A DNA stretch of 64,000 nucleotides from contig JAJPHL010000033.1 in assembly GCA_021325275.1 (NCBI GenBank), positions 63,291-127,290 on the forward strand, read 5' to 3'. The translations under genes and the position numbers were made by a program. This DNA comes from Terriglobia bacterium. Its GTDB lineage: Bacteria > Acidobacteriota > Terriglobia > JAJPHL01. A model generated the notes under the pieces. That model was not told the origin of the DNA. It made no database searches and was given only the letters and a program-made list of their open reading frames with translations. This document shows, in pieces, positions 1 through 64,000 of the stretch. Positions within the stretch are counted from its first letter, which is position 1. Every line of letters begins with the position of its first letter.

Positions 1-224
1 TTTTTGTTCCCGCATTTAGTTAGATGGATGCGCGACATGTTGGGTTACTCGGCCCTAAGTGGCGCAGTGCCATGCGTCTAGAGAGCGTGGAAACTCTCGG
101 CTGCGGAAGGCTGGCGTCCTACATAACGGAGCGGCACTTCACCGACGCGCCAGCGCATGATCTGCTTGAATGTGACTAACATCCCTGCCAGTCTCCCCAG
201 CCGGACCTAAGGTCAACCCTTACA

Positions 225-701
225 CTAAGAAGCTTCTGCGAGATCTTTGAAGCCAGGCAAGCGGTGATCGACGCCACATAACTGCCTACGGCTTGCGTCC
301 AGCGCCGCTCCTCCGCCTCCAAGTGCGGCCGTAATGATCCCCCCAGCTAGGCCGGCGGCTGCTGCCTGATTGTGGCAAGCATCGATGACTGCTCCAATAT
401 CGCCTGGCGGATCAATATCTACTACTAGCCATGCATGAACATACATCCATTGGCAGTCAGTGCAGTATTTAGTACAGGTCTTTATTCCGGTATGGTCAAT
501 TTCGCTAACCTCGCAGCATTGTGTACGGGTGTGGGGCGGGGTGGTCGGATCGCGCCAAACGGCAATTTCTTTCTCGAAGTGGGCTGACGCGATGCCAGTT
601 GTCGTCTTCGTGTGATCCGAATCGTAGACAAAGGCCGTCGGTCGTCTGTTCTGCATCTCCATCTTGAGCCTCCAAATGTCGCTGGTTAGGGAAATCTCCA
701 A
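225..701 (-). CDS. hypothetical Cys-rich / Gly-rich small protein (low-GC patch)
   Basis: 158-aa ORF with multiple Cys (CC, CxxxC, CxxC) and a C-terminal GLAGGIITAALGGGGAA Gly-rich stretch. Local GC is clearly below the window average. No recognisable family and the start is ambiguous. Confidence 0.3.
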   Translation of the reverse strand: MEISLTSDIWRLKMEMQNRRPTAFVYDSDHTKTTTGIASAHFEKEIAVWRDPTTPPHTRTQCCEVSEIDHTGIKTCTKYCTDCQWMYVHAWLVVDIDPPGDIGAVIDACHNQAAAAGLAGGIITAALGGGGAALDASRRQLCGVDHRLPGFKDLAEAS

Positions 702-968
702 CCCGGGAGCTTACCACAATTGACTGAGCGCACACGGCACTATCGCGTTCACAACCTTGAACCGCGCCAGCTAGTTTCCCAGGACGGCCTATCGGCAACA
801 AGCCAAACGACGGAACGTGATAACGAGCTTGAGCTCGTTGTCGAGGTTGATGCCGACAAGGCCAATGCCTCGATCAAGAGCGTCAACATCGGCCTGTCCG
901 GCATGGAGCAGGCGGCTGTCCAGGCTGCGCGCTTATCTACAAGGTCCTAGAGTTATAATCGGAGCCAA

Positions 969-2735
969 GTGATCCATTTCGACGATTTCGAACTCGACCC
1001 CGCCGGCGAACTTAGGCGATCCGGCGCCGTGGTAAAACTTCCTCCGCAACCATTGCGTGTGCTGGCTTTGCTCGCGTCGCGCCCGGGCATGGTTGTTTCG
1101 CGCGAAGAGATTCGCCGCGAGATTTGGGGTCAAGACGTCTACGTCGATTTTGATCGCGGGCTGAATTCCTGCATCAAGCAAGTGCGCCACGCCGTCGGTG
1201 CGCAGTACATCGAGACGATTCCGAAACGCGGCTACCGTTTTCTTGGGGTGATCCGCGCGGAAGACGCGATTGTCTCGCTGGCGTCCCAGCCCAACCGGGA
1301 GAGGTTCTGGCAATACGTTGCGGCCGCCGCGTTCATCTGCGGACTCTCGTTGTCGGTGCTCCTCTCGGGACTCGCCGTGCATTTTGCGGAGCGTCGCGCG
1401 AATCTTCACAGCGGACGCGTGCTGGTCGCCGTGCTGCCGTTCGATTCCGGCACTGATTCATTGGGCGTTTCTTTCAGTGATGGCTTGACCGAAGAGACCA
1501 TCGCGCAACTAAGCCGCTTTCCTTCCGACCGCGTCGGCGTGATCGCGCGGACCGGGAAAACGCCTCAAAGCCTCCCGGATGTCGACTACATCCTGCAAGG
1601 CGCGGTGCGCCGCGACGGCCCGCGCGTTCGTGTCAGCGCGCACCTCATCAATGTTCGCGATCAAACGCAGCGTTGGTCGGAGACGTACGCAGGCGAATCG
1701 GGAGATTCACTGGCGGTTCAAACGCGCATCTCGCGGCAAATGGCGCGATCGTTGGCGGGCGAGCTGCTGCCGGGCGCGAATCTCGCGAGATTGGCCGAGT
1801 CGCGCGCGGCCACCACATCGTCGGCGGCGTTCGACGCGTACCTGCACGGACAGCAGTCGCTCGGTCAGCGGAACGACCGCGGATTTGCGGATGCGGCTGA
1901 ATCCTTTTCGCGCGCCACGCGCGAAGATCCCGGGTACGCGCTGGCTTACGCGGCTCTCGCCGACACCTACAGCTTGATGGGCGAGTATTACGTCCTCCCG
2001 CCGACCGAAGCCTTTCCGCTGGCGCGCGACGCCGCGCGTCACGCGGTGGAACTCGACGATTCGTTGGCCGAGGCGCAAGCGGCGCTGGCGCTCGAGATGG
2101 CCAAGTACGAATGGGATTGGACCGGCGCGGAAGTGCGCTTCCAGCGGGCCCTTGAACTAAACGCCGGCTACGCGCCCGCGCATCAGTGGTACGCGGAGTT
2201 GCTTTCGGCCGAAGGGCGCCACGACGAAGCGATCGCCGAAATCGAGCGTGCGCGCCGTCTCGATCCACACTCGTTGATCATTCAATCGGTGGACGGCTAC
2301 ATTTATTACAACGCGCGTCGCTACGACGAAGCGATCGAACGGTGCCGCGCGGTGCTCGACCGCGATCCGCGCTTCCTGCCGGCGCTGGAGTTTCTGGCGC
2401 TGGCGTACGAACATAAGGGAATGACAGAAGAAACGGCGGCACTCGAGCGCGTGGCCGCCGCGCAAGCGACAGTCGGCGTACGCTCGGTGCGTTTTATCGC
2501 CGACAACGCGTCGCGGCCTACGGACATGTCGGACAAGTCGGACGCATCGCCGTACAGCGTGGCCGCGCGTTACGCCGTGCTCGGCCGCCGCGACCTGGCG
2601 TTCCGTTGGCTCGATCGCGCGGCCGAGCGTCGCGATGCGCTGATCACATTTGCGAAGGTCGATCCGAACCTTGACGCGATCCGCGAGGATCCGCGGTTTT
2701 CGGACTTGTTGAGAAAGATCCGTTTGCCGAGGTAG
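969..2735 (+). CDS. CadC/ToxR-like transcriptional regulator: N-terminal OmpR/PhoB-type winged-helix DNA-binding domain, one TM segment, C-terminal TPR repeats
   Basis: N-terminus ...LRVLALLASRPGMVVSREEIRREIWGQDVYVDFDRGLNSCIKQVRHAV...IETIPKRGYRF is a trans_reg_C winged helix. A hydrophobic segment at about aa 120-140 is followed by TPR-like repeats (AYLHGQQ, AYAALADTYSLMGEY, LELNAGYAPA). Confidence 0.8.
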   Translation: MIHFDDFELDPAGELRRSGAVVKLPPQPLRVLALLASRPGMVVSREEIRREIWGQDVYVDFDRGLNSCIKQVRHAVGAQYIETIPKRGYRFLGVIRAEDAIVSLASQPNRERFWQYVAAAAFICGLSLSVLLSGLAVHFAERRANLHSGRVLVAVLPFDSGTDSLGVSFSDGLTEETIAQLSRFPSDRVGVIARTGKTPQSLPDVDYILQGAVRRDGPRVRVSAHLINVRDQTQRWSETYAGESGDSLAVQTRISRQMARSLAGELLPGANLARLAESRAATTSSAAFDAYLHGQQSLGQRNDRGFADAAESFSRATREDPGYALAYAALADTYSLMGEYYVLPPTEAFPLARDAARHAVELDDSLAEAQAALALEMAKYEWDWTGAEVRFQRALELNAGYAPAHQWYAELLSAEGRHDEAIAEIERARRLDPHSLIIQSVDGYIYYNARRYDEAIERCRAVLDRDPRFLPALEFLALAYEHKGMTEETAALERVAAAQATVGVRSVRFIADNASRPTDMSDKSDASPYSVAARYAVLGRRDLAFRWLDRAAERRDALITFAKVDPNLDAIREDPRFSDLLRKIRLPR

Positions 2736-2737
2736 CG

Positions 2738-3028
2738 ATGGCAACGAAATCGCCCGAAGAACAGGAAGACTTTCTGCAGCATGGTCGTTTCGGCGAAGGC
2801 CAGCCGAAGGTCAGGCGACCATTGTCGCCGCTTGTAAAAGCGGCGATGGTCTGCTTCGGTCTCGCCATCGTCTCTATCGCCGTGCCGGTGCTCCTGCACA
2901 TTGGTCGAGATGACGGCTCGCCATTCTTCCTGCTCGGCGCAATATTTTGCTTCGCGCAAGGACTCGCATTCGCCATCACTGCTGGTGTTCGTGAATTGCT
3001 GAGCCGGAACAGCGGAGGCGTTCGGTAA
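2738..3028 (+). CDS. small hypothetical membrane protein (2 predicted TM)
   Basis: 96-aa ORF 3 nt after the upstream stop, with two hydrophobic stretches (AAMVCFGLAIVSIAVPVLL; FFLLGAIFCFAQGLAFAITAGV). No family recognised. Confidence 0.45.
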   Translation: MATKSPEEQEDFLQHGRFGEGQPKVRRPLSPLVKAAMVCFGLAIVSIAVPVLLHIGRDDGSPFFLLGAIFCFAQGLAFAITAGVRELLSRNSGGVR

Positions 3029-3046
3029 CGCACGCACTGAGCCACC

Positions 3047-3451
3047 ATGAAAACTGAGTTGCTGACCTTCAACGGCGCCGTCGAGCGCGATCCCGCCATC
3101 GAAGCGTGGATGAAAAAGCATCGCGGTGAACCCGGTGCGATGGCGCGCGAGTGGTTCGAGGTGATGCGCGCGTGCGGCGACGAAGTCCGCGAGCTTGTGC
3201 ATGATGGTTGTCCCGTGGCATGTTTCGGCGACGTGCCGTTTGCGTACGTGAACGTCTTCACGTCGCACATGAACGTGGGATTTTTTCAAGGCGCATCGCT
3301 GCCGGATCCGGCGCGACTGCTACAGGGCGAAGGGAAATACATGCGTCACGTGAAGCTGAAACCCGGAGCGGCCGTAAACGCCACCGCACTCCGCCAGCTG
3401 ATCGAAACGGCGTACGCGGACATCAAATCGCGCGTCGAGCACGGCTTCTAA
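3047..3451 (+). CDS. DUF1801 (YdhG-like) domain protein
   Basis: 134 aa with the layout typical of DUF1801 proteins (DPAIEAWMKKH...FEVMRAC...NVFTSHMNVGFFQGASLPDP...). Good ORF in GC-rich context. Confidence 0.6.
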   Translation: MKTELLTFNGAVERDPAIEAWMKKHRGEPGAMAREWFEVMRACGDEVRELVHDGCPVACFGDVPFAYVNVFTSHMNVGFFQGASLPDPARLLQGEGKYMRHVKLKPGAAVNATALRQLIETAYADIKSRVEHGF

Positions 3452-3460
3452 TGGTGCTGT

Positions 3461-3570
3461 CTTAGTTTGAATTCTAGCGGCTCCGCCGCAGGAAGGTGGC
3501 TCCAGTCCCTCGGAAAGGCAAAGCCTTTCCGCACAAAGTAGCGGCGGAGCCGCTAGAAATTCAAACTAAG
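3461..3570. repeat. REP/MITE-like nested palindromic element (family copy 1)
   Basis: Outer 29-bp inverted repeat cttagtttgaattctagcggctccgccgc / gcggcggagccgctagaaattcaaactaag enclosing an inner perfect hairpin cggaaaggcaaagcctttccg. The same core motifs (gcggctccgccgc, tttgtgcggaaaggc...gcctttccg) recur at ~18.6 kb and ~60.9 kb. Confidence 0.75.
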
Positions 3571-3592
3571 ACACCACGCTTCTAATCGGAAA

Positions 3593-4429
3593 CTAGCTTT
3601 TGCTTCCGCTCACGATCAGCACTTCCGCGGGGAAACTCACACCGTTACCGCTCGAATACCCACGAAACAAATCGATTGCTTGGCGTTTCGCCTCCGCCAT
3701 TTGCTCCGCGGACAGCCCCGCGACGCGTTCCTTCAGCGATTCCGACAACTCCAGCCGCAGCGTCCAGAGTTCTTCCACCGAAATCGGCGCGGCGATGTTG
3801 AATCGGTGGATTCGCTCCGAGGCGTCGCGCACTCCTGCCTCGCGAAACACCTCGAGCAACGCGCCGGGACGCGCAAAGCGGAACATGTCGCCGTTCGGCG
3901 GGGGAGGCACGGGTTCAACGTAGCGATCGATCACTCGCGAGAGCGTGTGAAAGAACGCATTGCTCTCGGAGGTATGCCAAACCGCCAACGCGAGTTTTCC
4001 ACCGGGCTTCAGGACTCGCAACATTTCGCGGACTCCATCCACGGGCGACGGAAAAAACATTATGCCGAAACGGCTGACCACAGCGTCGAATGTTGCGTCG
4101 GGAAATGGCAGATGGTCCGCGGGAGCCGCGTCGAACTTTGCGTTTGTGAGGCCGCGGCGTTCCGTTTCGCGTCGCGCGGCTTCGATCATTGGCGCGACGA
4201 CATCGGTTCCGTGAACTCTGCCCACCAACGGCGCGATGCTCAAAGCAGGCTCGCCGGGACCCGTCGCTACGTCGAGAACTGTTTGTCCTCCGGAGATCCG
4301 CGCGTCTTCGATCAGCGCATCGGTTACCGGAGCGAACATTCCCTTGATGATCTCGCGATGCTTCTCCCAATACTGAGCCGCATCACTCCATCGTTGGACC
4401 TGGTCTTTGGGGTCTGGGCTGGACGGCAT
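3593..4429 (-). CDS. class I SAM-dependent methyltransferase (UbiE/Methyltransf_11-like)
   Basis: Motif I VLDVATGPGEPA and post-I DATFDAVVSRFGIMFF...LKPGGKLALAV. 278 aa. Confidence 0.85.
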   Translation of the reverse strand: MPSSPDPKDQVQRWSDAAQYWEKHREIIKGMFAPVTDALIEDARISGGQTVLDVATGPGEPALSIAPLVGRVHGTDVVAPMIEAARRETERRGLTNAKFDAAPADHLPFPDATFDAVVSRFGIMFFPSPVDGVREMLRVLKPGGKLALAVWHTSESNAFFHTLSRVIDRYVEPVPPPPNGDMFRFARPGALLEVFREAGVRDASERIHRFNIAAPISVEELWTLRLELSESLKERVAGLSAEQMAEAKRQAIDLFRGYSSGNGVSFPAEVLIVSGSKS

Positions 4430-4908
4430 TACTTTTTGAATAAATCGTCGAATGCTTGACGCGCCGACGAGCCTTGCCGCGGTGGACCTTGCGGCGATGA
4501 ACTACTTGGGCGCGACATCGGCACGCCGGCGGACGATGTTTCTTTCTCCACCGTCACGCGCATCTGGTAAAACGTGCATTCGTTGCGTTGATCTTTCTTG
4601 GCGATTCGCACCGGGATCGGTTGCGTGCATTCGAACCGCGCGCCGGTGTCGAAGTTCACGCACTGTTTGCACGAATGCAACTCGAAGTGGCACTTCGGGC
4701 ATTGACCCGTCACGTCGACGTCGAGCGGAAGCACCGTTCCGCACCCGGCGCAGCGCGAAAGTCCGCGGCGTCCCGGCATGACCGGTGAGCGCGGGCGCTC
4801 GTGCGACATGGGAGTGCGCGGCGCACCCGGCGGTTTTTCTCGTTTTTCGAAAGTTTCTTTGCGCGGACGGTCGTCGTCCTGATAGCCCTTCTGACGGTAC
4901 TTTGCCAT
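4429..4908 (-). CDS. zinc-ribbon protein with Lys/Arg-rich N-terminus; overlaps the downstream methyltransferase start
   Basis: CAGCG...CPKCHFELHSCKQC...C gives three or four CxxC pairs (Zn-ribbon or treble clef). Its stop overlaps the methyltransferase start by 1 nt, which suggests an operon. Confidence 0.5.
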   Translation of the reverse strand: MAKYRQKGYQDDDRPRKETFEKREKPPGAPRTPMSHERPRSPVMPGRRGLSRCAGCGTVLPLDVDVTGQCPKCHFELHSCKQCVNFDTGARFECTQPIPVRIAKKDQRNECTFYQMRVTVEKETSSAGVPMSRPSSSSPQGPPRQGSSARQAFDDLFKK

Positions 4909-5062
4909 GCTACTTTCGCCTCTTTGCTCTCAAGCCCCGTACTGCTACACCCGCCCCCGGGTGCATCGTGATTGAAGATCCTCTTAAGCCCTGTTCGTGA
5001 CGCGGAAGGGAACGGCCTTTATTGCTGACTCGGTAAAGTCCCTAGGGAGGATGCCGTTCGCT

Positions 5063-5803
5063 CTATTCCCAACGAAAGGTCTTTGCTGAGACTAGCACGC
5101 CGCCGACCATAATTGCCAGCAGAATTGTAACGTCGCCCGTGTATTCGCTCCATGGCTTGCCGAACCAAAGGCCCTGCACAAGGGACACCACGTGGTACAG
5201 AGGAAGGATCTTCATGTAGGGATGCATCCACGCCGGAAAGTTGTCCACGGGAATCGTTGCGCCCGAGAGAAAAATCATCGGATAGAAGATCAGGTTCGAA
5301 AGCATGAGGCCGGTGCGGGCGGTGGTCGCCAGTCCCGCCACCACAAAACCGAGCGCGAAGAAACTGAACGAGCCCAGCAAGAGCGCGAGGAACACGCTGA
5401 TCACGTTTCCGAAAAATCGAACGTGAAAAACGAAGGAGCCGGTGGCGATCAGCAAGGCGATGGAGACCAGGGTCATCGCCAGCAGCGTGAAGACTTGCGC
5501 CGTCAGGATGGTTTGCGGAAAAAGCGGCGTGGCGCGAAGCCGGCGCAAAATGCCGCGCTCGCGAGCCGCGGCCATGGTGATGATCAATGCCGGGAGTCCG
5601 GTGGTGGCGATGATCAACGCGATGTAGCCCGGCAGTAGCATGTCCACGATGCCGTAGCCGCGTCCCGGAATCGGTTTGTTGCTGTAAAGCGAGCCGAACA
5701 ACAGGATCATCATCTGCGGAAACATCATGGTGAAAAAAAAGCCGGAAGGCTCTCGCAGGAAGAGCTTGAAATCGACGATGAAGAGTTTTCCGAGGCCGCG
5801 CAT
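5063..5803 (-). CDS. ABC-2 family transporter permease
   Basis: Six hydrophobic segments and ABC-2 permease-like organisation (MRGLGKLFIVDFKLFLREPSGFFFTMMFPQ...). The supplied ORF is trimmed to internal Met 70 codons downstream, because the upstream extension is hydrophilic and non-conserved. No cognate ATPase is adjacent. Confidence 0.65.
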   Translation of the reverse strand: MRGLGKLFIVDFKLFLREPSGFFFTMMFPQMMILLFGSLYSNKPIPGRGYGIVDMLLPGYIALIIATTGLPALIITMAAARERGILRRLRATPLFPQTILTAQVFTLLAMTLVSIALLIATGSFVFHVRFFGNVISVFLALLLGSFSFFALGFVVAGLATTARTGLMLSNLIFYPMIFLSGATIPVDNFPAWMHPYMKILPLYHVVSLVQGLWFGKPWSEYTGDVTILLAIMVGGVLVSAKTFRWE

Positions 5804-5857
5804 TTTCGGGTAGAGCGTTATTTTGTCATAGAACGTTCTTGTGTCACAATCAAACCG

Positions 5858-6916
5858 ATGCAGCAATCTGTAGCGATTACTCCGGGACGCGCGAATTCCA
5901 CGCGATTCGTGGAAATTCCCGATGCCCCCGCGCCAGGATCCGGCGAAGTTCGCGTGCGCGTGCTCGACGTCGGCATCGACGGCACGGATATGGAATTGAT
6001 CGCCGGACATTTCGGATCACCGCCGCCCGGCAGCGAGTTCCTGGTAATCGGCCACGAATGCCTGGGCGTGATCGAGCAAACCGGCGCGGGGGTCGCGCTG
6101 CGTCCCGGCGATTTCGTGGCGGCGATGGTGCGGCGTCCCGACGATTGCGCGAACTGTCGCGCGGGATCAAGCGACTTGTGCACTACGATGAAGTACACCG
6201 AGCGCGGCATCACCAGCGCGCACGGTTTTCTCACGTCGCACTACACGGATCGCGCGGAATTTGTCGTGCGCATCCCGCCGGAGTTGCGATCGATCGGTGT
6301 GATGACCGAACCGTGGTCGGTGGCGGCGAAGGCGCAGCGCCACGCTTGGGAAATTCAGCGGCGGATGATCTGGAGTCCCACGCGCGCGCTGGTGATGGGC
6401 GCGGGCAGCTTGGGATTGCTTGCGGCGTTCTTGTTGCGGCTGCGCGGACTCGAAGTCAGCGTGTTTTCGCGCGAGCCGGCCGATTCGTCGCGTGCGAAAT
6501 TACTGGAATGCGCCGGCGTCCGCTACTTGACGTCGCTGGAGTCAAAGCCCGGCGGCGAATATGATTTCGTCTTCGAGGCGACCGGCGCGCCGCAACTTGT
6601 GATCGCGGGACTGGAACGCTTGCGCGCCAGCGGCGTGATGGTCGTTTTGGGCACGGGGCACGATCGCGAGCCGAGGCCGCTGGCGTTGGGCCCGATCGCC
6701 ACACGCCTGATGATCAATAATCAAGTGCTGTTCGGCAGCGTCAATTCCAACCGCCGCGACTTCGAGCAGACCGTCGTCGATCTCGGCGAGATGGAACGCC
6801 GCTGGCCCGGCTTGATCGGCGCGATGTTCACGCGACGGGCGCCATTCGCGCGCTTCGCGGACGTGCTGCAGAGAGGGGAAGAGGATATCAAGGTTGCGAT
6901 CGAGGTCGGTGCGTGA
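5858..6916 (+). CDS. zinc-dependent medium-chain dehydrogenase/reductase (glucose/alcohol dehydrogenase-like)
   Basis: GHECLG Zn-binding motif, CxxC structural Zn site (CANCRAGSSDLC), Rossmann motif GAGSLG. 352 aa. Confidence 0.85.
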   Translation: MQQSVAITPGRANSTRFVEIPDAPAPGSGEVRVRVLDVGIDGTDMELIAGHFGSPPPGSEFLVIGHECLGVIEQTGAGVALRPGDFVAAMVRRPDDCANCRAGSSDLCTTMKYTERGITSAHGFLTSHYTDRAEFVVRIPPELRSIGVMTEPWSVAAKAQRHAWEIQRRMIWSPTRALVMGAGSLGLLAAFLLRLRGLEVSVFSREPADSSRAKLLECAGVRYLTSLESKPGGEYDFVFEATGAPQLVIAGLERLRASGVMVVLGTGHDREPRPLALGPIATRLMINNQVLFGSVNSNRRDFEQTVVDLGEMERRWPGLIGAMFTRRAPFARFADVLQRGEEDIKVAIEVGA

Positions 6917-6931
6917 AACCGACAGCATCCA

Positions 6932-7204
6932 ATGAAAAAGAAATCCACCGGTCGCCCTTGTGAATATTGTAATGGGATTGCAGAGTCCCGCACTATGCGG
7001 ATCGCATTCCCTTACATGGGCGAGACCACCTACATTGACGGTGTTCCCGTGTGGGTCTGCAACAAATGCGCGGAACAGTATTTCGACGGGCCGGTTTACG
7101 AACGTTTGGAGGCGATTGCCAAACGGCGCAACTCCTTGCGCAAGACGATTACCTTTCCTTTGGGCCGATACACCGCTGCGGCGCACATCAATCGGCCGGC
7201 CTAG
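6932..7204 (+). CDS. YgiT-type (MqsA-like) zinc-finger domain protein, stand-alone
   Basis: CEYCNG...CNKCAE pair of CxxC motifs with FPYMGE...GVPVWVC spacing typical of the TIGR03831 YgiT-type Zn finger. No toxin partner adjacent. Confidence 0.5.
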   Translation: MKKKSTGRPCEYCNGIAESRTMRIAFPYMGETTYIDGVPVWVCNKCAEQYFDGPVYERLEAIAKRRNSLRKTITFPLGRYTAAAHINRPA

Positions 7205-7207
7205 GGT

Positions 7208-9754
7208 TTAGTCCTGCCTGAGCGACGTCATCGGATCGACCGCCAACGCCCGCCGCACCGGACCCCACGTGGCGATCATGCCCGTGATCGCCAGCGTGAA
7301 CAGAACCGCGGAAAAACTCAGCGGATCGGTTGGGCGCAGGCCGGGAACCAAGAAAATCGCCAGGGGTTTCGCGATCAGCAGCGCTACCAACAGGCCGATC
7401 GCCGACCCGATGCCGATCAGTTGGGCCGAATCGATCAGCACCATGCGCGTAATATCGCGGGGAGCAGCGCCAATCGCGATCCGCACGCCGATTTCTCGCG
7501 TTCTCCGCGCCACAGAATAGACCATCACTCCATACAGGCCGATGGCCGCGAGTAACAACGCGAGCGCGCCGATCGTGCCCATGAGCACTCCCCCGACCTG
7601 GCTGGGTAGAAATGCCAAGCCAATGCTCGAATACATCGTGGCCACTTCCGTCCCGACCGCCGGATCCAGGCGGTGCAGGACTTCGTGAACCGGCTGGACT
7701 TGCTGGGCCGGCGGGATCGCGGAGCGCAGCACAAACTGGATCCGCGGACGGTTGTTGGCGATTTGCGTGAGCGTCTCGTACAATTGCGGCGCGTCTTCTT
7801 CGCCGATCGTCATGGTCTTCGTGCCTTCCACTACGCCGATGATTTCGTAAGGCGTCTTGCCCTGCGCGCCCCACAGGAAGGACGCGCCGATCGGTGGTTG
7901 ATTGCCTAGGTAGCGTTTCACGAACGTCCGATTGACCACCACCACGTGCTGTCCAGCGCGATCGTCATCGCGAAACACGCGCCCTTGTAAGACGGGAATG
8001 TCCATCACCTGGAAGAACGCCGGCGAGACGGCGTTCCATTGGAAAACGGCGCGAACCGTCTTGCCGCTCGACGGGAAGACGAGGTCGCTCGAGAAATGCG
8101 TGTTATCCGTGAACGGGACAATGCGCGCCACCGCGGCCCCTGTGATCCCAGGAATGGCTCCGAGCTCTCGCAGCGCTTGACCCGCATACAGGTTAATGTG
8201 TTGGCTGTCCTTGTAGGTTGCCGGCGGCAAGTGGATTTCGGCGCGCAGCGTGTTTCGAACGTCAAAGCCCGGGCTCATCGCCCCGGCCGCGCCGAGGTTG
8301 TGCAGGAATAAAAAGCCGATGAACAGAACAACCAGCGACACGGCTAATTGTGCGACCACCAGCGTCCGGCGTAGGCGCATCCCACGATCACGGTGGAAAT
8401 CGGCGGCAATCGATTCCTTCACCGACCGCCATGCCGGGAGCAGGCCGCAGGCGATCGTCGCGAAGACCGTCAGAAAAACGGCATAGGCGACCAATCGCCA
8501 GTCGGGCTCGATGCGCAGATGAATGGGAAGCGGCAACGGCAGACGAATCTGCGCCAGCATCGACGCCGTGAACTGCGACGCCGCCAAACCGCACGCCGCC
8601 CCTAGGATGGAAAGCAGCGAACTCTCGACGAGGAGTTGCTGCAGCAATCGGCCGCGGCCAGCGCCGAGCGCCAGACGGGTGGCCATTTCCGGCCGTCGCG
8701 CCGCGGCGCGCGCCAGCAGCAAACTGGCGACGTTGATGCACGCGATCAAAAGAACCAATCCGGTGACGCCCAGCAGCAGCGCCAGGAAAACGCCAGTGGA
8801 AAACATCTCGCTCTGTTCCGTCAGTCGCGCGACACCGGAAACAGCCATGAGCTGATTGTGCTTGTAATACTTAAACTGCTCCGGAAAGACCCTGTCGAGC
8901 TGCTGTGCCACGTTCTCCAGGGCGGCGCGCGCTTCTCCGCGGCTCATGCCGGGCTTCAGACGCGCATAGATAGCCAGCAGCGTAGCATCGAGATAGCTCG
9001 GCATGTAGAGGTCGGGTGAAAATCCAAAGCCGATCAACGTGCGATGATTGGCGGGCAGAATCCCGACGACCGTGCAGGCGCGTCCATCCAGATTGAGCGC
9101 GCGGCCGAGAATCGCCGGATCGCCATTCAAATGCTTGACCCAAAAATCGTGGCTGAGTACCACCACTTCCTTGGGATCGTTCGGCAGAATGCCGCGTCCA
9201 TACTCCACGGGAACGCCCAGCGAAGAAAAATAATTCATGCTCGTGGCGACGCCGAAGACGGGCCGCGTGTCGACGCCGTCGTTCCAATTCACGAAGACTT
9301 CTTCGTTGTTACCGGCGACGTCCTGGAACACTCCACTGTCGCGCACGAAATTGAGCACCCTTTCGGTAGAGTGGCTGTTGCCGCCCAAGCGGATCGCCAC
9401 CACCGACGATGCGTCGCGCAGCGACGGTTCGCTGAACAAGAACTCCATGCCGAGCGAGAACACCGTGCTGTTCACGCCGATTCCCAGTGCCAGCGAAACC
9501 AGCGCGGTAGCCACGAGCGCCGGCGAGCGCCGCAATCCGCGCGCGGCGTAGACGAGATCGCGTCCAAGATTCTCGAGGAAGACGAATCGCCATTGATCGT
9601 AGGCCTGCTCGCGGACCACGGTTTCGGTACCGCCGCGGCCCAGCGGCAGCGAGTTGCCGTGCTCGGCGGTCATCTCGCGGTGGAAAGCTAGTTCGTCTTC
9701 CAGGTCCTGCTGCAGGCGGCGCCGCCGCCAAAGTTTGAGCCAAAAGCGTCGCAT
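7208..9754 (-). CDS. ADOP-family duplicated FtsX/MacB-like ABC permease (module 1)
   Basis: 848 aa with two FtsX-like 4-TM permease repeats separated by large periplasmic domains. N-terminal region ...LRRSPALVATALVSLALGIGVNSTVFS is typical of acidobacterial duplicated orphan permeases. It sits 4 nt downstream of PadR. Confidence 0.9.
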   Translation of the reverse strand: MRRFWLKLWRRRRLQQDLEDELAFHREMTAEHGNSLPLGRGGTETVVREQAYDQWRFVFLENLGRDLVYAARGLRRSPALVATALVSLALGIGVNSTVFSLGMEFLFSEPSLRDASSVVAIRLGGNSHSTERVLNFVRDSGVFQDVAGNNEEVFVNWNDGVDTRPVFGVATSMNYFSSLGVPVEYGRGILPNDPKEVVVLSHDFWVKHLNGDPAILGRALNLDGRACTVVGILPANHRTLIGFGFSPDLYMPSYLDATLLAIYARLKPGMSRGEARAALENVAQQLDRVFPEQFKYYKHNQLMAVSGVARLTEQSEMFSTGVFLALLLGVTGLVLLIACINVASLLLARAAARRPEMATRLALGAGRGRLLQQLLVESSLLSILGAACGLAASQFTASMLAQIRLPLPLPIHLRIEPDWRLVAYAVFLTVFATIACGLLPAWRSVKESIAADFHRDRGMRLRRTLVVAQLAVSLVVLFIGFLFLHNLGAAGAMSPGFDVRNTLRAEIHLPPATYKDSQHINLYAGQALRELGAIPGITGAAVARIVPFTDNTHFSSDLVFPSSGKTVRAVFQWNAVSPAFFQVMDIPVLQGRVFRDDDRAGQHVVVVNRTFVKRYLGNQPPIGASFLWGAQGKTPYEIIGVVEGTKTMTIGEEDAPQLYETLTQIANNRPRIQFVLRSAIPPAQQVQPVHEVLHRLDPAVGTEVATMYSSIGLAFLPSQVGGVLMGTIGALALLLAAIGLYGVMVYSVARRTREIGVRIAIGAAPRDITRMVLIDSAQLIGIGSAIGLLVALLIAKPLAIFLVPGLRPTDPLSFSAVLFTLAITGMIATWGPVRRALAVDPMTSLRQD

Positions 9755-9758
9755 ATGG

Positions 9759-10091
9759 TCACCTCGAGAGAACGATCTGTACCGCCGTGGAGAGCCGATT
9801 CCAGGTTTGCGCTTGCGCGGCGAGCAGTTTTCGGCCGCGTTTCGTGATCTCGTAGTAGCGGGCGCGGCGATTGTTTTCGGAAACGCCCCAGTGAGCGCAA
9901 ATCGCGCCGTCGAGCTCCAGGCGATAGAGCGCCGGATAGAGCGATCCCTCTTCCACTGTCAGCACTTGGTCGGAAAGCAGGTGGATGGTTTGCGCGATCG
10001 CAAACCCATGCAGTTCGCCCCGCTGGAGCGCGTGCAGAATCAAGAGGTCGAGCGTGCCTTGCAGCAAACTGGGTTCGGTGGATTTGGCCAT
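9759..10091 (-). CDS. PadR family transcriptional regulator (module 1)
   Basis: [14 protein letters not shown]...LHGFAIAQTI...SLYPALYRLELDGAI...YYEITKRGRKLL is a canonical PadR wHTH. The 418-aa supplied ORF is trimmed to the conserved 110-aa protein. Confidence 0.9.
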   Translation of the reverse strand: MAKSTEPSLLQGTLDLLILHALQRGELHGFAIAQTIHLLSDQVLTVEEGSLYPALYRLELDGAICAHWGVSENNRRARYYEITKRGRKLLAAQAQTWNRLSTAVQIVLSR

Positions 10092-10103
10092 CAGTCGATG
10101 TTC

Positions 10104-10131
10104 TCCTTCCCTATGACGATCTAGGGAAGGA
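10104..10131. promoter_or_regulatory. perfect 10-bp inverted repeat (tccttcccta N8 tagggaagga) immediately upstream of the PadR start; candidate PadR autoregulatory operator
   Basis: Read directly from the sequence. Located in the divergent PadR / M2-peptidase intergenic region. Confidence 0.5.
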
Positions 10132-10223
10132 AATGTTCCATCGATTTTGTGAGAAAGAATTGCCGGCCGCGGAAGAGCTGGTTGAGGCAGCGTCCAAGCC
10201 CGGCTTGCTGCTACAATCGGGCC

Positions 10224-12029
10224 ATGCGAGATCGTCTGCTCTTGCTGTGTATGCTGGCCATGCCCGTGTCTTTGATGGCGCAAGCGCCCACCGTGGCCGA
10301 GGCGCACAAGTTCATCATCAAGGCCGAAAAGCAGCTCTTCGAGCTCAGCAACAAAGCGCAGCGCGCGGGCTGGGTCCAGGAAAACTTCATCACCGACGAC
10401 ACCGAGGGCATTTCCGCCGACGCGCAGCAGGAAGTGCTTGCCGCGACCACCGATTTGGCGCTGAAAGCCACGCGCTTCAATGGACTCAAGCTTCCGCCCG
10501 TCGACGCGCGCAAGTTTCTTTTGCTGAAATTGTCGCTGACGTTGCCCGCGCCGAAGAATCCCGCGGCGCAAGCCAGGCTCACCAAGATTTCCGTGGGACT
10601 CGATAGCGATTACGGCAAAGGCAAGTATTGTCCCCCCGCTTCCAACGGAGACGCGCCCAGCGGAAAATGCCTGTCGCTGAACGATCTCGAACGGACCATG
10701 GCGAGCAGCCGTGATCCAAACGAGATTCTCGCGGCGTGGAAAGGCTGGCATTCCATTGCGCCGCCGATGCGCCAGCGCTACGCGGAGATGGTGGATCTGG
10801 CCAACGTCGGCGCGCGCGACCTCGGCTTCAAGGATACCGGCGCGATGTGGCGGTCGAAATACGACATGCCGCCCGACGCGTTCGCGGCGGAGATGGATCG
10901 CTTGTGGAATCAAGTGCGGCCGCTCTACGACTCGCTGCACACCTACGTTCGCTACAAGCTCACCGAGAAATACGGCAAGGAAGTGGTCGGCCCCGGCCCG
11001 GGAATTCCCGCGCATCTACTCGGCAACATGTGGGCGCAGGAGTGGGGCAACATTTACGACATTGTCGCGCCGCCAGGTCCTGGGCCGGGCTACGATCTCA
11101 CGGCGTTGTTGCGCGCGAAAAATCTCGACGCGAAGGGAATGGTGCATTACGGCGAACGATTTTTCATGTCGCTGGGATTTCCTCCGCTGCCGAACACGTT
11201 TTGGGAGCGGTCGCTGTTCCTCAAGCCCGCCGATCGCGACGTAGTGTGTCACGCCAGCGCCTGGGACGTGGACGGCGATCAGGATTTGCGCGTCAAGATG
11301 TGTATCGAGATCACCGGTGAGTATTTCGTGACCATCCATCACGAACTCGGCCACGATTTTTACGATCGTGCGTACTCCAAGCAGGATCCATTTTTCCGCG
11401 ACAGCGCCAACGACGGTTTTCACGAAGCGATCGGCGATACGATCGCGCTTTCCGTCACGCCTGAGTATTTGAAAGAGATCGGATTGCTCGACAAAGTTCC
11501 CGGTCCCGAAGGCGACATTGGATTGTTGCTGCACAAGGCGCTCGATAAGGTCGCGTTTTTGCCGTTCGGGTTGCTGATCGATCAGTGGCGGTGGAAAGTT
11601 TTCTCCGGTGAGATCAAACCCGCCGACTACAACAAGGCGTGGTGGGAACTGCGCGCGAAATACCAAAGCGTGACGCCGCCGGTGGAGCGCACGGAAGTCG
11701 ATTTCGATCCCGGCGCGAAGTATCACGTGGCGTCGAGCACGCCGTACGCGCGATATTTCCTGGCCGACATTTTGCAATTCCAGTTTCATCGCGCGTTGTG
11801 CAAGGAAGCCGGATACAAAGGTCCGCTGCATCGTTGCTCGATTTACGCCAACAAGGCGGCGGGCGCGAAACTCGCCACAATGCTCGAGATGGGCGTGAGC
11901 CGTCCATGGCCCGAGGCGCTGGAAGCGATCAGCGGAGAAAAGCAAATGGACGCCACCGCGATTCTCGATTATTTCGCGCCGCTGAAAAAGTTTCTCGACG
12001 AAGAGAATGCCAAGCATGCCGGACGCTAA
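10224..12029 (+). CDS. M2 family peptidyl-dipeptidase (angiotensin-converting-enzyme-like zinc metallopeptidase), secreted
   Basis: HHELGH zinc-binding motif plus downstream HEAIGD, and ACE-like conserved blocks. Signal peptide MRDRLLLLCMLAMPVSLMAQA. Start moved to internal Met 25 codons into the supplied ORF. Confidence 0.8.
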   Translation: MRDRLLLLCMLAMPVSLMAQAPTVAEAHKFIIKAEKQLFELSNKAQRAGWVQENFITDDTEGISADAQQEVLAATTDLALKATRFNGLKLPPVDARKFLLLKLSLTLPAPKNPAAQARLTKISVGLDSDYGKGKYCPPASNGDAPSGKCLSLNDLERTMASSRDPNEILAAWKGWHSIAPPMRQRYAEMVDLANVGARDLGFKDTGAMWRSKYDMPPDAFAAEMDRLWNQVRPLYDSLHTYVRYKLTEKYGKEVVGPGPGIPAHLLGNMWAQEWGNIYDIVAPPGPGPGYDLTALLRAKNLDAKGMVHYGERFFMSLGFPPLPNTFWERSLFLKPADRDVVCHASAWDVDGDQDLRVKMCIEITGEYFVTIHHELGHDFYDRAYSKQDPFFRDSANDGFHEAIGDTIALSVTPEYLKEIGLLDKVPGPEGDIGLLLHKALDKVAFLPFGLLIDQWRWKVFSGEIKPADYNKAWWELRAKYQSVTPPVERTEVDFDPGAKYHVASSTPYARYFLADILQFQFHRALCKEAGYKGPLHRCSIYANKAAGAKLATMLEMGVSRPWPEALEAISGEKQMDATAILDYFAPLKKFLDEENAKHAGR

Positions 12030-12744
12030 GGTTGCCTTGATCACCGGTGGCGCGCGCGGCATCGGCCGCGCGTGTGCGTTGGCGCTGGCATCGCGCGGAT
12101 ATCGCGTGGCGATTGCCTGGCGGCGGAGTGCGGACGCTGCGGCCGAAACGCTGGCGGCCATGGGCGCGAACGGGCGATCCATCCAGTGCGACGTTTCCGA
12201 CCCCGCGCAAGCGGCTGGGCTGGTCGAGAGAGTGGAACGCGAATGGGGCCGCATCGACGTTTTGATCAACGGTGCGGGACCGTATCATCGCATCGCGCTT
12301 TTGGACGAGACGCCCGACGGCTGGCGCGAAATGTTCGACAACAACCTGCATCCCGTTTTCTACTTGAGCCGCGCCGCGGCGGCGGGGATGAAGTCGCGTT
12401 CCTGGGGGCGCATCGTAAGTTTCGCCATGGCCAACGCCGATCAAGGCGTAGGACAACCGCACGTCACCGCGCACTACATCGCCAAGGCCGGCGTGTTGAT
12501 GTTGACGCGTTCGCTCGCGAAAGTTCTCGCGCCGCACGGGATCACGGTCAACGCGATTTCGCCGGGATTCATCGATTCCGGCAGCGCGCCGGCCGAGGAA
12601 TTGCAGAAAATGGTAAAAACAATTCCCGCCGGATATGTCGGCACGCTCGAGGACGCCGTGCAAGCGGTGCTTTATCTGATCTCCGACGAAGCACGCTATG
12701 TGAACGGTGCGAACATCCAGTTGAGCGGGGCCTGGGGCGTTTAG
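12007..12744 (+). CDS. SDR family oxidoreductase (3-oxoacyl-ACP reductase-like)
   Basis: TGGARGIG glycine motif, NGAG, YxxxK (HYIAKAG) catalytic motif. Overlaps the peptidase 3' end by 23 nt. Confidence 0.85.
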   Translation: MPSMPDAKVALITGGARGIGRACALALASRGYRVAIAWRRSADAAAETLAAMGANGRSIQCDVSDPAQAAGLVERVEREWGRIDVLINGAGPYHRIALLDETPDGWREMFDNNLHPVFYLSRAAAAGMKSRSWGRIVSFAMANADQGVGQPHVTAHYIAKAGVLMLTRSLAKVLAPHGITVNAISPGFIDSGSAPAEELQKMVKTIPAGYVGTLEDAVQAVLYLISDEARYVNGANIQLSGAWGV

Positions 12745-12784
12745 TTGCGCATCCTGATTTCTTGAACCGCCCTTTCAGGGCTAG

Positions 12785-12948
12785 GCATATTGCTTGGCGT
12801 TTTCCGCGGGCGTCGCGGGGCTGAGCGGTGCGGCGTTTGGAAAGTACGGCGAAGGTTATTTGCGTTTCTCGTACGCGAACTCGATTGAAAATATCGGGAA
12901 GGCGATGCAGAAGATCGAAGCGGCCGTGACGGCCAAAGCGCACGCGTA
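12785..12948 (+). pseudogene. relic of a class I/II PLP-dependent aminotransferase (C-terminal ~54 codons only)
   Basis: The translation ...AGLSGAAFGKYGEGYLRFSYANSIENIGKAMQKIEAAVTAKAHA* matches the conserved C-terminus of aspartate/aromatic aminotransferases. An in-frame stop lies immediately upstream and there is no room for the rest of the gene after the SDR. Confidence 0.6.
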
Positions 12949-12974
12949 GGCGGCGACAATATGGTGAACCGCCG

Positions 12975-13598
12975 TTACGACTCGCGGCTGATATGAGCAG
13001 TTGCGTGCTTTAACGCATATGCGAGCCGTTTTCTCTCAATCTCGCTTAGCTCGTCGCTAATTGGGCCGTAGAGCTCGGCGACTCGACTGTACTGCTTAGC
13101 CGACCAGGCTGCGTCGGCATCCTTCCGCAGCCGGGCCAGCATCCGATTACGCTCGCCCATAATCGAGGCACGTTCATTCTGTCGGGCTAGGTCTTCATAA
13201 TATGACGTGGTCCCCAACAGAAACTGAGGGCCATACTTTTCGAGCAACGCAGCAACTTTCGGAACGATATTTCTGACCCCCTCTACGGAGCTCACTTGGA
13301 AGATCGTGGCACCACCGAATCCTTCCGACTTGTAAGCCTCTGTGCCTGCTGCTTTCAACACCACGTAGCCGAGCCCGTACGTCTCCGGACGATCTTTCCG
13401 GCCAACTTCGATGCCGATCTCGTAAGATCCTCGGCCATGAAAGACATTGACGAATACATCTTTGGACTCAAACCGGACGAAGGTAACGTCTTCGGTGACA
13501 GGGACCATTCCGTATGTGCGAAGGAAGAGGAAGTCCTTCAGCACCACCTCTTTGAAACCAAGCATCCAGCGATCTTTTCCAGGTTCAAAATGAAACAC
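12975..13598 (-). CDS. hypothetical protein (207 aa) in a low-GC island, downstream of mglA
   Basis: Clean ORF whose GC is clearly lower than the surroundings. No recognisable motifs. Same strand as mglA, 160 nt downstream. Confidence 0.6.
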   Translation of the reverse strand: MFHFEPGKDRWMLGFKEVVLKDFLFLRTYGMVPVTEDVTFVRFESKDVFVNVFHGRGSYEIGIEVGRKDRPETYGLGYVVLKAAGTEAYKSEGFGGATIFQVSSVEGVRNIVPKVAALLEKYGPQFLLGTTSYYEDLARQNERASIMGERNRMLARLRKDADAAWSAKQYSRVAELYGPISDELSEIERKRLAYALKHATAHISRES

Positions 13599-13759
13599 TG
13601 TTTCTCCATGGCGCGGCGCGTCGACAGAAGTTGAGTGTACGCTTGGCGCGAACGCGCCTACAGCAAGACGCTGGGTGTCTTCGCGCCGGACTTTCCACGA
13701 TGCTGGGCCCCGCCGCTCGATAACTGTCGCGGCTCGTTCCTTGCGCGGTGGCGCGACCG

Positions 13760-14338
13760 TTAGCCCTTCTTCAATTCCTCAAGGACTTGTCGCGCAACTT
13801 CACGAAGCGTCTCAAACACGCCCGTGCCTTTGTACGCCACCGCCTCAAACGTGGACTCGCCTTTGCGCACTAGTTGCGATTTCAGCTCGTCCAGCGGCAG
13901 CGCATTCGGCAAATCGCGTTTGTTGAATTGCAGCACGTACGGTACTTTCTCGAAATCGTAGCCGTGATCTTTGAGGTTCTCCTGCAAATTCTCGATCGCT
14001 TCGATATTCGCGTCCATGCGTTCTTCCTGCGAATCGGCGACAAAGACCACGCCGTCGACGCCGCGCAGGATCAACTTACGGCTGGCGTCGTAGAAAACCT
14101 GGCCGGGCACGGTGTAGAGATGGAAGCGCGTTTTGAATCCGCGCACGGTGCCGAGATCGAGGGGCAGGAAATCGAAGAACAACGTTCGATCGCTTTCGGT
14201 GGCCAGCGAGATCATCTTGCCCTTGTTGGGCGCGTTGTCGAAAATGTACTGCAAGTTGGTGGTCTTGCCGCCCAAACCGGCGCCGTAATAGACCAGCTTG
14301 CAGTTGATCTCTCGCGCGGCAAAGTTGATGAAACTCAA
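13760..14338 (-). CDS. mglA: MglA, Ras-like small GTPase (mutual gliding-motility protein A)
   Basis: Near full-length identity to Myxococcus MglA: MSFIN...[25 protein letters not shown]...[66 protein letters not shown]...[12 protein letters not shown]. No mglB (roadblock/LC7) gene on either side. Confidence 0.9.
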
Positions 14339-14543
14339 AGTGGCTCCCGGCTCTTGTGATTCGTAACAGATGCTAAGGGAATAGTTTATCGCGGCGTGTG
14401 GAACCGCCGCGCCCGTTTATATTTACCACAACGACACGTGGGAAGCAATGCATCTATCGACTCTAGGTCAACGGGGGTGGGCGCGCGTTCTAATCCCACG
14501 GGCTATCGCGTCAAGGAAGCCTGGAACATTCCGCGTGCTATGA

Positions 14544-15620
14544 TTGTCTAACTTTCATATGCTCTCCCTACTCGGCGGACTCCTGTTCTTCCAGATTGCG
14601 CTGATCTCCCCGAATGCGTCGCCGAACGGCGTCGACCTTTTGCCCGCCGACATTGCCGCATGGCACGCCGCGGCCGCGCCGGAAAAATTCTCGGTCGCGC
14701 AGTTGAACGCGTTCGCCACGGCCGACAACGCCGCCGTGCTCGACGAATTGGGATTCTTCGGAGCGCAGCGCCGGCAATACACCGGAGGGAAGGACATCGT
14801 AACGGTTGAAGCGATCCGCATGAAGGACCCCAGCGCGGCGTATGGCGCGTTCACATGGTTTCGCCAAACGGGATGGCGCGAGGAAACGAACTCGTCGCAC
14901 GATCCGCGCGCGTTTCAAGCCGCCGTGGGAGCGACCGACGCGGTGCTGCAGCGCAACAGTTACGTGGTGCACATCAGCGGAGTGGCGGCCACGCATCAGC
15001 AACTGGAGGCCGCCGCCGCCGCGTTGCCGTCGTTGGAAAACGAGCCGCTGCCCGCGCTCGCCAGTCATTTGCCGGCCTCGGGACTGGTGGGCGGTTCCGT
15101 GAAATACGCGTATGGTCCACAGCTTTTCGATCGCGTGGTTCCAGGGCTTCCCGCCATGGCCATGGGATTTCACTTGGGCGCCGAGGTTGTCGCCGGCGAG
15201 TATCGTTTGCCGGGAAAATCTCCGATGACGCTGGTGTTGGTGGAATATCCCACGCCGCAAATCGCGCGGAGTCTGGAGAAGAATCTCACGTCGCAGAATC
15301 TGAACGGCGCTCACGTGAAACGCGTGGGACCTTTGCTGGCGATCGTGCCGGGCGGCGCGTCCGATGCCGACGCCGCGCGACTCATCGATCAAGTTCATTA
15401 TGAAATGGCCGGCATGTGGGACGAAAAAGTGAGCAAGATCAAGGAACCGAGCTTCGCGCAGATGATCATCAGCATCTTCGAACTGTGCGGCATCCTTCTC
15501 GTGTTCTGCGTTCTCTCGGGAGCCGCCTACGGAGGTATCCGAGTGCTTACTCGCAGTAAGAATCCCGGATACGCTTTTGAGGGCGATGCCGACTTCATTT
15601 CGCTAAAGATAAATGGTTGA
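14544..15620 (+). CDS. hypothetical exported protein with C-terminal TM anchor
   Basis: N-terminal hydrophobic signal-like segment (LSLLGGLLFFQIALISP) and C-terminal TM (IISIFELCGILLVFCVLSGAAYGGI). No family recognised. Confidence 0.55.
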   Translation: MSNFHMLSLLGGLLFFQIALISPNASPNGVDLLPADIAAWHAAAAPEKFSVAQLNAFATADNAAVLDELGFFGAQRRQYTGGKDIVTVEAIRMKDPSAAYGAFTWFRQTGWREETNSSHDPRAFQAAVGATDAVLQRNSYVVHISGVAATHQQLEAAAAALPSLENEPLPALASHLPASGLVGGSVKYAYGPQLFDRVVPGLPAMAMGFHLGAEVVAGEYRLPGKSPMTLVLVEYPTPQIARSLEKNLTSQNLNGAHVKRVGPLLAIVPGGASDADAARLIDQVHYEMAGMWDEKVSKIKEPSFAQMIISIFELCGILLVFCVLSGAAYGGIRVLTRSKNPGYAFEGDADFISLKING

Positions 15621-15733
15621 TCGGTAAAGGGTTACGATAGGGGCTAGCTCTCTATGAAAAATCATAGCGATCGGCCCGTTTCGCCTTCTTCTAAGTATCT
15701 TAAAACAAAGGTTTTATTTAATCGTTTTTCCGC

Positions 15734-15764
15734 TTGACACCCCCTCAGTACGGCAAGATAAACT
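15734..15764 (+). promoter_or_regulatory. sigma70-like promoter candidate (TTGACA N19 TAAACT) in an AT-rich intergenic island
   Basis: TTGACA at 15734-15739 with a TAAACT/ATAAAC -10-like hexamer 18-19 nt downstream. The surrounding 100 bp is AT-rich, unlike the rest of the window. Confidence 0.35.
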
Positions 15765-15770
15765 GCCCTC

Positions 15771-15873
15771 AAAAGTTTTAGCGGTGCATCTTTGCCGTTG
15801 AGACTATTCTCCCTGTGAATCCCCCGCCAAAGAGCGGGGGCAGAAAGCCCGCCCCCAAAGGCGGGCTTTTCTG
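15771..15873 (+). ncRNA. candidate small RNA (~100 nt) defined by promoter plus intrinsic terminator; alternatively a 3' UTR
   Basis: Predicted TSS ~15771, then two GC hairpins (cccccgccaaagagcggggg; aagcccgcccccaaaggcgggctt) ending in a T-run cttttct. No ORF longer than 27 aa. Confidence 0.25.
15821..15873. terminator. bidirectional rho-independent terminator (two adjacent GC hairpins plus T-tract)
   Basis: Stem-loops at 15821-15840 and 15845-15868 followed by TTTTCT on the + strand. It lies 14 nt past the stop of the minus-strand gene 15887..17326. Confidence 0.6.
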
Positions 15874-15886
15874 TTGGTCAATCCTT

Positions 15887-17326
15887 TTATTTGCTTTCGG
15901 TTGCGGTTGGTTCGGGCTGTACTTGCGCGTCGAATGGGACGGTTAGGACCTGGCCCTGATACCGCACCTGAACCCAGATCCGATAGGCGCCCGGTTGCGG
16001 GAATCCGTAAGGAAAGGAGACGTCCGGTGCAATCTCATTCACGCCGGCATGCATCATGCTGTGATCCCCGAACGCCATCAGTGACGCCATCGGTACCGTT
16101 CCCGATGGGTGCACGTGCGCGAAGACCGAAAGATCGCGTTTCGCAATCACGGCGTGTCCGGCCATGCCCATGTATAGTTGCGTGCTCGGCACGGGTTTGC
16201 CGCTCGCGTCGAGTAAACGGAAATCGAGCGAGTAAGGACGACGAGCAACAAGCGTGGCCGGACGATCCCAGACGAGTTGCAGTCCGTTGGGTAAGGGCGC
16301 GGCGAAAGAATCGTCGGAATCGTTCAGCGTGCCAGTCGCAGTGGCCGCGCCCGCGGGAATCTGCAACTCGCCGGCGGGCGTTTCCGGAAATCCGCTCTGA
16401 TGCACGACGTCCGCGAACACACGATAGTCGCCGGGCGGCGCGGGCGGAAGCGGCGTTTCATAGCGCGCTGGTCCCGTGCGTTTGGGATGCAAATGATAGA
16501 ACGCGTCGAAATCGGGATAGCGCACGAGGAACAAATGCATCAAGTGCCCGTGATCTTCCACAAAGTCGTCGATGCTTCGCCAATGCATGATGCTGGGATC
16601 GCGCAAGCTCACCACGAGTTTGCCGCCTTCGATCGCAGAATCGAGACGCAGCGGCTGGTAAATATGATTCGCAAAGCTCGACGCTTCGGCGCTCCACCAG
16701 GAATTGCCCAACCACACGACCGCAGCGAAGGCCACAAGCGATACGGCCATCGCAATGCGCGCTTTGCTCCGCGATCGAGCGTCGGGCGGCGCGCCGGGCG
16801 TCAACTCGGCTTCGCGCACCGCCGCGCCGACAACGTTCACCGCGCCGATCACCAGAAACATCATGAGTCCGAAGAGCAAAATGCCCATGCCGCGCGGCAT
16901 CCCCAGCACGGCGCGCGACGTGGAGGGCGTGGGCACGCTCATTACGCCTTCGCCGCGCGATCCTTTGGCGATCACGCGAACGTCATAGGATCCGGTGCCC
17001 ATGAACCAGACTTGTCCGGTGAAGTATTGCGGATCGCTCGAGGATTGCTTAAGCACGTCCGGCACCGGCGCGCCGAGTTTCTGCGTGGCGTAAGTGATCG
17101 GCTGAATCTTCAGCGACGGGATTTCGCCCGGTGCGAGTTTTCCACGCAAGTACACTTCGACTTCGGCGATCCCCGGCACGATCGCCGGCGGTCGCACGAC
17201 CACGGTCATGTTGTAGGGACCCGCTTTGCCTTCGAGGTAGACGTCGGGACTTCCCACGTGTGCTGACAGCGGAAGGCAAAAGGCAAAAGTCAAAAGGCGA
17301 AAGGCAAAAGTGCGGAAGGGCTTCAT
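15887..17326 (-). CDS. hypothetical exported His-motif-rich protein (possible metal-binding), distal gene of a two-gene operon
   Basis: Signal peptide MKPFRTFAFRLLTFAFCLPLSAHV. Conserved-looking His clusters (EDHGHLMHLF, YHLHPK, GMAGHAVIA, FAHVHPSG, HSMMHAG). One TM mid-protein. Its start overlaps the upstream gene's stop (ATG/TAA share 1 nt). Start trimmed 8 codons from the supplied ORF. Confidence 0.65.
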   Translation of the reverse strand: MKPFRTFAFRLLTFAFCLPLSAHVGSPDVYLEGKAGPYNMTVVVRPPAIVPGIAEVEVYLRGKLAPGEIPSLKIQPITYATQKLGAPVPDVLKQSSSDPQYFTGQVWFMGTGSYDVRVIAKGSRGEGVMSVPTPSTSRAVLGMPRGMGILLFGLMMFLVIGAVNVVGAAVREAELTPGAPPDARSRSKARIAMAVSLVAFAAVVWLGNSWWSAEASSFANHIYQPLRLDSAIEGGKLVVSLRDPSIMHWRSIDDFVEDHGHLMHLFLVRYPDFDAFYHLHPKRTGPARYETPLPPAPPGDYRVFADVVHQSGFPETPAGELQIPAGAATATGTLNDSDDSFAAPLPNGLQLVWDRPATLVARRPYSLDFRLLDASGKPVPSTQLYMGMAGHAVIAKRDLSVFAHVHPSGTVPMASLMAFGDHSMMHAGVNEIAPDVSFPYGFPQPGAYRIWVQVRYQGQVLTVPFDAQVQPEPTATESK

Positions 17327-18489
17327 TATCGTTGGATGCGCCGCATCCAATCTCCCCAGCCCAGCGAGGCGCGCGCGCAGATGAAACTGATTCCGAGCGC
17401 CGTGGCCATGCCGATCGCGAATTGCGCGGGCGCGTCGGGCGGGAAGAACTCATTGCGCGACATGGTGAAATCCGGCGGCAGGTAGTACGGCACGTATTTC
17501 GTACCGAAGAACCAGTTGCGCGCCGCCGGCGACATCAAGAAGTCGGCGAACGGCCACTGCACTGCGAAGAACACCGCCAGAAACGCCACCGACACCGCCA
17601 GCGCCAGCAACCACTTGTTCATCCGCTCGAAACGCTTCAGCATCACGTCGAGCAAGATGGCCGGCACGATGAACAGCAGCGGAAAGTCGGGCGGCATGAA
17701 GTAATTGATTTGCTGGTAGACCGGCCCGAGCTTCGGCTCCGCGCCGAAAAGCGGCAGGATCACCACCAGCGCGATCATCACCACCGAGTAAATCCCCGCG
17801 ACAATCGTGGCCGACCACTTGTTGCCGCAGGCGCGCGCGATGCCGGTCAACACCAGCAGCGCCGCCGGCGTCAGGACACGATAAAACAGCGACTGATGCA
17901 TCTGCGAGCGGTGATCGTTTTCCATCATCACCGTCATCAGCGCCAGGAACATCATCGCCGCGCCGTAGAGATACATCCACTCGAGCACTTGGCGCTTCGG
18001 GCCGCTGGCGCGATTCATTTCGCCCAGGATCATGATCAGCACGCCGAACTGAATCGTCTGCAATCCCAGCGCCAGCACCATGTGCGGCGGACTCAAAATT
18101 TTCACGTCGAGGCCATAGGCGTTGTGCCACCAATTGTCGAACGGCGCCGAAGTCAGCATCGCCACCGCGCCCCAAATGCACAGGAAAATTCCCAGCGGTG
18201 CGCGGAATCCCCACAACCCCACCGTGGACTCGCGCTGCGCGTCGCGCGGACCAAACGTGCGCAGCAGCGTGACCGCGCCGCCGCCGAATCCCGCGATCAC
18301 TCCGCACAAATAAATCGCCATGTGCGCGGGAGTCCAAAACGTGTCGCGGCCGATCGAGCGATGCCAGGAAATGTCCCACTGCCCGCCGAGCACCGCCGAG
18401 GTGGTGGCGATCAATCCGGCCCACAGATACCAGGGAATTGTCTCCTCGCGTTCGATCGCGAACGCGGGGTTCAAAGTCGTGGCCGCCAT
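17326..18489 (-). CDS. hypothetical polytopic integral membrane protein (about 9-10 TM), proximal gene of the operon
   Basis: 387 aa, many hydrophobic helices, Trp-rich loops (WDISWHRSIGRDTFWTPAHMAIY). Translationally coupled to the downstream His-rich protein. Confidence 0.65.
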   Translation of the reverse strand: MAATTLNPAFAIEREETIPWYLWAGLIATTSAVLGGQWDISWHRSIGRDTFWTPAHMAIYLCGVIAGFGGGAVTLLRTFGPRDAQRESTVGLWGFRAPLGIFLCIWGAVAMLTSAPFDNWWHNAYGLDVKILSPPHMVLALGLQTIQFGVLIMILGEMNRASGPKRQVLEWMYLYGAAMMFLALMTVMMENDHRSQMHQSLFYRVLTPAALLVLTGIARACGNKWSATIVAGIYSVVMIALVVILPLFGAEPKLGPVYQQINYFMPPDFPLLFIVPAILLDVMLKRFERMNKWLLALAVSVAFLAVFFAVQWPFADFLMSPAARNWFFGTKYVPYYLPPDFTMSRNEFFPPDAPAQFAIGMATALGISFICARASLGWGDWMRRIQR

Positions 18490-18589
18490 ACAAAAATTAT
18501 ACGGCTAGGGACGAAGGTGCCCTTGCAGAAACTTGATGAAATCGTGAGATAGGACTTGTGTGCTTGCAGCTCTGCCGCAACTTTACGTG

Positions 18590-18955
18590 GAGTGTTGCGG
18601 CTCCGCCGCTGTTTTGTGCGGCCTTGGGTCCACGCTCTTTTGTGGGGGCTTCATGCGGCTCCGCCGCTGCTTTGTGCGGAAAGGCTCAGCCTTTCCGGCG
18701 AACGTCAACTCCGAATTGGGCAAGGCCGCGCCTTGCCCAATCCATCGGGCGCGATTAAACTACGGGTCGGCCCGAAGATTATCGATGGTCAAGTGTACGT
18801 TTCTGGACGCGTGGCGCGCGCGACGACGAGCCCTTGGTTCCAGATCATGACCAGATCGTGTGGCGGTCGGCGGGCAAGGCGTAGCCTTGCCGAGGTGCGA
18901 GCATCTTCGGAAAGGCAAAGCCTTTCCGCACAAAAGGAGCGGCGGAGCCGCTCGC
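18590..18955. repeat. cluster of REP/MITE-like nested palindromic elements (family copies 2a-2c) filling a 520-bp intergenic region
   Basis: Contains gcggctccgccgctgttttgtgcgg, gcggctccgccgctgctttgtgcggaaaggctcagcctttccgg, the palindromes ttgggcaaggccgcgccttgcccaa and gggcaaggcgtagccttgcc, and cggaaaggcaaagcctttccgcacaaaaggagcggcggagccgc. Same motifs as at 3461-3570 and 60851-61020. Confidence 0.75.
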
Positions 18956-19010
18956 GATGCCCGGGTGTTTGCTAATAGCCTGACAAGCCGCTTCTACGGT
19001 AGCGGAGTCG

Positions 19011-20303
19011 CTACGGTTTCAGATTTTGTTCCAGAAACTTGATGAAGACTTCCCAGTCGGCGGGCAGCGCGCCGTGACCGCCCGCGTGCATGTAGTATCC
19101 AAGGTCGTGGAGAATCGGCATGCCCGCCGCGGGCCATTCGGTTGTTCCCAAGTCTTGTTTTCCGAAAAGTTTGAATACCGGACCCGCCGCGACGGCCGCG
19201 AGAAATTCTCCCTTGGGATCGGACCATCCGTCGGTGGTTCCGGTTTGCAGCAGCAACGGACGCGGCGCGATCAACGCCACGAGTTCGTGCGCGTCGATGG
19301 GAAATTGATCCACATGCTGGCCGAATTTTCCGTAGTTCGCGCAAAACTGATAGGCGTAGCGCGTGGGCGCGGTGAGATGCGCGATCGTTTCGCCGTAATT
19401 GCGGCGGCTCAGCGCCGCGCCGCCTTCGCCCGAACAACTGGCGATCACAGCGGCAAAACGCGTGTCGTGCGCGCCGGTCCACAAGACGGTTTTTCCAAGA
19501 CGGGAGATGCCGAACAGCGCCACGCGATGCGCGTCGATGGATTTGTCGGTCTCGAAATAATCCATGATGCGGCTCGCACCCCACGCCCACGCGGAGATCG
19601 TTCCCCATTCGTCGGGCGCGAACTCGGTTTGTCCCGCTTTCAAATACGGCGCGCGCACGCCGTTGGGAATTCCGCCCAGAAAATCGGGATCGATGTCTCC
19701 GTAGTAGACGGTGGCGAATCCCAGACCGGCGGCGATGATCGGCTCCACCTTCACGTGGCCGAGTCCACCGCCGGCCGGCGCGGTCACGCGCTTCTTCTCT
19801 CGATTCCATTGCTCGCCAGGCTTTACGCCCGGATCTTCCACGGTCGCCGAGTTCGCGGAAAAACTCAAATTCAGCAGCAGCGGAACGGGCTTGGTCGCCG
19901 CGGCCGGAATGTAGATGAGCACGTCGAAGTGCGGGCCGTCCGCTTTTTTCGCGGTCGTATAAATTGTCACTTGGCGGCGGATCGCTTTTCCGTCGAACGC
20001 CGGCGCGGATTTCTCGAACACCTCGAATGACTGCCCGTCAGGACGCCCGGGCGTCCGGCCGAATTGGTTTTCTTCGTACAGCTTCACAAGTTCGGGGCGG
20101 CGCTTCTCGGTCCACGTCTTCGCGTCCTTTACCGGCTTGCCGTTTTCGAGCTTCAACGCGTCGGGCAGCGTGTACGTGCCGACGTTGGCCTCGCGATAAT
20201 TTGCGGGAATCCCGGCCACAACGTTATCGGGTCCCTCGGGGACTTGCGCGAGTCCAGCGATGGCGAATCCACAGATGGCGAGAACGAGCGTTTTCATGCC
20301 CAC
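19011..20303 (-). CDS. CE15-like glucuronoyl esterase / carbohydrate esterase (secreted)
   Basis: Signal peptide. GISRLGK (GCSRxG-like nucleophile motif of CE15) plus C-terminal His pair HDLGYYMHAGGHG. 430 aa, alpha/beta-hydrolase layout. Confidence 0.6.
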   Translation of the reverse strand: MGMKTLVLAICGFAIAGLAQVPEGPDNVVAGIPANYREANVGTYTLPDALKLENGKPVKDAKTWTEKRRPELVKLYEENQFGRTPGRPDGQSFEVFEKSAPAFDGKAIRRQVTIYTTAKKADGPHFDVLIYIPAAATKPVPLLLNLSFSANSATVEDPGVKPGEQWNREKKRVTAPAGGGLGHVKVEPIIAAGLGFATVYYGDIDPDFLGGIPNGVRAPYLKAGQTEFAPDEWGTISAWAWGASRIMDYFETDKSIDAHRVALFGISRLGKTVLWTGAHDTRFAAVIASCSGEGGAALSRRNYGETIAHLTAPTRYAYQFCANYGKFGQHVDQFPIDAHELVALIAPRPLLLQTGTTDGWSDPKGEFLAAVAAGPVFKLFGKQDLGTTEWPAAGMPILHDLGYYMHAGGHGALPADWEVFIKFLEQNLKP

Positions 20304-20320
20304 AGACTACAGGAAAAAAC

Positions 20321-20447
20321 AGTCCACAGATTACACAGATTGCACAGATTCAGAACCAGAGGAATGGGCGAACCTGAGCGTTGGGTCAATCCTAATCTGT
20401 GCAATCTGTGGATTGTTTCTCCAATCGGTGGAATAGAATCGGTGGAT
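20321..20447. promoter_or_regulatory. divergent promoter region with direct and inverted CACAGATT repeats; candidate operator array
   Basis: cacagattacacagattgcacagattc (3 tandem units, 20324-20350) and its inverted partner aatctgtgcaatctgtggatt (20391-20411), plus tandem aatcggtgga x2 (20422-20447). Sits between the CE15 (-) and GH2 (+) genes. Confidence 0.5.
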
Positions 20448-20448
20448 C

Positions 20449-22212
20449 ATGAGACGCGTCTTTCTTCTGTTGCTCACGGCGACAGCGTTCGCTGCCACGC
20501 CTCGTCCCGAAGTTCCGCAACCGCAATTCTCCCGCGAGCAGTGGGTCTCGCTGAATGGCCCGTGGCAATTCGCCTTTGACGATTCTGCGTCGCTGGCCGA
20601 TCCGCGCGGCGTCACGTTTACGAAGACGATTACGGTGCCCTTTGCTTTTGAAAGCAAACTGAGCGGCATTGGCGACACCTCGCAACATCCGGTGGTGTGG
20701 TATCGCCGCCGCGTGGACATTCCGCGCGACTGGCCGGGCCGCCACTTGCTTTTGCATTTCGGCGCGGTCGATTATCGCGCGTCGGTGTGGATCGACGGAA
20801 AGCTCGCGGGCACGCATCGCGGAGGCAACGTCCCGTTTGTTTTCGACATCACGCCGCTCGTGCACGGGCGCAACGCGACGATCGTGGTGCGCGCCGAAGA
20901 TTCGCCTACGGATCGGTATCAGCCGCGTGGCAAACAATACTGGCAGCCGAAGTCGCGCAGCATTTGGTACACGCGCACCAGCGGCATCTGGCAATCGGTA
21001 TGGATGGAAGCGACGGGCGAGAATTATTTGGAACGCGTGCGGATCACGCCGTCGAACGACGGCACGGTCCGCTTTGAGGCGCTACTGGCGCACGAAGGCA
21101 AGGACCTCGAAGTGTCAGCGGTAATCGCGGGTGCGCCCGAGGCTTCCGCGAAAGTCGCGGAGCGCCGCGCGGTTGTAGACGCGAAGGTCGCCGATCCGAA
21201 GCTGTGGTCGGTGGAATCGCCGAACCTGTACGACGTGGTGTTCGAACTGCGTCGCGGCAAGCAGGTGCTCGACCGCGTGCATTCGTATTTTGGTTTTCGC
21301 ACGATCGCGGTGCAGAACGGCCGCGTCACAATCAACAATCAGCCGGTGTATTTGAAGTGGGTGCTCGATCAAGGCTATTGGCCGGACGGAATTCTGACCG
21401 CGCCCACCGACGAGGCGCTGGTGGCCGACATTCGCGCGTCGCAAGAAATGGGTTTCAACGGCGCGCGCAAACATCAAAAGGTGGAAGATCCGCGATTCCT
21501 CTACTGGGCCGACAAGATGGGCTATCTCATCTCGAGCGAAATGGCCAACGCGCAGCGCTACGACGCCGAGTATGCGGGCGCGTTCACCGAAGAATGGATC
21601 GAGTGTGTCGAGCGCGACTACAACCATCCGTCGATCATCGTGTGGGCGCCGATCAACGAGAGCTGGGGCGTGCCCGCGCTCGTCGAGCCGGTGCAGCAAG
21701 CGCACATCAAGGCTTTGTATGAGTTGACGCATTCGCTCGACAACACGCGTCTCGTAATCGACAACGAAGGCTGGGAGCACACCACGTCCACCGATTTGTT
21801 CGCGTTCCACGACTACGTTCCGCAAGGTAAGGAGCTAGCGGAAAAATACAAGAATCTTGGCGTGCCCGGCTCCGACATTCCCGATATCAGCAAGAAGGCC
21901 CTGATCCCTGGGTATCCGTACAATGGCACGCCGTTTTATCTCTCGGAATTCGGCGGCATCGCATTTATCCCCGACAAGTCGAAAGTGCCGCAGGAGGCGT
22001 GGGGATATTCAGGCGTGGAACCAACCGCCGACGCCGCGCTAAAGCGTCTGCGCGGATTGTACGAGGCGATCACGGGCGTGCGTGTGATCGCCGGAATCTG
22101 TTACACGCAACTCACCGACGTAGAACAAGAAGTCAACGGCCTTCTGACGTTCGATCGTCACGCGAAGTTTGACGCGTCGAAGTTGAAGGAGTTGAACGCG
22201 CTGTTGAAGTAG
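20449..22212 (+). CDS. glycoside hydrolase family 2 (beta-galactosidase/beta-glucuronidase/beta-mannosidase-like), secreted
   Basis: GH2 sugar-binding, Ig-like and TIM-barrel blocks (WVLDQGYWPDG, NHPSIIVWAPINES with acid/base E, ...NEGWE...). Signal peptide MRRVFLLLLTATAFAA. Confidence 0.85.
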   Translation: MRRVFLLLLTATAFAATPRPEVPQPQFSREQWVSLNGPWQFAFDDSASLADPRGVTFTKTITVPFAFESKLSGIGDTSQHPVVWYRRRVDIPRDWPGRHLLLHFGAVDYRASVWIDGKLAGTHRGGNVPFVFDITPLVHGRNATIVVRAEDSPTDRYQPRGKQYWQPKSRSIWYTRTSGIWQSVWMEATGENYLERVRITPSNDGTVRFEALLAHEGKDLEVSAVIAGAPEASAKVAERRAVVDAKVADPKLWSVESPNLYDVVFELRRGKQVLDRVHSYFGFRTIAVQNGRVTINNQPVYLKWVLDQGYWPDGILTAPTDEALVADIRASQEMGFNGARKHQKVEDPRFLYWADKMGYLISSEMANAQRYDAEYAGAFTEEWIECVERDYNHPSIIVWAPINESWGVPALVEPVQQAHIKALYELTHSLDNTRLVIDNEGWEHTTSTDLFAFHDYVPQGKELAEKYKNLGVPGSDIPDISKKALIPGYPYNGTPFYLSEFGGIAFIPDKSKVPQEAWGYSGVEPTADAALKRLRGLYEAITGVRVIAGICYTQLTDVEQEVNGLLTFDRHAKFDASKLKELNALLK

Positions 22213-22220
22213 GGCTGACC

Positions 22221-22841
22221 ATGCCACGGAACCAACGCAGTTCGCAGCTTCCGATCCCGATCGAAACGATCGAGAGGCACATCTATCTCATCCGGGGCCA
22301 GAAGGTCATGCTGGATTCCGACTTGGCAGATCTTTACCAAGTGCCGACCAAGGTGCTCAAGCAAGCCGTCCGGCGGAACCGCGATCGATTCCCAGCCGAC
22401 TTCATGTTGGAACTGACGGATGAAGAGGCCAAATCTCTAAGGTCACAAACTGTGACCTTAGGACGGGGCCGGGGCCGCTACTCGAAGTACGCGCCATTAG
22501 CTTTCACAGAGCACGGTGTGGCCATGCTTTCCTCGGCGCTTCGCAGCAAGCGCGCTGTTCAAATGAACATTCTCGTGATTCGCGCGTTCGTCAGGCTTCG
22601 CGAGGTTCTTGCCACCCACAAAGACTTGGCGAGCAAAATGGATGACCTTGAACGAGAACAGAGAGAACACGGCGTGAAGATCAATGCAGTTTATGAGCTT
22701 GTCAAGCGACTCATCGAATTGGCTTTCGAGCCGACTGACAGCCGGAGAGCGCGCACGAGTGGACTGCGCTGGGCGCCCTGCCGGCCGAACGCCTACCCTG
22801 GGCCTGATTGCCTTTCAACGGCGTTTAGGTTTGACCTCTAA
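22221..22841 (+). CDS. ORF6N (KilA-N-like) domain protein; possible phage/mobile-element remnant or stand-alone regulator
   Basis: IRGQKVMLDSDLADLYQVPTKVLKQAVRRNRDRFPADFMLELTDEE...YAPLAFTEHGVAMLSSALRSKRAVQMNILVIRAFVRLRE is a canonical ORF6N domain. GC is lower than the neighbours. Contains a 25-bp perfect palindrome. Confidence 0.8.
   Translation: MPRNQRSSQLPIPIETIERHIYLIRGQKVMLDSDLADLYQVPTKVLKQAVRRNRDRFPADFMLELTDEEAKSLRSQTVTLGRGRGRYSKYAPLAFTEHGVAMLSSALRSKRAVQMNILVIRAFVRLREVLATHKDLASKMDDLEREQREHGVKINAVYELVKRLIELAFEPTDSRRARTSGLRWAPCRPNAYPGPDCLSTAFRFDL
22437..22461. repeat. 25-bp perfect palindrome ctaaggtcacaaactgtgaccttag inside the ORF6N coding sequence
   Basis: Read directly: 11-bp arms around an aac centre. 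Statistically unexpected inside a CDS. Confidence 0.7.
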
Positions 22842-24250
22842 CTTCTTGGCAGCCACTCAAGCGGCGGATCGGTCTTCGGTTTCACGAACTCCGGCTTCAG
22901 TGGACCCTGCTTCTCCAAGATCAACGCCGAGTGGATTCGCAGTTCTTTCCCACGCTGGCTCACTTGGAAATTCTCGAACTCGAGTGTAAACCCGCGGCCG
23001 GTGATCTTGAGTTTGTCGCCCATGTCTTTGATCGCGGCATCGACCACGTCTTCAGGCAGCATGCACCAGAACGCGTCTTGCTGTTTTTCGTAGACTACCG
23101 GAACGCCCGCGAAGTCGAGCTTCATGTCGTCGAGATCGAGCGCCAGCATCGTGAACGCCGTGTCGTTGGGCGTCAGGGGCACCATCATGCTGGGATTCAG
23201 CGCGCGCAGGCGCAGCTTCGATCGCGCTGCACCAACTTCGATCACCACTTTCTTGGCCTTTTGCGCCAGCATCAGCCCGATACGCCGCGATCCTTCGTCT
23301 TCCCACTTGCGGACCTTGGCCTGTTCCTCGGGCAGCGCCTGTCCCCACTCGCGCAATTCCGGCGACGCGGTGGTCACGCGCTCCAGCAACTCGTCGGGTG
23401 TCGCATCGCTCGACTCGAATTCCTTTTTCCACGCGGGACGCAAGCGATCGAGCACCAGCGCCTCGGCCATTCCCAGCAATTCGAAGCGTTCCTGCTCGCG
23501 CTCACGCGGCAACTCGCGGATTTTCCCAAGTTCAGCGAGTTTTTCCGGGTGCTCCGTCAAGCGATACGCAACGTACTCGGCCAATCCCAGCGTCGACTCC
23601 TCGGCCGACTCGAATTTCGCGACGTCGGCTTCCATGTATTTGCGACGCTCGGCACGCGCGCCCAAAAATTCGCCGACATGCTTCTTGCACTGATCATCGT
23701 CTGGGGCGCGCACCGCGTCGAGCAGGGAATCGGCTTCCATCTGCATCAGCACGCGATTGCGCGTGGCGAAGTCGGGATACTTTCCCCACAGGAGAACGGT
23801 GAGATCCGGCGTTTTCTTCGGCGCCACTTGGTGAATATACGCGAGGAACAACGCGCGCACGCCATAGTCGGCGGCGGCTTCGTCGTTGGACTTGGCGGCC
23901 AACTCGTCGGCGGAGATTTCCGCGATCGTCACGTTGCCGATGCGCCCCACTCCGTCGGAAAAGTGCATTCCGGCGGCCGGAGCGATGAACAAAGGATCGT
24001 TGGGCGACGACGCCGGGTCCATCTTAAACGGTGGCGGCAATTGTTTCGCGCCAAGCACGGCGAGAAACTCGCCGTGCCGATAGACGCCCAGCGGCGTCGA
24101 TGCGGGATCCCAGCCGGGCCACAATTTCCCGGCTGCCTTGGCGGCCGAATCGCGGACCGCTTGCGCGCGCGAAAGAACGTCGGTGGGAACGTAAGGCGCT
24201 TGAGCTTGCGCGGCGATGGCCGCGCTCAGCAGCGCCAGGATGAGCCTCAT
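22838..24250 (-). CDS. hypothetical exported protein (470 aa)
   Basis: Signal peptide MRLILALLSAAIAAQAQA, long uninterrupted ORF with GC-rich codon usage. No family recognised. Confidence 0.6.
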   Translation of the reverse strand: MRLILALLSAAIAAQAQAPYVPTDVLSRAQAVRDSAAKAAGKLWPGWDPASTPLGVYRHGEFLAVLGAKQLPPPFKMDPASSPNDPLFIAPAAGMHFSDGVGRIGNVTIAEISADELAAKSNDEAAADYGVRALFLAYIHQVAPKKTPDLTVLLWGKYPDFATRNRVLMQMEADSLLDAVRAPDDDQCKKHVGEFLGARAERRKYMEADVAKFESAEESTLGLAEYVAYRLTEHPEKLAELGKIRELPREREQERFELLGMAEALVLDRLRPAWKKEFESSDATPDELLERVTTASPELREWGQALPEEQAKVRKWEDEGSRRIGLMLAQKAKKVVIEVGAARSKLRLRALNPSMMVPLTPNDTAFTMLALDLDDMKLDFAGVPVVYEKQQDAFWCMLPEDVVDAAIKDMGDKLKITGRGFTLEFENFQVSQRGKELRIHSALILEKQGPLKPEFVKPKTDPPLEWLPRS

Positions 24251-24266
24251 TCCTCTAGTTTAGCAT

Positions 24267-24656
24267 TCACTCTCCGGCGCGCTGCTGGTAGATCCCCGCG
24301 AACGCCGAGCGCACGCGATGATACACGAGGAACCAAAGAATCACCACGACCACGGCCAAGGGTAATCCCGCCGGCGCCATGAATACGTGGACGAAGAAAA
24401 TGTTCACGATCACGGGGCCGAGCAACGTGAGCGCCAGCGGCACATAACGATTGATCAACAACAAGACAGCAGCGCCGGCCTGGAGCGCGAAGATTACCAC
24501 CCAGTAGCCCGACGAGAAAATGGCTCCGAAGAATTGTCCGGCCACGGCCGGTATCGGTTGCGCCGGAATGAAGTGCAGGAAGCCGTTGAGGCCAAAGACC
24601 AAAAAGACCAACCCCAGCAGGTACCGCGCGATTGTGGAAGCAGTTTTCATACCCAA
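24267..24656 (-). CDS. DoxX family membrane protein
   Basis: 129 aa, 4 TM, with the DoxX-typical ARYLLGLVFLVFGLNGFLHF opening. Confidence 0.75.
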   Translation of the reverse strand: MGMKTASTIARYLLGLVFLVFGLNGFLHFIPAQPIPAVAGQFFGAIFSSGYWVVIFALQAGAAVLLLINRYVPLALTLLGPVIVNIFFVHVFMAPAGLPLAVVVVILWFLVYHRVRSAFAGIYQQRAGE

Positions 24657-24728
24657 ATCCTCCTTGACATCAATTATATTGACATCAATGCTTCTGATGC
24701 CCTAACCTGGAAGAAGGATTCAGATTTT

Positions 24729-25175
24729 ATGGCGAAATTTCCCGCCCACACGTCTCCGGCTCACACTTGGCTCGTGATGATTAAAGCCATGCAGGCCCTC
24801 ACCAAGTACGCGGTGTCGAGCATCCAGGCCGCGGGACTGGGCGACTCCGAGTTCCGCATTCTCGAAGTGCTATTGCACAAAGGTCCGTTGCCGGTGAATA
24901 CGATTGGACCCATGGTCGACCTGACTCCGGGATCGATCAGCGTGGCCGTCGACCGTCTCCTCGAGCGCGGCCTCGTCAGCCGCAAGGAGTGCCGTGCGGA
25001 CCGCCGCGTGCGGACCGTGGCGCTTACGAAAAAAGGAAAGGCCGTGATCGTCCCTGTGTTTCGACGTCACGCCGCGGATATGGAGAAAGTTTTCTCCGAA
25101 CTGACCGCCTCGGAACTCCGGTCTTTGGAGGACGCTCTGAAGAAAGTGGGCAAGCGCGCTCAGACGATCAACTGA
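24729..25175 (+). CDS. MarR family transcriptional regulator
   Basis: wHTH FRILEVLLHKGPLPVNTIGPMVDLTPGSISVAVDRLLERGLVSRKECRADRRVRTVALTKKG. Divergent from DoxX. Start set at Met 114 codons into the supplied ORF. Confidence 0.85.
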   Translation: MAKFPAHTSPAHTWLVMIKAMQALTKYAVSSIQAAGLGDSEFRILEVLLHKGPLPVNTIGPMVDLTPGSISVAVDRLLERGLVSRKECRADRRVRTVALTKKGKAVIVPVFRRHAADMEKVFSELTASELRSLEDALKKVGKRAQTIN

Positions 25176-25344
25176 TCGCGCTGGTCTCGTCGTGCGACTT
25201 CACCTGCGCTCGACGGTCCGCTCGGTCAAGCTGGATTCGATTTGCAGCGCGACGAAGCTCGATCATTTATCCTTCCCTGTCCGTTTCCTCGAATCGCGAT
25301 TTCCTCAACTAACTCTTGGGTTACACTGGCATTCGCTCTCTTTC

Positions 25345-26298
25345 ATGGACGATCTCACACATTTGGCGCTGGCGGGGACGCTCGGCTACGCGCTTCGCTC
25401 GCGCGGCATGACGGTGCGCGAGATCGGCGTGCTCGCAGTGGCGGGCGTCGCGCCCGACGTCGAAGCGATCGTTGGATGGTTCGCGCCCGCCACCTACCTC
25501 ACGTACTATCACGGGCCGGCGCATTCGCTGATCGGCGCCATCGCGCTCGGCGCGATTATCGCGCTCATCGCCAAGCGATTTTGCGGCGTGCCGTCGCCGT
25601 GGCTTGCGGCGTCGTTGGGAATCGCACTGCATCTGGCGCTCGATCTGCTGTCGGGTTTCGGCGAAGAATTGCTGTGGCCGCTCTCCACGAAGCGCGTGGG
25701 CACGCACCTGGTCGCCAACTACGACCTCACGACGTTTGTGATTCTCGCGCTGTGCCTGCTGGGTCCCGCGACGTTGAACGCGGTGAATCGCGAGATCAAG
25801 GCGCGGCTCGTAAACGCCAGCCTCGCCGCGTTCGTGGGTCTCGCACTGATCGCGGCGCTGCTTCCACTGCGCGCCGTTTGGCGCGAGCATGCTTACGATC
25901 GCGCGCATCAGCAGCCGCTGGTGGAAGATCCCGAATCGACCATGGCGTTCCCCTCGGCGATCATGCCGTGGGTGTTCAACATTATTGAAGACACGCCGAT
26001 CGCCTATATGGTCTACGAAATGGACGGCATCAGCGGACAGCGGCGCACATTCGTGACGCGCTTCCGCAAGCCTGAGAAAAACAATTTGCTGGAAGCGGCG
26101 CGCGACTCCGACACCGGCAAGGTTTTTCTGGAGATGGCCGCCGCGCCGTTCTATTCTTTAGAAGACGGCCGCAAAGCGCCGCTGGTGCGCATTCGCGATC
26201 TGGCGTTTTACGCACCCGGCGGCAGCAATAAGCCGTTTTCGGTGGAGATTGAAGTGAAGAGCACGAAAAAAGTGGTTGCCCAACGAGTGAACTTTTAA
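25345..26298 (+). CDS. membrane-bound metal-dependent hydrolase (YdjM/DUF457-like) with C-terminal extension
   Basis: MDDLTHLALAGTLGYAL...YYHGPAHSL... and several TM segments fit the YdjM-type family. Start set at Met 51 codons into the supplied ORF. Confidence 0.55.
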   Translation: MDDLTHLALAGTLGYALRSRGMTVREIGVLAVAGVAPDVEAIVGWFAPATYLTYYHGPAHSLIGAIALGAIIALIAKRFCGVPSPWLAASLGIALHLALDLLSGFGEELLWPLSTKRVGTHLVANYDLTTFVILALCLLGPATLNAVNREIKARLVNASLAAFVGLALIAALLPLRAVWREHAYDRAHQQPLVEDPESTMAFPSAIMPWVFNIIEDTPIAYMVYEMDGISGQRRTFVTRFRKPEKNNLLEAARDSDTGKVFLEMAAAPFYSLEDGRKAPLVRIRDLAFYAPGGSNKPFSVEIEVKSTKKVVAQRVNF

Positions 26299-26345
26299 CA
26301 AGCGTTTGCGCCGCGGAGCGCGCGAAGCAATCTAAAGGAGAACGC

Positions 26346-26834
26346 ATGAAACCCGAGAATGCCAAAGTAGTCGCCGAGTTTTTAGCCAAGGATCTGGAAC
26401 ACGAGTATCAAACCACGTGCCGCGTGCTGGCCGCGCTGCCCGACAACCAAATGGGTTGGCAACCGCATGAACGCGGCATGAAGGCCGGCGAACTGGCTTG
26501 GCACATCGCCACGTCGGATTGCTTTTTCCTATCGTCGATCGCCAACGGCGAGTTTGCACCGCCCGCGAAAGTGGAGCAGCCCGCAACCACGGCGGAAATC
26601 GTGGCCTTTTACCAGAAGACGTATCCGGCGCTACTCGAAAAATGCAAGAATCTGTCGGGGGAACAATTGGTGAAGGAACTGAATTTCCTCGGAATCTTCG
26701 TGTTCCCGACGGTGATCTTTTTGAACTTGGCGGGAAATCACTCCATCCATCATCGCGGACAACTTTCAACGTACTTGCGCGGCATGGGCGCGAAAGTGCC
26801 GAAGATCTACGGACGCAGCGCGGACGAGCAGTAA
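26346..26834 (+). CDS. DinB family (DinB_2/DUF664 four-helix bundle) protein
   Basis: AWHIATSDCFF...HSIHHRGQLSTYLR, i.e. the characteristic His triad and HxxxHRGQ C-terminus. Confidence 0.75.
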   Translation: MKPENAKVVAEFLAKDLEHEYQTTCRVLAALPDNQMGWQPHERGMKAGELAWHIATSDCFFLSSIANGEFAPPAKVEQPATTAEIVAFYQKTYPALLEKCKNLSGEQLVKELNFLGIFVFPTVIFLNLAGNHSIHHRGQLSTYLRGMGAKVPKIYGRSADEQ

Positions 26835-27916
26835 TGCAGAGCTGCAAGGCAAAAGGCAAAAGGCAAGAGGCAAAAGGCAAAAGTGAACGCGCCTTGTCCT
26901 CAATTTTCACCTTTTGCCTATTGCCTGTGTCCTTTTGCCTTCCGTTCAACCTTCAAGCCCAGCGCATAAAGGTCGCGCTCGACGGTTCCGGCGACTACCG
27001 GACCGTCCAGGCCGCCGTGGACGCCGCGCCGGCCGCGGGCGCCGTGATCGACATTGCGCCCGGTTTGTACTACGAACGTTTGCGCATCGAGAAACCTTCG
27101 ATCACATTTAAGGGTTTGGGGAAATCTCCCGCCGACACGATTCTCAGCTATGACTTGAGTTCGGGCACGGCCGGCGGCACCACGAAATCGGCGAGCGTGA
27201 CAGTAACCGGCGACGATTTTCACGCCGAGAACTTGACGATCGAAAACACGTTCAGCCGCAATCGCCCGTTGACGCAGGAGGGCAGCCAGGCCGTCGCGAT
27301 CAAGGTGATGTCCGATCGTGCGATCTTTCGCCGCGTGCGTTTTCTCGGATACCAAGACACGCTGTACGCCGACGGCAAGGGCTGCGATTCCGATCAAGGG
27401 CCGTGCCGTCCGGCGCGCCAGTATTTTGTGGATTGCTACATCGAAGGCAACGTCGATTTCATTTTCGGCGACGCCGTTGCGTTCTTCGAGAGCTGCGAAC
27501 TGCACGGATTGGCTCACAAACAGGTGATGCTTTCAGCGCAGAGCAAACGTTACGACGGCGAGCAGAGCGGATACGTCTTCGATCATTGCCGCGTGACGGC
27601 GGAAGCCGGAGCCGATCACATTTGGCTGGGGCGTCCGTGGCGATCGCACGCCAGTGTCGTGTTCATGAACACGGAATTGCCGGCGCAGATCGAACCGGCC
27701 GGATGGTCGGAGTGGATGCACAACGAGAAGCCGTCGCTGCCCACGGTTTTCTACGCGGAGTATCACAACCGCGGTCCGGGCGCGAAGGCGGACGCGCGCG
27801 ATCCGCACGCGCGCCAGCTCACGGCAGAAGAAGCGCACAAGTTTTCGGCGGCCGTGTGGTTGGCAGGCGACGATCACTGGAATCCTGCGGGGAATCAGAA
27901 AGACAAAACGAAATGA
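26834..27916 (+). CDS. pectinesterase (CE8 pectin methylesterase), secreted
   Basis: CE8 blocks (GSQAVAI, QDTLY, DFIFG...LGRPW...). Its start overlaps the DinB gene's stop (TAATG). The N-terminus is a Lys-rich n-region plus hydrophobic h-region signal peptide. Confidence 0.8.
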   Translation: MQSCKAKGKRQEAKGKSERALSSIFTFCLLPVSFCLPFNLQAQRIKVALDGSGDYRTVQAAVDAAPAAGAVIDIAPGLYYERLRIEKPSITFKGLGKSPADTILSYDLSSGTAGGTTKSASVTVTGDDFHAENLTIENTFSRNRPLTQEGSQAVAIKVMSDRAIFRRVRFLGYQDTLYADGKGCDSDQGPCRPARQYFVDCYIEGNVDFIFGDAVAFFESCELHGLAHKQVMLSAQSKRYDGEQSGYVFDHCRVTAEAGADHIWLGRPWRSHASVVFMNTELPAQIEPAGWSEWMHNEKPSLPTVFYAEYHNRGPGAKADARDPHARQLTAEEAHKFSAAVWLAGDDHWNPAGNQKDKTK

Positions 27917-29250
27917 AATATTTACCCTTGCTGGTTTTTCTCGCGGTCTCGGCGTCGGCGCAGGACACTCGCAATGTTACCGAGCCGGTGATTCCGCCGT
28001 CATGCGCAAAGCTCGACGCACAACTCAACGTGAAGTTGAGCGAGGCCGACGAAACGAAGCTCGACTCCTCGCGCATTCAAGCGGCCATCGACGCCTGCCA
28101 GCCGGGACAAGCCGTGGAACTGCGCGGCGATGCGCAGCACAACGCGTTCCTGAGCGGACCGCTGGAGTTGCGCGCCGGTGTCACGCTGCTGATCGACGGC
28201 GGCGTCACGCTCGTGGCGTCGCGCAATCCGCGCGACTACGAAACGTCGCCGGGCGCGTGCGGCATCGTGGCGAAATCAGGGCGCGGTTGCAGGCCGCTGA
28301 TCGCCGTGAGTCGCGTGGACGGCGCGGCGGTGATGGGCGACGGCGCCATCGACGGCCGCGGCGGCGCGAAATTGCTGGGACAAAACGTCACGTGGTGGGA
28401 TCTCGCCGAGCAAGCGCGCGCGGGAGGAAGCCAACAGGTGCCGCGTTTGATCGTCACGTCGCACTCGAACAATTTCACGCTGTACCGGATCACGTTGAAG
28501 AACTCGCCGAACTTCCACGTGGTCTTCGGCCAAGGCGATGGATTCACGGCGTGGGGCGTGATCATCGATACGCCGGGGAAAGGCGCGCGCAACACCGATG
28601 GCATCGATCCCGCGAATGCCACCAACGTTACGATCACCCATTGCTTCATTCGCACCGGCGACGACAATGTCGCCATCAAAGCGGGATCCGGCGGGCCGAC
28701 GGCGCATCTGACGATTTCTCACAATCACTTTTACGCGGGACATGGCATGTCGGTGGGCAGCGAGACGAATGGCGGACTCGCGGGACTGCGGGTGAGCGAT
28801 CTTTCCATCGACGGCGCGGACAACGGTTTGCGCATCAAGTCGAACATCTCGCGCGGCGGCTTGGTGCATGACGTGGTCTATGAAGACGTGTGCATTCGCG
28901 ACACCAAAAACCCGATCTTCATGGATCCGACGTACACGGCCACGGTGGGTCCCGAGAAAAATCTGATTCCCGTTTTCACCGACATCAATCTGCGCAACGT
29001 ACGCATCGCAGGCGGCGGAAAAATCACGCTGCGCGGTTTGGACGCCGAGCATCGTCTGGGAATTCATTTCGACAATGTGTTCATCGCAGCGGGAAAGACC
29101 ACGTACGACGCGAAACACGCCGACATTGCCGTTGGTCCCGGCGCGGTGAACTTCGCGCCGGCGGGAGATGACGTGCACATCACGGGAAGCGCGGCGAAAG
29201 GCGAAGGGCAGTCGTGCGGCGCGAAGTTCGTGCCGTTTCCGAAGCGGTAA
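27913..29250 (+). CDS. glycoside hydrolase family 28 (polygalacturonase-like), secreted
   Basis: GH28 motifs NTDG(ID), GDDNVAIK, HG(MS), RIK. Signal peptide MKYLPLLVFLAVSASAQ. ATGA overlap with the pectinesterase stop. The supplied ORF is trimmed by 170 codons, since that part overlaps the CE8 gene. Confidence 0.8.
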   Translation: MKYLPLLVFLAVSASAQDTRNVTEPVIPPSCAKLDAQLNVKLSEADETKLDSSRIQAAIDACQPGQAVELRGDAQHNAFLSGPLELRAGVTLLIDGGVTLVASRNPRDYETSPGACGIVAKSGRGCRPLIAVSRVDGAAVMGDGAIDGRGGAKLLGQNVTWWDLAEQARAGGSQQVPRLIVTSHSNNFTLYRITLKNSPNFHVVFGQGDGFTAWGVIIDTPGKGARNTDGIDPANATNVTITHCFIRTGDDNVAIKAGSGGPTAHLTISHNHFYAGHGMSVGSETNGGLAGLRVSDLSIDGADNGLRIKSNISRGGLVHDVVYEDVCIRDTKNPIFMDPTYTATVGPEKNLIPVFTDINLRNVRIAGGGKITLRGLDAEHRLGIHFDNVFIAAGKTTYDAKHADIAVGPGAVNFAPAGDDVHITGSAAKGEGQSCGAKFVPFPKR

Positions 29251-29260
29251 TCTCCGCCGA

Positions 29261-31441
29261 TTACTTTCGCGGCTCTTCCTTTGCCGTTTCCATCTTGTAG
29301 GTCAACGCCGCGTGGACCCACTCGTCGAGTTCCTTGTGGACGTTTTCGGCGTCCTTGCCCATTTCTTTTTCCAGCGCTTTGCGGGGTCCCGGTTCGGCTT
29401 TGTCGCCGAGTAAGCGTTCCGATTCCAAGTACGCCGTCAGCACGAAACGCGGCGGGGCATTGATCGCTTTCAGGAATTTCGCGAAGAGAAACCAGTCGGC
29501 GCCGGCCGTGGGATCGTCTTTGTGGCGGCTGTCGAGATCGAGTCCCGCTTGGTAATTGCGGAGCGCGTCCTTCGGTCGATTCAAGCGGTAAAGCGTGTCG
29601 GCCAGATGGAAGCGTGCCACGCTTTCGAGCGTCGATTCGCCGAGTTGTTCGAAGATCACCGCGGCTTTCTCGTTGTAGAAATGCGCGCGGTCGATGCGGC
29701 CGATGTTCTCGTACGCCGTGGCCACTTTCATGCTGGTGATTCCCAGCGTGCGGCCGGGAATTTTCTTGGCCGCCGTCGTTTCCTGCAGCAGCGTCAAATA
29801 CTTTTCATAGTGCAGCACCGCTTCCTGAAATTGCCCTTGATCGAAGTTCGCTTCTCCGAGGTAAAGCTGCACTTCGGCGTTGCGGGGATCGAGGGCCGCG
29901 GCGCGCTTCCAATCTTCAATGGCCTGCGCGACGTTGTGACGCTGCGACTCGAGCAATCCGAAATTCGCCCACGATCCGGCGTCGAGCGAAACGAAATGGC
30001 GCATGCTCTCGTACGCGGCGTCGGCTTCGGCGTAGCGCTGCTGCTCGATGTAGTAGAGCGCCAGCGCGCGTTGCGCGTCGAAGCGGTTCGGGTTGATCTC
30101 GACGGCGCGCTTCAACGCGGCGATCGCCTCGTCGGGATGTTTCGCCGCCGCGCCCGCTGAAGCGATGTTCAGCCACAACGTGGAATCGTAAGGATCGATC
30201 GCTACGGCAAGATGCAACTTCGCCGGACTCTTCGTGTCGGACGCCAGAAAATATCGCGCTTGATCGAGTGCCGCCAGCGCGATCAGCGCGACGGCGGCCG
30301 CGCGGCGGAATTGTTGCGCCTGCGAAGAGGAACCGCGAAGCCACTCGACAATATTCCCGAGCGCTCCGCGAACATCGGATTCGGGCGCGCGCTCCTCACC
30401 GGGCAACAAGCCGGTTCGGCGATTCCGCACCGGCCACAACGAGCTATCGATAAAGAAATGATGCAAATTGACAAGCGCGATGAACGCCAGCGAACTGGTT
30501 ACGTAGTCCTGATGTAACAAGCGGCTGGCGATCCACGGACCGGGGAGGAAAAGCGCGATTCCGCCGACGGCCATGGCGCCAAACCATTTCCATCCGTTCC
30601 AAATTTCTTGACGATCACCGCGGTCTTGGCGCGCCAGATATGACGCCACCCATAAATACTGCGCCGAATGCAAGAGCGCGAGTAATCCGCCGGCATAACG
30701 TTGCGGTGCGATCTCCCAGCGATGCGCCGCTTCCAAGACCGGCGGCAACACGAACCACAAGAACTCGGTGACGAAGAGCGTCCAGCAAGGAAGCATCGCT
30801 TTGGCGCGAACTTCTTCCGGTACGCTTTTCGCCAAGCCGACGAGCGCGGCGAGGCCGGCGATCACGAACACGGGCGCCAGGGCGTAGCGCGCGTAAACGC
30901 CTGCGGCCGCCGGAATCCCGAGCGAAATCACATAAGGATCGGGCGAGGGATGCGCGTGCAGGCTCAAGAACACCATCGCGTAGGAAACGAAAAACGCAAA
31001 GTACAAGAGATTCCGGTCGCGCCGCCGCGTCTTGGCGCCCGATCGTCGCACGAACATCGTGGTAATCCCGTAGTTCTGCGACATGAAGTGAAAAGGACTC
31101 CAGGTGAGAAACGCGGTGTAGAGCCACGGCAAGACGCGAGGGAACACGTGAGCCGCGATCAGGGCCGCGCCCAGCAACGCCGTGATGTGGATCGTAACGA
31201 TGCGCCGTCCGTAGATCTCGCGGCGGTCGCGGTAGGCGCGTTCGATCGTCGCGGCATAGTGCGGATAATTGCAAATCAGGACGAGCGCGTAAAAGATTTG
31301 GTCGATCGATCGAATCGACGCGCTGCGAAACGGGTACGCGGCCAGCATCAACGGCGCGGTGAGCGCGCCGCATCCGGCGATTACGTCGAACCATCCGTTC
31401 TGGAGCCACGGGCGTGCGGCGGATGACGCCCCTTTGGACAT
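29261..31441 (-). CDS. polytopic membrane protein with C-terminal TPR repeat domain
   Basis: About 9 N-terminal TM helices, then TPR-like repeats (AEADAAYESMRHF..., AQAIEDWKRAAALDPRNAEV..., EAVLHYEKYL...). 726 aa. Confidence 0.7.
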   Translation of the reverse strand: MSKGASSAARPWLQNGWFDVIAGCGALTAPLMLAAYPFRSASIRSIDQIFYALVLICNYPHYAATIERAYRDRREIYGRRIVTIHITALLGAALIAAHVFPRVLPWLYTAFLTWSPFHFMSQNYGITTMFVRRSGAKTRRRDRNLLYFAFFVSYAMVFLSLHAHPSPDPYVISLGIPAAAGVYARYALAPVFVIAGLAALVGLAKSVPEEVRAKAMLPCWTLFVTEFLWFVLPPVLEAAHRWEIAPQRYAGGLLALLHSAQYLWVASYLARQDRGDRQEIWNGWKWFGAMAVGGIALFLPGPWIASRLLHQDYVTSSLAFIALVNLHHFFIDSSLWPVRNRRTGLLPGEERAPESDVRGALGNIVEWLRGSSSQAQQFRRAAAVALIALAALDQARYFLASDTKSPAKLHLAVAIDPYDSTLWLNIASAGAAAKHPDEAIAALKRAVEINPNRFDAQRALALYYIEQQRYAEADAAYESMRHFVSLDAGSWANFGLLESQRHNVAQAIEDWKRAAALDPRNAEVQLYLGEANFDQGQFQEAVLHYEKYLTLLQETTAAKKIPGRTLGITSMKVATAYENIGRIDRAHFYNEKAAVIFEQLGESTLESVARFHLADTLYRLNRPKDALRNYQAGLDLDSRHKDDPTAGADWFLFAKFLKAINAPPRFVLTAYLESERLLGDKAEPGPRKALEKEMGKDAENVHKELDEWVHAALTYKMETAKEEPRK

Positions 31442-31474
31442 GGGGTTAAGTCTACCATGTGATAATTTCGAACC

Positions 31475-32275
31475 ATGTTGCGCGGCGTGGTACTTTGGTC
31501 GCTGATTCTCGCGGGGAGTGTCGTTCCCATCGAGAAGTTACAGCCCAAAACAATCGACGCCTGGAACGACTACGTCCGCCAGACCGAAGAACGCCTGTCG
31601 CGATCGGTCAACGGCGAGAACTTCCTTTTCACCGATCAATTGCCCGCGGCGCAACGCGATGCCGCACGGAAACAAATGGACGCCGGCAAAATCTTTGTGC
31701 TGCACACCGGCGGCAAATCGCGCGCCGTCGAGAGTGGATTGATTCACGACTGGCTCGGCGCGGCATTCTTGCCCGGCGCAAAACTAGAGCCGCTGCTCAA
31801 GTGGGTGGAAGACTACGACGCGCACGCGAAGTATTTTCAGGAAGTGGAGCGATCGAAGCTCATCTCGCGCGAAGGCGACGTCTTCAAGATTTACTATCGT
31901 TTTCGCCGCAAGAAAGTGATCACCGTTTACTACAACACCGATCACACCGTCGATTACCACGTGCTCGCCAACGGGCGCGCCTACAGCCGCAGTGTGGCCA
32001 TGCGAATTGCCGAAGTGGAGCATCCCGGCGCGTCGAACGAGAATGAAATGCCGGTCGGTGACGACAGCGGATTCCTGTGGCGCTTGAACAGCTACTGGCG
32101 ATTTCAAGAAACTCCCGCCGGAGTTTACGTGGAGTGCGAATCGCTGAGTTTAAGCCGCCCGATTCCCACGGGATTCGCGTGGGCGGTGCAAGGATTTGTG
32201 GAGAGCGTACCGAAGGAGTCGCTCGAGAATACGCTGACGTCGATTCGCAAGGGATTCAGCGCGAAGCAGCCTTGA
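31475..32275 (+). CDS. hypothetical secreted protein (266 aa)
   Basis: Signal peptide MLRGVVLWSLILAGSVVP. No family recognised. Divergent from the TPR membrane protein with only a 33-bp spacer. Confidence 0.55.
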   Translation: MLRGVVLWSLILAGSVVPIEKLQPKTIDAWNDYVRQTEERLSRSVNGENFLFTDQLPAAQRDAARKQMDAGKIFVLHTGGKSRAVESGLIHDWLGAAFLPGAKLEPLLKWVEDYDAHAKYFQEVERSKLISREGDVFKIYYRFRRKKVITVYYNTDHTVDYHVLANGRAYSRSVAMRIAEVEHPGASNENEMPVGDDSGFLWRLNSYWRFQETPAGVYVECESLSLSRPIPTGFAWAVQGFVESVPKESLENTLTSIRKGFSAKQP

Positions 32276-32633
32276 TCGCAATCCAGACGCGCGGCTTTTT
32301 CCAGCGCTGGAAGAGATTGCCCACGCGCTTCATCCAATACTTTTGATCCAGCAGCCCGTCGCCGCGCGCGGCTTCTTGGCCCTCGATGATCGTCGCGGTT
32401 CCTTCGATCCATTCGCCGCGGATTTGTTTGCCGTCGAAGGAACACGCCGCCAGGCGCACGGAAGGATTGTTGCGGATGCGTTTCAGCTTGCCCGCATCGG
32501 CTTCGCTGATCACATAAACGGTGTCGCCGTCGACGGCAAACCATACGGGTGTCGCGATGGCCGTGCCGTTCTTGCGCTTGGTTTCCAGATTTACGTACTT
32601 TTCACTTTTCAACGATGAGAACGTTGCTGGCAT
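32256..32633 (-). CDS. pyridoxamine 5'-phosphate oxidase family (PPOX class / F420-type split-barrel) protein
   Basis: KYVNLETKRKNGTAIATPVWFAVDGDTVYVISEADAGKLKRIRNNPSVRLA is the split-barrel FMN-binding fold signature. Start set at Met 39 codons into the supplied ORF. Confidence 0.7.
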   Translation of the reverse strand: MPATFSSLKSEKYVNLETKRKNGTAIATPVWFAVDGDTVYVISEADAGKLKRIRNNPSVRLAACSFDGKQIRGEWIEGTATIIEGQEAARGDGLLDQKYWMKRVGNLFQRWKKPRVWIAIKAASR

Positions 32634-32648
32634 AATAGGAACTCTAAC

Positions 32649-32810
32649 ATGCTGATCGTCTACGCGCTGGTGATGGCCGCGATGTTTGTGCTTCTGTTCG
32701 GCCTGTTGTACGGCGATTGGTTCGGGTTGGCGCGCCAACGATACGGCCAACCGCCGGAGGACGCCGACGCACCGCCTCCGGAAAAGCCTGACGACTCCAC
32801 TCCTCTATGA
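32649..32810 (+). CDS. candidate 53-aa single-TM small protein translationally coupled (ATGA) to the alkaline phosphatase gene
   Basis: MLIVYALVMAAMFVLLFGLLYGDWFGLARQRYGQPPEDADAPPPEKPDDSTPL*. Its stop overlaps the ATG at 32807. Below the 60-aa cut-off of the supplied ORF track. Confidence 0.3.
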   Translation: MLIVYALVMAAMFVLLFGLLYGDWFGLARQRYGQPPEDADAPPPEKPDDSTPL

Positions 32811-34393
32811 AACGCCTTACAAAACTAGTCATCTTATTGGCCCTTTGCTCGGCTTGTTTCGCGATGGAGCCGGCGCTTTCCGCTGCGCCGCCAGCGAGAA
32901 AACCGAAGCTCGTCATCGCCATCATCGTCGATCAATTCCGCTATGACTATCTGTTGCGTTTCCGCGACGGATACAACGCGGGACTGGCGCGGCTGCTCGA
33001 TAATGGCGCGGTTTTCACCGACGCGCATTATCCGCACGCGCACTTGGTGACCGCCGTCGGACATTCCACCTATATGTCGGGCGCCCCGCCGTCGATCAGC
33101 GGAATCGTCGCGAACGAATGGTGGGATCGCGAGACGAATCAATCGGTGACCAGCGTTTCCGATCCCCAGACGAAATCGGTGGGCGGAATTCCCGGAATCG
33201 CCGGATCTTCGCCGAAAAGGCTGCTGGTGTCGACGATCGGCGACGAGTTGAAGATGGCCGATCCCGCCGCGCATGTGATCGGCATTTCCATTAAGGATCG
33301 AGCGTCGATTCTACCGAGCGGTCACATGGCCGACGCGGCGTATTGGTACGACAACGACTCTAACAACTGGGTGACGAGCGACTACTATCGCGCGCAGCTT
33401 CCGGAGTGGGCCGCCGCGGTGAACGCAAAAAAAACATATCGGCAGTTCCTGGGAAAAAGCTGGTTTCCGTTCGACGCGAAAGACGAATCAGGCCAGCCGT
33501 TTTGCACGATGGTCGCGGGCACCGAGGCTCGTTTCTGCGGCAACATCGAGGCTACGCCGTGGGGCAATGAAATGATCGAAGCATTCGCGGAAGCCGCGCT
33601 GGCCGGCGAAGACTTGGGACGCCATCGCGGTACGGATTTGCTGACGGTAAGTTTTTCCTCGAACGACTACGTCGGTCACGCGGTGGGTCCCGACGATCCC
33701 GCGGTCCGCGACATTTCGATTCGCACGGATCGCCTGATTGGCAAATTGTTGGCGGCGGCCGAGCAGCGCGCCGGACAAGAAAATGTGCTGGTGGTGCTTT
33801 CCGCCGATCACGGCGTCGCGCCATCGCCGGAAGTCAACAAGGCACGCAAAATGCCCGGCGAGCGATTGTCGGATTTCGCGCTGACCGGCGCGATCAACGA
33901 TTCCCTGATCAGAAAGTTCGGTCCCGGCAAGTGGTTGATGCCCGGACAGCCGGCGATGATTTACCTGAACCTTGAGACGATCGCGCAGAAAAAACTGGAC
34001 CGCTCGGAAGTAGAGCGTGTGGCCGCCGACGCGGCGCGCGCGCAGCCGCACATTGCGCGCGTCTACACGCGTCACGATCTCGCGGCGGGCGCCGTGCAGC
34101 AGGACGCCATTGGCCGCGCGATGATGCTCGGCTTCAATCCCGAGCGGTCCGCCGACATTTTTGTCCTGCAAGAACCGTACGCGCTTTTCGAAGCGGCCCC
34201 CGGATCGTCGCACGGCACGCCGTACGATTACGACACGCACGTACCGCTGATATTCATGGGAGCGCAGATCAAAGCGGGCACGTATTCGCAGCACGTGTGG
34301 GTGAACGACGTCGCGCCAACGCTGGCGCAAATTCTCGGCGTCGAAACGCCGTCGGGATCGATCGGGCGCGTTCTGGCCGAAATTCTGCAATAG
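32807..34393 (+). CDS. alkaline phosphatase family protein (type I phosphodiesterase/nucleotide pyrophosphatase-like), secreted
   Basis: Signal peptide. IVDQFRYDY metal-ligand block, HSTYMSGAP, VLSADHGV C-terminal block. 528 aa. Confidence 0.8.
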   Translation: MKRLTKLVILLALCSACFAMEPALSAAPPARKPKLVIAIIVDQFRYDYLLRFRDGYNAGLARLLDNGAVFTDAHYPHAHLVTAVGHSTYMSGAPPSISGIVANEWWDRETNQSVTSVSDPQTKSVGGIPGIAGSSPKRLLVSTIGDELKMADPAAHVIGISIKDRASILPSGHMADAAYWYDNDSNNWVTSDYYRAQLPEWAAAVNAKKTYRQFLGKSWFPFDAKDESGQPFCTMVAGTEARFCGNIEATPWGNEMIEAFAEAALAGEDLGRHRGTDLLTVSFSSNDYVGHAVGPDDPAVRDISIRTDRLIGKLLAAAEQRAGQENVLVVLSADHGVAPSPEVNKARKMPGERLSDFALTGAINDSLIRKFGPGKWLMPGQPAMIYLNLETIAQKKLDRSEVERVAADAARAQPHIARVYTRHDLAAGAVQQDAIGRAMMLGFNPERSADIFVLQEPYALFEAAPGSSHGTPYDYDTHVPLIFMGAQIKAGTYSQHVWVNDVAPTLAQILGVETPSGSIGRVLAEILQ

Positions 34394-34400
34394 TTGTCTG

Positions 34401-36212
34401 ATGGACCTTGGTGGATGGGTTCGAGACATTCTCGAACAACCCAAGAATATCGGTTTCACCGCCGCGGACTTGGTGGAGTTCGTGTGGGCGTTCCTGATTG
34501 TCGCGTGCGTGTGCGCATGGCATTGGATCACCGACGCCGTGCGCGTCATCACGCGCCGCACCTGGCTCGCGATGGCGACGCTGGCCGCGCTGCCGGTGGC
34601 GTTGCGTCTGGCATTGCTGGCGAATCATCCCGCGCCGTCGCCGGACCTCTACGACGAGTTCGCGCATCTTCTCACGGCCGATACGCTGCTGCACGGGCGT
34701 CTCGCGAATCCGATGCATCCGATGCATCGTTTCTTCGAGACGTTCTTCGTCTTGCAGGAACCAACGTACAGTTCCATCTATCCGCTTGGGCAAGGCGCGT
34801 TTCTGGCGCTCGGCCGCGCCGTGTTCGGCCATCCATGGGCGGGCGTGCTGCTTTCGACGGCGGCGTTTTGCGCACTTTGTTACTGGATGCTGCTGGCGTG
34901 GACCACGCCGGAATGGGCGCTGGTCGGCGGCCTGCTCGCCGTGGCGGAATTTGGTCCGCTGAATTATTGGATGAACAGCTATTGGGGCGGCAGCGTTCCG
35001 GCGTTGGCCGGATGTCTGGTGTTCGGCGCGATCCCGCGTGTGATGGCGAACTTCGGCGTGATTCCCTCGGCGTTGCTCGGACTCGGCCTGGCGATTCATT
35101 GGCTGACGCGTCCGTACGAAACGGTTTTTCTCTGGCTCGGGGCGGTGATTTACGGTGCGGCCGCGATGCGGAAGTACCCGCGACCATGGCCCTGGCGGCG
35201 AATTGTCCTCGCGAAGGCCGCTTGCATCGCCGTGCTTCTACCCGCGATCGCGATCACGCTCCTGCACGACAAGCGCGTCACAGGGCGCTGGTTGGAATTG
35301 CCGGAAACGCTCAGCATGGAGCAATACGGCGTGCCCGCCGCGCTCACGTTTCAATCGCCGGCCGTAGCGCATCGCGCGTTGACGCCGGAACAAGGACTCG
35401 ATTACCGGATGCAAACGGGATTCGGTCCGCCGGGCGGGGAAACGCTGCGCACGTTTTTTGAACGCCTGGAGTATCGCGTCCGCTTCTATCGTTTCTTCTA
35501 TCTCACGCCGCTGTATCTGGCGCTGCCGTTTTTTTTCCCGCTGCTAAGCCAGTGGCGATTCGCGTGGGTCGCCGCGACGCTCGCGCTGTTCGCCGTGGGG
35601 ATCAACTTTTTCCCGGCGTATCAGCATCATTATCTCGGCGGCGTGGCGTGCTTGTTTGTGCTGGTGAGCGTGGCGTCGCTCGAACGGCTCTCGCGCGTGG
35701 AAATCCGCGGGACACCGGCCGGAAAAGATGGCGCGAAACTGCTGGTGATCGCCTGCGCCGTGCAATTTGTCTTCTGGTACAGCGTGCACGTTTTCGAAAA
35801 CCAAGATTTCACCGCGGCGCTGCGGCCGTATGAGACATGGGATTTCATCAATCATCGCGGGAACGAACGGCGTGCCGTCGTGAATCATCAGTTGGCGCAA
35901 ACGCCAGGGAAGCAGCTGGTTTTCGTACGCTATCGATATCCTGGCCATGCGTTTCAAGACGAGTGGGTTTACAACGCGGCCGACATTGATGGCTCGCGCG
36001 TGGTGTGGGCGCGCGATTTGGGCCCGGACGAAGACGAAAAACTGCGGGTTTACTATCCCGACCGCGCGGCTTGGCTTCTCGAGCCCGACTTCCGTCCGCC
36101 GCGCCTGACCAAGTACGAGCCGCCGCCTCCACCGCCGCCGAAACAGGAGGAAGGCAAGCCGATGAAGATGCAATTGCTGCCGGTCCCGATGGCCAAGCCG
36201 GGAGATCCATAG
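34401..36212 (+). CDS. polytopic membrane protein, GT-C-fold glycosyltransferase-like (ArnT/PMT-like)
   Basis: About 11 TM helices with a DE motif (PDLYDEF) in the first extracytoplasmic loop, as in GT39/GT83 enzymes. C-terminal Pro-rich tail (EPPPPPPPKQ). Confidence 0.5.
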   Translation: MDLGGWVRDILEQPKNIGFTAADLVEFVWAFLIVACVCAWHWITDAVRVITRRTWLAMATLAALPVALRLALLANHPAPSPDLYDEFAHLLTADTLLHGRLANPMHPMHRFFETFFVLQEPTYSSIYPLGQGAFLALGRAVFGHPWAGVLLSTAAFCALCYWMLLAWTTPEWALVGGLLAVAEFGPLNYWMNSYWGGSVPALAGCLVFGAIPRVMANFGVIPSALLGLGLAIHWLTRPYETVFLWLGAVIYGAAAMRKYPRPWPWRRIVLAKAACIAVLLPAIAITLLHDKRVTGRWLELPETLSMEQYGVPAALTFQSPAVAHRALTPEQGLDYRMQTGFGPPGGETLRTFFERLEYRVRFYRFFYLTPLYLALPFFFPLLSQWRFAWVAATLALFAVGINFFPAYQHHYLGGVACLFVLVSVASLERLSRVEIRGTPAGKDGAKLLVIACAVQFVFWYSVHVFENQDFTAALRPYETWDFINHRGNERRAVVNHQLAQTPGKQLVFVRYRYPGHAFQDEWVYNAADIDGSRVVWARDLGPDEDEKLRVYYPDRAAWLLEPDFRPPRLTKYEPPPPPPPKQEEGKPMKMQLLPVPMAKPGDP

Positions 36213-36230
36213 GAAAAGCGCTCGCGGCGT

Positions 36231-36313
36231 TGTCAGAACCATTCGCGGTAGCGAATCGGCGCGCTGCCCATGGATGCGCGATCCCATCCGCTACCGCGGA
36301 TGGTTCTGACAAC
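36231..36313. promoter_or_regulatory. 23-bp inverted repeat (tgtcagaaccattcgcggtagcg ... cgctaccgcggatggttctgacaa) enclosing a 36-bp GC-rich loop; terminator or PadR operator
   Basis: One mismatch between the arms. Sits directly after the GT-C-like gene's stop and 25 nt upstream of PadR module 2. Confidence 0.45.
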
Positions 36314-36337
36314 CGCGGCCAGCCCTTGTAGAATATC

Positions 36338-36691
36338 GTGTCGCGTTATATCGCGATGCGTTATACTGACTTCATGGCTGAACTGAGTCCGCAAGTACTC
36401 CACATTCTCCTGTCACTCGCCGAAAGCGATCAGCACGGTTACGCGATTATGCAGGACGTCGCGGCCCGCACCAATGGGCAACTGCGACTCAGTCCCGGCA
36501 CGCTGTACGGGTCCATCAAGCGCATGCTCGACGACGGCTTGATCGCGGAATTGCGCGCGCGGCCGCTCGAACGGCGTAGGCGCTATCGCCTGACGGCGCT
36601 CGGGCGCCAAGCGCTGAAATCGGAAATCGCGCGAATGTCGGACATGGTGCGACAAGCGAGGGCGTATGGACTCGTACCCAAAAGGGCCTAA
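36338..36691 (+). CDS. PadR family transcriptional regulator (module 2)
   Basis: LHILLSLAESDQHGYAIMQDVAARTNGQLRLSPGTLYGSIKRMLDDGLIAEL...RRYRLTALGRQAL. The true start may be the internal MAELSP. Overlaps the ADOP start by 26 nt. Confidence 0.85.
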   Translation: MSRYIAMRYTDFMAELSPQVLHILLSLAESDQHGYAIMQDVAARTNGQLRLSPGTLYGSIKRMLDDGLIAELRARPLERRRRYRLTALGRQALKSEIARMSDMVRQARAYGLVPKRA

Positions 36692-39287
36692 GTTATATCG
36701 AGCGCTCCTCTACGCGTACCCGGCGGAGTTTCGCCACGAGTACGGCTCGGAGATGGAAGACGCCTTTGCCGGACGTTTAGCCGCAGAGCCTGCCGCACGG
36801 GTATGGATGGCCGCGGCACTCGACGTTTTCATCGCCGCGCCGCGCGAGCATTTCGCCATTCTGAAATCGGACCTGCGTGTAGGCGTCCGGGTGTTCGCGA
36901 AGTCGCCGGTCACGACGTTCGTCGCGTTGCTCTCGATGGCGCTGGGCATCGGTGCGGCGACGGCGGTCTTCAGCTTGGTGTACGCCGTGCTCCTCCGCGC
37001 GTTTCCGTACGGAGACGTCTCGCGGATCGCTTACGTGTGGACACCGAATCCGAAATTCACCGGCGCTCCCCGGGAGCTGGGTCCATCGGTGCCCGATTTT
37101 GCGGCGTGGCGTAAGGAGCAGCGCTCCTTCACCGAATTGGCGGGCTTCAACGAGGGACACTTTCGCGTCAAGAGCGGGAATTCCGTTTCGAACTACGACG
37201 GCGCGTGGGTCACGGGCAATTTCTTCCAAACTTTACGCGCGAATGCAGAACTGGGCCGCACGATCGTTCCGGACGACGATCAACCGGGCCATGACCTTGT
37301 CGCTGTGATCAGCGACGCGATGTGGCACGCCGATTTTGGCGGCGCTCCCGATGTGCTGGGAAAAACGATTGCGCATAGCAAGCAGACGTTTGTGATCATC
37401 GGCGTGATGCCGCATGAGTTTTCCTATCCACATTCGAGCGATTTTCCGCCCACCATCCTCAACGTGGAACGCGCGGATCTTTGGATGCCGTTCGGATGGG
37501 CCGAAAAAAGAATGACCGAGCGCGGGGAGAATTTCGATTCGCTCACGGCGTTCGGACGATTGCGTCCCGGCGTCACGATTCGGCAGGCGCAAGCGGAATT
37601 CGCGGCGATGGAAGCGCGGCTCGACCCGCTCTATCCGGAATTGTTTCGCGGCTGGAGAGTTTTCGTGCAGTCCTTCGCCGACGCCGCGGCGGGTGAAGTC
37701 CGCCTATTGATGTGGCTGCTGCTGGGTGCCGTCGCGATCGTTTTGCTGATCGCGTGCAGCAACGTCGCGGGATTGCTTACGGCCCAGGCCGCGGCGCGCG
37801 TGCATGAAATGGGCGTGCGGGCGGCGCTGGGCGCGGCGCGCGGACGGCTCGTCCGGCAGGTGCTCACCGAATCTCTGATGCTGGCCGTCGCAGGCGGCGC
37901 GCTGGGAACGGCGCTGGCGATGGGCGCGATGCGTCTCGTGGTTCGCTTGAATCCGGGGAATATTCCGCGGCTCGCGGAAATCTCCCTCGACGGCCACGTG
38001 CTGGCGTTTATGTTGGCGGCGACGCTTCTGACCGGAATCGTTTTTGGACTCGCGCCGGCGCTTGTCGCCTCGCGCGTCGACTTGATGGAGTTGCTGAAGT
38101 CGGGCGGTCGCGGACTCGCGGGCGGCCAGCGGCTTCGCGGCAGTTTGGTGACGACGCAAGTCGCACTCGCCGTCGTCTTGCTGTCGTCAGCGGGTTTGCT
38201 TTTGCGCAGCTACTGGAATGTGCAGCGCGTGGAGAAAGGGTTCTCGCTCTCTACCATCACCGGCCTCATCGCCTTGGACCTCGGCAACGACCGATACGCG
38301 ACCGCGCCGAAGCAAGACGCGTTCCGACACGCGGTCTTGCAGCGGGTGCGCGCGATTCCCGGCGTGGAAGCGGCGGGTGCGGTCACCGGGGCGCCGCTGA
38401 GCCACAGTGAGTCGCTGGGATTTCTCGAAGTCGACGGCTATCCGAATTCGAAAGACCAAGTGACCGACGGCCGCCGCGCTACCGACGGCTATTTCGAGGC
38501 CATGGGTATTCGTGTGCTCTCCGGTCGTGCGTTGGCTCCCGCGGATCGCAACGTTGTCGTCATCAGTAAAGGATTCGCGGACCGCTATTTCGCAGGACGC
38601 CAGGCCGTCGGCGGCAAAGTGCGCTTGAGCCATAACGAGGGGGCGCCGTGGTTCACGGTGATCGGCGTAGTCGACGATGTGCGTCACTCGAATTTGGAAG
38701 ACGTGCCGCGCCCGGTTGTCTATCAGCCGATGGGGCAAGGCATCGAGCTGCGCTTGGACGTCGCGATCCGCGCGACGCTGCCGCCGGGGCAGGTCGCGGC
38801 CGCCCTTCGCCAGATTGTCCGCGACATCGATCCGGAATTAAGTGTCGCGCAGTTCCTCACGATGGCGGAACGCGTCGACGAAGCCAGCGCGCGCCGGCGT
38901 TTTCAAGCGGTGATGCTGACGGTTTTCGCCGGGATCGCCGTGTTTCTCCCGCTCGTGGGACTCTATGGACTGATGGCCTACGCGGTGAAACAGCGCACCG
39001 CTGAAATCGGCATTCGCATGACGCTCGGCGCGTCGCGCCGTCGCGTGATCGCGATGGTATTGCGTCAAGGGATCGGGTGGGTCGCGGGCGGAATCGCCGT
39101 GGGACTCGCCGGGGCGCTCGCGAGCGCGAGAGTCGCGGCGAGTTTTCTCTATGGGATCACGCCCGCCGATCCGCTGACCTTCGCGGCCGTTCCTTTGTTC
39201 TTGCTGATCGTGGCGATGATGGCGTCGCTGATCCCGGCGTGGAACGCGGCGCGCATTAATCCCGTAGACGCGCTGCGCAGCGAGTAA
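36666..39287 (+). CDS. ADOP-family duplicated FtsX/MacB-like ABC permease (module 2)
   Basis: 873 aa, two FtsX permease repeats. N-terminal ...VFAKSPVTTFVALLSMALGIGAATAVFS; C-terminal ...INPVDALRSE. Confidence 0.9.
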   Translation: MDSYPKGPKLYRALLYAYPAEFRHEYGSEMEDAFAGRLAAEPAARVWMAAALDVFIAAPREHFAILKSDLRVGVRVFAKSPVTTFVALLSMALGIGAATAVFSLVYAVLLRAFPYGDVSRIAYVWTPNPKFTGAPRELGPSVPDFAAWRKEQRSFTELAGFNEGHFRVKSGNSVSNYDGAWVTGNFFQTLRANAELGRTIVPDDDQPGHDLVAVISDAMWHADFGGAPDVLGKTIAHSKQTFVIIGVMPHEFSYPHSSDFPPTILNVERADLWMPFGWAEKRMTERGENFDSLTAFGRLRPGVTIRQAQAEFAAMEARLDPLYPELFRGWRVFVQSFADAAAGEVRLLMWLLLGAVAIVLLIACSNVAGLLTAQAAARVHEMGVRAALGAARGRLVRQVLTESLMLAVAGGALGTALAMGAMRLVVRLNPGNIPRLAEISLDGHVLAFMLAATLLTGIVFGLAPALVASRVDLMELLKSGGRGLAGGQRLRGSLVTTQVALAVVLLSSAGLLLRSYWNVQRVEKGFSLSTITGLIALDLGNDRYATAPKQDAFRHAVLQRVRAIPGVEAAGAVTGAPLSHSESLGFLEVDGYPNSKDQVTDGRRATDGYFEAMGIRVLSGRALAPADRNVVVISKGFADRYFAGRQAVGGKVRLSHNEGAPWFTVIGVVDDVRHSNLEDVPRPVVYQPMGQGIELRLDVAIRATLPPGQVAAALRQIVRDIDPELSVAQFLTMAERVDEASARRRFQAVMLTVFAGIAVFLPLVGLYGLMAYAVKQRTAEIGIRMTLGASRRRVIAMVLRQGIGWVAGGIAVGLAGALASARVAASFLYGITPADPLTFAAVPLFLLIVAMMASLIPAWNAARINPVDALRSE

Positions 39288-39350
39288 GGACTTCGCGGAC
39301 TACTTGCGTCTTGGCTTCGGCGTAAATGCTGCATGGTTTCCGAACTGGCG
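39258..39350. repeat. ~90-bp direct repeat, copy 1 (ADOP 3' end with opposite-strand grpB C-terminal relic); partner at 40306-40398
   Basis: About 75% nucleotide identity to 40306-40398. The minus-strand translation ETMQHLRRSQDASS... resembles the GrpB C-terminus ETVQHYADAKTQVV.... Confidence 0.65.
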
Positions 39351-39520
39351 AAGATCATGGTGACCGACTAGCGACGATCCAGCCACGTAACCAAGCCGGG
39401 CCAGCCCGCCGTCAACACTCTTCCGGCAATGGACTGGCCCGCTTGGCTTTTCTTGGAATCGCATTGCAAGGGCTTGATTTTCGGTCCGTCTTACGTCAAC
39501 ATGTATACGTGAGAGGTTCT

Positions 39521-39814
39521 ATGGATAAGGTCTTTTCCGCGCGGCTGGGCGTCGAGGTGGTGGAGGAGTTGGAGCGCGCGTGCCGCTTATTGCGAGTCAC
39601 CAAGAAGGATTTTCTGGAAGAGGCGGTCCAGTGCCGAGTCCGCCAATTGGCGCCCGAGGCGGTTCCCGGCGGTCCTGGCAACATCTGGGAAAAAACCTGC
39701 GGGGCCTGGAAGCGCAAGGAGGCGCCGCCGGCAACCATCGCCCGCATTCGCAAGACGATGGAAGACGATTTCCATCGCCATCACCGGCGCAAGAATGCGA
39801 AGTTATCTCGATAG
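39521..39814 (+). CDS. vapB: VapB-like antitoxin (ribbon-helix-helix/CopG-type)
   Basis: 97 aa, MDKVFSARLGVEVVEELERACRLLRVTKKDFLEEAV. RBS gagagg precedes it and it overlaps the PIN gene by 20 nt. Start set at Met 65 codons into the supplied ORF. Confidence 0.7.
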   Translation: MDKVFSARLGVEVVEELERACRLLRVTKKDFLEEAVQCRVRQLAPEAVPGGPGNIWEKTCGAWKRKEAPPATIARIRKTMEDDFHRHHRRKNAKLSR

Positions 39815-40178
39815 CGACGTGCTGATCGGGCACCTTCGCGGCGAGCGCCGGGCGTCCGCGTTACTGCAACGGCTTTCCACTGAAAGCCACGGCGATCTCT
39901 GGATCGGCGCGCTGCAACGCATCGAAATCGTCTTCTTCATGCATCCGCATGAGACCGACGACACTGAAGCGTTCCTGCAGCGCTTCCGCACGGATCCACT
40001 GACGGAAGAGATCGTGGATTCTGCCGGCGTGCTCTATCGCCAGTGGCATCCCTCTCACGGCACGGGCATCAACGATTGCGTCCTGGCAGCCATGGCGTTG
40101 CTCAGCGGAGGCAGGATTTATACCCGGAATCTGAAACATTTCCCGATGCCGGGGCTGTCCGTTGTCCGCGCTTGGTAG
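39795..40178 (+). CDS. vapC: VapC PIN-domain toxin
   Basis: YLDSDVLIGHL... with conserved acidic residues (D6, E, D, D near the C-terminus NDCVLAAMAL). 127 aa. Confidence 0.85.
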   Translation: MRSYLDSDVLIGHLRGERRASALLQRLSTESHGDLWIGALQRIEIVFFMHPHETDDTEAFLQRFRTDPLTEEIVDSAGVLYRQWHPSHGTGINDCVLAAMALLSGGRIYTRNLKHFPMPGLSVVRAW

Positions 40179-40287
40179 AGGAAAGCGCTGAAAGATCAGG
40201 TATTCGATGCCGGGCTCTCCGGCAGATGACGTTATATCGCGAAGCGTTATATTTGTTTGATTGACTGGGCTCAGCCCCCCAAGTGCT

Positions 40288-40821
40288 TCAGATTCTGCTA
40301 TCGCTCGCGGAAAGATCCGGTGGACACCCTGCGCAGCGAGTAAGAATTTCCTTCACCACTTGCGTCTTGGCGTCGGCGTAGTGCTGCACGGTTTCCCATT
40401 CGCTCTGGGCCAACTGCCGTTTGGTTCGCTCGTACAACGCGCGATCCTCAAGATTCGCGCGGAGGTGATCGCGGAACGCGACCATTCGCTCGATCTCCTC
40501 GCAGTCCTCGGAAAAAACATGCAAGTGAACTTCGCTGTCGCGCGAGGTGAACATGCGGTGCTCAAACCAAGCAGGCTCGCGATGACGCAGCGGGAATCCC
40601 GCGGCTTCCAGCGCCAGGACATACGCCGGCTCGTCGGCGGAGTCGGCTACGGCCAGCGTGATGTCGATGATCGGTTTCGCGGCGATTCCCGGGACGGCGG
40701 TGGATCCGGTGTGTTCGATGCGCAACGCGCGCGGGCCCAGTGCCGCGCGAATGCGTGTGGCTTCGCGCTCGAACAGGCGGGGCCATTCGGGATCGTATTC
40801 GGCGAGACGGATCGCGACCAT
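40288..40821 (-). CDS. GrpB family protein (UPF0157 nucleotidyltransferase-like)
   Basis: EYDPEWPRLFEREATRIRAALG...IEHTGSTAVPGIAAKPIIDI...HLHVF is the GrpB signature. Its 3' end lies inside direct-repeat copy 2, which also carries an ADOP C-terminal relic DPVDTLRSE* on the + strand. Confidence 0.85.
   Translation of the reverse strand: MVAIRLAEYDPEWPRLFEREATRIRAALGPRALRIEHTGSTAVPGIAAKPIIDITLAVADSADEPAYVLALEAAGFPLRHREPAWFEHRMFTSRDSEVHLHVFSEDCEEIERMVAFRDHLRANLEDRALYERTKRQLAQSEWETVQHYADAKTQVVKEILTRCAGCPPDLSASDSRI
40306..40398. repeat. ~90-bp direct repeat, copy 2 (grpB 3' end plus ADOP C-terminal relic)
   Basis: ctgcgcagcgagtaag...acttgcgtcttggc.tcggcgta..tgctgca.ggtttcc is shared with 39258-39350. 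Confidence 0.65.
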
Positions 40822-40838
40822 GGTGTATATTGTGGCCC

Positions 40839-41771
40839 ATGCGAATCCTTACTGCCGTTTGTTTCCTCATGGTCGCGGCCGCGGCCCAGGCGCCGCAAAC
40901 TTTTTCGACTCAAATGCCGGCGTCCGTGCCCGCGGTGCAAGGCCCCGTCACCGAGCAGTTCGCGCTGCGCTGGATCGACGTGAAGGCCGGCGACGGCGCG
41001 CCCGCCACGCCTGGAAAGCTCTACAAAGTGCATTACACTGGCTGGCTGCGGGACGGCACGAAGTTCGATTCGTCGCGCGATCGCGAGCCGTTCACGTTCG
41101 TGCAAGGACAGCGCCAGGTGATCGCCGGATGGGAAGCCGGCTTCGAGGGCATGCGCGTCGGCGGACAGCGGCGGCTATTTTTACCATATCAATTGGCGTA
41201 CGGCGAAAAAGGGCAGGGCAACACGATCGGCCCGAAGGCCGAATTGATCTTCGACGTGGAGTTGCTCGACGTGACGGAACCGCCGGCCGTGGCTGTGGCC
41301 GTCGACGTGTTGGTTCCACTGAAGGAAATGGAGGATCAAGTCCAGTCACTGTTGAAAGCCGTGCCCGACGACAAGCTCGACTGGCGGCCGGGACCGGGCG
41401 TGCGGTCGTTCCGCGAAGTTTTTCTGCACATCGCGGCGGGAAACAAATTGATCCTGGCGATCGCCACGAGTCAGCCCAAGGGCGACGACCTGAAGAAACT
41501 GATCGGCGAAGCGCAAGGAGCCGAACATGCCACCGGAGGCAAAGACGCGATCGCCCAGGCGCTGACCGATAGCTTTGCGGCGGTGCGCAAGTCGCTGGAA
41601 TCGGCGCGCGCGGGCGCGTTGGCGCGCGAAGCGGAGTTTTTCGGTACGCCGACAACGCGCCGCGGGGTCTACACGCATCTTGACACGCATATCGCGGAGC
41701 ATTTGGGTCAGTTGATCGCGTACTCGCGCGTGAATGGGATCGTGCCGCCGTGGTCGATGCCGTCGAAGTAG
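40839..41771 (+). CDS. FKBP-type peptidyl-prolyl cis-trans isomerase fused to a C-terminal DinB_2 (DUF664) domain, secreted
   Basis: Signal peptide MRILTAVCFLMVAAAAQA. FKBP core (KLYKVHYTGWLRDGTKFDSSRDREPFTFVQGQRQVIAGWEAGFEGMRVGGQRRLFLPYQLAYG...LIFDVELL). C-terminus W.PGPGVRSFREVFLHIAAG...HIAEHLGQL is DinB-like. Start set at Met 33 codons into the supplied ORF. Confidence 0.75.
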   Translation: MRILTAVCFLMVAAAAQAPQTFSTQMPASVPAVQGPVTEQFALRWIDVKAGDGAPATPGKLYKVHYTGWLRDGTKFDSSRDREPFTFVQGQRQVIAGWEAGFEGMRVGGQRRLFLPYQLAYGEKGQGNTIGPKAELIFDVELLDVTEPPAVAVAVDVLVPLKEMEDQVQSLLKAVPDDKLDWRPGPGVRSFREVFLHIAAGNKLILAIATSQPKGDDLKKLIGEAQGAEHATGGKDAIAQALTDSFAAVRKSLESARAGALAREAEFFGTPTTRRGVYTHLDTHIAEHLGQLIAYSRVNGIVPPWSMPSK

Positions 41772-41772
41772 G

Positions 41773-42165
41773 TTAGAGCAGTTCGATTCGTGCGCGATGG
41801 CCCGGCGCAGCGGCGAGGCGTTTATCGCGCGTTACCAACGGCACACCGAGCGATTCCGCGAGCGCGACGTAAGCGGAGTCGTAGGCCGTTAGGTTCCGTC
41901 GCAGTTCCCAAATCCTCGAAATGAAGAGCACGTGGGAGTATCGCGTAATGGGAAGATGGGCGTAGTCGTCGAGCAATACTGCAACGCGGTCACGATCCAG
42001 ATCGCCGGCGCGCTCCAGCTTGCGCAGTGTTTGAATCACTTCCAGATCCAACAAATGGGGAGCGTGCAGTTGGGCGTCTGCAGCGAACATGCGGTCGGTC
42101 GCGCTTTTCGATCCGGGTTGCCTCAGGAGCCCGTAGACAACCGCGGACGCATCCGGCACCATCAT
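41773..42165 (-). CDS. vapC: VapC PIN-domain toxin (second pair)
   Basis: MMVPDASAVVYGLL...LLDLEVIQTL...DSAYVALAESLGVPLVTRDKRL is the PIN fold with conserved D and E. ATGA overlap with the upstream antitoxin. Confidence 0.8.
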   Translation of the reverse strand: MMVPDASAVVYGLLRQPGSKSATDRMFAADAQLHAPHLLDLEVIQTLRKLERAGDLDRDRVAVLLDDYAHLPITRYSHVLFISRIWELRRNLTAYDSAYVALAESLGVPLVTRDKRLAAAPGHRARIELL

Positions 42166-42392
42166 CGGCTATCGCGGTCCGCGCGGATCAAGTCTTCGAT
42201 GGGAATGGATGGTGTAACCGGCTGGCGGGTTTTCAGGCGCTCGTAGAATTCTTCCATCGTTGGGACGTTAGCCAATCGCTCAATTTCTTCCCGGAGATAG
42301 CCTGAGAGGGACATGCCCTTCTTGGCGGCGCGCGCCTTCAGTTTGCGGTGCACCGGACCGGGGACGTGGCGAATCTGGATCATCGTCGACAT
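42162..42392 (-). CDS. vapB: VapB/FitA-like antitoxin (second pair)
   Basis: 76 aa, MIQIRHVPGPVHRKLKARAAKKGMSLSGYLREEIERLA, i.e. Arc/RHH or plasmid-stability type. Confidence 0.75.
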   Translation of the reverse strand: MSTMIQIRHVPGPVHRKLKARAAKKGMSLSGYLREEIERLANVPTMEEFYERLKTRQPVTPSIPIEDLIRADRDSR

Positions 42393-42552
42393 GCTTCAAT
42401 TCTAGGTGCATGTGCGGCACATGTCAACGAGCGGCGGATCGGCACGGCGGTCACGGCAGGTTGATCCTTCACAGAACTTAGCCTAAAATACAAAGTGGAC
42501 TGTGTTTATAATGTTCATCGCAATCTTTTCTCGCATCTTGGGGAGGGCCACT

Positions 42553-43704
42553 ATGGCAAACCGTTATTCCATTCTCTGGAAGTTGTCGCTGCTCGTGGCG
42601 TTTTGCGCCGCGCCCGTTTTCGCGCAGGTCGGCGCCATTGAAGGCGACGTCAAGAACGCCGACGGATCGCCCGCCATCGGGGCGCAGATCGTCATCGACC
42701 GCACCGACATGAAGGGCCACTACGACGTCAAGGTGAAAGACAAGAAGACCGGCCACTACTACTACGGCGGCCTTCCGCTCGGCACGTACAAGGTGTCGGT
42801 GGTCATCGACGGGAAACCCATGGACTCCGTGAGCGGCGTCAGGGTCGGATTGGGCGAGCCCATCAAGGTCGACTTCGACTTGAAGCAAGCGCAATTGCGC
42901 GCGCAAGCGGCGCAAGCGGGCATGGTAATTCCGGAAGCGCAGGCGGGCCAAGCGCAGCCGAAGATCTCCAAGGAAGAACAGGCCAAGATCGAGGAAGTCA
43001 ACAAGAAGAACGAGGAAATCAAGAAGAAGAACGCGGCGCTCACCGGCGGTTTCAATGCCGGTCTCGCCGCCATGCAGGCCAAGGATTATGCGGAAGCCAT
43101 CAAGCAATTCCAGACGGCCGCCGAGGTCGATCCCAACCAGAGCGCCGTTTGGGCGAACATGGGTGAAGCGTACAACCAGTTGTCGAAGACCAAATCCGGC
43201 GACGAGCGCAAAGAGGCGTTGTCCAAGGGCACCGAGGCCTATCAGAAGGCCGTCGATCTCAAGGCGGACGACGGATCGCTGCATCACAACTTGGGTTTGA
43301 TGTACGTGAACTCCGGACAAGTCGACAAGGGCGTGATCGAGTTGAAGAAGGCGGCCGAACTGCAGCCCGCCAATGCCGGACAGTATTACTACAACCTGGG
43401 TGCGGTGCTCATCAACAACAATCGCACCGACGAAGCCGTGCAAGCGTTCCAAGACGCCGTCAAGGCCGATCCCACCAAAGCCGACGCGTACTTCCAGATC
43501 GGCACGGCGCTGATGGGCAAGGCGACCACCGACACCAAGACGGGCAAGATCACCCCCGCACCGGGTACCATCGAAGGTTTCCAGAAGTATCTGGACCTGT
43601 CGCCGAATGGTCCCAACGCCGAAACGGCGAAAGCGATGATCGCGGCGCTCGGCGGCACGGTGATCACGGAAATCAAATCGGACACCAAGAAGAAGAAGCC
43701 CTAA
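42553..43704 (+). CDS. secreted carboxypeptidase-regulatory-like domain + TPR repeat protein
   Basis: Signal peptide. N-terminal CarbopepD_reg-like beta-sandwich (GAIEGDVKNADGSPAIGAQIVIDRTDMKGHYDVKV...GTYKVSVVIDGKP). Lys/Glu coiled region. Four or five TPRs (AVWANMGEAY, LHHNLGLMY, YYYNLGAVL, AYFQIGTAL). RBS gggaggg. Start set at Met 17 codons into the supplied ORF. Confidence 0.75.
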   Translation: MANRYSILWKLSLLVAFCAAPVFAQVGAIEGDVKNADGSPAIGAQIVIDRTDMKGHYDVKVKDKKTGHYYYGGLPLGTYKVSVVIDGKPMDSVSGVRVGLGEPIKVDFDLKQAQLRAQAAQAGMVIPEAQAGQAQPKISKEEQAKIEEVNKKNEEIKKKNAALTGGFNAGLAAMQAKDYAEAIKQFQTAAEVDPNQSAVWANMGEAYNQLSKTKSGDERKEALSKGTEAYQKAVDLKADDGSLHHNLGLMYVNSGQVDKGVIELKKAAELQPANAGQYYYNLGAVLINNNRTDEAVQAFQDAVKADPTKADAYFQIGTALMGKATTDTKTGKITPAPGTIEGFQKYLDLSPNGPNAETAKAMIAALGGTVITEIKSDTKKKKP

Positions 43705-43711
43705 CGCGGGT

Positions 43712-44785
43712 GTGATTCTTCAGGAAAACGTACCGCTCGCACCGTTCACCACTTTCGGAGTGGGCGGTCCGGCACGTTACTTCATTCCAGCGGCCTCGCC
43801 ACAAGATGTGCGCGAGGCCGTTTCGTTTTCCGGGGAGCGCAACGAGCCGCTGTTCGTTCTCGGCGGCGGCAGCAATCTCCTGATTTCCGATGCCGGATGG
43901 CCGGGAGTCGTGCTGCGCGTGGAGATCGCGGGCGTCGAGCGGCGCGGCGCCGGGCGATATTTTGTCGGTGCGGGCGAAAACTGGGACGCGTTTGTGGCGG
44001 CCGTGGTCGCCGACAATTGCGCGGGGATCGAGTGCTTGAGCGGCATTCCCGGAACCGTGGGCGGCACGCCGATCCAAAACGTCGGCGCATACGGGCAGGA
44101 AGTCGCGTCGTCGATTGTCGCGGTGCAGGCCTTCGATCTCACCACGAAATCGCTGGTGGAAATCCCCAATGCCGATTGCGGATTCAAATATCGCTCGAGC
44201 ATCTTCAATTCGTCCGCGGCGGGGCGATTCATCGTGCTGGGCGTCGAGTATCAACTGACGCCCGGCGGCGCGCCGGCCATCGAGTACGCCGATTTGCAGG
44301 CGCGGTTTTCAGCGGGAACAACGCCGCGCCTGGCGGAAGTGCGCCATGCCGTACGCGAGATCCGCGCGCGCAAGGGAATGCTGATTGATCCTGATGATCC
44401 GGATTCGCGCAGCGCCGGATCGTTCTTCAAGAATCCCGTGATTTCGCTCGATCACTACAACGACCTGGCCTCGCGGCCCGAGTCCCGCGACATGCCGCAT
44501 TGGTGGGGCGGATTGAATCGCGTGAAACTGTCGGCGGCGTGGCTGGTGGAGCATGCCGGATTCGCCAAGGGTACGCGTCGCGGAAACGCGGCGGTGTCGC
44601 GTAAACATTCCCTGGCCTTGGTGAATGCCGGAGGCGCGAGCGCCACGGAGATCGCTAGGCTGGCGGCGGAAATTGTCGCGGGCGTGCAAGCGCGCTTTGG
44701 CGTGGAATTGCAGCGCGAGCCGCTATACGTGGGAGAGTTTGCGCGGTCAGAACCGCCGGCGGTAGCAGACGCGTGGAAGACTTAA
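43712..44785 (+). CDS. murB: UDP-N-acetylenolpyruvoylglucosamine reductase MurB
   Basis: FAD-binding PCMH block FTTFGVGGPA...VLGGGSNLL, then ...SGIPGTVGGTPIQNVGAYGQE..., C-terminal SAAWLVEHAGF.KG. GTG start. Confidence 0.9.
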   Translation: MILQENVPLAPFTTFGVGGPARYFIPAASPQDVREAVSFSGERNEPLFVLGGGSNLLISDAGWPGVVLRVEIAGVERRGAGRYFVGAGENWDAFVAAVVADNCAGIECLSGIPGTVGGTPIQNVGAYGQEVASSIVAVQAFDLTTKSLVEIPNADCGFKYRSSIFNSSAAGRFIVLGVEYQLTPGGAPAIEYADLQARFSAGTTPRLAEVRHAVREIRARKGMLIDPDDPDSRSAGSFFKNPVISLDHYNDLASRPESRDMPHWWGGLNRVKLSAAWLVEHAGFAKGTRRGNAAVSRKHSLALVNAGGASATEIARLAAEIVAGVQARFGVELQREPLYVGEFARSEPPAVADAWKT

Positions 44786-44816
44786 CCCATTCGCTGGCGC
44801 GAATGGTTCCGACAAT

Positions 44817-45125
44817 CTACAGAAGGATGCCGCGAAGTAAACGGCGGATCGAGTTTGAATCGGGCACGGTGTGTCCCGCGAGGCGTCCGGCGCCGTGGTT
44901 CTTGGCAATGTCTTCCGACGCTGCAGGTTGCGGCAGCACAGGCACGGTGTTCTTGACATCCGGCGCTTTGCTGTCCTTGGCCGCGTGATCGGCGCAAACG
45001 GCTAACGATTTCGCCGCGCGTTCCGGCGGAACGATCGTGGCCGATGCCGGCATCGCTAAAATCGCCGACGCGAAACAAGTCGCGGCGAGCAAGCTGGCCT
45101 TTCTAATGGACTTTCGATGAAACAT
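44817..45125 (-). CDS. small hypothetical secreted protein (~102 aa)
   Basis: Signal-like N-terminus MFHRKSIRKASLLAATCFASAILAMPASA. Weak call with no family. Start trimmed 20 codons from the supplied ORF. Confidence 0.35.
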   Translation of the reverse strand: MFHRKSIRKASLLAATCFASAILAMPASATIVPPERAAKSLAVCADHAAKDSKAPDVKNTVPVLPQPAASEDIAKNHGAGRLAGHTVPDSNSIRRLLRGILL

Positions 45126-45345
45126 TGGGAACCTCATCCGCAGGAGATGCAACTCCAATGCCAATCCCTTAGCTCCCCTACACATTGGTAGACGAATGAA
45201 AAGGCCAAAGGTTCACATTAATTTACTGCCAAAGGGAAGATTGTTGGTTCGAAGTAGGGATGGTTACACTGTCCGGTTCCGGGACTTCGCTCGCGGAATC
45301 GGACACACGGAGAGGGACGACCGGCGGACCTCCTAAGAGGTAGCT

Positions 45346-45741
45346 CTAGCTCGCTTCGCGCAGCCAAACTGGTAGTGCTTCGTGCCCGATCAGTGCGCGA
45401 ATCCGTGACACCAAACGGTCCAGCGCGAAAGGCTTCGGCATAAACGCGTCGGCGCCCGCGGCGGTGGCGCGCGACGCCGATCCCGTATCGCCGCTCATCA
45501 GCATCACGGGAATTCCCGCCAAATCGGGATTCGCTTTGATCCGGCGACACGCTTCGCAGCCGTCGATGCCGGGCATTTGCACGTCCATCAGGATTAAGCC
45601 GGGATGAAACGCGGCGGCTTGCGGAATCGCCGCGGCGCCATCAACGGCGGTGGCTACTTGAAATCCCACGGCGTTCAAAAGGTCAGCCATCAGATTTCGA
45701 AAATCTCTGCTGTCGTCCACAATCAGAATCCGGTTGCTCAT
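45346..45741 (-). CDS. single-domain response regulator (CheY-like receiver)
   Basis: ILIVDDS...LILMDVQMPGIDG...PVMLMSGD...K conserved D/D/T/K positions. Divergent from otsA. Confidence 0.9.
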   Translation of the reverse strand: MSNRILIVDDSRDFRNLMADLLNAVGFQVATAVDGAAAIPQAAAFHPGLILMDVQMPGIDGCEACRRIKANPDLAGIPVMLMSGDTGSASRATAAGADAFMPKPFALDRLVSRIRALIGHEALPVWLREAS

Positions 45742-45930
45742 AATCTTTCTCCTTCAACCTTCACCGCGCGGACGCCTTCTACTGCTTATGACCACAGGGG
45801 CTCGCCATTCGGTTACAGAAAGAATGAAAAAGTTTTCTCGCATGCATTTTAGGTAAAACCCCTACAGTCACAAGACCTAGGTGCCGCGTACTCTGGCGTG
45901 CAACGAGTTTGCGCGATACCATGAATTCAT

Positions 45931-47850
45931 ATGCGGCTGACACTACGTCTTGCCGCGTCACTCGTCGCCAGCATTACGCTGCTGGTTTTTGTTCTTGCGT
46001 ATATCGGTCAGGGCGGTAGCTTAAACGCCCCGAGTTCGCCAACGCTAATCCTGCGCTCGTTGCTCGAAGCGCTGTTCGTCACCTTATTTACATTGCTGAT
46101 CGTGCGCTGGTGCGTCACCGGGTCGGTGGAGCGCACGTTGCGATGGATGCACGAAGTGCGCATGGGCCGCCGCGACGCGCATCCGGGCGCCGATTCCACC
46201 GACTCCGACGCCGATCCTGAATTACTCCAGCCGTTCCGCACCGAGGTCGGCCGCTTCGCCGCGAGTCTGCAAGCGGCGCGCGCCGCCGCGGCCGAGGAAG
46301 CGCGTCTGCGGCACGCCGCCGAATCGCAATGGACGCCAGAGCGCTTGCGTGTCCATGTGCGTCGCCGCTTGGACGGTAGCCGGCTCTTCGTGCTCTCGAA
46401 TCGCCAGCCCTATGCGCACCAACACAAGGGAAAAAACGTGGAAGTGGTCGTGCCGCCCAGCGGACTCGTCACGGCGATCGAGCCGATCCTGCGCGCTTGC
46501 GACGGCGTGTGGGTGGCGCACGGCTCGGGTGATGCGGATCGCGAGGTTGTCGACGAGCACGATCGTTTGCGCGTGCCGCCGGATGAAAGCCACAACTATA
46601 CTCTTCGGCGTGTCTGGCTAACGCCTGAAGAGGAAGCCGGCTATTACTTCGGCTTCTCGAACGAAGGATTGTGGCCGCTTTGTCACATCGCGCATACGCG
46701 ACCCGTTTTTCGCGTGCCCGACTGGCGTTACTACGCCGATGTGAATCAGAAATTCGCGAATGCGCTGGCCGAAGAAATGGAAGACGTGCCCGATCCTCTG
46801 GTGTTGGTGCAGGATTATCACTTTGCGCTCGTGCCGCGCATGATCAAGCAACTGCGTCCCGACGCGCGCGTGGCCATCTTCTGGCATATCCCGTGGCCGA
46901 ATCCGGAATCGTTTGGAATTTGCCCGCAGCAGCGCGAATTGCTCGACGGATTACTCGGCGCGGACCTCATCGGATTCCACATTCAGGCGCATTGCATCAA
47001 TTTCCTCGAAACCGTCGACCGCGCCCTGGAAGCGCGCGTGGAATTGGAGCGATCGGTGGTGAATCGCGGCGGGCATCCGACGTTGGTGCGTCCGTTCCCG
47101 ATCAGCATTCCGTTTCCGGCGGAGCAATCAGGCGAACGCCGTGGGTCCACGATCACCGAACGCACCGCGCTGCTCGCGGAAACGGGAATTCACGCGCAAT
47201 TTCTCGGCGTGGGCGTCGATCGCGTCGACTACACGAAGGGAATTCTCGAACGCTTCCACGGCATCGAGGAAATGATGGAGCAGTATCCGCAATATCGCGG
47301 GCGCCTGACGTTCGTACAGATCGGCGCACCGAGCCGCATGCACGTGCGCAGCTATCGCGAGTTGTTCGAAGAAGTGGGGCGCGAGGCCGAGCGCATCAAT
47401 CAAAAGTGGAAGCGCGGAAACTGGCAGCCCATCGTGCTGCTCGACCGTTATCATTCGCACCGCGAGATTGAGCGCTTCTATCGCGCCGCCGATTTTTGTT
47501 TAGTCACGTCGCTGCACGACGGAATGAATCTGGTGGCGAAGGAATTCGTCGCTGCCCGCAGCGACGAGCAAGGTGTGCTGATCCTGAGCACGTTTACCGG
47601 CGCCAGCCGCGAGTTGACCGACGCCTTGTTGGTGAATCCGTACGACGCCGCGCAACTGGCTTCGGCCATGTGCGAGGCGCTGGAAATGCCTTCCGGGGAA
47701 CGGGTCGCACGCATGCAACGCATGCGCCGCGTGGTGAGGGAAAACAACGTCTATCGCTGGGCGGCCAGCCTGATCGGGGAACTCTCCGAGATCCGCACCG
47801 AAGCACGAAGCGAGATACGGAGCATCAAGCCGCAAGGAGTTGCCGCATGA
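45931..47850 (+). CDS. otsA: alpha,alpha-trehalose-phosphate synthase (GT20) with ~150-aa N-terminal 2-TM extension
   Basis: GT20 blocks RLFVLSNRQPYAH..., GGLVTA, VWVAHGSGD, LVLVQDYHFALVP, GFHIQAHC, VQIGAPSR, LVTSLHDGMNLVAKEF. The N-terminal hydrophobic helices LAASLVASITLLVFVLAYIG and LEALFVTLFTLLIVRWCV are unusual for OtsA. Confidence 0.9.
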   Translation: MRLTLRLAASLVASITLLVFVLAYIGQGGSLNAPSSPTLILRSLLEALFVTLFTLLIVRWCVTGSVERTLRWMHEVRMGRRDAHPGADSTDSDADPELLQPFRTEVGRFAASLQAARAAAAEEARLRHAAESQWTPERLRVHVRRRLDGSRLFVLSNRQPYAHQHKGKNVEVVVPPSGLVTAIEPILRACDGVWVAHGSGDADREVVDEHDRLRVPPDESHNYTLRRVWLTPEEEAGYYFGFSNEGLWPLCHIAHTRPVFRVPDWRYYADVNQKFANALAEEMEDVPDPLVLVQDYHFALVPRMIKQLRPDARVAIFWHIPWPNPESFGICPQQRELLDGLLGADLIGFHIQAHCINFLETVDRALEARVELERSVVNRGGHPTLVRPFPISIPFPAEQSGERRGSTITERTALLAETGIHAQFLGVGVDRVDYTKGILERFHGIEEMMEQYPQYRGRLTFVQIGAPSRMHVRSYRELFEEVGREAERINQKWKRGNWQPIVLLDRYHSHREIERFYRAADFCLVTSLHDGMNLVAKEFVAARSDEQGVLILSTFTGASRELTDALLVNPYDAAQLASAMCEALEMPSGERVARMQRMRRVVRENNVYRWAASLIGELSEIRTEARSEIRSIKPQGVAA

Positions 47851-48584
47851 TGGCCGATTATCTTTTCGACTCGTGGAGTACCGTGGCGCGACGCCTAGGG
47901 GCATCGCGCCGAATCGCGTTGATTCTGGATTTTGACGGAACGCTCACGCCGATCGTTTCGCATCCGTCACTGGCGAAAGTGCCGGAGGCGGTGCGCGATC
48001 TACTGAAACGCATCGCGCGCCTGGCACGCCTGCGCGTCTGGATCGTCACCGGACGTAAGCAGGATGATCTGGAGCAGTTGCTTGCTGTGCCAGGCGTACA
48101 GATCGTGGGCGTGTATGGCGGTACGCTGGCGCCTGCCGGGGCCCATGCGATGCAGGAATTGTGCCACGAGATGGCCAAGTCGCTGGCCGGCATGAAAGGC
48201 GTATGGGTGGAAGACAAAGCTGTTTGTTTCGCGATCCACTATCGTGAAGCGGAACGCGCCACCGTGCGCCGCGCGCGCCGGATGGTGCGTTCGAAACTTC
48301 CGCCCGGAATGCAGATGCGCCGCGGCAAATGCGTGTGGGACGTGGCTCCCGCCGGCTTCCGCGAAAAAGGCGACACCGTGCGCAATCTCTTGGCGAGGCA
48401 GCCGCCGTTGACGCTGCCGATTATCGCGGGTGACGATGGCGCCGACGAATCGGCGTTCGCGGCGTCGCCCTCGGCGCTCACCGTGCGCGTGGGATGGTCG
48501 CAGAAAACGGAAGCGAAATACTACGTGCGCACGCCAAGGGAACTGTGGGAGTTTCTAAGAAGGTTGGAAGAAGCGGTGGCCTAA
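47847..48584 (+). CDS. otsB: trehalose-6-phosphate phosphatase
   Basis: HAD motif I LILDFDGTLTP. ATGA overlap with the otsA stop. Start set at Met 117 codons into the supplied ORF. Confidence 0.9.
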   Translation: MMADYLFDSWSTVARRLGASRRIALILDFDGTLTPIVSHPSLAKVPEAVRDLLKRIARLARLRVWIVTGRKQDDLEQLLAVPGVQIVGVYGGTLAPAGAHAMQELCHEMAKSLAGMKGVWVEDKAVCFAIHYREAERATVRRARRMVRSKLPPGMQMRRGKCVWDVAPAGFREKGDTVRNLLARQPPLTLPIIAGDDGADESAFAASPSALTVRVGWSQKTEAKYYVRTPRELWEFLRRLEEAVA

Positions 48585-48598
48585 CAACAGTGCGAGTT

Positions 48599-48991
48599 TT
48601 ACCCTCGCGCCTTTAGCCAGCGCTGCATCTCGTCTTTGAGGACGCGCAGGTCCACCGGCTTGCAGACCACTGCGTTGCATCCCGCTTGCAGAATGCGATC
48701 CTGCTCGTCGCGCAGCGCGTGCGCCGTCACCGCGATCACCGGTACTTGACTCGACGGCGGTTCAGGACGCTCGCGCACCCATCGCGAAAAATCCGCGCCG
48801 TCTTCATCGCCCAAACGAATATCGAGCAACACCAACGCCGGACACGCCGCTGCGAAACGCGAGCGCGCAGTGGCGAGATCTTCGGCCGTGTCCACTTGAT
48901 AGCCGGCGATCTCCAACCACTCCACGAGCATCTCCATGTTCATGGGATTGTCTTCCACCACCAGCACGCGTGTTTTCGTCGAAAAATTCAT
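48599..48991 (-). CDS. single-domain response regulator (CheY-like receiver)
   Basis: VLVVEDNPMN...LVLLDIRLGDEDG...VIAVTAHA...K. Immediately downstream of the hybrid histidine kinase. Confidence 0.9.
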   Translation of the reverse strand: MNFSTKTRVLVVEDNPMNMEMLVEWLEIAGYQVDTAEDLATARSRFAAACPALVLLDIRLGDEDGADFSRWVRERPEPPSSQVPVIAVTAHALRDEQDRILQAGCNAVVCKPVDLRVLKDEMQRWLKARG

Positions 48992-49018
48992 CAGATCGTA
49001 CGTGTCACCTCTTTGGTT

Positions 49019-51196
49019 CTACGATTTCCCCACTGTAGAACGCTTCGTCGCGCACCGTTCCACGGCTCTCAAGAGTACATCGCGTTCCACCGGTTTGACT
49101 AGATATTCTTGCGCGCCGAGAAGATTTCCCATCTGCGGCTGATCGACGACCGTGATCAAGATCACGGGGATTTCGCGAGTCCGTGTATCTTCTTTGAGCT
49201 GCGCCAAAACTTGCCATCCGTTCACCGGCGACATCAGCACGTCGAGCGTGATGGTCATCGGTTGAAGACGCGCGGCCACTTCCACCGTCGCGCTGGGATC
49301 GTCGCAGATCACCGGATTGTATCCCGCGCCTTCCAGCTGCTGCTCGAGCAACTGCGCGCTGCGCACATTGTCTTCCACGATCAACACGGTTCCGCGAGAT
49401 GGTTCCACTGGCGGCGGCGCCGTCCCCAACGCCGGCGGTGTGCGCGGAGCGGAGCGGCCCGCGGGCAGCGTGAAAAAGAAACGGCTGCCATTGCCAAGCG
49501 TGCTTTCCAATCCAAACTTTCCGCCGTGCGCTTCCACGAGACTCTTTGAGATCGCCAGACCCAATCCGCTGCCTTCCTTGCGGCGGGCTTGTTTGCCGCG
49601 ATAAAACGATTCGAAGATGCGGTCCTGTTCGGTAGGCTCAATGCCGGGACCATCGTCGATCACCGAAATCCGCACGCCTTCGGCGCCCGCGTCTTCGGCG
49701 CGCACGATCACGCGTCCGCCGTCGGGCGTGAACTTGATCGCATTGCCCACCAGATTCATCACCACTTGGCGGAATCGCGTGCGATCGGCCAGAATGACAA
49801 GTCCACCCAAGCCCGCGGCGCAATCTTGCTCGAGTGTTTGCGATTTCTTGTCGGCCAGCGGCTTGAGTCCCGCGAGACATTCTTCGACCGCTTCGTTCAC
49901 GGCAATGTTCTCCAGGCTCAGATCGAGGCGGCCCGCTTCGATCTTCGACAAATCGAGAATGTCCCCGATCAAGCGAACCAGGTGCTGTCCGGCCTTGTAG
50001 ATGTTGTTGACGTAGCGGTCTTGCTTTTCGGTGAGCGGCCCGTAGGCGGTGTCTTTGAGCAATTCGGAAAATCCCAGGACGGCGTTGAGCGGCGTGCGCA
50101 GCTCGTGACTCATGTTCGAGAGGAATTGATCCTTGAACTGATTCGATTGCTCGGCCGCGATTTTCGCCGACGCCAGCGCCGCTTCTGCCGCCTTTCGCTC
50201 GGTGATGTCGGTGGAAAAGCAGCACAGCGCCAGCGGCTGGCCGTGTTCGTCATTCAGCGGATACTTGATCGCAAGAAACGTCCGGGGAATTCCGCGCACC
50301 AAAAGACTTTCCTCGAACTCCATGGGACCGCGGTGCTTCCACACTTGCTCGTTGTGCTCGGACAAGGCATCGGCGAGCTCCTTGGGCTGGAAATCGTAAG
50401 CCGTCTTGCCGATCATGTTTTGTACCGTGGTGCCGTACACCGCCGCGCAGAAGCGATTCACCAGCAGGAAGCGCCCTGCGTGATCCTTGGCGAAGACCAC
50501 CGCCGTGCAGCTCTCCAGGACTCCCGAAAGCATGGCGCGCGCCTCGCGCTCGGAGCGTTCCGCGCGCATGCGCGTGCGCACTTCCTCGCTGATCTTGCGG
50601 AACGACCATGCCACGGCGGCCAGCGCGACCGCGCAGCACGCCAGAATGCTTGCCACCACCAGGCGATTGCTGAATTCGGCTTGGTCGGTGCGTAGGCGCG
50701 CGAGCTGCGCTTCTTCCGCCAGCATGGCGAGCATTTGCTCCCGCACTGGGTAGCCCGGGTTCGTCGAATTCTCGACGATCGCGGCGGCCTTCTTGGTCTC
50801 TCCCGCGCGCGCGAGGCGGACCGTTTCATCCATCTCCGCGAGACGTCCCACGATTTCCGGTTCCAACACGTCGAGACGCGCTTGCTGTCGCGGATTGTCG
50901 GTGGTCAACTCGCGCAGATGGTTCATGGACGAACGCACTTCCCGGTGGGCGTCCTGGAATCGCTGGTTGAAATCTTCGGTGGGAGCAAGGACAAATCCGC
51001 GGGAGGCCGACGACGCAATGGCCAGCGCGCTGCGCAGATGGTGCACTTCGGCCAGCACTTCGTAAGTGTGCGAAACCATCCGCGCGTTTTCGGAATATCC
51101 GCGAATATTCCAATACGAAACTCCGCTCACGGCGGCGAGCATGAACAGCGCGACGCCGAATCCCAGAACAACGCGCGATGTGAGACCCAAACGCAC
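49019..51196 (-). CDS. hybrid sensor histidine kinase: TM–CHASE3–TM–PAS–HisKA–HATPase_c–receiver
   Basis: CHASE3 (VSHTYEVLAEVHHLRSALAIASSASRGFVL), PAS (VFAKDHAGRFLLVNRF...), H-box SHELRTPLNAV, N/G boxes (VMNLVGNAIKFT, DDGPGI, GSGLGLAI), C-terminal receiver (VLIVEDN...D...K). Confidence 0.9.
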   Translation of the reverse strand: MRLGLTSRVVLGFGVALFMLAAVSGVSYWNIRGYSENARMVSHTYEVLAEVHHLRSALAIASSASRGFVLAPTEDFNQRFQDAHREVRSSMNHLRELTTDNPRQQARLDVLEPEIVGRLAEMDETVRLARAGETKKAAAIVENSTNPGYPVREQMLAMLAEEAQLARLRTDQAEFSNRLVVASILACCAVALAAVAWSFRKISEEVRTRMRAERSEREARAMLSGVLESCTAVVFAKDHAGRFLLVNRFCAAVYGTTVQNMIGKTAYDFQPKELADALSEHNEQVWKHRGPMEFEESLLVRGIPRTFLAIKYPLNDEHGQPLALCCFSTDITERKAAEAALASAKIAAEQSNQFKDQFLSNMSHELRTPLNAVLGFSELLKDTAYGPLTEKQDRYVNNIYKAGQHLVRLIGDILDLSKIEAGRLDLSLENIAVNEAVEECLAGLKPLADKKSQTLEQDCAAGLGGLVILADRTRFRQVVMNLVGNAIKFTPDGGRVIVRAEDAGAEGVRISVIDDGPGIEPTEQDRIFESFYRGKQARRKEGSGLGLAISKSLVEAHGGKFGLESTLGNGSRFFFTLPAGRSAPRTPPALGTAPPPVEPSRGTVLIVEDNVRSAQLLEQQLEGAGYNPVICDDPSATVEVAARLQPMTITLDVLMSPVNGWQVLAQLKEDTRTREIPVILITVVDQPQMGNLLGAQEYLVKPVERDVLLRAVERCATKRSTVGKS

Positions 51197-51288
51197 TTAC
51201 CCAATTACGTTACTACGTTTCGGGCATCCCCGCGAGCGTGGGGCGGATAATGCCTTGTGCTATTCTGGTACTTCCCAAGGGGGTTCGG

Positions 51289-52008
51289 ATGCGCTTGCTT
51301 AACGCCGCTGCGTGCGCGGCTCTTTCGGCGACAATCCTGATGGGGCTCGCCGCCGCTCCGGCCGGGCCGATGAAGGTCGACGTTTCCAAGGAAACGCCCG
51401 GCGCGGAGTCGAAGCGATTTCTCTCGGTAGTCGGAAATTGGTCGGTGGTGAACGATCACGGACGCAACGTGATGATGGAAGACGGCCGCCCGTGGAAACG
51501 CGGTCAACCCGCCGGCGGATTGGTGGACACGGCGCGCGCCATCTACGGATCGAAGCACGAAGAATTCATCGACAACGTGAAGGCCTTCGCGTATTTCCCC
51601 TACGCGGTGGCGCACGAAGTTCCGGATTTCTCGAACGGCGAAGTTTCGGTGCGCTTCAAGATCATGGACGGCCAGCTCGATCAGTGCGCGGGAATTCTTT
51701 TCAACCTGAAACCGAACGGCAATTATCTGACGGTTCGCTTCAACGGCAAGGAAGACAATCTCGTGTTGTGGACGTTCAAGGAAGGCAAGCGCAGTTTCGT
51801 GAAGCGCGCGCCCGACGATTATCCGCTGGAAATGAAGAAGTGGTACACCATCAAGATCGCCGTGCACGGCGTGCAACTCTCTGGATTCCTAAACGGCGAG
51901 CGGATTTTGGAATACACGCTGCCGGAACCGGTTTCCGGCAAAGTCGGCCTGTGGTCGAAGACCGATAGCGTGATCTACTTCGACGATTTCACGGTGACGC
52001 CGGAATGA
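51289..52008 (+). CDS. secreted DUF1080 (3-keto-disaccharide hydrolase / LamG-like jelly-roll) domain protein
   Basis: Signal peptide MRLLNAAACAALSATILMGLAAAPA. Jelly-roll pattern GEVSVRFKIMDG...NGKEDNLVLWTF...WYTIKIAVHGVQLSGFLNGERI...GKVGLWSKTDSVIYFDDF. RBS aaggggg. Start set at Met 17 codons into the supplied ORF. Confidence 0.65.
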   Translation: MRLLNAAACAALSATILMGLAAAPAGPMKVDVSKETPGAESKRFLSVVGNWSVVNDHGRNVMMEDGRPWKRGQPAGGLVDTARAIYGSKHEEFIDNVKAFAYFPYAVAHEVPDFSNGEVSVRFKIMDGQLDQCAGILFNLKPNGNYLTVRFNGKEDNLVLWTFKEGKRSFVKRAPDDYPLEMKKWYTIKIAVHGVQLSGFLNGERILEYTLPEPVSGKVGLWSKTDSVIYFDDFTVTPE

Positions 52009-52757
52009 GCGCCGCGCCTCAGCGTCCCGGCAACCCAGGTCCCGTGCCATCGGCCACGCGCCAATTGTGCGAAGCCGTTTACGAAGCGAATCTCGCGCTG
52101 GTCCGCGCGGGACTCGCCATGGACACCTTCGGCAACGCCAGCGGAATCCTGCGCCCCACCGGTGGATCCGCCGGATTGGTCGCGATCAAGCCGAGCGGCG
52201 TGGCGTACGACAAGCTGCGTCCGGAGTCGATGGTTCTCGTGACGCTCGATGGCAAAGTGCTCGACGGCAAACTGCGGCCGTCAACGGATTTGCCCACGCA
52301 TCTAGCGCTCTATCACGCCTTCCCCGCGATCGGCGGCGTCGCACATACGCATTCGCATTACGCCACCGTGTTCGCGCAAGCGGGCCGCGAGATTCCATGC
52401 TTCGGCACGACGCACGCTGACTATTTCTATGGATCCGTCCCGGTGACCGATCCGATGTCCGCGAGTATCATCCAGCACGATTACGAACTGAACACCGGAC
52501 GCGAGATCGCGCGGCGCTTCACGGTGCTGAATCCCGCGGCGATGCCGGCGGTGCTGGTGCATGGTCACGCGCCGTTTTGCTGGGGAGCTTCGCCGGCCGA
52601 GGCCGCGCACAACGCCTGGATGCTGGAGGAAGCGGCGCGCCTGGCATTTCACACCATGCAGTTGAGTCCCGGCGTGCGTCCGATCTCGAAGGAATTGCTC
52701 GACAAGCATTTTCTCCGCAAGCATGGAGCGGGGCGATACTACGGCCAGGGTTTTTAA
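52005..52757 (+). CDS. class II aldolase/adducin family protein (L-ribulose-5-phosphate 4-epimerase / fuculose-phosphate aldolase-like)
   Basis: GNASGI...IKPSG..., HTHSHYAT zinc-ligand His cluster, HGHAPF. ATGA overlap with the upstream gene. Confidence 0.8.
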   Translation: MSAAPQRPGNPGPVPSATRQLCEAVYEANLALVRAGLAMDTFGNASGILRPTGGSAGLVAIKPSGVAYDKLRPESMVLVTLDGKVLDGKLRPSTDLPTHLALYHAFPAIGGVAHTHSHYATVFAQAGREIPCFGTTHADYFYGSVPVTDPMSASIIQHDYELNTGREIARRFTVLNPAAMPAVLVHGHAPFCWGASPAEAAHNAWMLEEAARLAFHTMQLSPGVRPISKELLDKHFLRKHGAGRYYGQGF

Positions 52758-52802
52758 GCTTCGAAGCTTCAAAGTTCGTAAGCTCAATAGCTCGCGCCGA
52801 TT

Positions 52803-53918
52803 TTGGGGGACAAAATGATTGGCAAGTTTTCCACGGCGCTAGCGCTGCTGGCGATTTTCTCGGGAGCTCAAACAAAAGTGACTCAACAACCTTTCGGCAA
52901 GATGAAGGACGGCCGCGCCGTGGAGATTTACACCCTCAGCGACGGCAAAGTGGAAGCGCGCATCATGACCTATGCGGGCACCATCGTGTCGCTCAAGACG
53001 CCGGATCGCAACGGCAACATGGCCGACGTGACGCTCGGCTTCGATTCGCTCGACGGCTATCTGGGCAATCATCCGCACTTCGGCGCGCTGATCGGCCGCT
53101 ATGGCAATCGCATCGGCAAGGGACATCTTGTCGTCGATGGCAAGACGTATCAGTTGGCGCTGAACAACGGTCCCAACACGTTGCACGGCGGCACCGAGGG
53201 ATTCGATCGCAAACTTTGGAAGGGCAAGGCGATTCCCAACGGCGTCGAGCTGGAATACGTGAGTCCCGACGGCGAGGAGCATTTTCCCGGCACGCTCACC
53301 GTGATTGTTCGCTACACGCTGGTGGGCGGCGCGCTGCGCATCGACTACTCCGCCACCACCGACAAAGATACGGTCGTGAATCTTACCAATCACGCGTACT
53401 GGAATCTCGCGGGCGAGGGCTCGGGCGACGTGCTGAACCAGGAAATGCAAATCAACGCCGGCAAATTCACGCCGGTGGACGACGGCCTGATTCCCACGGG
53501 CGAACTAAAGCCGGTCGCCGGCACGCCGTTCGATTTCACCAAACCGAAAGCCATCGGCAAGGACATCGCGAGCACCGACGAGCAAGTGGTCCGCGGCAAA
53601 GGTTTCGACCACAATTTTGTGCTGGACAAGAAATCGATGAACGGCCAGTTGGTGCAGGCGGCCGTGGCGCACGATCCCGCGTCGGGACGCACCATGGAAA
53701 CATGGACCACCCAGCCGGGCGTCCAGTTCTACACCGGAAATTTCCTCGACGGCACGATCCACGGCAAGAGTGATCACGTCTACGCGCGGCGAAACGCGTT
53801 TTGTTTAGAGACGCAGCATTTCCCGGACTCGCCGAATAAACCCGAGTTTCCCTCGACGCTGTTGAAGCCGGGCCAGAAGTATCACACCGTGACGGAATAT
53901 CGCTTCTCCGCGAAATAA
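52803..53918 (+). CDS. galM: aldose 1-epimerase (galactose mutarotase), secreted
   Basis: Signal peptide. GalM blocks GFD...HPHFGALIGRYGNRI, TLHGG..GFD...W, NLTNHAYWNL, F.LETQHFPDSPN. Confidence 0.85.
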   Translation: MGDKMIGKFSTALALLAIFSGAQTKVTQQPFGKMKDGRAVEIYTLSDGKVEARIMTYAGTIVSLKTPDRNGNMADVTLGFDSLDGYLGNHPHFGALIGRYGNRIGKGHLVVDGKTYQLALNNGPNTLHGGTEGFDRKLWKGKAIPNGVELEYVSPDGEEHFPGTLTVIVRYTLVGGALRIDYSATTDKDTVVNLTNHAYWNLAGEGSGDVLNQEMQINAGKFTPVDDGLIPTGELKPVAGTPFDFTKPKAIGKDIASTDEQVVRGKGFDHNFVLDKKSMNGQLVQAAVAHDPASGRTMETWTTQPGVQFYTGNFLDGTIHGKSDHVYARRNAFCLETQHFPDSPNKPEFPSTLLKPGQKYHTVTEYRFSAK

Positions 53919-54053
53919 TTTGGAGTGCGGCGACTCGTCGCCGCTTTGTTAGCCCGCGGCTTGACGCGGGCCGCGCTTCGCGTAGTTACAAACCAGGCGC
54001 GCGAGTCGAGCCTCGCGGCGTCGAAAGCGGCGACAAGTCGCCGCACTCCAAAT
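53919..54053. terminator. cluster of five stem-loops; outer 30-nt arms are inverted copies (tttggagtgcggcgactcgtcgccgctttg / gaaagcggcgacaagtcgccgcactccaaa); bidirectional terminator or REP-like element between convergent genes
   Basis: Each outer arm is itself a hairpin (gcggcgac N3 gtcgccgc). Inner palindromes gcccgcggcttgacgcgggc and gcgagtcgagcctcgcg. Begins right after the galM stop. Confidence 0.55.
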
Positions 54054-54170
54054 GAATCGCGCGGCAAACTTCCTGTTCTTCGTTCTGGCAAGCGCCGCAT
54101 TCGCGCAAGCGCCCGTTAGGCTCAAACTCGCTCCCGTCGAATCGCTGTTTTTTATCGGCGAGCCGTAGAC

Positions 54171-57100
54171 CTACGGCTGAATCGGTATGAAGACCGTATC
54201 GCTGACCAACTGCGGACCCATGCTCATGTTCAGGCCGATCATGTTGCCCGTCGGCGCATTCGCCGGGATTTGAATGTTCACTTGATATACACCGACGAGG
54301 CCAGGAGCTAAGCCCGCGAAACTCACCGGAGCTTGAACTGACGACATCGGCGGCCCGAGCATCACCGTTGGCGTTGTCAACGTCATGGAGAGAGGACTCG
54401 CCACAGCCACCGCGCCGTCCGCCGGCGTGTTCGTCACCGGACCCAAGCCGCTCACGTACAGTTCCACGTATTCTCCGGGTTTCACCGGCCGAGAGGTGGC
54501 CGTAAATCCAACGGGCGCGGCGAGCACGCCGCCGGTGTTGGCAATCAGCGCGGCTGGATTTCTTGCGCCTTGCGCACTGGTCACCAGGAAAAACGCCGGG
54601 TTGATCGCCGCGATCACGTTGGACTCGATCGGCGAGGTGCCGCCGCCGTTGATGACCGTCGCGGAAAGCATCGCCTGCGTGCTGGTTTCCCATGGGATTT
54701 GCACATTGATCTGGGCTGGGGAGACATACAAAATCGGCGCGGCGACGCCATTGATCTGCACCGTGGTTCCGTTCATGCTCGATGGCAGTGGAATCGAGGA
54801 CGCGCCGGCGATGCCCGACGCGAGATCGGCGCCGAAGATGCTCGCCAAGCTTCCGGGCGACGGAGTGAACGCGTACGCGCCGGCCGCCGCCGTAATGATG
54901 CCGTTCAAATTGATGGCCGGCGCGAGCGACGGTGGCAGGCTCGTCGCGCTGGTGATTTTCGCGATAAGCGCGTCGGACGCTCCGCCGCCGTACGCCGATT
55001 GCGCGGCTGCGACCGAAAGCGGGTACGAAGTTCCCGGCCAGACATAGCCTGCGATATACGCGACTCCCTGCGCGTCCACGGCGATGGCCGAAGCTTGCGT
55101 CACACTGTTGCCGCCAAAATACGTCGAATAGAGCAAGGCCGATCCGGTGGGATTGAATTTCATCAAGAACGCGTTGGAAGGTCCGCGCAAGCTGAGTTGC
55201 ATCGGATCCATCAGCGGCAAGTCGGTGGAACTGACAATGCCCGTCACATAGGCGTTGCCTGTTGGGTCGACGGCCACACCCTGGCCACTCGCAGTGATCG
55301 ATCCCAAGCGTGTGGAGTAAACAAGCGCCGATCCATCCGCCGCCACTTTCGAAAGGTAGCCGCGGCCGCTCGAGAACAGCGGATTCACGAGTGGAAAGTT
55401 GTTCGTGGTTGAGATCGAGGCGTCGTAGCCGGTTACATAGGCGGATCCACTCGCGTCCACGGCGATCGCGTATGGCGATCCGTTCGAAGAAGTGCCGCCG
55501 AGATAACTCGCATAAACCGGCGCGCCGCTGCCGTTCAGCTTAGCGACAAAGGTGGCGGCATGGCTGGTCTGGAAAGCGTTTAGCAAGGGAAAGCTCGTCG
55601 ACGGCGTACCGGTGACGTAAGCATTTCCTGGCGCGTCGACCGCGATGGCAATTCCGGCATCGTTTCCCGCGCCGCTCATAATGGTGGAATATAGCAGCGC
55701 CGATCCCCCGGCGTTCAATCGCGTCACAAAAACGCTGCTGTCTCCTGCGCCCAACTTTGAGACGTTTTGCAGCGCCAAGCTCGATGGGAAATTCGTCGAT
55801 GCCGTGGTGCCGATGATTGTGGCGTTGCCCGCGGAATCAACCGCGATGCCGTTCGCGACGTCGCTCGCCGATCCGCCCAAGTACGTGGAGTACACCAGCG
55901 TTCCCGTGGAACTCAGTTTTGCCACGAACGCGTCGTTCGTGCCGGCGTTGGCGCTTTGAAAGACGCCCGGCGTCGTGGGAAAGTCGGAGGAATTGGTGTA
56001 TCCGGTGACGTAGGCGTTTCCCGCGGAGTCCACGCTGACACCCGTCGCCCCCTCGGTGTTCGCGCCGCCCAGATACGTGGCATACACGAGATTTCCGTTG
56101 GGATCATACTTCGCGACAAACGCCTTCTGCAGCACTCGCTGTCCCGCGTAGACCGTCGAGGGATTGCGCGGATCAACCAACAGCGAATAGACGTTGACGC
56201 TGTTCAGTCCGTTGTTGGCCGGCGCCCAGGTATTTCCACCGTCGGTGCTTTTGCTGACGCCCGAGGTCCACCCGGCGTAGACATTCGATGTGTTGACAGG
56301 ATCGATCGCCAGTGAACGCGCAATGAAGCTGCAACACGTTATATTGGCTTGCCAAGTGGCGCCGCTGTCGGTGCTTCGCAGAAGAACGTCGCCCGCGGCA
56401 AAGATCGTCGAAGGAGTTTTCGGATCGACAGCCATCGTTTGGGCGCCCCGGTTCCTCAGCACCGTTTGCCACGTCGCGCCCGCGTCCGTGCTCTTGTAGA
56501 TCGCCGGTGTAAATCCGCTCGTTCCAACGTACAGCGATGGCGACGCTTGCGAATCCGCGACGATCGCGTTTACGGGACCATTGATCTGGATCGCGGTCCA
56601 AGTGGCGCCGCCGTCGGTGCTGCGATAGAGTGCCGGTCCGGCTGCGAGAGAGCTGCCAACTCCCGCCAGCAGCACGCCCGAAATCGTGGGATGCACGAGA
56701 ATCGATAGGATGTCCGATCCGGCGAAGTGCAGCAGCGTCCAGGTCGCGCCGCCGTCGCCGCTTTTGTAGATACCGCCGCCGGTCGCACTCAGTGTTCCGG
56801 CGTAGATCGTGGAGGTTTTCGGATCGATCGCCAACGTATTCACGTAATACGACGGCAGCGCGCTCGTCGCGCTCCACGATTGGCCGGCATTGGTGCTCTT
56901 GTACACTCCCGCGAACGTGGCCGCGTAGAGTACACCTGCAGGATCGATGGCCAGCGACTGAACTTGTACACTGGACAATCCCGCGCCCGACGTAATCCAC
57001 TGTGTCGCGCCGTTGGTCGATTTCGAAACTCCGGCGCGCGCACCTTGAAACGCGGCACGCGTAGGAAAATTGCTCGACGCCGTGAATCCTGCGACGTAGG

Positions 57101-57755
57101 CATTGCCCGCGCTGTCGAGGGCGATTCCCGTGGCCTGATCGGCGTCGTCGCCGCCGGCGAGCGTCGCGTAGACCACGACGGGATCGATCAGCAACGGCGC
57201 GCGGGAATCCACGCCGGCCACGGCGAAACGCAGACGATTGCGGTCAGCCAGAACAAAGTGTCCTTCGAGGTGCTGTCCCGCTTGCGATACGTCAGGGTGG
57301 CGGATCCGCACGTTGTCGACAATCGCATCGCCGCGCGAATCGATGTGAATGTTGCGTGAGCCCGGAAAGTCGATGGCAATGCGCCGCCAATCGGCGCCCG
57401 GCGATACATTGATGTCGAACTCAAGATCGTGCGCGTGCGCGTGGTAAACCACGGCGATCCCGGGATAGATTTCGGTGAAACGCACTTCGGCCACGCTTGC
57501 CACGCCGACGTTCCAGTTGCGCGGGTCGCGGCCGGTGATGTAGTTCAAGCGAGCGGCGGGGCCGGTCTCGACGCCGCAACGCTTCGCACCACGAAAGCGC
57601 ATGCGCACCGTTCCGAATCGCGCGCCGCGGCAGTCGACGACGGTATCGCGCGCCACAAAGCTGTCGCCGTGGCGTTCGAACCGCAACGGCAGAGCGAACA
57701 CCGATGTTCCGAGGAGAAAGATGGTAATGAATGTGCGGCGGGTGGCAGTGACCAC
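54171..57755 (-). CDS. giant secreted repeat protein: BNR/Asp-box-like (S-x-D-x-G-x-T-W) propeller repeats + SBBP beta-propeller repeats + C-terminal Ig-like domain of the Solibacter-type family
   Basis: 1194 aa. Repeats YKSTNAGQSW, YKSGDGGATW, YRSTDGGATW, YKSTDAGATW, LRSTDSGATW, SKSTDGGNTW. Then repeated G(V/I)A(V/L)DSAGNAYVTG.T.S.(D/N)FP blocks. C-terminal ~250 aa resembles the uncharacterised C-terminal domain abundant in Ca. Solibacter proteins. Confidence 0.85.
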   Translation of the reverse strand: MVTATRRTFITIFLLGTSVFALPLRFERHGDSFVARDTVVDCRGARFGTVRMRFRGAKRCGVETGPAARLNYITGRDPRNWNVGVASVAEVRFTEIYPGIAVVYHAHAHDLEFDINVSPGADWRRIAIDFPGSRNIHIDSRGDAIVDNVRIRHPDVSQAGQHLEGHFVLADRNRLRFAVAGVDSRAPLLIDPVVVYATLAGGDDADQATGIALDSAGNAYVAGFTASSNFPTRAAFQGARAGVSKSTNGATQWITSGAGLSSVQVQSLAIDPAGVLYAATFAGVYKSTNAGQSWSATSALPSYYVNTLAIDPKTSTIYAGTLSATGGGIYKSGDGGATWTLLHFAGSDILSILVHPTISGVLLAGVGSSLAAGPALYRSTDGGATWTAIQINGPVNAIVADSQASPSLYVGTSGFTPAIYKSTDAGATWQTVLRNRGAQTMAVDPKTPSTIFAAGDVLLRSTDSGATWQANITCCSFIARSLAIDPVNTSNVYAGWTSGVSKSTDGGNTWAPANNGLNSVNVYSLLVDPRNPSTVYAGQRVLQKAFVAKYDPNGNLVYATYLGGANTEGATGVSVDSAGNAYVTGYTNSSDFPTTPGVFQSANAGTNDAFVAKLSSTGTLVYSTYLGGSASDVANGIAVDSAGNATIIGTTASTNFPSSLALQNVSKLGAGDSSVFVTRLNAGGSALLYSTIMSGAGNDAGIAIAVDAPGNAYVTGTPSTSFPLLNAFQTSHAATFVAKLNGSGAPVYASYLGGTSSNGSPYAIAVDASGSAYVTGYDASISTTNNFPLVNPLFSSGRGYLSKVAADGSALVYSTRLGSITASGQGVAVDPTGNAYVTGIVSSTDLPLMDPMQLSLRGPSNAFLMKFNPTGSALLYSTYFGGNSVTQASAIAVDAQGVAYIAGYVWPGTSYPLSVAAAQSAYGGGASDALIAKITSATSLPPSLAPAINLNGIITAAAGAYAFTPSPGSLASIFGADLASGIAGASSIPLPSSMNGTTVQINGVAAPILYVSPAQINVQIPWETSTQAMLSATVINGGGTSPIESNVIAAINPAFFLVTSAQGARNPAALIANTGGVLAAPVGFTATSRPVKPGEYVELYVSGLGPVTNTPADGAVAVASPLSMTLTTPTVMLGPPMSSVQAPVSFAGLAPGLVGVYQVNIQIPANAPTGNMIGLNMSMGPQLVSDTVFIPIQP

Positions 57756-57833
57756 GAAGACCTCTTAGATGATTCTCTCCCATCAGACATCTCCCGAGTG
57801 AGCAACATTGCACACGTTTTTACAACCCTCCTG

Positions 57834-57873
57834 TTGACATTCGACCCAAGCGATCGCATACTCGGGTCGAATG
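57834..57873 (+). promoter_or_regulatory. PadR module-3 promoter (TTGACA N17 CATACT) overlapped by a 13-bp inverted repeat (cattcgacccaag / ctcgggtcgaatg); autoregulatory operator candidate; near-leaderless ATG
   Basis: Read directly. The -10 lies 9 nt upstream of the ATG at 57871, and the IR spans the -35 through to the start codon. Confidence 0.5.
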
Positions 57874-58200
57874 CCAACCCGAATCCCCATTCTTCAAGGC
57901 ACCCTTGATCTCTTAATCTTGCGCATGCTCCTGTTCGGCAAGCAGCACGGGCAGGGAATCGCGCGCGCTATTCAGGAGCAATCGGGCGACGAATTGCTCG
58001 TCGATCATGGATCGCTCTACCCCGCGCTGCAGCGATTGGAAGACCGCGGATGGATCGCCGCGGCGTGGGGCACCAGCGAGAACAATCGCAAAGCGCGCTT
58101 CTACAAACTCACCAGCGCGGGCCGAAAGCAGTTGGTGCAGGAAACTAGCGACTGGCGACGGCTCGCCGCCGCCGTCTTTCGCGTATTGGATCCTCAGTAA
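57871..58200 (+). CDS. PadR family transcriptional regulator (module 3)
   Basis: [82 protein letters not shown]. Confidence 0.9.
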
Positions 58201-58225
58201 GAGGATCCTCAAGAAGAGATCCCCA

Positions 58226-60838
58226 ATGAAACGCCCGCTTGACGATTTTTCCGCCGAGATCGAAGCGCATATCGCGCTCGAGGCCGACCGTTTGCAGCGC
58301 GAGGGCATGAGCCCGCAAGACGCGCTCGATGCCGCGCGCCGCCGCTTTGGATCGGTGACGCAATCGAAGGAGCGCTACTACGAACGGACACGCCGGCCGT
58401 GGCTCGAACACATGATGCAAGACGTGCGCTACGCGATGCGGCAACTCCGGCGCAGTCCCGGCTTTGCCGTCGCTGCGGTGCTGACGCTGGCGTTGGGAAT
58501 CGGCGCGAATACCGTGATCTTCACGGCCATCGATCAACTCGCATTGCATCCGCTGCCGTTCCGCGACGCGTCAACGCTGATGTCGATTGAAACGCGGAAA
58601 AGCGCCAGCGACGAAGCGTGGACCTCGCGTCTCGACTTCGACGATCTGCGCCGCAGCGTGAAATCGTTCACTTCCCTGGCCGCGATTTCACCGGTGTGGA
58701 ACGTGGTGATGACCGGGCGCGGCGACGGAGAGCGCTTGGAAGCACTGTACGTATCGTCGAGTTTTTTTCCCATGCTCGGCGTGCCGCCGGGCACGGGGCG
58801 CGGCTTCTCCGATGCCGACGACAAATCGGGCGCGCCGGGCGTGGTGATTCTCTCGCACGAATTTTGGCAGCGGCGTTTCGGCGGCGATCCCGCGCTGCTG
58901 GGGCAAAAACTCAATCTCGACAGCAGAACCTACACGGTCATTGGAATTCTGCCCGCGGGATTCTTTTATCCCGGCGAGCCAATGGCCGGCACGGCCAACG
59001 TGATCGACGTGTGGATGCCGCTGGCCGCGAATCAAATCTACAACTCGCCGCGCGGGTTGCGTTTCCTGAAAGTGATTGGCCGCCGTGCGCCGGGCGTCTC
59101 GCCGCTACAGGCCAACGACGAAGTTCGTCGCGTTGGCGCCGTGCTGGCGTCGCAGTTTGCTTCCACGAATCAGGGATACGAGATCGGCGCGCGGTCGTTG
59201 GAAGAACAAGCGGGCGGCCAAGTGCGTCCCATGGCCGCGTTGTTGCTCGGCGCGGTGGGATTAGTGTTGGCGATGGCGTGCACGTCGGTGGCGAACTTGC
59301 TCCTGGTTCGCGCCGCGGCGCGCCGTCGTGAGATTTTCATGCGTGTCGCGCTTGGCGCGTCGCGCGTGCGGTTGCTGTTGCAGCTTTTGGTGGAGGGATC
59401 GTTGCTCGCGGCGTGCGGCGGTGTCGCGGGCGTCGCGTTAGCTGCCGCGGGTTTGAAACTCTTGATCGCCGCCGCACCCGCCAGCCTGATCGGAAGCCGC
59501 GCGATGACGCTCGACGTGCGCGCGCTCGCGGTTACCGCCGCGTACGCGCTGGCCAGCGCCATTTTCACGAGCCTGCCGCCGGCGTGGCGCATGATTGGGC
59601 ATGCCGAAATCGGCGCGAAGCTTCGGGAGAACGCCGCATCGGTCGCGGGAGGGCATCATCGTTTGCGATCGGCGCTGGTCGCGACGCAGGTGGGATTCGC
59701 ACTGGCGTTGCTCGTGGGCGCGGGATTGCTCTTGCGCAGCTTCGCGCGACTCCTTGACGTGGCGCCCGGCTTTGACGCCGATCGCGTGGCGACAATTTCC
59801 ACGCAATTGCCATCGTCGGCCGGCACGCCCGCGCAGCGCACCGCGGTCTACCGCCAGATCGAAGCGCGCATGCGCGCGGTTCCCGGCGTGCAATCGATGG
59901 CCTCTGTGAGCCGCCTGCCTCTTGGCGGAATGAATCTCGGAAGCTGGGTGTGGATCGAAGGCCGCACCGAGGGCCCGGGAGCGCAACCGGGCAGCGAAGC
60001 CGAATATCGCGTGGCCACACCGAATTATTTCGAGACCATGGGCATTCCGCTGATCGCCGGGCGCACTTTCGACGACCACGATAACGCGACGGCCGGCACG
60101 GTCTGCGTGATCAATCAAACCATGTCGCACGCCTATTTTTCGGGGCAAGATCCCGTGGGGCAGCACATCAAGTTGGGCATGAATCCCGAGCAGCAGCCGT
60201 GGATCACGATTGTCGGCGTGGTCGGCGACGTTCATCACGTCGCGATCGATGCGCCGCCGCGTCCGGAAGTGTATCGTCCCTACGCGCAGAATCCCTTGGG
60301 CTCGCCGGTACTCGTGATGCGCGTGGCGGGCGATCCGGCCTTGATGCTTGAGACAATGTCCGCGGCCGTGCGATCGGTGAATCCGGAAATGCCCGCGTAC
60401 AACGTCTTCTCGATGCGCGAGCTGGTGCGACGCTCCAACGCGCAACGCCGCTTCGTGGTGATGCTACTCGGTGCGTTCGCGCTGGCCGCGGTGTTGCTCG
60501 CGGCGGTGGGAATCTACGGCGTCGCGGCGCAATTCGTCGCGCAACGCACGCGCGAGATTGGATTGCGAATGGCGCTGGGCGCCACACCACAATCGGCGCT
60601 GCGGTTGGTGCTGGCGGCGGGCGCGCGGCTGATCCTCCTGGGCCTCGCGGGCGGATTGCTCGCGGGTGCGGCGCTGGGTCGTGTGGCGCAGGGCATGTTG
60701 TTTCACGTAAGCCCACTCGATCCCCTGGTGTTCGCCGCGGCGGCCGGCGTCCTCGCGGTGGTCGCGATGCTCGCATGTTCGGGTCCCGCGGTGCGCGCCA
60801 CGCGGATCGCGCCGATGGTTGCGCTTCGGGAAGAGTAG
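58226..60838 (+). CDS. ADOP-family duplicated FtsX/MacB-like ABC permease (module 3)
   Basis: 870 aa, two FtsX repeats. N-terminal ...MRQLRRSPGFAVAAVLTLALGIGANTVIFT. Start set at Met 73 codons into the supplied ORF, after the PadR stop. Confidence 0.9.
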   Translation: MKRPLDDFSAEIEAHIALEADRLQREGMSPQDALDAARRRFGSVTQSKERYYERTRRPWLEHMMQDVRYAMRQLRRSPGFAVAAVLTLALGIGANTVIFTAIDQLALHPLPFRDASTLMSIETRKSASDEAWTSRLDFDDLRRSVKSFTSLAAISPVWNVVMTGRGDGERLEALYVSSSFFPMLGVPPGTGRGFSDADDKSGAPGVVILSHEFWQRRFGGDPALLGQKLNLDSRTYTVIGILPAGFFYPGEPMAGTANVIDVWMPLAANQIYNSPRGLRFLKVIGRRAPGVSPLQANDEVRRVGAVLASQFASTNQGYEIGARSLEEQAGGQVRPMAALLLGAVGLVLAMACTSVANLLLVRAAARRREIFMRVALGASRVRLLLQLLVEGSLLAACGGVAGVALAAAGLKLLIAAAPASLIGSRAMTLDVRALAVTAAYALASAIFTSLPPAWRMIGHAEIGAKLRENAASVAGGHHRLRSALVATQVGFALALLVGAGLLLRSFARLLDVAPGFDADRVATISTQLPSSAGTPAQRTAVYRQIEARMRAVPGVQSMASVSRLPLGGMNLGSWVWIEGRTEGPGAQPGSEAEYRVATPNYFETMGIPLIAGRTFDDHDNATAGTVCVINQTMSHAYFSGQDPVGQHIKLGMNPEQQPWITIVGVVGDVHHVAIDAPPRPEVYRPYAQNPLGSPVLVMRVAGDPALMLETMSAAVRSVNPEMPAYNVFSMRELVRRSNAQRRFVVMLLGAFALAAVLLAAVGIYGVAAQFVAQRTREIGLRMALGATPQSALRLVLAAGARLILLGLAGGLLAGAALGRVAQGMLFHVSPLDPLVFAAAAGVLAVVAMLACSGPAVRATRIAPMVALREE

Positions 60839-60850
60839 CGAACTAAGCGT

Positions 60851-61020
60851 CGCTTTGCGGCTTCGCCGCTGCTTTGTGCGGAAAGGCTTGGCCTTTCCGA
60901 AACGCCTTTAAATACTTTCGCAAGGCTGGGCCTTGCGCGCGAGGCACAGCCTCGCCAAATGCAAATGCAGATCCGGAAAGGCACAGCCTTTCCGCACAAA
61001 GTAGCGGTGGAGCCGCAAGG
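60851..61020. repeat. REP/MITE-like nested palindromic element (family copy 3)
   Basis: gcggcttcgccgctgctttgtgcggaaaggcttggcctttccg ... ccggaaaggcacagcctttccgcacaaagtagcggtggagccgc with an internal palindrome caaggctgggccttg. It begins 13 nt after the ADOP stop. Confidence 0.75.
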
Positions 61021-61124
61021 GTTTCACTGCCGCCTAACCGCTCATCCCTCCCTCGTTTTCTACAATCTTTTCTGCTATCCTGGTACGGTTCTATAGCGTT
61101 ATTCTCAAGGCAGGAAACGTTTTC

Positions 61125-62456
61125 ATGTCTAACGCGATTAGCCGCCGGGAGTTCAACAAACGCGCCGCCGCCGTGGCCGCTGCTTTCGGACTCTCCAACT
61201 TCGACATTCCGGAACTTTTTCCCACCGTTCACGCCGCCTCCGAGCCCGTGAAATGGGCCATGATCGGCACCGGCACGCGCGCGCTCGATTTGTTGCGTCC
61301 GCTCAGCACCAACACCGGCGGTCAATGCGTGGCTCTTTGCGATATTTATCCGCCCAACCTCGAACGCGCCGCGAAAACCATCGGCGGGAGCCCCACGCAT
61401 TACGACGACTATCGAAAAGTCCTCGAGCGGAAAGATGTGGAAGCGGTGATGATCGTGACGCCGCTCGATCGCCACGCCTTCATGACGCTCGACGCGTTGA
61501 GCGCCGGCAAGCACGTCTTCTGCGAGAAGACCATGGTGTTCAAGGAGCAGGAAATCGCCGCGTTGCGCGAAGCCGTCGCTGCACATCCCAAGCAGGTTTT
61601 CCAAGTAGGATTGCAGCGCCGCTACAGCGAGATCTACCACATGGGCATGCAGATGATCCGGCGCGGCGCATTGGGACGCGTCACGCACTGCTATGCGCAT
61701 TGGAATCGTAACAGCGATTGGCGGCGTCCCGTGGCCGACGCGAAACTGGAGCGCTTGATCAACTGGCGCATGTACAAGGAATATTCCGGCGGCCTGATGG
61801 CCGAGTTGGGATCGCATCAAATGGACATCGCGGGATGGGCGTTCCAGGCCGATCCGCGCTCGGTGATCGGCACGGGCGGCATCGATTATTGGAAGGACGG
61901 CCGCGAAGTTTACGACAACGTCAGCGTGATTTTCGAATATCCCGAGGGACAAAAAGCCGTTTTCACGTCGATGCTGAACAATCAGCATTACGAATTCGGC
62001 GAACACTTGTGCGGCGACGGCGGCACGATGGAGTTGACCTTGGCGGGTCCCAGCGGCACCGGAACGTTTTGGGTGGAACCGAAAGCCAAGGCCACGGCGG
62101 CCGCCGGGAAAGCGAAAGAACAATGGTGGGCCGGCGCGACGGTCAGCGCCAGCGCGACGCAAAAGGGCATGCCGATTTTCCCGGATGAAATCGGCGAAGA
62201 CATGCCGTTCATGGATCGCGAGCGCGCCTTCGGACGCCGCTGGTTAGCGCAGCGCGGATGGTACGAGGTCACCGAACCGAAGAATCCGGTGGGCACGCAG
62301 TTCGAGCATTTTTTCATGTGCATTCGCGAAGGCAAGCATCCGTTGTCGGACATCAACGTGGGCGCCTCAGACGCCGAAGCGGTGGTTTACGCGAATCAAG
62401 CGATGGACGAGAATCGCCGGGTGTTCTGGCCGAAATATCGGGACCAAAAGGGCTAG
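61125..62456 (+). CDS. Gfo/Idh/MocA family oxidoreductase with twin-arginine (Tat) signal peptide
   Basis: SRREFNKRAAAVAAAFG Tat motif. Rossmann block WAMIGTGTRA...ALCDIYP and the EKP-like motif FCEKTM of the Gfo/Idh/MocA family. 443 aa. Confidence 0.85.
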   Translation: MSNAISRREFNKRAAAVAAAFGLSNFDIPELFPTVHAASEPVKWAMIGTGTRALDLLRPLSTNTGGQCVALCDIYPPNLERAAKTIGGSPTHYDDYRKVLERKDVEAVMIVTPLDRHAFMTLDALSAGKHVFCEKTMVFKEQEIAALREAVAAHPKQVFQVGLQRRYSEIYHMGMQMIRRGALGRVTHCYAHWNRNSDWRRPVADAKLERLINWRMYKEYSGGLMAELGSHQMDIAGWAFQADPRSVIGTGGIDYWKDGREVYDNVSVIFEYPEGQKAVFTSMLNNQHYEFGEHLCGDGGTMELTLAGPSGTGTFWVEPKAKATAAAGKAKEQWWAGATVSASATQKGMPIFPDEIGEDMPFMDRERAFGRRWLAQRGWYEVTEPKNPVGTQFEHFFMCIREGKHPLSDINVGASDAEAVVYANQAMDENRRVFWPKYRDQKG

Positions 62457-62463
62457 AACAAAA

Positions 62464-62540
62464 GCAACCGCAGATGAACGCAGATAAACGCAGATTCGGA
62501 ATTGTGTTATCTGCGTTCATCTGCGTTTATCTGCGGTTGC
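62464..62540. repeat. 77-bp near-perfect palindrome built from tandem CGCAGAT(G/A)AA heptamer/decamer units, spanning the ApbE start codon and signal-peptide coding region
   Basis: Left arm gcaaccgcagatgaacgcagataaacgcagat and right arm atctgcgttcatctgcgtttatctgcggttgc (2 mismatches), with a 13-nt loop. Begins 8 nt after the oxidoreductase stop. Confidence 0.7.
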
Positions 62541-63361
62541 TTTCGTTTGGTCTTGCCGCGCAGGAAATCCGCTATGAGGCTTCCCATGTTTCCATGGGAA
62601 GCGAATATCAAATCGTGGTCTACGGACCGAATCGCGCGGTTCTCGCCGAAGCGTGCGAGCAAGCGTTCGCCGAGATCGATCGCCTGGACGATTTGCTCAG
62701 CAACTACAAACCGCAGAGCGAACTTTCGCGCGTGAATGCGACGGCCGCCAAAGGTCCCGTGAAAGTCACGCCCGAGTTCTTCGACTTTCTTCGCGTCTCC
62801 GACGAGTTTCGCCGCCAAACGTTCGGCGCCTTCGATATCACCCTGGGACGCGGCCGGCTCTCGCTCGATACGCGCAACTCCACCGTCGAGTTCACGACTC
62901 CAGAAGTCAAACTCGATCCCGGCGGCATCGGCAAAGGACTGGCCGTCGATCACGCCATCGACATTTTGAAAGCGGCCGGCATCAAGCGCGCGCTGGTGAG
63001 CGCCGGGATGAGCACGATCAACGCGATCGGCACGCCGCCGGGCGAAGATCAAGGATGGAAGATCACGATTCGCTCGCCGAAATCGAAGGACATCGCGGCG
63101 GCGACGGTATATCTGAAAGACAATTCGTTGAGCACGTCCGCAACGTACGAGAAGGGCCGCCACATCATCGACCCTCGAACCAAAAAGCCCCCGGAAAATG
63201 GTGTCGAGGCCGTTTCGTCGATGGCCATCACCGGAACGGAGTCCGACGCAATCACGAAATGCTTTTTTGTTCTCGGGCGCCAGGGCGCCTCCGCGTTTTT
63301 GCGCGCGCATCCCAGCGATCGCGCGTTGGTGTGCGACCCGGAATGCTCCTGGGTGAAGTGA
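62474..63361 (+). CDS. FAD:protein FMN transferase (ApbE family), exported
   Basis: Signal peptide MNADKRRFGIVLSAFICVYLRLLSF. ApbE blocks ...HVSMGSEYQIVVY..., LDPGGIGKGLAVD, STSATYEKGRHIIDPRT. Start set at Met 72 codons into the supplied ORF, because the upstream part overlaps the Gfo gene. Confidence 0.8.
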   Translation: MNADKRRFGIVLSAFICVYLRLLSFGLAAQEIRYEASHVSMGSEYQIVVYGPNRAVLAEACEQAFAEIDRLDDLLSNYKPQSELSRVNATAAKGPVKVTPEFFDFLRVSDEFRRQTFGAFDITLGRGRLSLDTRNSTVEFTTPEVKLDPGGIGKGLAVDHAIDILKAAGIKRALVSAGMSTINAIGTPPGEDQGWKITIRSPKSKDIAAATVYLKDNSLSTSATYEKGRHIIDPRTKKPPENGVEAVSSMAITGTESDAITKCFFVLGRQGASAFLRAHPSDRALVCDPECSWVK

Positions 63362-63365
63362 GTCG

Positions 63366-64000
63366 CTAGCGGTTTTCCTGGCGGAATTGCCACACCGACG
63401 AGCGGATCGCGCGACCCACTGCCAGAATCTTGCCGTCGCTCGTCCATGACGGATAAATCACATCGCCTGGGAATTGCACGAGCACGATCTGCGCGTTTCC
63501 CTTCGCGGGATCGATGATCGCGACGTGATAAAAGAAAAGACCCGCCGTGCTGACGGCGGCCAGGATGCGCCCGTCTTTTCCGATCGAGCCCGGCAGCAGT
63601 GGGTGGTGACTCAGCGCGCCGCCCTGCGGAAAATGCAGCGGAATCGATTGCGGCTCGCCGCCGTTGATTCCCACCCACACCAAGCGCGGCTCGGCTTCGT
63701 TGAGCTTTACCAAAAGTTTCGACCCGTCCGGATGCACCGTGACCGAATCTCCGGCGGTCAAGCGAACCGGTTGTCCGCCGCCGGCGGGAACGCTCCAAAT
63801 GGATCCGCCGGCCGAATAGTAAAGCGTGCGGCCATCCGCGGACGCCGTGAGGCATTCGATACCCGGCCGCGAAGAAAACTTTCCGGCGGTCGCCGTCTCC
63901 GATAGTCGCCGCACCACGCGACCGTCCGTGAGCGAAGCAATCGCGATCACCTGTTGCGCGCCGCTGCCGATCAAGAACGCGAGCTGCGAGGGCGTGCCCG
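63366..64000 (-). CDS. TolB-like / WD40-like beta-propeller repeat protein (C-terminal part; the gene continues past the window end)
   Basis: Repeated ...DG..L.....GG...IW.V...GG.P.RLT... propeller blades (DGRTLYYSAGGSIWSVPAGGGQPVRLT; DGSKLLV; DGRILAAV; DGKILAV). Stop at 63366, and the ORF is open to the window edge. Confidence 0.6.
   Translation of the reverse strand, partial: GTPSQLAFLIGSGAQQVIAIASLTDGRVVRRLSETATAGKFSSRPGIECLTASADGRTLYYSAGGSIWSVPAGGGQPVRLTAGDSVTVHPDGSKLLVKLNEAEPRLVWVGINGGEPQSIPLHFPQGGALSHHPLLPGSIGKDGRILAAVSTAGLFFYHVAIIDPAKGNAQIVLVQFPGDVIYPSWTSDGKILAVGRAIRSSVWQFRQENR

Follow-up and report, generated by a model that had tools for sequence, protein, structure and literature searches.

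A REPIN core between IS1-type ends: a probable non-autonomous mobile element in an acidobacterial genome

The window (the whole stretch of DNA analysed here, 64,000 nt) carries at positions 3453–3577 a 125-bp non-coding element, hereafter locus 1, just 3' of a DUF1801 gene. No ORF is specific to the element. The outer inverted repeat that an earlier note had reported as 29 bp long, starting 10 nt after the DUF1801 stop codon, is present but extends over ~37 bp (3453–3489 versus 3541–3577, with one bulge and one mismatch). Because the repeat is longer, the actual distance from the stop codon (3449–3451) to the element is 2 nt. The stop codon itself, TAA, falls inside the left copy of a 9-bp target-site duplication. 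The terminal arms of the element are conserved in eight sister copies. The parts of locus 1 are as follows.

3444–3452, read directly: left copy of the target-site duplication, GCTTCTAAT (9 bp)
3453–3476, plus strand: left terminal inverted repeat of the IS1-like type, GGTGCTGTCTTAGTTTGAATTCTA, with two mismatches to GTRGTGKSTCAGTTTGA
3477–3489, plus strand: hairpin H1 of the left REP unit, GCGGC-TCC-GCCGC; the remainder of the unit is deleted
3490–3510: spacer AGGAAGGTGGCTCCAGTCCCT, which full-length copies carry between their central palindrome and the H2 on the right
3511–3553, minus strand: complete right REP unit (nhmmer score 45.4)
3511–3531, minus strand: H2 of the right unit, CGGAAAGGC-AAA-GCCTTTCCG
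3532–3540, minus strand: linker of the right unit, TACTTTGTG
3541–3553, minus strand: H1 of the right unit
3554–3577, minus strand: right terminal inverted repeat (reverse complement GTGGTGTCTTAGTTTGAATTTCTA), with one mismatch to the IS1-like inverted-repeat pattern
3578–3586: right copy of the target-site duplication, GCTTCTAAT (9 bp)

Alignment with eight full copies of ~213 nt revealed that ~90 nt are absent directly after the left H1 of locus 1. In an anchored test the duplication matched flush at 8/8 positions, compared with 0% in 210 permuted flank pairs. No empty site was found for locus 1, as every contig with an identical DUF1801 gene already carries the element. The closest relative of the adjacent methyltransferase shares 65% identity with it, and neither of the two relatives examined is syntenic with DUF1801. 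Two contigs terminate within locus 1, and hairpins of this kind break short-read assemblies.

The sequence modules that had been described for this locus and two others in the window were all found where they had been placed. The hairpin CGGAAAGGC-N3-GCCTTTCCG, together with GCGGCTCCGCCGC and a TTTGTG linker, forms a unit of ~44 nt that recurs at three loci, all of them intergenic. A search for CGGAAAGGC-N3-5-GCCTTTCCG gave five matches (at 3511, 18677, 18908, 60879 and 60974) where 0.00 were expected, a number equalled in none of 100 shuffles. The second module, GCGG(C/T)T(C/T)CGCCGC with at most one mismatch, gave 12 matches versus 3.6 expected, and 7 of the 12 lie within the three loci. Repeat-finder families D3, D6 and I1–I4 connect the loci at 89–93% identity. 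Five units are full (18654–18697 and 60856–60899 on the plus strand; 3511–3553, 18908–18951 and 60974–61017 on the minus strand) and two are partial (3477–3489 and 18596–18620). The features of loci 2 and 3 are given below.

18596–18620, plus strand: locus 2, partial REP unit with H1 and linker only (repeat family D6)
18654–18738, plus strand: locus 2, left REP unit, with H1, linker and H2 at 18654–18697
18718–18738, plus strand: locus 2, H3 of the left unit, GGGCAAGGC-CGC-GCCTTGCCC
18759–18884, plus strand: locus 2, relic of a RAYT gene, its last ~40 codons (...GRPEDYRWSSVRFW...IVWRSAGKA, then stop)
18873–18951, minus strand: locus 2, right REP unit, with H3' at 18873–18891 and H2', linker and H1' at 18908–18951
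60856–61017: locus 3, complete plain REPIN with 45-nt arms that are 89% complementary (repeat family I4)
60856–60899: locus 3, H1–H2
60920–60936: locus 3, H3
60940–60954: locus 3, H3'
60974–61017: locus 3, H2'–H1'

Locus 2 is what remains of a RAYT locus, its gene reduced by deletion to the last ~40 codons. The relic was detected by tblastn at 58.5% identity over 41 aa (E = 1.3e-8), it is 63% identical over 38 aa to the RAYT of one intact locus, L125 (E = 1.1e-8), and its stop codon, TAG (18882–18884), sits in the loop of H3'. At locus 3, a plain REPIN, we found neither IS1-like ends nor a target duplication.

The repeats are not confined to these three sites. A scan of a collection of contigs, one genome per species, recovered the REP hairpin family from at least 117 stretches, almost every one of them assigned to Acidobacteriota, with several stretches per MAG and with representatives in Pyrinomonadaceae/Blastocatellia, Chloracidobacterium, Terriglobia and subdivision 13. 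The unit consists of three hairpins in a row, each with a GGC-TNN-GCC apex: H1, GCGGC-TNN-GCCGC; H2, CGGAAAGGC-TNN-GCCTTTCCG; and H3, GAGGC-TNN-GCCTC. H1 and H3 are conserved although they lie outside the search pattern. Most lineages have the linker CYGATGTG, and the lineage of the window has TRCTTTGTG. A total of 195 full units at 117 loci were arranged as 64 '+-' pairs, 0 '-+' pairs and 9 tandem pairs, and the pair spacing peaks at 73–93 nt. No conserved unpaired GTAG or CGTC tetranucleotide was found at the hairpin foot across the REP units; GTAG adjoins H1 only in some units of the window lineage (CAAAGTAGCGGC). Covariation had been suggested as a check on whether the fold is conserved, and it is: 94.9% of the cells are paired (slid-partner controls, 39–50%), and compensatory changes were observed in 107 cells versus 29.7 in shuffles, with none of 500 shuffles equalling that number. 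The suggestion that the family is probably undescribed is consistent with the searchable literature, in which the hairpin sequence returned only unrelated primer matches and the Acidobacteriota REP/RAYT reports dealt with TIRYTs whose motifs differ, with class 3 TnpA-Y1 or with generic counts of REPs; annotation pipelines, however, already use the name RayT for genes of this type.

Every wide inverted pair of units (599–729 nt) encloses an ORF of ~185 aa of the HUH-Y1 type with the motifs DHLH, WE, YIHQNP and YRWSS (loci L021, L071, L073, L079, L090, L118 and L125). These ORFs scored above the cut-off against Pfam Y1_Tnp (1.6e-5 and 8e-9) and against the NCBIfam model NF047646, REP_Tyr_transpos ('REP-associated tyrosine transposase', 84.8 bits versus a cut-off of 80), and the best match among solved structures was E. 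coli TnpA-REP (4ER8). All four homologues that were retrieved by protein alone (4/4) are flanked by the same REP units. The REP half of the designation 'REP/MITE-like' is thus borne out, the shared modules being REP units that flank a cognate RAYT gene in many Acidobacteriota. RAYT proteins of different classes are 48–69% identical and their H2 hairpins are letter-identical, although the latter identity partly reflects selection because H2 was part of the search pattern. The neighbouring genes differ between RAYT loci. At the level of contigs, most RAYT protein clusters occur on 1–2 contigs, and the gene looks single or low copy. Neither the 64-kb window nor ~1.3 Mb of acidobacterial loci contained an intact RAYT by tblastn, and the window holds only the locus 2 relic. 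The intact L125 RAYT shares the REP variant of the window, but its contig resembles the window less closely in composition (r = 0.948) and may belong to another genome.

The MITE half of the designation also held, as the copy that had been reported at 3461–3570 possesses IS1-like terminal inverted repeats and the 9-bp target-site duplication. At least 13 independent sister copies are flanked by direct repeats of 7–10 bp, all of them different. In the anchored duplication test of 15 copies, 6 matched perfectly (8/8) and one at 7/8, compared with 0% and 0.5%, respectively, in permuted flanks; 67 of 78 REPINs without IS1-like ends had no flanking repeats. The 17-mer GTGGTGTCTCAGTTTGA / GTAGTGGGTCAGTTTGA is the terminus of IS1-like elements. 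Sister copies bear the exact form GTAGTGGGTCAGTTTGA; the ends of the window copy have 1–2 mismatches to the GTGGTGTCTCAGTTTGA variant and several differences from the commonest IS end. The 17-mer GTAGTGGGTCAGTTTGA was found in at least 120 IMG/VR stretches, in inverted pairs 0.2–4.8 kb apart with ~9-bp duplications alongside. At least a fragment of one transposase is enclosed by 14 of 22 such end pairs, and 7 of the 22 enclose at least 200 aa of it. This protein matched Pfam DDE_Tnp_IS1 with 31 bits (cut-off, 24.1), the NCBIfam model that fits it best is 'IS1 family transposase' (68.9 bits, below the curated cut-off of 100), and both JGI and NCBI give its homologues the name IS1 family transposase. 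IS1 elements duplicate 8–9 bp of their target, and the ends presumably belong to the long ISMhu11-like subgroup. A protein search with the transposase returned mostly gammaproteobacterial relatives, so this search does not place the IS1-like family inside Acidobacteriota. The gene was absent by tblastn from the 64-kb window and from ~1.3 Mb of acidobacterial loci, and the IMG/VR contigs with IS1-like elements matched the tetranucleotide composition of the window at best at r = 0.94, an unconvincing link to the window organism.

Given these observations, we conclude that locus 1 is in all likelihood a non-autonomous mobile element with a REPIN core and IS1-type ends, probably moved by an IS1-like transposase acting in trans. 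It is a dead miniature transposon, selfish DNA of a known kind whose parts are unusually combined. The core derives from the REP/REPIN family that is widespread in Acidobacteriota, two inverted units making up a REPIN, and the same inverted units bracket the single gene for the HUH-Y1 RAYT. By analogy with E. coli TnpA-REP and IS608, the RAYT presumably recognises the hairpins as they fold in single-stranded DNA, and would cleave and rejoin the strand beside them. In the lineage of the window, a REPIN appears to have been packaged between IS1-family terminal inverted repeats (GGTRGTGKSTCAGTTTGAA...), which would give a MITE of ~213 bp. Duplications of 7–10 bp are the signature of staggered-cut DDE integration, which makes an IS1-like transposase in trans the most likely mover of this MITE. 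The copy at locus 1 would have inserted where the DUF1801 and methyltransferase genes converge, in the 7 nt that separate them. The pre-insertion site would read ...CACGGCTTCTAAT joined to CGGAAACTAG..., with a single GCTTCTAAT and no element; the insertion duplicated GCTTCTAAT, so that the stop codon of DUF1801 was regenerated. Locus 1 would later have lost ~90 internal nt, joining the left inverted repeat and H1 to the spacer, H2', H1' and the right inverted repeat. The junction of this deletion recurs as that of a replacement at another locus, L124 (4570–5113), and cleavage by the RAYT beside H1, at GCCGC|N, would account for both. Loci 2 and 3 are best read as other states of the same system.

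The alternative that survives best is that the combination was a one-off accident, in which a REPIN either landed in an IS1-derived MITE or recombined with one, and the two layers are functionally unrelated. It is a possible reading, though we do not favour it. REP units and IS1-like ends are separate in most of the data, plain REPINs dominate in other lineages, the IMG/VR IS1-like elements occur without REP units, and REP dimers nested in longer palindromes have been reported in other bacteria (PMC3733652). Nonetheless, the composite has multiplied as a unit, with at least 13 copies with distinct duplications keeping both layers, and the RAYT locus L125 bears the same arms. An accident would also concern the origin of the element and not its present nature, so that this reading and the preferred one do not truly exclude each other.

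It is improbable that the repeats are primarily selected for a host function as a cis-acting structure in RNA or DNA, whether as a terminator working in both directions, a stabiliser of mRNA 3' ends or a site bound by protein, with mobility incidental. The folds are very stable, reaching −50.7 kcal/mol for 3449–3596 as single-stranded DNA versus −18.4 ± 2.9 in shuffles (z = −11.2), and −67.5 kcal/mol for locus 3 (z = −8.6). The stems are maintained by compensatory changes, and all window copies lie directly past stop codons or between genes. Kept stems are, however, equally expected for hairpins that a Y1 enzyme recognises as single-stranded DNA, the copies occur in both orientations beside unrelated genes, and the terminal inverted repeats with target duplications, the loss of internal sequence from locus 1 and the association with a transposase gene indicate selfish DNA. 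The consensus scan did not support the terminator or mRNA-stabiliser role that the earlier note had raised: the large hairpins are not followed by a U-tract, and terminator-like matches numbered 1 versus 0.6 and 1 versus 0.9 in shuffles. There was no terminator-like site at the locus 1 hairpins; at locus 3, H1 followed by TGCTTTGTG scored as terminator-like once, a weak site not above shuffles. A known RNA or a tRNA/tmRNA was rejected, as the motifs match no tRNA or Rfam family (no matches in the window at the Rfam 15 gathering score and none with ARAGORN) and an E-value search of locus 1 yielded only generic hairpin matches (miRNA models) far below threshold.

A pure REPIN moved by the RAYT alone, with the HUH-Y1 enzyme making the 8–10-bp duplications and the outer arms being the ends of a RAYT unit, is very improbable. 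In its favour, the intact RAYT of L125 lies between degenerate forms of these arms (~16/20 left, ~12/19 right) with an imperfect 7/9 flanking repeat, and the RAYT unit of L021 has an 8/9 flanking repeat, although a 9-mer with one mismatch has a control rate of 4%, which makes the latter weak when taken alone. Against it, elements that encode an IS1-like DDE transposase end in letter-identical arms and make the same ~9-bp duplications, duplications are missing from REPINs and RAYT units that lack the arms, and Y1 elements of the IS200/IS605 type are described as lacking both terminal inverted repeats and larger target duplications (PMC2817692). We dropped the RAYT as the maker of the target duplications, since the arms are IS1-like DDE ends and arm-less REPINs and most RAYT units have none.

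Returning to the preferred reading of a REPIN core between IS1-type ends, we tentatively suggest that REPIN–RAYT systems in Acidobacteriota may ride on the ends of IS1-family DDE elements: the RAYT and its REPs could once have been a passenger (as at L125), the gene was then lost and the MITE was spread by an unrelated transposase, a scenario we regard as speculative. REPIN–RAYT systems are presented as long-lived, vertically inherited partners of their hosts, moved only by their own Y1 enzyme, and to our knowledge REPINs and RAYTs have been studied almost only in Proteobacteria. If true, a ride on IS1 ends would be a second, faster and horizontally transferable route of REPIN spread, and could help to explain why the same REP hairpin occurs in different classes of Acidobacteriota. 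The results add a REP–RAYT system from a poorly studied soil phylum, with a three-hairpin unit for which we found no published description, and three life-stages within 64 kb: a plain REPIN, a RAYT locus stripped of most of its gene, and a REPIN now packaged as the MITE of an unrelated DDE element. A second transposase is apparently able to spread REP hairpins, which bears on the persistence of the repeats and on how they cross lineages. In acidobacterial MAGs, such hairpins could be misannotated as terminators or small RNAs.

Among known systems, the REPIN–RAYT systems of Pseudomonas, E. coli and Stenotrophomonas share with the repeats described here short extragenic palindromes that occur mostly as inverted doublets, inverted units flanking a single HUH-Y1 gene that matches the NCBIfam RAYT model, stems kept by compensatory change, and a RAYT locus that can decay while the repeats stay (locus 2). 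They differ in that the acidobacterial unit comprises three successive hairpins with a common GGC-TNN-GCC apex instead of one hairpin, lacks a conserved GTAG or CGTC tag, and resides in the phylum Acidobacteriota. The motifs of the acidobacterial RAYT (DHLH, WE, YIHQNP and the SS tail) mix those of subclasses 2.2 and 2.6 of PMC6006769. An in vitro cleavage and strand-transfer assay for RAYTs exists (PMC8266576).

RAYT-like genes located between long inverted repeats instead of simple REPs have been described as TIRYTs or 'TIRtrons', including in Acidobacteria, and the same study reported REP dimers that regularly sit inside longer palindromic arms, the arms never occurring by themselves (PMC3733652, Di Nocera et al. 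2013). The long inverted arms around RAYT-like genes or REP dimers are a likeness to the system described here. In contrast, the acidobacterial TIRYTs of PMC3733652 have other motifs (HVH; LHxNPV...WSSF), and that study reports no target-site duplications and no link of the arms to a DDE insertion sequence.

As in MITEs derived from DDE elements of the IS1 family, the copies are small, non-coding and numerous at unrelated sites, they share their terminal inverted repeats with an element that encodes a transposase, and their target duplications measure 8–10 bp. Unlike in such MITEs, the interior is a REPIN of a different (Y1) system and not a remnant of the parent IS, and the parent IS was not seen alongside locus 1 (in the window and ~1.3 Mb of acidobacterial loci). 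Finally, IS200/IS605 elements likewise combine a Y1 HUH enzyme with hairpin repeats, but the acidobacterial RAYT has no TnpB partner and is apparently single or low copy. IS200/IS605 elements have neither inverted terminal repeats nor target duplications (PMC2817692), whereas locus 1 has both.

The sequence modules that the earlier note had pointed out at three sites are indeed shared among them. The inner hairpin CGGAAAGGC-N3-5-GCCTTTCCG had five matches in the window and none in 100 shuffles, GCGG(C/T)T(C/T)CGCCGC with at most one mismatch matched 12 times against 3.6 expected (7 of the 12 at the three loci), and a repeat finder run on the window linked the loci at 89–93% identity over 44–48 nt. 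The window contains five full and two partial units of ~44 nt, and the inverted unit pairs at loci 2 and 3 are 210 and 74 nt apart, respectively. All three loci are intergenic, and no Rfam family, tRNA or tmRNA matched, which argues against fragments of a known tRNA or ncRNA. The features are as follows, with H1, H2 and H3 for the three hairpins of one REP unit, primes for their inverted partners, and REPIN for two REP units in inverted orientation.

Locus 1, ~3453-3577: 125-bp MITE between convergent DUF1801 and methyltransferase genes
3444-3452 and 3578-3586: direct repeat GCTTCTAAT flanking locus 1
Locus 2, ~18596-18951: inverted units between two minus-strand genes
18759-18884, between the inverted units of locus 2: relic of a REP-associated transposase gene (RAYT), last ~40 codons only
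Locus 3, 60856-61017: complete plain REPIN, order H1 H2 H3 H3' H2' H1', after an FtsX/MacB-type permease gene

The hairpin is not restricted to these sites. Scanning a single genome of each species with the pattern TGTGCGGAAAGGC-N3-5-GCCTTTCCG returned at least 117 stretches, nearly all from Acidobacteriota (Pyrinomonadaceae and other Blastocatellia, Chloracidobacterium, Terriglobia and subdivision 13), and the few oddly labelled ones look mis-binned. The aligned unit comprises H1 (GCGGC-TNN-GCCGC), a linker (CYGATGTG; in the window lineage instead TRCTTTGTG), H2, ~20–25 variable nt and H3 (GAGGC-TNN-GCCTC; GGCAAGGC-NNN-GCCTTGCC in the window lineage). The search pattern dictated H2 itself and did not impose the overall layout; in RAYT loci fetched by protein, H2 is the compensated variant CGGAAAGCC-NNN-GGCTTTCCG. 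A profile of H1-linker-H2 found 195 full units in these stretches, paired as '+-' in 64 cases, '-+' in none and in tandem in nine, with a spacing peak at 73–93 nt; the '+-' geometry is the REPIN arrangement. The three named hairpins were paired in 94.9% of alignment cells, compared with 39–50% when the partner was slid by 1–3 columns, and both sides had changed in 107 cells versus 29.7 in shuffles (0 of 500 reached 107). As to whether fold or sequence is conserved, which the note had asked, stem bases co-vary and the apex GGC-TNN-GCC is kept as sequence.

REP- or RAYT-bearing contigs (L014, L062, L099; L020; L021, L027) are also present in MAGs with the labels Paceibacterota, Actinomycetota, Planctomycetota and Heliomicrobium, and these contigs are probably mis-binned and acidobacterial. 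In L014, L062 and L099 the REP unit is identical, as are the 45 nt upstream and the 30 nt downstream of it.

Other repeats were seen in the window. A different inverted doublet at 53918-54053 (30-nt arms, 97% complementary, 76 nt apart), with its own hairpin GCGGCGAC-NN-GTCGCCGC in each arm, looks like a second REPIN-like family. At 36229-36313, 36-nt inverted arms lie 13 nt apart (86% complementary), and since one arm recurs 8.5 kb away (44786-44815) this is another small palindromic repeat family. GGCAAAA heptamer arrays occupy 17259-17312 and 26832-26944, the latter continuing into an inverted copy (26846-26882 with 26905-26941, 84% complementary), and a palindrome of 10-nt units (ATCTGCGTT[T/C]A and complement) at 62457-62555 lies ~200 nt inside a mechanically listed ORF (62258-63361, putative start).

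A few unit pairs are wide (599–729 nt), and each encloses one ORF of ~185 aa with the motifs ...YAYVIMPDHLHLI..., ...YSLWE..., ...NYIHQNPVRAGL... and ...YRWSS.... The ORF passes Pfam Y1_Tnp and the NCBIfam equivalog 'REP-associated tyrosine transposase' (84.8 bits; cut-off 80), and among solved structures it aligns best with E. coli TnpA-REP (4ER8), across the HUH and Tyr motifs. The gene cognate to the REP family is a RAYT, i.e., a REP-associated HUH-Y1 tyrosine transposase, with 1532 homologues at E ≤ 1e-20 in a protein search, many of them named RayT by JGI. The physical link was seen in an independent test as well: four homologues fetched by protein identity only all had H1-linker-H2-H3 upstream and an inverted unit downstream, in unrelated gene neighbourhoods. 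At most loci the RAYT stop codon is in the H3' loop (GGC AAG GCN TAG CCTTGCC). In the window, locus 2 is a former RAYT locus: the translation of 18759-18881 is TTGRPEDYRWSSVRFWTRGARDDEPLVPDHDQIVWRSAGKA, with its TAG stop in the H3' loop, and it shares 58–63% identity with the C-terminal end of intact RAYTs (E about 1e-8), the first ~145 codons having been lost. By analogy with TnpA-REP of E. coli, S. maltophilia and Marinomonas (PMC8266576), the RAYT would recognise the hairpins as single-stranded DNA and copy REPINs.

Locus 1 has a different architecture. Within 3441-3600, the DUF1801 stop TAA (3449-3451) is followed by GGTGCTGTCTTAGTTTGAATTCTA-GCGGCTCCGCCGC-AGGAAGGTGGCTCCAGTCCCT-CGGAAAGGCAAAGCCTTTCCG-CACAAAGTA-GCGGCGGAGCCGC-TAGAAATTCAAACTAAGACACCAC, and the region folds far beyond shuffles (z = -11.2). 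The outer inverted repeat reported earlier is present but extends over ~37 bp (3453-3489 with 3541-3577) rather than 29 bp. When metagenomes were scanned with the linker variant of the window, 43 stretches were obtained, including large contigs of the same and a sister sample, several of them close to the window in tetranucleotide composition (r = 0.975–0.984). Eight stretches carry a ~213-nt element made up of GGTGGTGTCTCAGTTTGAATTTCTAG, H1, linker, H2 (compensated variant GGAAGGGC/GCCCTTCC), a central palindrome with a 17-bp stem, AGGAAGGTGGCTCCAGTCCTT, H2', linker, H1' and CTAGAAATTCAAACTGAGACACC. Locus 1 aligns with these copies end to end with ~90 internal nt missing, its left H1 being joined directly to the AGGAAGGTGG spacer, and in four assemblies every copy of this locus has the deletion. 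Locus 1 is an internally deleted member of this MITE sub-family, and the REP/MITE-like interpretation in the note was right on both counts.

The window sequence is also found within a 157-kb soil-metagenome contig (JGI 3300005533, Ga0070734_10000206), with a near-identical MAG contig in GCA_037024795.1. The next relatives of a flanking gene are only 65% identical and labelled Terriglobales or Acidobacteria, so the organism is an acidobacterium without close sequenced relatives. Two independent short-read contigs (L003 and L004) both terminate within the hairpin of locus 1, 88 nt past the DUF1801 stop (~3539); the element breaks assemblies.

Each ~213-nt-type element is flanked by short direct repeats, and every repeat is different; those of sister copies include ACTCAAAAG, CGGCTTCCA, GAAGCCGC, CGCTAGAG, CTCTTCACG, CACAATCC, GCCGGTTG, CTATTCCGGT, AACGATTA, GCAGAGAA and CTCAATTG. 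With element ends set from the conserved core, a perfect flush repeat (8/8) was found in 6 of 15 candidates and 7/8 in one, versus 0% and 0.5% of 210 mismatched flank pairs; several of the others failed only because the preset boundary lay inside the repeat. In the window, the last DUF1801 codons and the stop were duplicated by the insertion, and before this event the convergent stop codons were 7 nt apart; no empty site for locus 1 was seen.

Because Y1 enzymes are not expected to make target duplications (PMC2817692), IMG/VR was scanned for the terminal 17-mer. GTAGTGGGTCAGTTTGA, exact in several sister MITEs, was found in at least 120 stretches and the variant GTGGTGTCTCAGTTTGA, from which the window copy's end differs by 1–2 bases, in 15. 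These 17-mers form inverted pairs 0.2–4.8 kb apart with ~9-bp duplications outside, and 14 of 22 pairs contain at least part of a ~300-aa protein (≥200 aa in seven). This protein passes Pfam DDE_Tnp_IS1 (31 bits versus 24.1); among NCBIfam models it scores best against 'IS1 family transposase' (68.9 bits, under the cut-off of 100), and many homologues bear that name at JGI and NCBI. The GGnnnTG ends, 8–10-bp duplications and lengths of up to 4.6 kb with passenger genes presumably fit the ISMhu11-like subgroup of the IS1 family (ISfinder). Since the 17-mer ends bound IS1-like transposase elements with ~9-bp duplications, the outer arms of locus 1 are terminal repeats belonging to a DDE element of IS1-like type. 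Duplications of the locus 1 type are what such an enzyme makes, and we infer that an IS1-like transposase moved the MITE form in trans. Neither an intact RAYT nor an IS1-like transposase was seen in the window or the retrieved acidobacterial loci.

IMG/VR contigs very commonly contain IS1-like elements bounded by GGTAGTGGGTCAGTTTGAA, with at least 120 stretches (e.g., L248 130-2978 and L186 1544-3964); many of these elements have passenger ORFs next to the transposase, and many are short MITE-like derivatives. Another retrieved stretch, L124 (4570-5113), has IS1-like ends, a left H1 and a right spacer-H2'-H1' as in locus 1, with an unrelated ~440-nt palindrome-rich insert exactly at locus 1's deletion junction. 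This common junction, which lies between GCCGC and A[G/A]GAAGGTGG, may reflect microhomology or a site cleaved by an enzyme. In L103 (3233-3489; Terriglobia MAG SPRUCE 48), the outer arms of the REPIN are of another kind (~33 nt, GGCTGTTCAAATTAGCG..., an arm found again in L011, L026 and L085), and a perfect 10-bp direct repeat, CGAATGATCG, stands on either side. Here this REPIN may have been packaged a second time, independently, into a MITE of another insertion sequence.

An intact RAYT of the window's REP variant (L125) is bracketed by degenerate versions of the IS1-like MITE ends and an imperfect 7/9 flanking repeat. This suggests that IS1-like ends may once have carried the RAYT and its REPs between them as a passenger, and that the MITE would have arisen through loss of the RAYT gene; alternatively, one nested insertion may have occurred and then been amplified. 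Exaptation of the hairpins for a host role is possible because they sit at gene ends. That the RAYT alone made the target duplications is unlikely, as the arms are IS1-like ends and REPINs without those ends lack direct repeats in 67 of 78 cases. The terminator function entertained in the note, or another RNA role, is not supported by terminator scans.

RAYT/REP systems in the literature are mainly from Proteobacteria, and for Acidobacteria there are 'TIRYT' genes with other motifs, 'Class 3' TnpA-Y1, and generic REP counts in three species. Searching the literature for the hairpin sequence retrieved no relevant paper, and the REP family has apparently not been described in Acidobacteriota so far. 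The element, a REPIN within IS1-like ends, is selfish DNA that joins two known kinds in an apparently undescribed combination, whose significance would be greater should IS1-like ends turn out to be a regular vehicle for RAYT systems.

Follow-up and report, generated by a model that had tools for sequence, protein, structure and literature searches.

A native mglA gene beside a probable orphan polymorphic-toxin immunity gene in a Terriglobia bacterium

The segment around mglA in this Terriglobia genome is probably a small mosaic, produced by ordinary genome flux around a native gene, in which the gene downstream of mglA is an orphan polymorphic-toxin immunity gene. The stretch of DNA analyzed (the window) is 64 kb long, and the downstream gene, p207, encodes 207 amino acids. 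Judged by its homologs and their neighbors, the p207 protein is best read as the orphan immunity protein of an Rhs/YD-repeat polymorphic-toxin system. The same junctions are found in four independent assemblies (JGI, one NCBI MAG, and two Logan runs), so the arrangement is not an assembly artifact.

Results

The mglA gene is native and under strong purifying selection. It lies on the minus strand (13760..14338) and encodes 192 amino acids from a TTG start with GGGAG ahead of it. The product is a group-1 MglA small GTPase belonging to a 192-aa Terriglobia clade. In phmmer searches of PDB it matches Myxococcus xanthus MglA over residues 1-192 (6hjh, E 1.7e-86) and Thermus thermophilus MglA (3t12, E 1e-74), in agreement with a preliminary description of the segment that called it near-canonical. 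The P-loop (G19AGLGGKT26) and the NKxD motif (N139KRD142) are intact, the intrinsic Arg finger is R51 (R53 in M. xanthus), and the G3 motif (T76VPGQ80) has Thr in place of Asp and keeps the catalytic Gln. The protein is 96% identical to MglA of the closest relative, L099, with a dN/dS of 0.03. Because of this low ratio and the presence of all catalytic motifs, mglA is predicted to be functional. We propose that its product works as in other Terriglobia, with the Arg finger and catalytic Gln kept and no adjacent MglB. The GC content of mglA is low (55.4%), yet its GC3 is typical of the host (0.755, z +0.6). The upstream intergenic region is 205 bp long (14339..14543), as first reported, and can be aligned with L099. 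On its far side is a divergent DUF6599 gene (14544..15620, plus strand; Pfam DUF6599, E 1.7e-13), which forms the right flank of the segment and is the conserved divergent neighbor of mglA in this lineage. L091 carries a DUF6599 gene and no mglA. Scanning metagenomes with the DUF6599 protein yielded one 2.5-kb locus.

An orphan mglA is the normal state in Terriglobia and is nothing special to this locus. The preliminary description noted no mglB on either side of mglA, and this extends to the whole 64-kb window, where neither tblastn with four verified MglB proteins (best E about 2) nor an MglB HMM run against all six-frame ORFs (best E 2.1) found the gene. Among the matches listed, about 60 of 80 related mglA loci have no mglB within 8 kb. 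The closest (192-aa) clade was not among the listed matches of the MglA scan of genome contigs and came from a homologous-protein search. Acid345_0708 of Koribacter versatilis is an orphan group-1 MglA with no mglB within four genes (Wuichet & Sogaard-Andersen 2014, PMC4316618). In the same survey mglB lies within four genes for 390 of 449 MglA proteins, so that the linkage is typical and not required, and the table of orphan MglB proteins has no Acidobacteria entry. With mglB absent from the 64 kb, the present locus falls among the orphans. The mglB-mglA pair is still found in more distant Acidobacteria (Pyrinomonadaceae, Chloracidobacterium). Overall the MglB-less MglA is old and clade-wide. 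The possibility that this mglA is a divergent paralogue of the copy linked to VWA genes was rejected; it is an orthologue in a distinct 192-aa subclade with its own conserved context in L099.

The closest relative has the arrangement from before the insertion of p207. The order in L099 is DUF6599 (minus), mglA (plus), a 94-nt hairpin spacer, and an intact 385-aa Aminotran_1_2 gene (minus), so that mglA and the aminotransferase gene are convergent. Synteny in relatives was a check proposed in the preliminary description, and in L099 the aminotransferase is intact and there is no p207 beside mglA. Positions 13760-14956 of the window, covering mglA and part of the DUF6599 gene, align contiguously to L099 10579-9313 (74.5% identity, blastn), and positions 12806-12930 align to the 3' end of the L099 aminotransferase gene. 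The 161 bp from the mglA stop to the p207 start (13599..13759) bear no resemblance to the 94-nt hairpin spacer in L099. The window and L099 have diverged to a dS of about 1, at which the spacers cannot be aligned, and the bounds of the insertion are placed only to the two stop codons. Since L099 has the intact order without p207, p207 is a strain-specific insertion and the loss of the aminotransferase occurred at a second junction.

The short open frame beyond p207 is a pseudogene fragment left from a class I/II PLP aminotransferase gene whose counterpart in L099 is intact. It runs open from 12785 to a stop at 12947-12949, and JGI calls a 51-aa ORF in it from a TTG at 12794. The preliminary description saw a relic of 54 codons (12785..12948); it is a genuine aminotransferase C-terminus, but the homology covers only 47 codons (12806-12946), giving a relic on the plus strand that extends through the original stop (12806..12949). 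That description had made its reading depend on the relic aligning with an aminotransferase, and it does so, matching NCBIfam aminotransferase models (E 3e-11, profile positions 342-389 of 391) and aminotransferase C-termini (tblastn, E about 2e-15). The relic is 89% identical over 38 amino acids to residues 339-376 of the positional orthologue in L099, and 78% identical in nucleotides to L099 10817-10693, with a dN/dS of 0.14. It does not include a complete class I/II PLP fold with the PLP-binding lysine, as only the last 47 residues are left, and tblastn found no other aminotransferase pieces anywhere in the 64-kb window. A conserved mini-ORF was considered and rejected: the 54-aa query matched nothing but fragments from the C-terminus of ordinary aminotransferases, lying at contig ends or in a frameshifted low-coverage contig.

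The aminotransferase was not truncated by the insertion of p207, contrary to what had been suggested. The 3' end and stop of the relic face p207, and the loss is at the other junction, on the side of the SDR gene. There, the 61 bp between the SDR stop and the relic (12745..12805) are the breakpoint of the deletion, which took out aminotransferase codons 1 to about 338, with homology to L099 and to other aminotransferases beginning at 12806. The rearranged segment is flanked on the left by the SDR oxidoreductase gene (12007..12744, plus strand; Pfam adh_short_C2, E 1e-51), part of a PadR-M2 peptidase-SDR block that has no counterpart in L099. Between the relic stop and the p207 stop is a 25-bp spacer (12950..12974) containing a weak hairpin (RNAfold -7 kcal/mol) and no U-tract, and no terminator is predicted in it.

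The p207 gene is a single-gene insertion of foreign composition. It lies on the minus strand (12975..13598) and starts at a GTG with GGAG ahead of it (13604-13607). In public gene calls the protein begins at Met12 and has 196 amino acids, but conservation at the N-terminus across the family favors 207. Its GC content of 53.5% is the lowest among 49 ORFs (z -2.9), as the preliminary description had sensed, but the window mean is 60.6% and not about 63%. The GC3 of p207 is also low (0.60, z -2.45). Atypical composition is confined to p207 in a check for genomic islands and mobile elements, and the scan that had been proposed to delimit an island finds host-typical GC3 in mglA, the SDR gene (0.76), and the DUF6599 gene. 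The best database match of p207 besides itself is only 72% identical even though relatives with MglA identities of 92-96% have been sampled, indicating that p207 is strain-specific. Together with the L099 gene order, the foreign composition upholds the suggestion of a horizontally acquired insertion. No tRNA was found within the 64-kb window, repeats flanking the segment are matches of chance size only, the genes at the borders of the segment include no integrase, a tblastn comparison of p207 with plasmids gave no match, and an Rfam search matched no family.

The p207 protein belongs to a large, unannotated family with no resemblance to Roadblock/longin proteins in sequence profile or predicted fold. 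The family has about 2,500 cluster representatives, and neither p207 nor its homologs match Pfam (for p207, not even at E<=1), NCBIfam, or PADLOC. The AF2 model of p207 has a pLDDT of 92. Its best Foldseek match in PDB has an E of 0.29, a sequence-profile search of PDB with the family alignment found nothing, and the N-terminal alpha/beta domain is without clear structural relatives. The preliminary description had looked toward roadblock/LC7 and longin folds. An hhalign comparison with the MglB profile gave a probability of 0.1%, while control MglB proteins match Robl_LC7 at E 2e-15, and the predicted fold of p207 is not the Roadblock/longin alpha-beta-alpha sandwich.

Some homologs of p207 are encoded directly after a toxin C-terminal domain (CT) of Rhs type. 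Six independent homolog contexts were inspected, three of them with the cognate toxin CT. P0004 (62% identical to p207) begins 11 bp after a 662-aa RHS/YD-shell protein in L095, whose precomputed Pfam matches are TEN_YD-shell and RHS_repeat (faint). In L094, P0050 (34% identical) shares 4 bp with the end of a 1762-aa protein that has no Pfam match of its own; PT-HINT and integrase genes are nearby. Over their last 100-125 or so amino acids the two upstream proteins share 49-55% identity (E 6e-26), and this region is preceded by the Rhs core-end motifs NPLRYTDPNGR (L095) and FSDPSGLEP (L094). The closest homolog, P0002 (72% identical; L005/L006), has an Imm42 gene downstream and the same toxin CT upstream, as an uncalled fragment ending 12 nt before it (73% identical, E 5e-35). 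Compared with one another, the CTs upstream of the 72%, 62%, and 34% homologs share 49-73% identity (E 6e-26 to 5e-35), and in these three contexts the same immunity family is paired with the same CT family across divergent genomes. The CT is about 100 amino acids long with the conserved pattern NWAQN...PIRDAS...NTGFLRAERNLLExxGWTY, and it matched no known family or activity. Elsewhere, P0008 is part of an Rhs locus in which other small genes precede it, the family domain is fused to SMI1_KNR4/SUKH-1 in P0053 (E 6e-12), and P0190 has five tandem copies of it. Other homologs are stand-alone orphans. The position directly 3' of a toxin CT thus applies to the homologs, while in the window itself the gene is an orphan, with no Rhs gene or toxin CT found in the 64 kb. 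Neither a cognate Rhs toxin elsewhere in the window nor a remnant of the CT in the 161 bp ahead of p207 gave a match, and both candidates were rejected.

Discussion

The history of the segment involves one insertion and one deletion. Ancestrally, this lineage had a DUF6599 gene divergent from mglA and an aminotransferase gene convergent with it, with a hairpin spacer between the convergent genes. In the present strain the spacer between mglA and the aminotransferase has grown to about 0.8 kb with one foreign gene, p207, while at a second breakpoint the aminotransferase has been reduced to its last 47 codons and joined to the unrelated PadR-M2-SDR block. The insertion and deletion may have been one replacement or two separate events.

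The p207 family and the CT of about 100 amino acids seem, on balance, to form a widespread and entirely unannotated Rhs toxin/immunity pair, with an immunity N-terminal domain whose fold has no PDB counterpart, and with the stand-alone copies of soil Acidobacteria being acquired defenses against the Rhs toxins of their neighbors. In other bacteria a member of the family, encoded right after this one toxin CT, would bind and neutralize the toxin. As no toxin is present here, p207 would protect only against that toxin when delivered by competitors. It is unlikely that p207 is instead a silent passenger left over from the decay of an orphan CT/immunity module, of which it would be the immunity half, neither expressed nor selected in this genome. 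The toxin, a CT remnant, and an Rhs gene are all absent nearby, no promoter-like sites were found, p207 included, and the neighborhood gathers deletion scars (the aminotransferase relic here and the relic of a 487-aa gene in L099). However, the p207 ORF is full length with a good ribosome-binding site, all invariant and nearly invariant residues of the family are kept, and seven contigs from several samples carry the identical sequence.

A role in Rhs systems other than immunity, for example as a toxin-specific chaperone or adaptor or as an antitoxin-like regulator, is quite improbable for the family. Adaptors and chaperones of the T6SS Eag, DUF1795, and DUF4123 systems are usually encoded upstream of the toxin gene, whereas the p207 family is found 3' of the toxin CT with a gap of 11-12 bp or a 4-bp overlap, the canonical position of immunity genes. 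The occurrence of the family as stand-alone genes, beside Imm42, and fused to SUKH-1 also argues against such a role.

The original proposal that p207 is a new MglA partner, co-transcribed with mglA and taking the place of MglB as a GAP or effector, has very little probability. In its favor, p207 is co-directional with mglA at a distance of 161 bp with no predicted terminator between them, mglB is missing from the window, and the fold of the N-terminal domain leaves room for a new function. Against it, no p207 homolog is near any of the 82 other mglA loci among the matches listed (including those with 96% and 92% MglA identity), the homologs in the six contexts examined occur with Rhs toxins, TA genes, and Imm42 and never with mglA, and the foreign GC3 points to a recent arrival, whereas MglA without MglB is long established across the clade. 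The presence of homologs without mglA is an outcome that the preliminary description itself had named as evidence against a partner. Read-through from mglA into p207 is possible, and it is much less likely that it couples the expression or function of p207 to MglA in the present strain.

For MglA biology this is a negative but useful result, since the apparent novel partner would be a hitch-hiking gene and the lack of MglB is a trait of Terriglobia and not a feature of the locus. The regulation of MglA in this group may be better approached through its conserved neighbors, the VWA gene pair, the CofD-TPR genes, and DUF6599. A by-product is the candidate toxin/immunity family, which could join the catalogues of interbacterial-competition genes in soil bacteria.

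Comparison with known systems

The present MglA resembles characterized proteins, while its locus differs from the classical module. As in M. xanthus and T. thermophilus, the catalytic motifs are conserved, and the alignment with M. xanthus MglA runs end to end. Unlike the MglA/MglB GTPase/GAP module of these organisms, there is no MglB (Roadblock/LC7) at the locus, and p207 differs from MglB in not being a Roadblock protein. Bdellovibrio bacteriovorus MglA reportedly has Ser at the position of Gly21; the MglA described here keeps Gly21 and is presumably still a cycling GTPase for that reason. The Bdellovibrio protein functions in a genome without MglB (Milner et al. 2014, PMC3983030). Koribacter Acid345_0708 is likewise near-canonical, with an intrinsic Arg finger, TxxGQ, and no nearby mglB. 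The present copy differs from the Koribacter type in belonging to the 192-aa subclade, which has a 2-aa deletion after the P-loop, and its conserved neighbor is the DUF6599 gene in place of the VWA gene pair of the 194-aa clade.

Orphan immunity genes and CT/immunity modules have been described in Rhs, CDI, and T6SS systems (Poole et al. 2011, PMC3150448), including orphans in Serratia Rhs loci (PMC10539506) and in gut Bacteroidales (PMC12247911). Unlike these, the p207 family and its putative cognate CT are absent from Pfam, NCBIfam, PADLOC, and PDB, and p207 is a single gene between two housekeeping-type genes with no rhs locus or immunity island. Like the known orphans, p207 would encode a small cytoplasmic protein and is compositionally foreign and strain-specific, and its family is found 3' of a variable toxin CT after an Rhs core-end motif, as orphans that lack a toxin, in arrays with Imm42, and fused to SUKH-1.

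Organization and composition of the locus

The locus is a case of ordinary genome flux beside a native mglA, consisting of a single-gene horizontal insertion and a deletion scar. It contains, in order, a MacB/FtsX permease gene (7208-9754, minus strand), PadR (about 9759-10091, minus), an M2 peptidase gene (10149-12029, plus), an SDR gene (12007-12744, plus), a 61-bp junction (12745-12805), a 3' relic of an aminotransferase gene (12806-12949, plus), the gene for the 207-amino acid protein p207 (12975-13598, minus), a 161-bp spacer (13599-13759), mglA (13760-14338, minus), a divergent intergenic region of 205 bp (14339-14543), and a DUF6599 gene (14544-15620, plus). The window corresponds to JGI contig Ga0070734_10000206, and one NCBI MAG and two Logan assemblies have the same arrangement. 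Since the MAG and the Logan assemblies agree, the junctions are not assembly artefacts.

The compositionally foreign part of the locus is p207 alone. Its GC content of 53.5% (z -2.9) is the lowest among the 49 ORFs of the window, and its GC3 of 0.60 is also low (z -2.45). The low-GC insertion of the preliminary description thus stands, but the local background of about 63% given there does not, as the window has 60.6% GC. The GC content of mglA is also low (55.4%), but this reflects only amino acid composition, because its GC3 (0.755) is typical of the host. GC3 is also very low (z -2.4 and -2.8) in two other ORFs without Pfam matches, 6542-7186 and 62507-63310 (both minus), which could represent mis-called frames or more foreign genes.

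History of the insertion and the deletion

Comparison with the closest relative points to changes at two junctions. The window's neighbouring genes are shared by none of the best 80 MglA loci, which come from species-representative genomes and have 76-87% identity to the window MglA. A protein search identified a subclade of 192-amino acid MglA proteins with 86-96% identity. In the closest locus (L099, MglA 96% identical, on a 586-kb contig), DUF6599 (minus) and mglA (plus) are followed by a 94-nt spacer and an aminotransferase gene (minus). The latter is convergent with mglA and encodes 385 amino acids with the Aminotran_1_2 domain, showing that the gene is intact in a relative, a point the preliminary description had left to synteny. 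The spacer (10580-10673 of L099) folds into a long, almost perfect hairpin (-62 kcal/mol), a probable bidirectional terminator. The window lacks this hairpin and has p207 in the corresponding spacer. Positions 13760-14956 of the window can be aligned to the mglA-DUF6599 region of L099, and 12806-12930 has 78% nucleotide identity to the 3' end of its aminotransferase gene.

The ancestral order was DUF6599 divergent from mglA, with mglA convergent with the aminotransferase gene. In this strain, one change expanded the convergent spacer from 94 to 810 bp, and p207 now lies within it. In the other, at a separate junction, aminotransferase codons 1 to about 338 were lost where the gene meets the PadR-M2-SDR block. 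This block is missing from L099, which instead has CoA-binding, PemK, FtsK, BacA, and CarD genes, none of which is found in the window. No tRNA, integrase, or flanking repeat was found to mark the p207 insertion. Because dS relative to L099 is near 1 and the spacers cannot be aligned, the insertion boundaries are no finer than the two stop codons.

The relic is a real aminotransferase C-terminus, as first proposed. It matches NCBIfam aminotransferase models at profile positions 342-389 of 391 (E 3e-11) and the C-termini of ordinary aminotransferases (E about 2e-15), and it is 89% identical over 38 amino acids to residues 339-376 of the L099 protein. The window contains no further aminotransferase fragments. 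The dN/dS of the relic relative to L099 is 0.14 over 47 codons, which suggests that the truncation is young compared with the divergence from L099. The preliminary description had attributed this truncation to the p207 insertion. Horizontal insertion is upheld by foreign GC content and by strain specificity, as the best match to p207 besides its own sequence is only 72% identical despite the sampling of genomes with MglA at 92-96%. However, the insertion was not what truncated the aminotransferase, since the relic keeps its original stop codon on the side of p207.

Another scar is seen in the relative. L099 has a 77-amino acid C-terminal relic (8121-8345) that is 56% identical to an intact 487-amino acid gene product of the window (15887-17350), indicating that this neighbourhood gathers reciprocal deletion scars in different lineages. 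In another locus (L091, DUF6599 protein 64% identical), a small Cys-rich, zinc-finger-like ORF (27-245) precedes DUF6599 (662-1774) and mglA is absent, so the DUF6599-mglA pairing is confined to the closest lineage.

The p207 family and an associated toxin domain

The inserted gene is most likely, from the context of its homologs, an orphan polymorphic-toxin immunity gene of an unannotated family. The public gene call is 196 amino acids from Met12, but the 207-amino acid reading from a GTG 11 codons upstream is better, since the family alignment keeps the N-terminus MFxxEPGKDRWxLGF and GGAG precedes the GTG. Searches of Pfam, NCBIfam, and PADLOC with the protein gave no match. Its family includes 54 word-indexed homologs and, by exhaustive profile search, 2,495 cluster representatives (E<=1e-3). 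The AF2 model is confident (pLDDT 92). Its N-terminal alpha/beta domain consists of short helices, a four-stranded antiparallel sheet, and then two helices, and beyond this domain the chain forms long helical hairpins.

Several homologs of p207 lie next to toxin genes. P0004 (62% identical) starts 11 bp past a 662-amino acid RHS/YD-shell protein, and P0050 (34%) shares 4 bp with the end of the gene for a 1762-amino acid protein, with PT-HINT and integrase genes nearby. P0002 (72%) has an uncalled toxin fragment 12 nt upstream, an Imm42 gene downstream, and PIN and Fic genes nearby. Upstream of P0008 (58%) are Rhs/YD-shell genes and a further two small genes, while P0031 (56%) is an orphan adjoining a HicA gene. 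P0053 (306 amino acids, 34%) is fused to an SMI1_KNR4/SUKH-1 immunity domain, and the profile hit P0190 (778 amino acids) has five tandem copies of the p207 N-terminal domain. In the two proteins that precede P0004 and P0050, the last ~100-125 residues follow Rhs core-end motifs and are 49-55% identical (E 6e-26). The fragment upstream of P0002 (L005, 7729-7965) represents this domain too, with 73% identity to the copy upstream of P0004 (L095, 368-670; E 5e-35); the third copy is at 6681-7001 of L094. This domain of ~100 amino acids, with conserved NWAQN...PIRDAS...NTGFLRAERNLLExxGWTY, has no counterpart in Pfam, NCBIfam, or PDB and is thus an unannotated Rhs toxin domain. The pairing of one toxin domain with one downstream family, in homologs down to 34% identity, is characteristic of cognate toxin and immunity genes. 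No remnant of the domain precedes p207, and the 64-kb window contains neither an Rhs gene nor the toxin domain, making p207 an orphan immunity-type gene.

The preliminary description had suggested that p207 substitutes for MglB; a role as a new MglA regulator is very unlikely, since hhalign of the p207 and MglB profiles gave a probability of 0.1%, Foldseek found no match to the model in PDB, and synteny is contrary, refuting the proposal on its own terms.

Orphan mglA in Terriglobia

The mglA gene itself is native, functional, and typically orphan. Its product was rightly described as near-canonical: it aligns end to end with M. xanthus MglA (E 1.7e-86) and retains the P-loop, TVPGQ, NKRD, and the intrinsic arginine finger (R51; R53 in M. 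xanthus). Strong purifying selection acts on the gene (dN/dS 0.03 relative to L099). The reported lack of an adjacent mglB extends to the whole 64-kb window, where none was found by tblastn with four acidobacterial MglB proteins verified by Robl_LC7 (best E about 2) or by an HMM from these proteins against every six-frame ORF (best E 2.1). Several JGI records label MglA proteins of this kind 'signal recognition particle receptor subunit beta'.

Orphan mglA is not unusual in Terriglobia. A Roadblock mglB is directly upstream of mglA in only five of the best 80 loci, all of them non-Terriglobia (Pyrinomonadaceae, Chloracidobacterium, and others). In about 60 of the 80, from Terriglobia, two conserved VWA-domain genes lie upstream of a 194-amino acid mglA, the first divergent and the second co-directional, and mglB is absent within 8 kb. 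An example among loci L011-L090 is L011, with the pair at 5437-6450 (minus) and 6553-7809 (plus) and mglA at 8001-8585. The VWA-domain proteins are candidate functional partners of the MglB-less MglA. A locus with 92% identical MglA (L100, 8146-10579) has the order CofD (minus), TPR (minus), mglA. Upstream it matches the mglB-bearing L078 and L079 apart from the missing mglB, which looks like a clean mglB loss from the ancestral position. Wuichet and Sogaard-Andersen (PMC4316618) classified 59 of 449 MglA proteins as orphan, and their table of orphan MglB has no Acidobacteria entry. They give Chloracidobacterium as 'MglB>MglA>' and Koribacter versatilis Acid345_0708 (194 amino acids) as 'MglA>', so that MglB-less MglA in Terriglobia was already documented.

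Follow-up and report, generated by a model that had tools for sequence, protein, structure and literature searches.

Two adjacent genes of a Terriglobia bacterium, here called geneA and geneB, may encode a two-subunit copper-handling complex that sits in the cytoplasmic membrane and faces the periplasm, a reading to which we give an even chance. Directly observed are the coupling of the two genes, their co-occurrence, the conservation of residues, the predicted topology, a distant resemblance of geneA to PmoC and the occurrence of homologues among copper genes. Together, sequence comparisons support an envelope metal-handling role, as the sequence-only reading had proposed: relatives lie among copper genes, geneA carries PmoC-type ligand sets and geneB carries His/Met motifs.

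Both genes lie on the reverse strand of the window (the whole stretch of 64,000 nucleotides analysed), with the following elements:

17326..18489, minus strand: geneA, open reading frame of 387 aa, ATG at 18489 and TAA at 17328-17326
15887..17326, minus strand: geneB, open reading frame of 479 aa, ATG at 17326 and TAA at 15889-15887
17324..17328, minus strand: TAATG stop/start overlap of geneA and geneB, 1 nt
15821..15869, minus strand: pair of GC-rich hairpins in tandem, immediately 3' of the geneB stop, dG -40.6 kcal/mol, z -4.18
18496..18501, minus strand: TATAAT box, 6 nt 5' of the geneA ATG

The two open reading frames had been described as overlapping by 1 nt in TAATG, and the coordinates and the letters, read directly in 'cgaTAATGaag', bear this out, implying translational coupling. 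The TTG at 17350 in the list of open reading frames is a mechanical start only, and geneB starts at ATG 17326. The flanks are likewise as first described, with a repeat array on one side (palindromic repeats at 18560-18960, upstream of geneA) and an AT-richer island on the other, where the GC content drops 3' of geneB to 0.48-0.51 versus about 0.60. The tandem hairpins, which no shuffle out of 200 matched in folding, resemble a terminator. The TATAAT box, which two relatives (L103 and L105) likewise carry 6-7 nt ahead of the start codon, is likely the -10 element of a leaderless operon transcript; a sigma-70 promoter scan upstream of geneA found no promoter.

Both open reading frames are real genes, since each has thousands of homologues (more than 4,500 for geneB and more than 8,000 for geneA). 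The geneB family comprises 4,810 clusters at 50% identity and occurs in at least 565 species genomes. Scans of Pfam and NCBIfam, as well as PDB sequence and profile searches, gave no usable match for either protein, all homologues in both families are named 'hypothetical protein', and our literature searches returned no description of either family. The pair was thus rightly called undescribed, and geneA founds a family that has no Pfam or NCBIfam entry. Both are large unannotated families, and the Acidobacteria in which they occur rank among the most abundant phyla of soil.

The two genes also stay together. In 76 of the 77 Acidobacteriota loci with room upstream, geneA lies directly 5' of geneB on the same strand, so that the expected co-occurrence is upheld; across 76 related loci the gaps or overlaps between them are typically a few nt. 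The same pair is present in Chondrinema (Bacteroidota). Moreover, in Actinobacteria a membrane domain resembling geneA (hhalign probability 99.2%, E 6e-20) is joined to an extracytoplasmic domain that has weak FixH/YtkA matches and a TM anchor; this fusion links a geneA-like membrane part and an extracytoplasmic part in one protein. These findings support geneA and geneB as a conserved, tightly coupled two-gene unit. The fused C-terminal domain of the actinobacterial proteins was considered as a relative of the geneB domains and set aside, the likeness being weak (E 0.0013-0.016).

In Acidobacteria the pair is chromosomal and unlinked to efflux or regulator genes: no copper gene or regulator was found near it in the neighbourhoods of 80 loci, and none of these loci holds a PmoA or PmoB gene. 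Only one neighbour recurs: in 16 of the 80 loci a short-chain dehydrogenase follows directly, 7-33 nt 3' of the pair, and would fit an enzyme pathway as well as transport. This setting counts against the copper-handling reading.

The surroundings of remote homologues are of another kind. On plasmids, geneA-like genes adjoin a multicopper oxidase, a cupredoxin, DUF5134, a CopZ-like HMA protein and P-type ATPases, and are also found near CsoR-type and CopY-type regulators, YHS and a four-helix-bundle copper-binding protein. The tandem C-terminal module of geneB occurs on 214 plasmids. In Staphylococcus, csoR-copA-copZ is followed by a homologue of this module; in Hymenobacter the module is fused to an HMBD domain and lies near an ATPase, a cupredoxin, DUF305 and an RND system; in Nostoc it lies near an ATPase, a cupredoxin, a MerR-type regulator and an HMA protein. 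Thus, remote homologues of both proteins are located in copper islands of Actinobacteria, Staphylococcus, Bacteroidota and cyanobacteria. CorA and CDF genes are also present near some relatives.

The proximal product had been described as a Trp-rich protein of about 10 TM helices, which agrees with its 16 Trp residues (4.1%, 13 of them conserved) and with an AF2 model of 10 long helices (pLDDT 91.1), predicted to have both termini inside. Three features concern its first helices:

18010..18378, minus strand: PmoC/AmoC-like core of geneA, residues 38-160, from the end of helix 1 through helix 4
18322..18375, minus strand: motif 1, D39-x3-H43-x12-H56 (WDISWHRSIGRDTFWTPAH), aligned to PmoC CuC Asp156/His160/His173, together with Arg165
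18082..18138, minus strand: motif 2, D118-x3-H122-x13-H136 (FDNWWHNAYGLDVKILSPPH), aligned to PmoC CuD Asn227/His231/His245

Comparing diverse profiles by hhalign, we found that the geneA core aligns with PmoC over 111 columns with a probability of 79.7% and E 1.5e-5, its score of 45.7 exceeding the decoy maximum of 29.9. A PmoC HMM run on geneA sequences reached a median of 11.8 bits (decoy maximum 7.6), and the reciprocal search with a geneA HMM on PmoC gave 14.9 bits against a decoy maximum of 8.5. The two profiles are colinear along some 110-160 columns. The AmoC Pfam family (PF04896) weakly matched 17 of 119 geneA family members (best E 0.001), as illustrated by P0200, where 12.5 bits cover residues 26-154 and profile positions 103-229. 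None of the 119 members reached the gathering threshold of 26.7 bits, and geneA itself had no match to PF04896 at E<=1. By profile comparison, the first four helices of geneA are probably a remote relative of the PmoC/AmoC core, scoring below the Pfam threshold. Comparison with the PmoA profile scored at decoy level; a Foldseek search of geneA against the PDB gave a best E of 0.27, which is meaningless, and fold searches did not recover PmoC.

The likeness extends to the metal ligands. D39, H43, H56, D118, H122 and H136 are invariant among 119 geneA homologues. By both hhalign and hmmsearch, the first three align with PmoC D127/H131/H144 in the 260-aa numbering, that is, 156/160/173 in the numbering of the literature, and the last three are colinear with N198/H202/H216, with Asp for Asn. 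The CuC and CuD ligand identities in PmoC are those of PMC12576850. The match also includes the non-ligand positions Arg165, Asp166 and Thr167 in register. By the positive-inside rule, the Asp-His-His sites of geneA would lie on the periplasmic side. There is no obvious conserved Met/His/Cys ladder through the membrane in geneA; such a ladder would be expected of a copper channel, and its absence counts against this role. It should be noted, against a transporter reading, that every characterised relative of the geneA core is a catalytic subunit and none a transporter. A cytochrome-b-like bis-haem site was considered for the His spacings of 13 and 14 and rejected, because the intervening residues form a polar loop and the motif equals that of PmoC residue for residue.

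For geneB, hydropathy and an AF2 model (pLDDT 90.8; beta-sandwich 29-135, helices 145-172 and 183-219, beta-sandwiches 227-470) predict an exported protein with a membrane-hairpin anchor and three periplasmic beta-sandwich domains:

17261..17326, minus strand: signal peptide, residues 1-22, predicted cut LSA|H, family consensus A-x-A|H
16922..17260, minus strand: N-terminal beta-sandwich, residues 23-135, seven modelled strands, beginning with His23 in HVGSPD
16670..16894, minus strand: two-helix TM hairpin, residues 145-219, from hydropathy and the AF2 model
16322..16663, minus strand: C-terminal domain 1, residues 222-335, with H259, H261, H264, H278, H280 and H309
15902..16321, minus strand: C-terminal domain 2, residues 336-475, with M386, M388, H391, H404, H406 and M413

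The signal peptide noted earlier is well borne out, position -1 of the cleavage site being Ala in 190 of 205 homologues and position -3 A, L or V. The single TM helix once assigned to this protein gives way to the signal peptide plus a two-helix hairpin. Within the N-terminal domain, H23, G25, P27 and D28 are invariant in homologues and H23 is the only conserved His; located at the predicted mature N-terminus, it is a candidate mono-histidine-brace copper site by analogy with the published systems YcnI, CopC and Ang-1. C-terminal domains 1 and 2 are duplicates (hhalign probability 91.8%, E 7.5e-7). Four of the five His clusters that had been singled out are invariant or nearly so, namely HGHLMH (H259, H261, H264), YHLHP (H278, H280), AGHAV (H391) and HVHP (H404, H406), whereas the fifth, MMHAG (H426), is conserved at only 3%. 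Conserved His residues beyond these clusters are H23, the first residue after the predicted cut, and H309. Copper-operon homologues retain the invariant His/Met motifs, in domain 1 with H259, H264, H278 and H280. Neither a conserved Cys nor any other sign of an electron-transfer centre was found in geneB.

The suggested search for CopC- and CopD-like families uncovered analogues rather than relatives. CopC (PF04234) matched 2 of 96 geneB members at E>=0.063; CopD (PF05425) was absent from geneA's own family matches and from the 25 most frequent of the 57 families matched by 119 members at E<=1. The YcnI family DUF1775 had no match to the geneB family, and a PDB profile search with geneB was empty. 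YtkA-like (PF13115) weakly matched 12 of the 96 geneB members (best E 2.8e-4), and copper-operon relatives scored 21.6-22.2 bits against a threshold of 25.9. Assignment of geneB itself to YtkA was rejected, as neither its own domains nor the family consensus gave a match. Homology of geneB to PmoB was likewise rejected (hhalign E 0.25 with a score below decoys, no match to Pfam PF04744).

The gene context of the relatives, the PmoC-type ligand sets of geneA and the predicted N-terminal His and His/Met motifs of geneB narrow the metal to copper. We infer copper binding, contact between the subunits, and the direction and purpose of the transfer, and propose the following. Once geneB is exported and its signal peptide cut, His23 would become the first residue, and the two-helix hairpin would hold the protein so that its three beta-sandwich domains are shown to the periplasm. 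The free amino terminus and the imidazole of His23 could capture Cu(II) in the manner of YcnI and CopC, while the two duplicated, distantly YtkA-like domains, one His-rich and the other Met/His-rich, may hold or relay copper. In geneA, a pair of neighbouring Asp-His-His sites, where the first four helices end on the periplasmic side, would provide the CuC/CuD residue sets. Copper might then be exchanged between the geneB and geneA sites, and subsequently be taken up, or passed laterally to membrane cuproenzymes, for supply and homeostasis.

Given that plasmid relatives of both proteins accompany efflux ATPases, CsoR/CopY repressors, multicopper oxidases and RND systems, as is typical of resistance islands, the pair could instead be a copper-tolerance device, in which geneB buffers or sequesters periplasmic copper on its three domains and geneA serves as anchor, sensor or sink, with no net transport. 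The several His/Met sites per geneB molecule fit this explanation, which we nevertheless consider unlikely: the absence of linkage to efflux or regulator genes on acidobacterial chromosomes argues against it, N-terminal His-brace proteins (CopC, YcnI) are tied mainly to copper acquisition, and two strictly conserved, buried-looking ligand triads in a 10-helix protein exceed what an anchor needs. The motifs may also bind another cofactor (Ni, Zn, Fe or haem), the module serving that metal or being a haem-based redox protein. Indeed, His-rich sites are not specific for any one metal, proteins with an N-terminal His are able to bind Ni (PMC12537917), zinc occupies the PmoC site in crystals, and some relatives have CorA and CDF genes nearby. 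This is nonetheless highly improbable, as most of what lies beside the relatives is specific to copper (CopZ, CsoR, multicopper oxidase, cupredoxin), Met-x-Met plus His is typical of Cu(I) sites, and the residue-for-residue agreement with PmoC includes non-ligand positions. The haem coordination once suggested is not supported: no CxxCH motif is present, and the paired His residues occupy polar helix ends and loops (HRSIGRDTFWTPAH), at loop-to-helix junctions and not mid-membrane as haem needs.

A catalytic role must be weighed as well. The pair could be an oxidase or monooxygenase of the membrane that depends on copper and is distantly akin to pMMO/AMO, with the PmoC-like sites of geneA as the active site, geneB in the role of PmoB and, in some lineages, the downstream dehydrogenase oxidising the alcohol product. 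The alignment of the geneA core with PmoC, which keeps all six CuC/CuD ligand positions and Arg165, is consistent with this, as are the PmoB layout of geneB (signal peptide, N-terminal His, beta-sandwich, two TM helices, more beta-sandwiches), the order C-like then B-like, which is that of xmoCAB, and the short-chain dehydrogenase close downstream in 16 loci. However, PmoA and PmoB profile comparisons stay at decoy level, no AMO or Monooxygenase_B Pfam signal appears, the geneB N-domain has neither the second nor the third CuB His, and geneB has no conserved Cys or comparable electron-transfer centre. Remote homologues, moreover, reside in copper-resistance islands and not in catabolic clusters, and a single copy in very many Acidobacteria, with no metabolic neighbours, is more like housekeeping. 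We therefore regard a monooxygenase as distinctly unlikely. More doubtful still is a new membrane copper oxidase, widespread in soil Acidobacteria and a minimal relative of the copper membrane monooxygenases, in which a PmoC-type catalytic core fused to six unrelated helices would work with a PmoB-like periplasmic subunit on a possibly lipid-soluble substrate, the downstream dehydrogenase processing the product in some lineages; if true, it would point to the evolutionary origin of the active-site subunit of pMMO/AMO.

Should the preferred copper capture and transfer reading be true, periplasmic copper-binding proteins would have, besides CopD and P-type ATPases, a membrane partner of a third kind, and the copper assignment would supply a working annotation for both families, whose relatives are carried on copper-resistance plasmids of Staphylococcus, actinobacteria and cyanobacteria. 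Within the literature searched, the geneA-PmoC link appears to be the earliest indication that the copper-site subunit of pMMO/AMO has a relative outside monooxygenases. It would offer an independent natural test of paired CuC/CuD sites, copper movement between them versus catalysis there, and has a bearing on both the long-disputed active site of pMMO and the origin of this enzyme.

Compared with PmoC/AmoC (PF04896), geneA has the same unit of helix, (D or N)xxxH, loop, H and helix, present twice, whereas it lacks the first two PmoC helices, adds six helices that have no known relative, carries Asp for Asn at the CuD position and has no PmoA/PmoB partners. The likeness of geneB to PmoB/AmoB (PF04744), whose layout is described in PMC12576850, is one of topology only: a mature N-terminal His and beta-sandwich regions joined by two TM helices, in a protein encoded after the C-like gene. 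It differs from PmoB in having no profile similarity, no HxH pair in the N-domain and an extra third domain. Like YtkA/CtaK and FixH, geneB is a membrane-anchored extracytoplasmic beta-sandwich protein with a copper context and weak Pfam matches among members and relatives; all of these matches are below threshold, and the window's geneB gives none. To our knowledge, no description of the YtkA/CtaK or FixH families includes the tandem H...H...HxHP motif set.

The closest parallels in design are YcnJ/YcnI of Bacillus subtilis and CopC/CopD. YcnJ unites domains of the CopC, CopD and YtkA types, and YtkA/CtaK has a role in assembling CuA (PMC13344008). Common to the pair and these systems are a beta-sandwich outside the cytoplasm that starts with His, a polytopic membrane subunit with essential His residues, the presence of YtkA-type domains, and relatives in copper operons. 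In contrast, it has no sequence relation to CopC, CopD or DUF1775, its membrane subunit is PmoC-like, its periplasmic parts reside on a separate hairpin-anchored protein, and its YtkA-like domains, compared with that of YcnJ, are duplicated and highly divergent. By this analogy, our best reading is that the pair would work like CopC/CopD or YcnI/YcnJ, with a membrane subunit unrelated to CopD.

The interval 15887-18489 is filled by two minus-strand open reading frames, at the coordinates that a sequence-only reading had given, with a single base shared in TAATG:

18489 to 17326, minus strand: geneA, a 387-aa polytopic membrane protein (ATG at 18489, TAA at 17328-17326).
17326 to 15887, minus strand: geneB, a 479-aa exported protein (ATG at 17326-17324, TAA at 15889-15887).
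18496 to 18501, minus strand: TATAAT box, 6 nt 5' of the geneA start.

Neither protein found a match in Pfam, NCBIfam or PDB sequence searches, and the homologues (>4,500 for geneB and >8,000 for geneA in a 90% clustered database) are named 'hypothetical protein' throughout in their sources. The geneB profile search returned 4,810 clusters at 50% identity; the gene occurs in at least 565 species genomes, the best 80 of which are all Acidobacteriota. GeneA and geneB are real, conserved, unnamed genes. Moreover, the co-occurrence proposed earlier as a check was borne out, a geneA homologue standing directly 5' of geneB, in the same orientation, in 76 of the 77 loci with room for it; across related loci the two are separated by gaps or overlaps of a few nt, and they are one unit. 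The sole exception, locus L072 (1-1310), has no geneA homologue before geneB and contains no Ns there.

Besides geneA, no neighbour is general to geneB across 80 loci. In 16 of them (L004 9442-10263, L005 9444-10268 and 14 further loci), geneB is followed after 7-33 nt by a co-directional short-chain dehydrogenase gene (272-280 aa), which may be a third gene of the operon; the window has no such gene. In two closer relatives (L104 6358-7161, L105 4607-5590), TonB-dependent-receptor-like genes (CarboxypepD_reg plus OMP beta-barrel) lie 3' of the pair, which could be chance, such genes being numerous in Acidobacteria.

A TATAAT box at 6-7 nt from the geneA start codon was also found in the relatives L103 (about 2975-3003) and L105 (about 1895-1911), and this short distance suggests that the pair is transcribed as a leaderless operon mRNA. 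The true start of the L103 geneA is probably an ATG 15 nt 5' of the called one. After geneB stand two tandem GC-rich hairpins (dG -40.6 kcal/mol, z -4.2). The spacer upstream of geneA (~520 nt) is dense with 19-27-nt palindromic repeat families between 18560 and 18960, such as CGGAAAGGCTCAGCCTTTCCG and GCGGCTCCGCCGC; since the corresponding spacer of the syntenic L103 is only 120 nt long and free of palindromic repeats, the array resembles REP- or MITE-like insertions within the lineage of the window. On the other side, a DUF6599 gene is convergent with geneB and syntenic in L103, and beyond it are a gene for an Arf/MglA-like small GTPase and a partner ORF of 207 aa (window 14544-15620 (+) and 13760-14338 (-)).

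The AF2 model of geneB (pLDDT 90.8) predicts a signal peptide before His23, a seven-strand beta-sandwich (residues 29-135), two long helices (145-172 and 183-219) and two further beta-sandwiches, domain 1 (227-323) and domain 2 (340-470). His23, inside HVGSPD, is invariant; Ala stands immediately before it in 190 out of 205 homologues, and A, L or V at position -3, so that the mature protein should begin there. The two C-terminal sandwiches are duplicates of each other (hhalign probability 91.8%, E 7.5e-7), with these equivalent positions:

H259 in domain 1, M386 in domain 2
H261 in domain 1, M388 in domain 2
H264 in domain 1, H391 in domain 2
H278 in domain 1, H404 in domain 2
H280 in domain 1, H406 in domain 2

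Conservation is complete or almost complete at all five pairs and at H309 and M413. Of the five His clusters remarked on in geneB, four are conserved, while the fifth, with H426, shows no conservation among homologues.

GeneA is modelled with ten long helices (AF2 pLDDT 91.1), and the positive-inside rule places both termini in the cytoplasm. Its invariant residues lie nearly all at the periplasmic face and include every Asp and His of two motifs:

D39-x3-H43-x12-H56, at the helix 1/helix 2 junction
D118-x3-H122-x13-H136, at the helix 3/helix 4 junction

An unbiased scan of 119 family members against Pfam ranked AmoC (PF04896) second by count of weak matches (17/119, best E 0.001); the match runs over residues 26-154 of geneA and positions 103-229 of the 245-position profile. 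We compared the pair with PmoC, PmoA and PmoB of Methylococcus capsulatus, each reference being 100% identical to its PDB chain. Hhalign of the geneA family against PmoC paired WDISWHRSIGRDTFWTPAHMA with QDGTWHQTIVRDTDFTPSHII (48% identity). With diverse profiles (Actinobacteria and Bacteroidota relatives added to geneA; Nitrosomonas AmoC, Methylocystis PmoC and three actinobacterial HmoC added to PmoC), geneA 38-160 aligned with PmoC 126-242 over 111 columns (probability 79.7%, E 1.5e-5). The score was 45.7, whereas 30 column-shuffled decoys reached at most 29.9 and the reversed profile 20.5. The PmoC HMM gave geneA sequences a median of 11.8 bits (maximum 17.3); none of 720 shuffled or reversed decoys exceeded 7.6, and none of 300 natural neighbour proteins exceeded 3.3. 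In the reciprocal search the median was 14.9 bits and the best decoy reached 8.5. The colinear alignment brings the motifs onto the PmoC copper sites (ligands per PMC12576850):

geneA D39, H43, H56: PmoC Asp156, His160, His173 (CuC site)
geneA R48: PmoC Arg165, which H-bonds a site water
geneA D118, H122, H136: PmoC Asn227, His231, His245 (CuD site)

Every score against PmoC/AmoC is under Pfam's threshold, and Foldseek of geneA against the PDB found nothing meaningful (best E 0.27). Overall, the four-helix copper-site core of geneA is probably a remote homologue of PmoC, which does not make geneA a member of the monooxygenase family.

Remote homologues were sought by tblastn against plasmids. 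A full pair adjoins an RND efflux system in Chondrinema litorale. Actinobacterial proteins of 475-496 aa have a membrane domain clearly homologous to geneA by profile alignment (hhalign probability 99.2%, E 6e-20), with both Asp/His motifs retained, fused to an extracytoplasmic domain (AHAHDPGQG..., weak FixH/YtkA matches) and a TM anchor. Their neighbours encode multicopper oxidase, cupredoxin, DUF5134, CopZ-like HMA proteins, P-type ATPases, CsoR-type and CopY-type regulators, YHS and four-helix-bundle copper-binding proteins, CcsB, ResB and CcdA. On plasmid pMYCCH.01 of M. chubuense NBB4, such a fusion gene, adjoining CopY-family, TetR, TlpA and CcdA genes, lies ~166 kb from a true hmoCAB operon (the two at L091 5977-7446 and L099 2986-6049).

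A total of 214 plasmids, including 89 from Staphylococcus, carry homologues of geneB's tandem C-terminal module. In S. epidermidis pAQZ2, an unnamed 218-aa homologue (L094 4875-5531), without a signal peptide as annotated, directly follows csoR-copA-copZ; its homologues occur on 88 other Staphylococcus plasmids. The copper operon to which it belongs is clinically widespread, and the protein itself is uncharacterised. The module is fused to an HMBD domain in Hymenobacter, near ATPase, cupredoxin, DUF305 and RND genes; it lies near ATPase, cupredoxin, MerR-type regulator and HMA protein genes in Nostoc, and close to a multicopper oxidase in Cytobacillus. The module homologues in these contexts retain H259, H264, H278, H280, H391, H404 and H406. 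This gene context points to copper, and the envelope metal-handling module cautiously proposed from the sequence holds in that form.

Judged by sequence, models and gene context, the pair would be an envelope copper-trafficking system made of two undescribed families, with an unexpected link to the copper-site subunit of pMMO/AMO; the papers searched describe neither family, nor any non-monooxygenase relative of PmoC. A role in copper capture and transfer has, in our judgement, about an even chance of being correct. Copper tolerance or buffering, to which the RND, CopA and CsoR neighbours of the remote homologues could belong, is unlikely, two strictly conserved PmoC-like sites being more than a membrane anchor would call for. 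A CuMMO-like oxidase would share the PmoC core and is rather improbable: profile comparisons of geneA against PmoA and of geneB against PmoB stayed at decoy level. Binding of another cofactor, compatible with the His-rich sites themselves, seems very improbable given the copper genes around the relatives.

In the capture and transfer reading, geneB would take up periplasmic copper at His23, relay it from its His-rich to its Met/His-rich domain and hand it on to the pair of neighbouring Asp-His-His sites in geneA, from which it would be taken up or supplied to membrane enzymes. The copper of pMMO is present at CuC or at CuD, never at both, the sites being about 6 Å apart (PMC12576850), an arrangement to which such stepwise transfer would be suited. 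The likeness of geneB to PmoB is one of topology only. Mono-His-brace proteins attached to permeases have been reported (PMC12537917), and the domain content of the pair parallels that of B. subtilis YcnJ and YcnI, in which an N-terminal-His beta-sandwich, a YtkA-type domain and a His-bearing membrane protein supply copper to haem-copper oxidases (PMC13344008).
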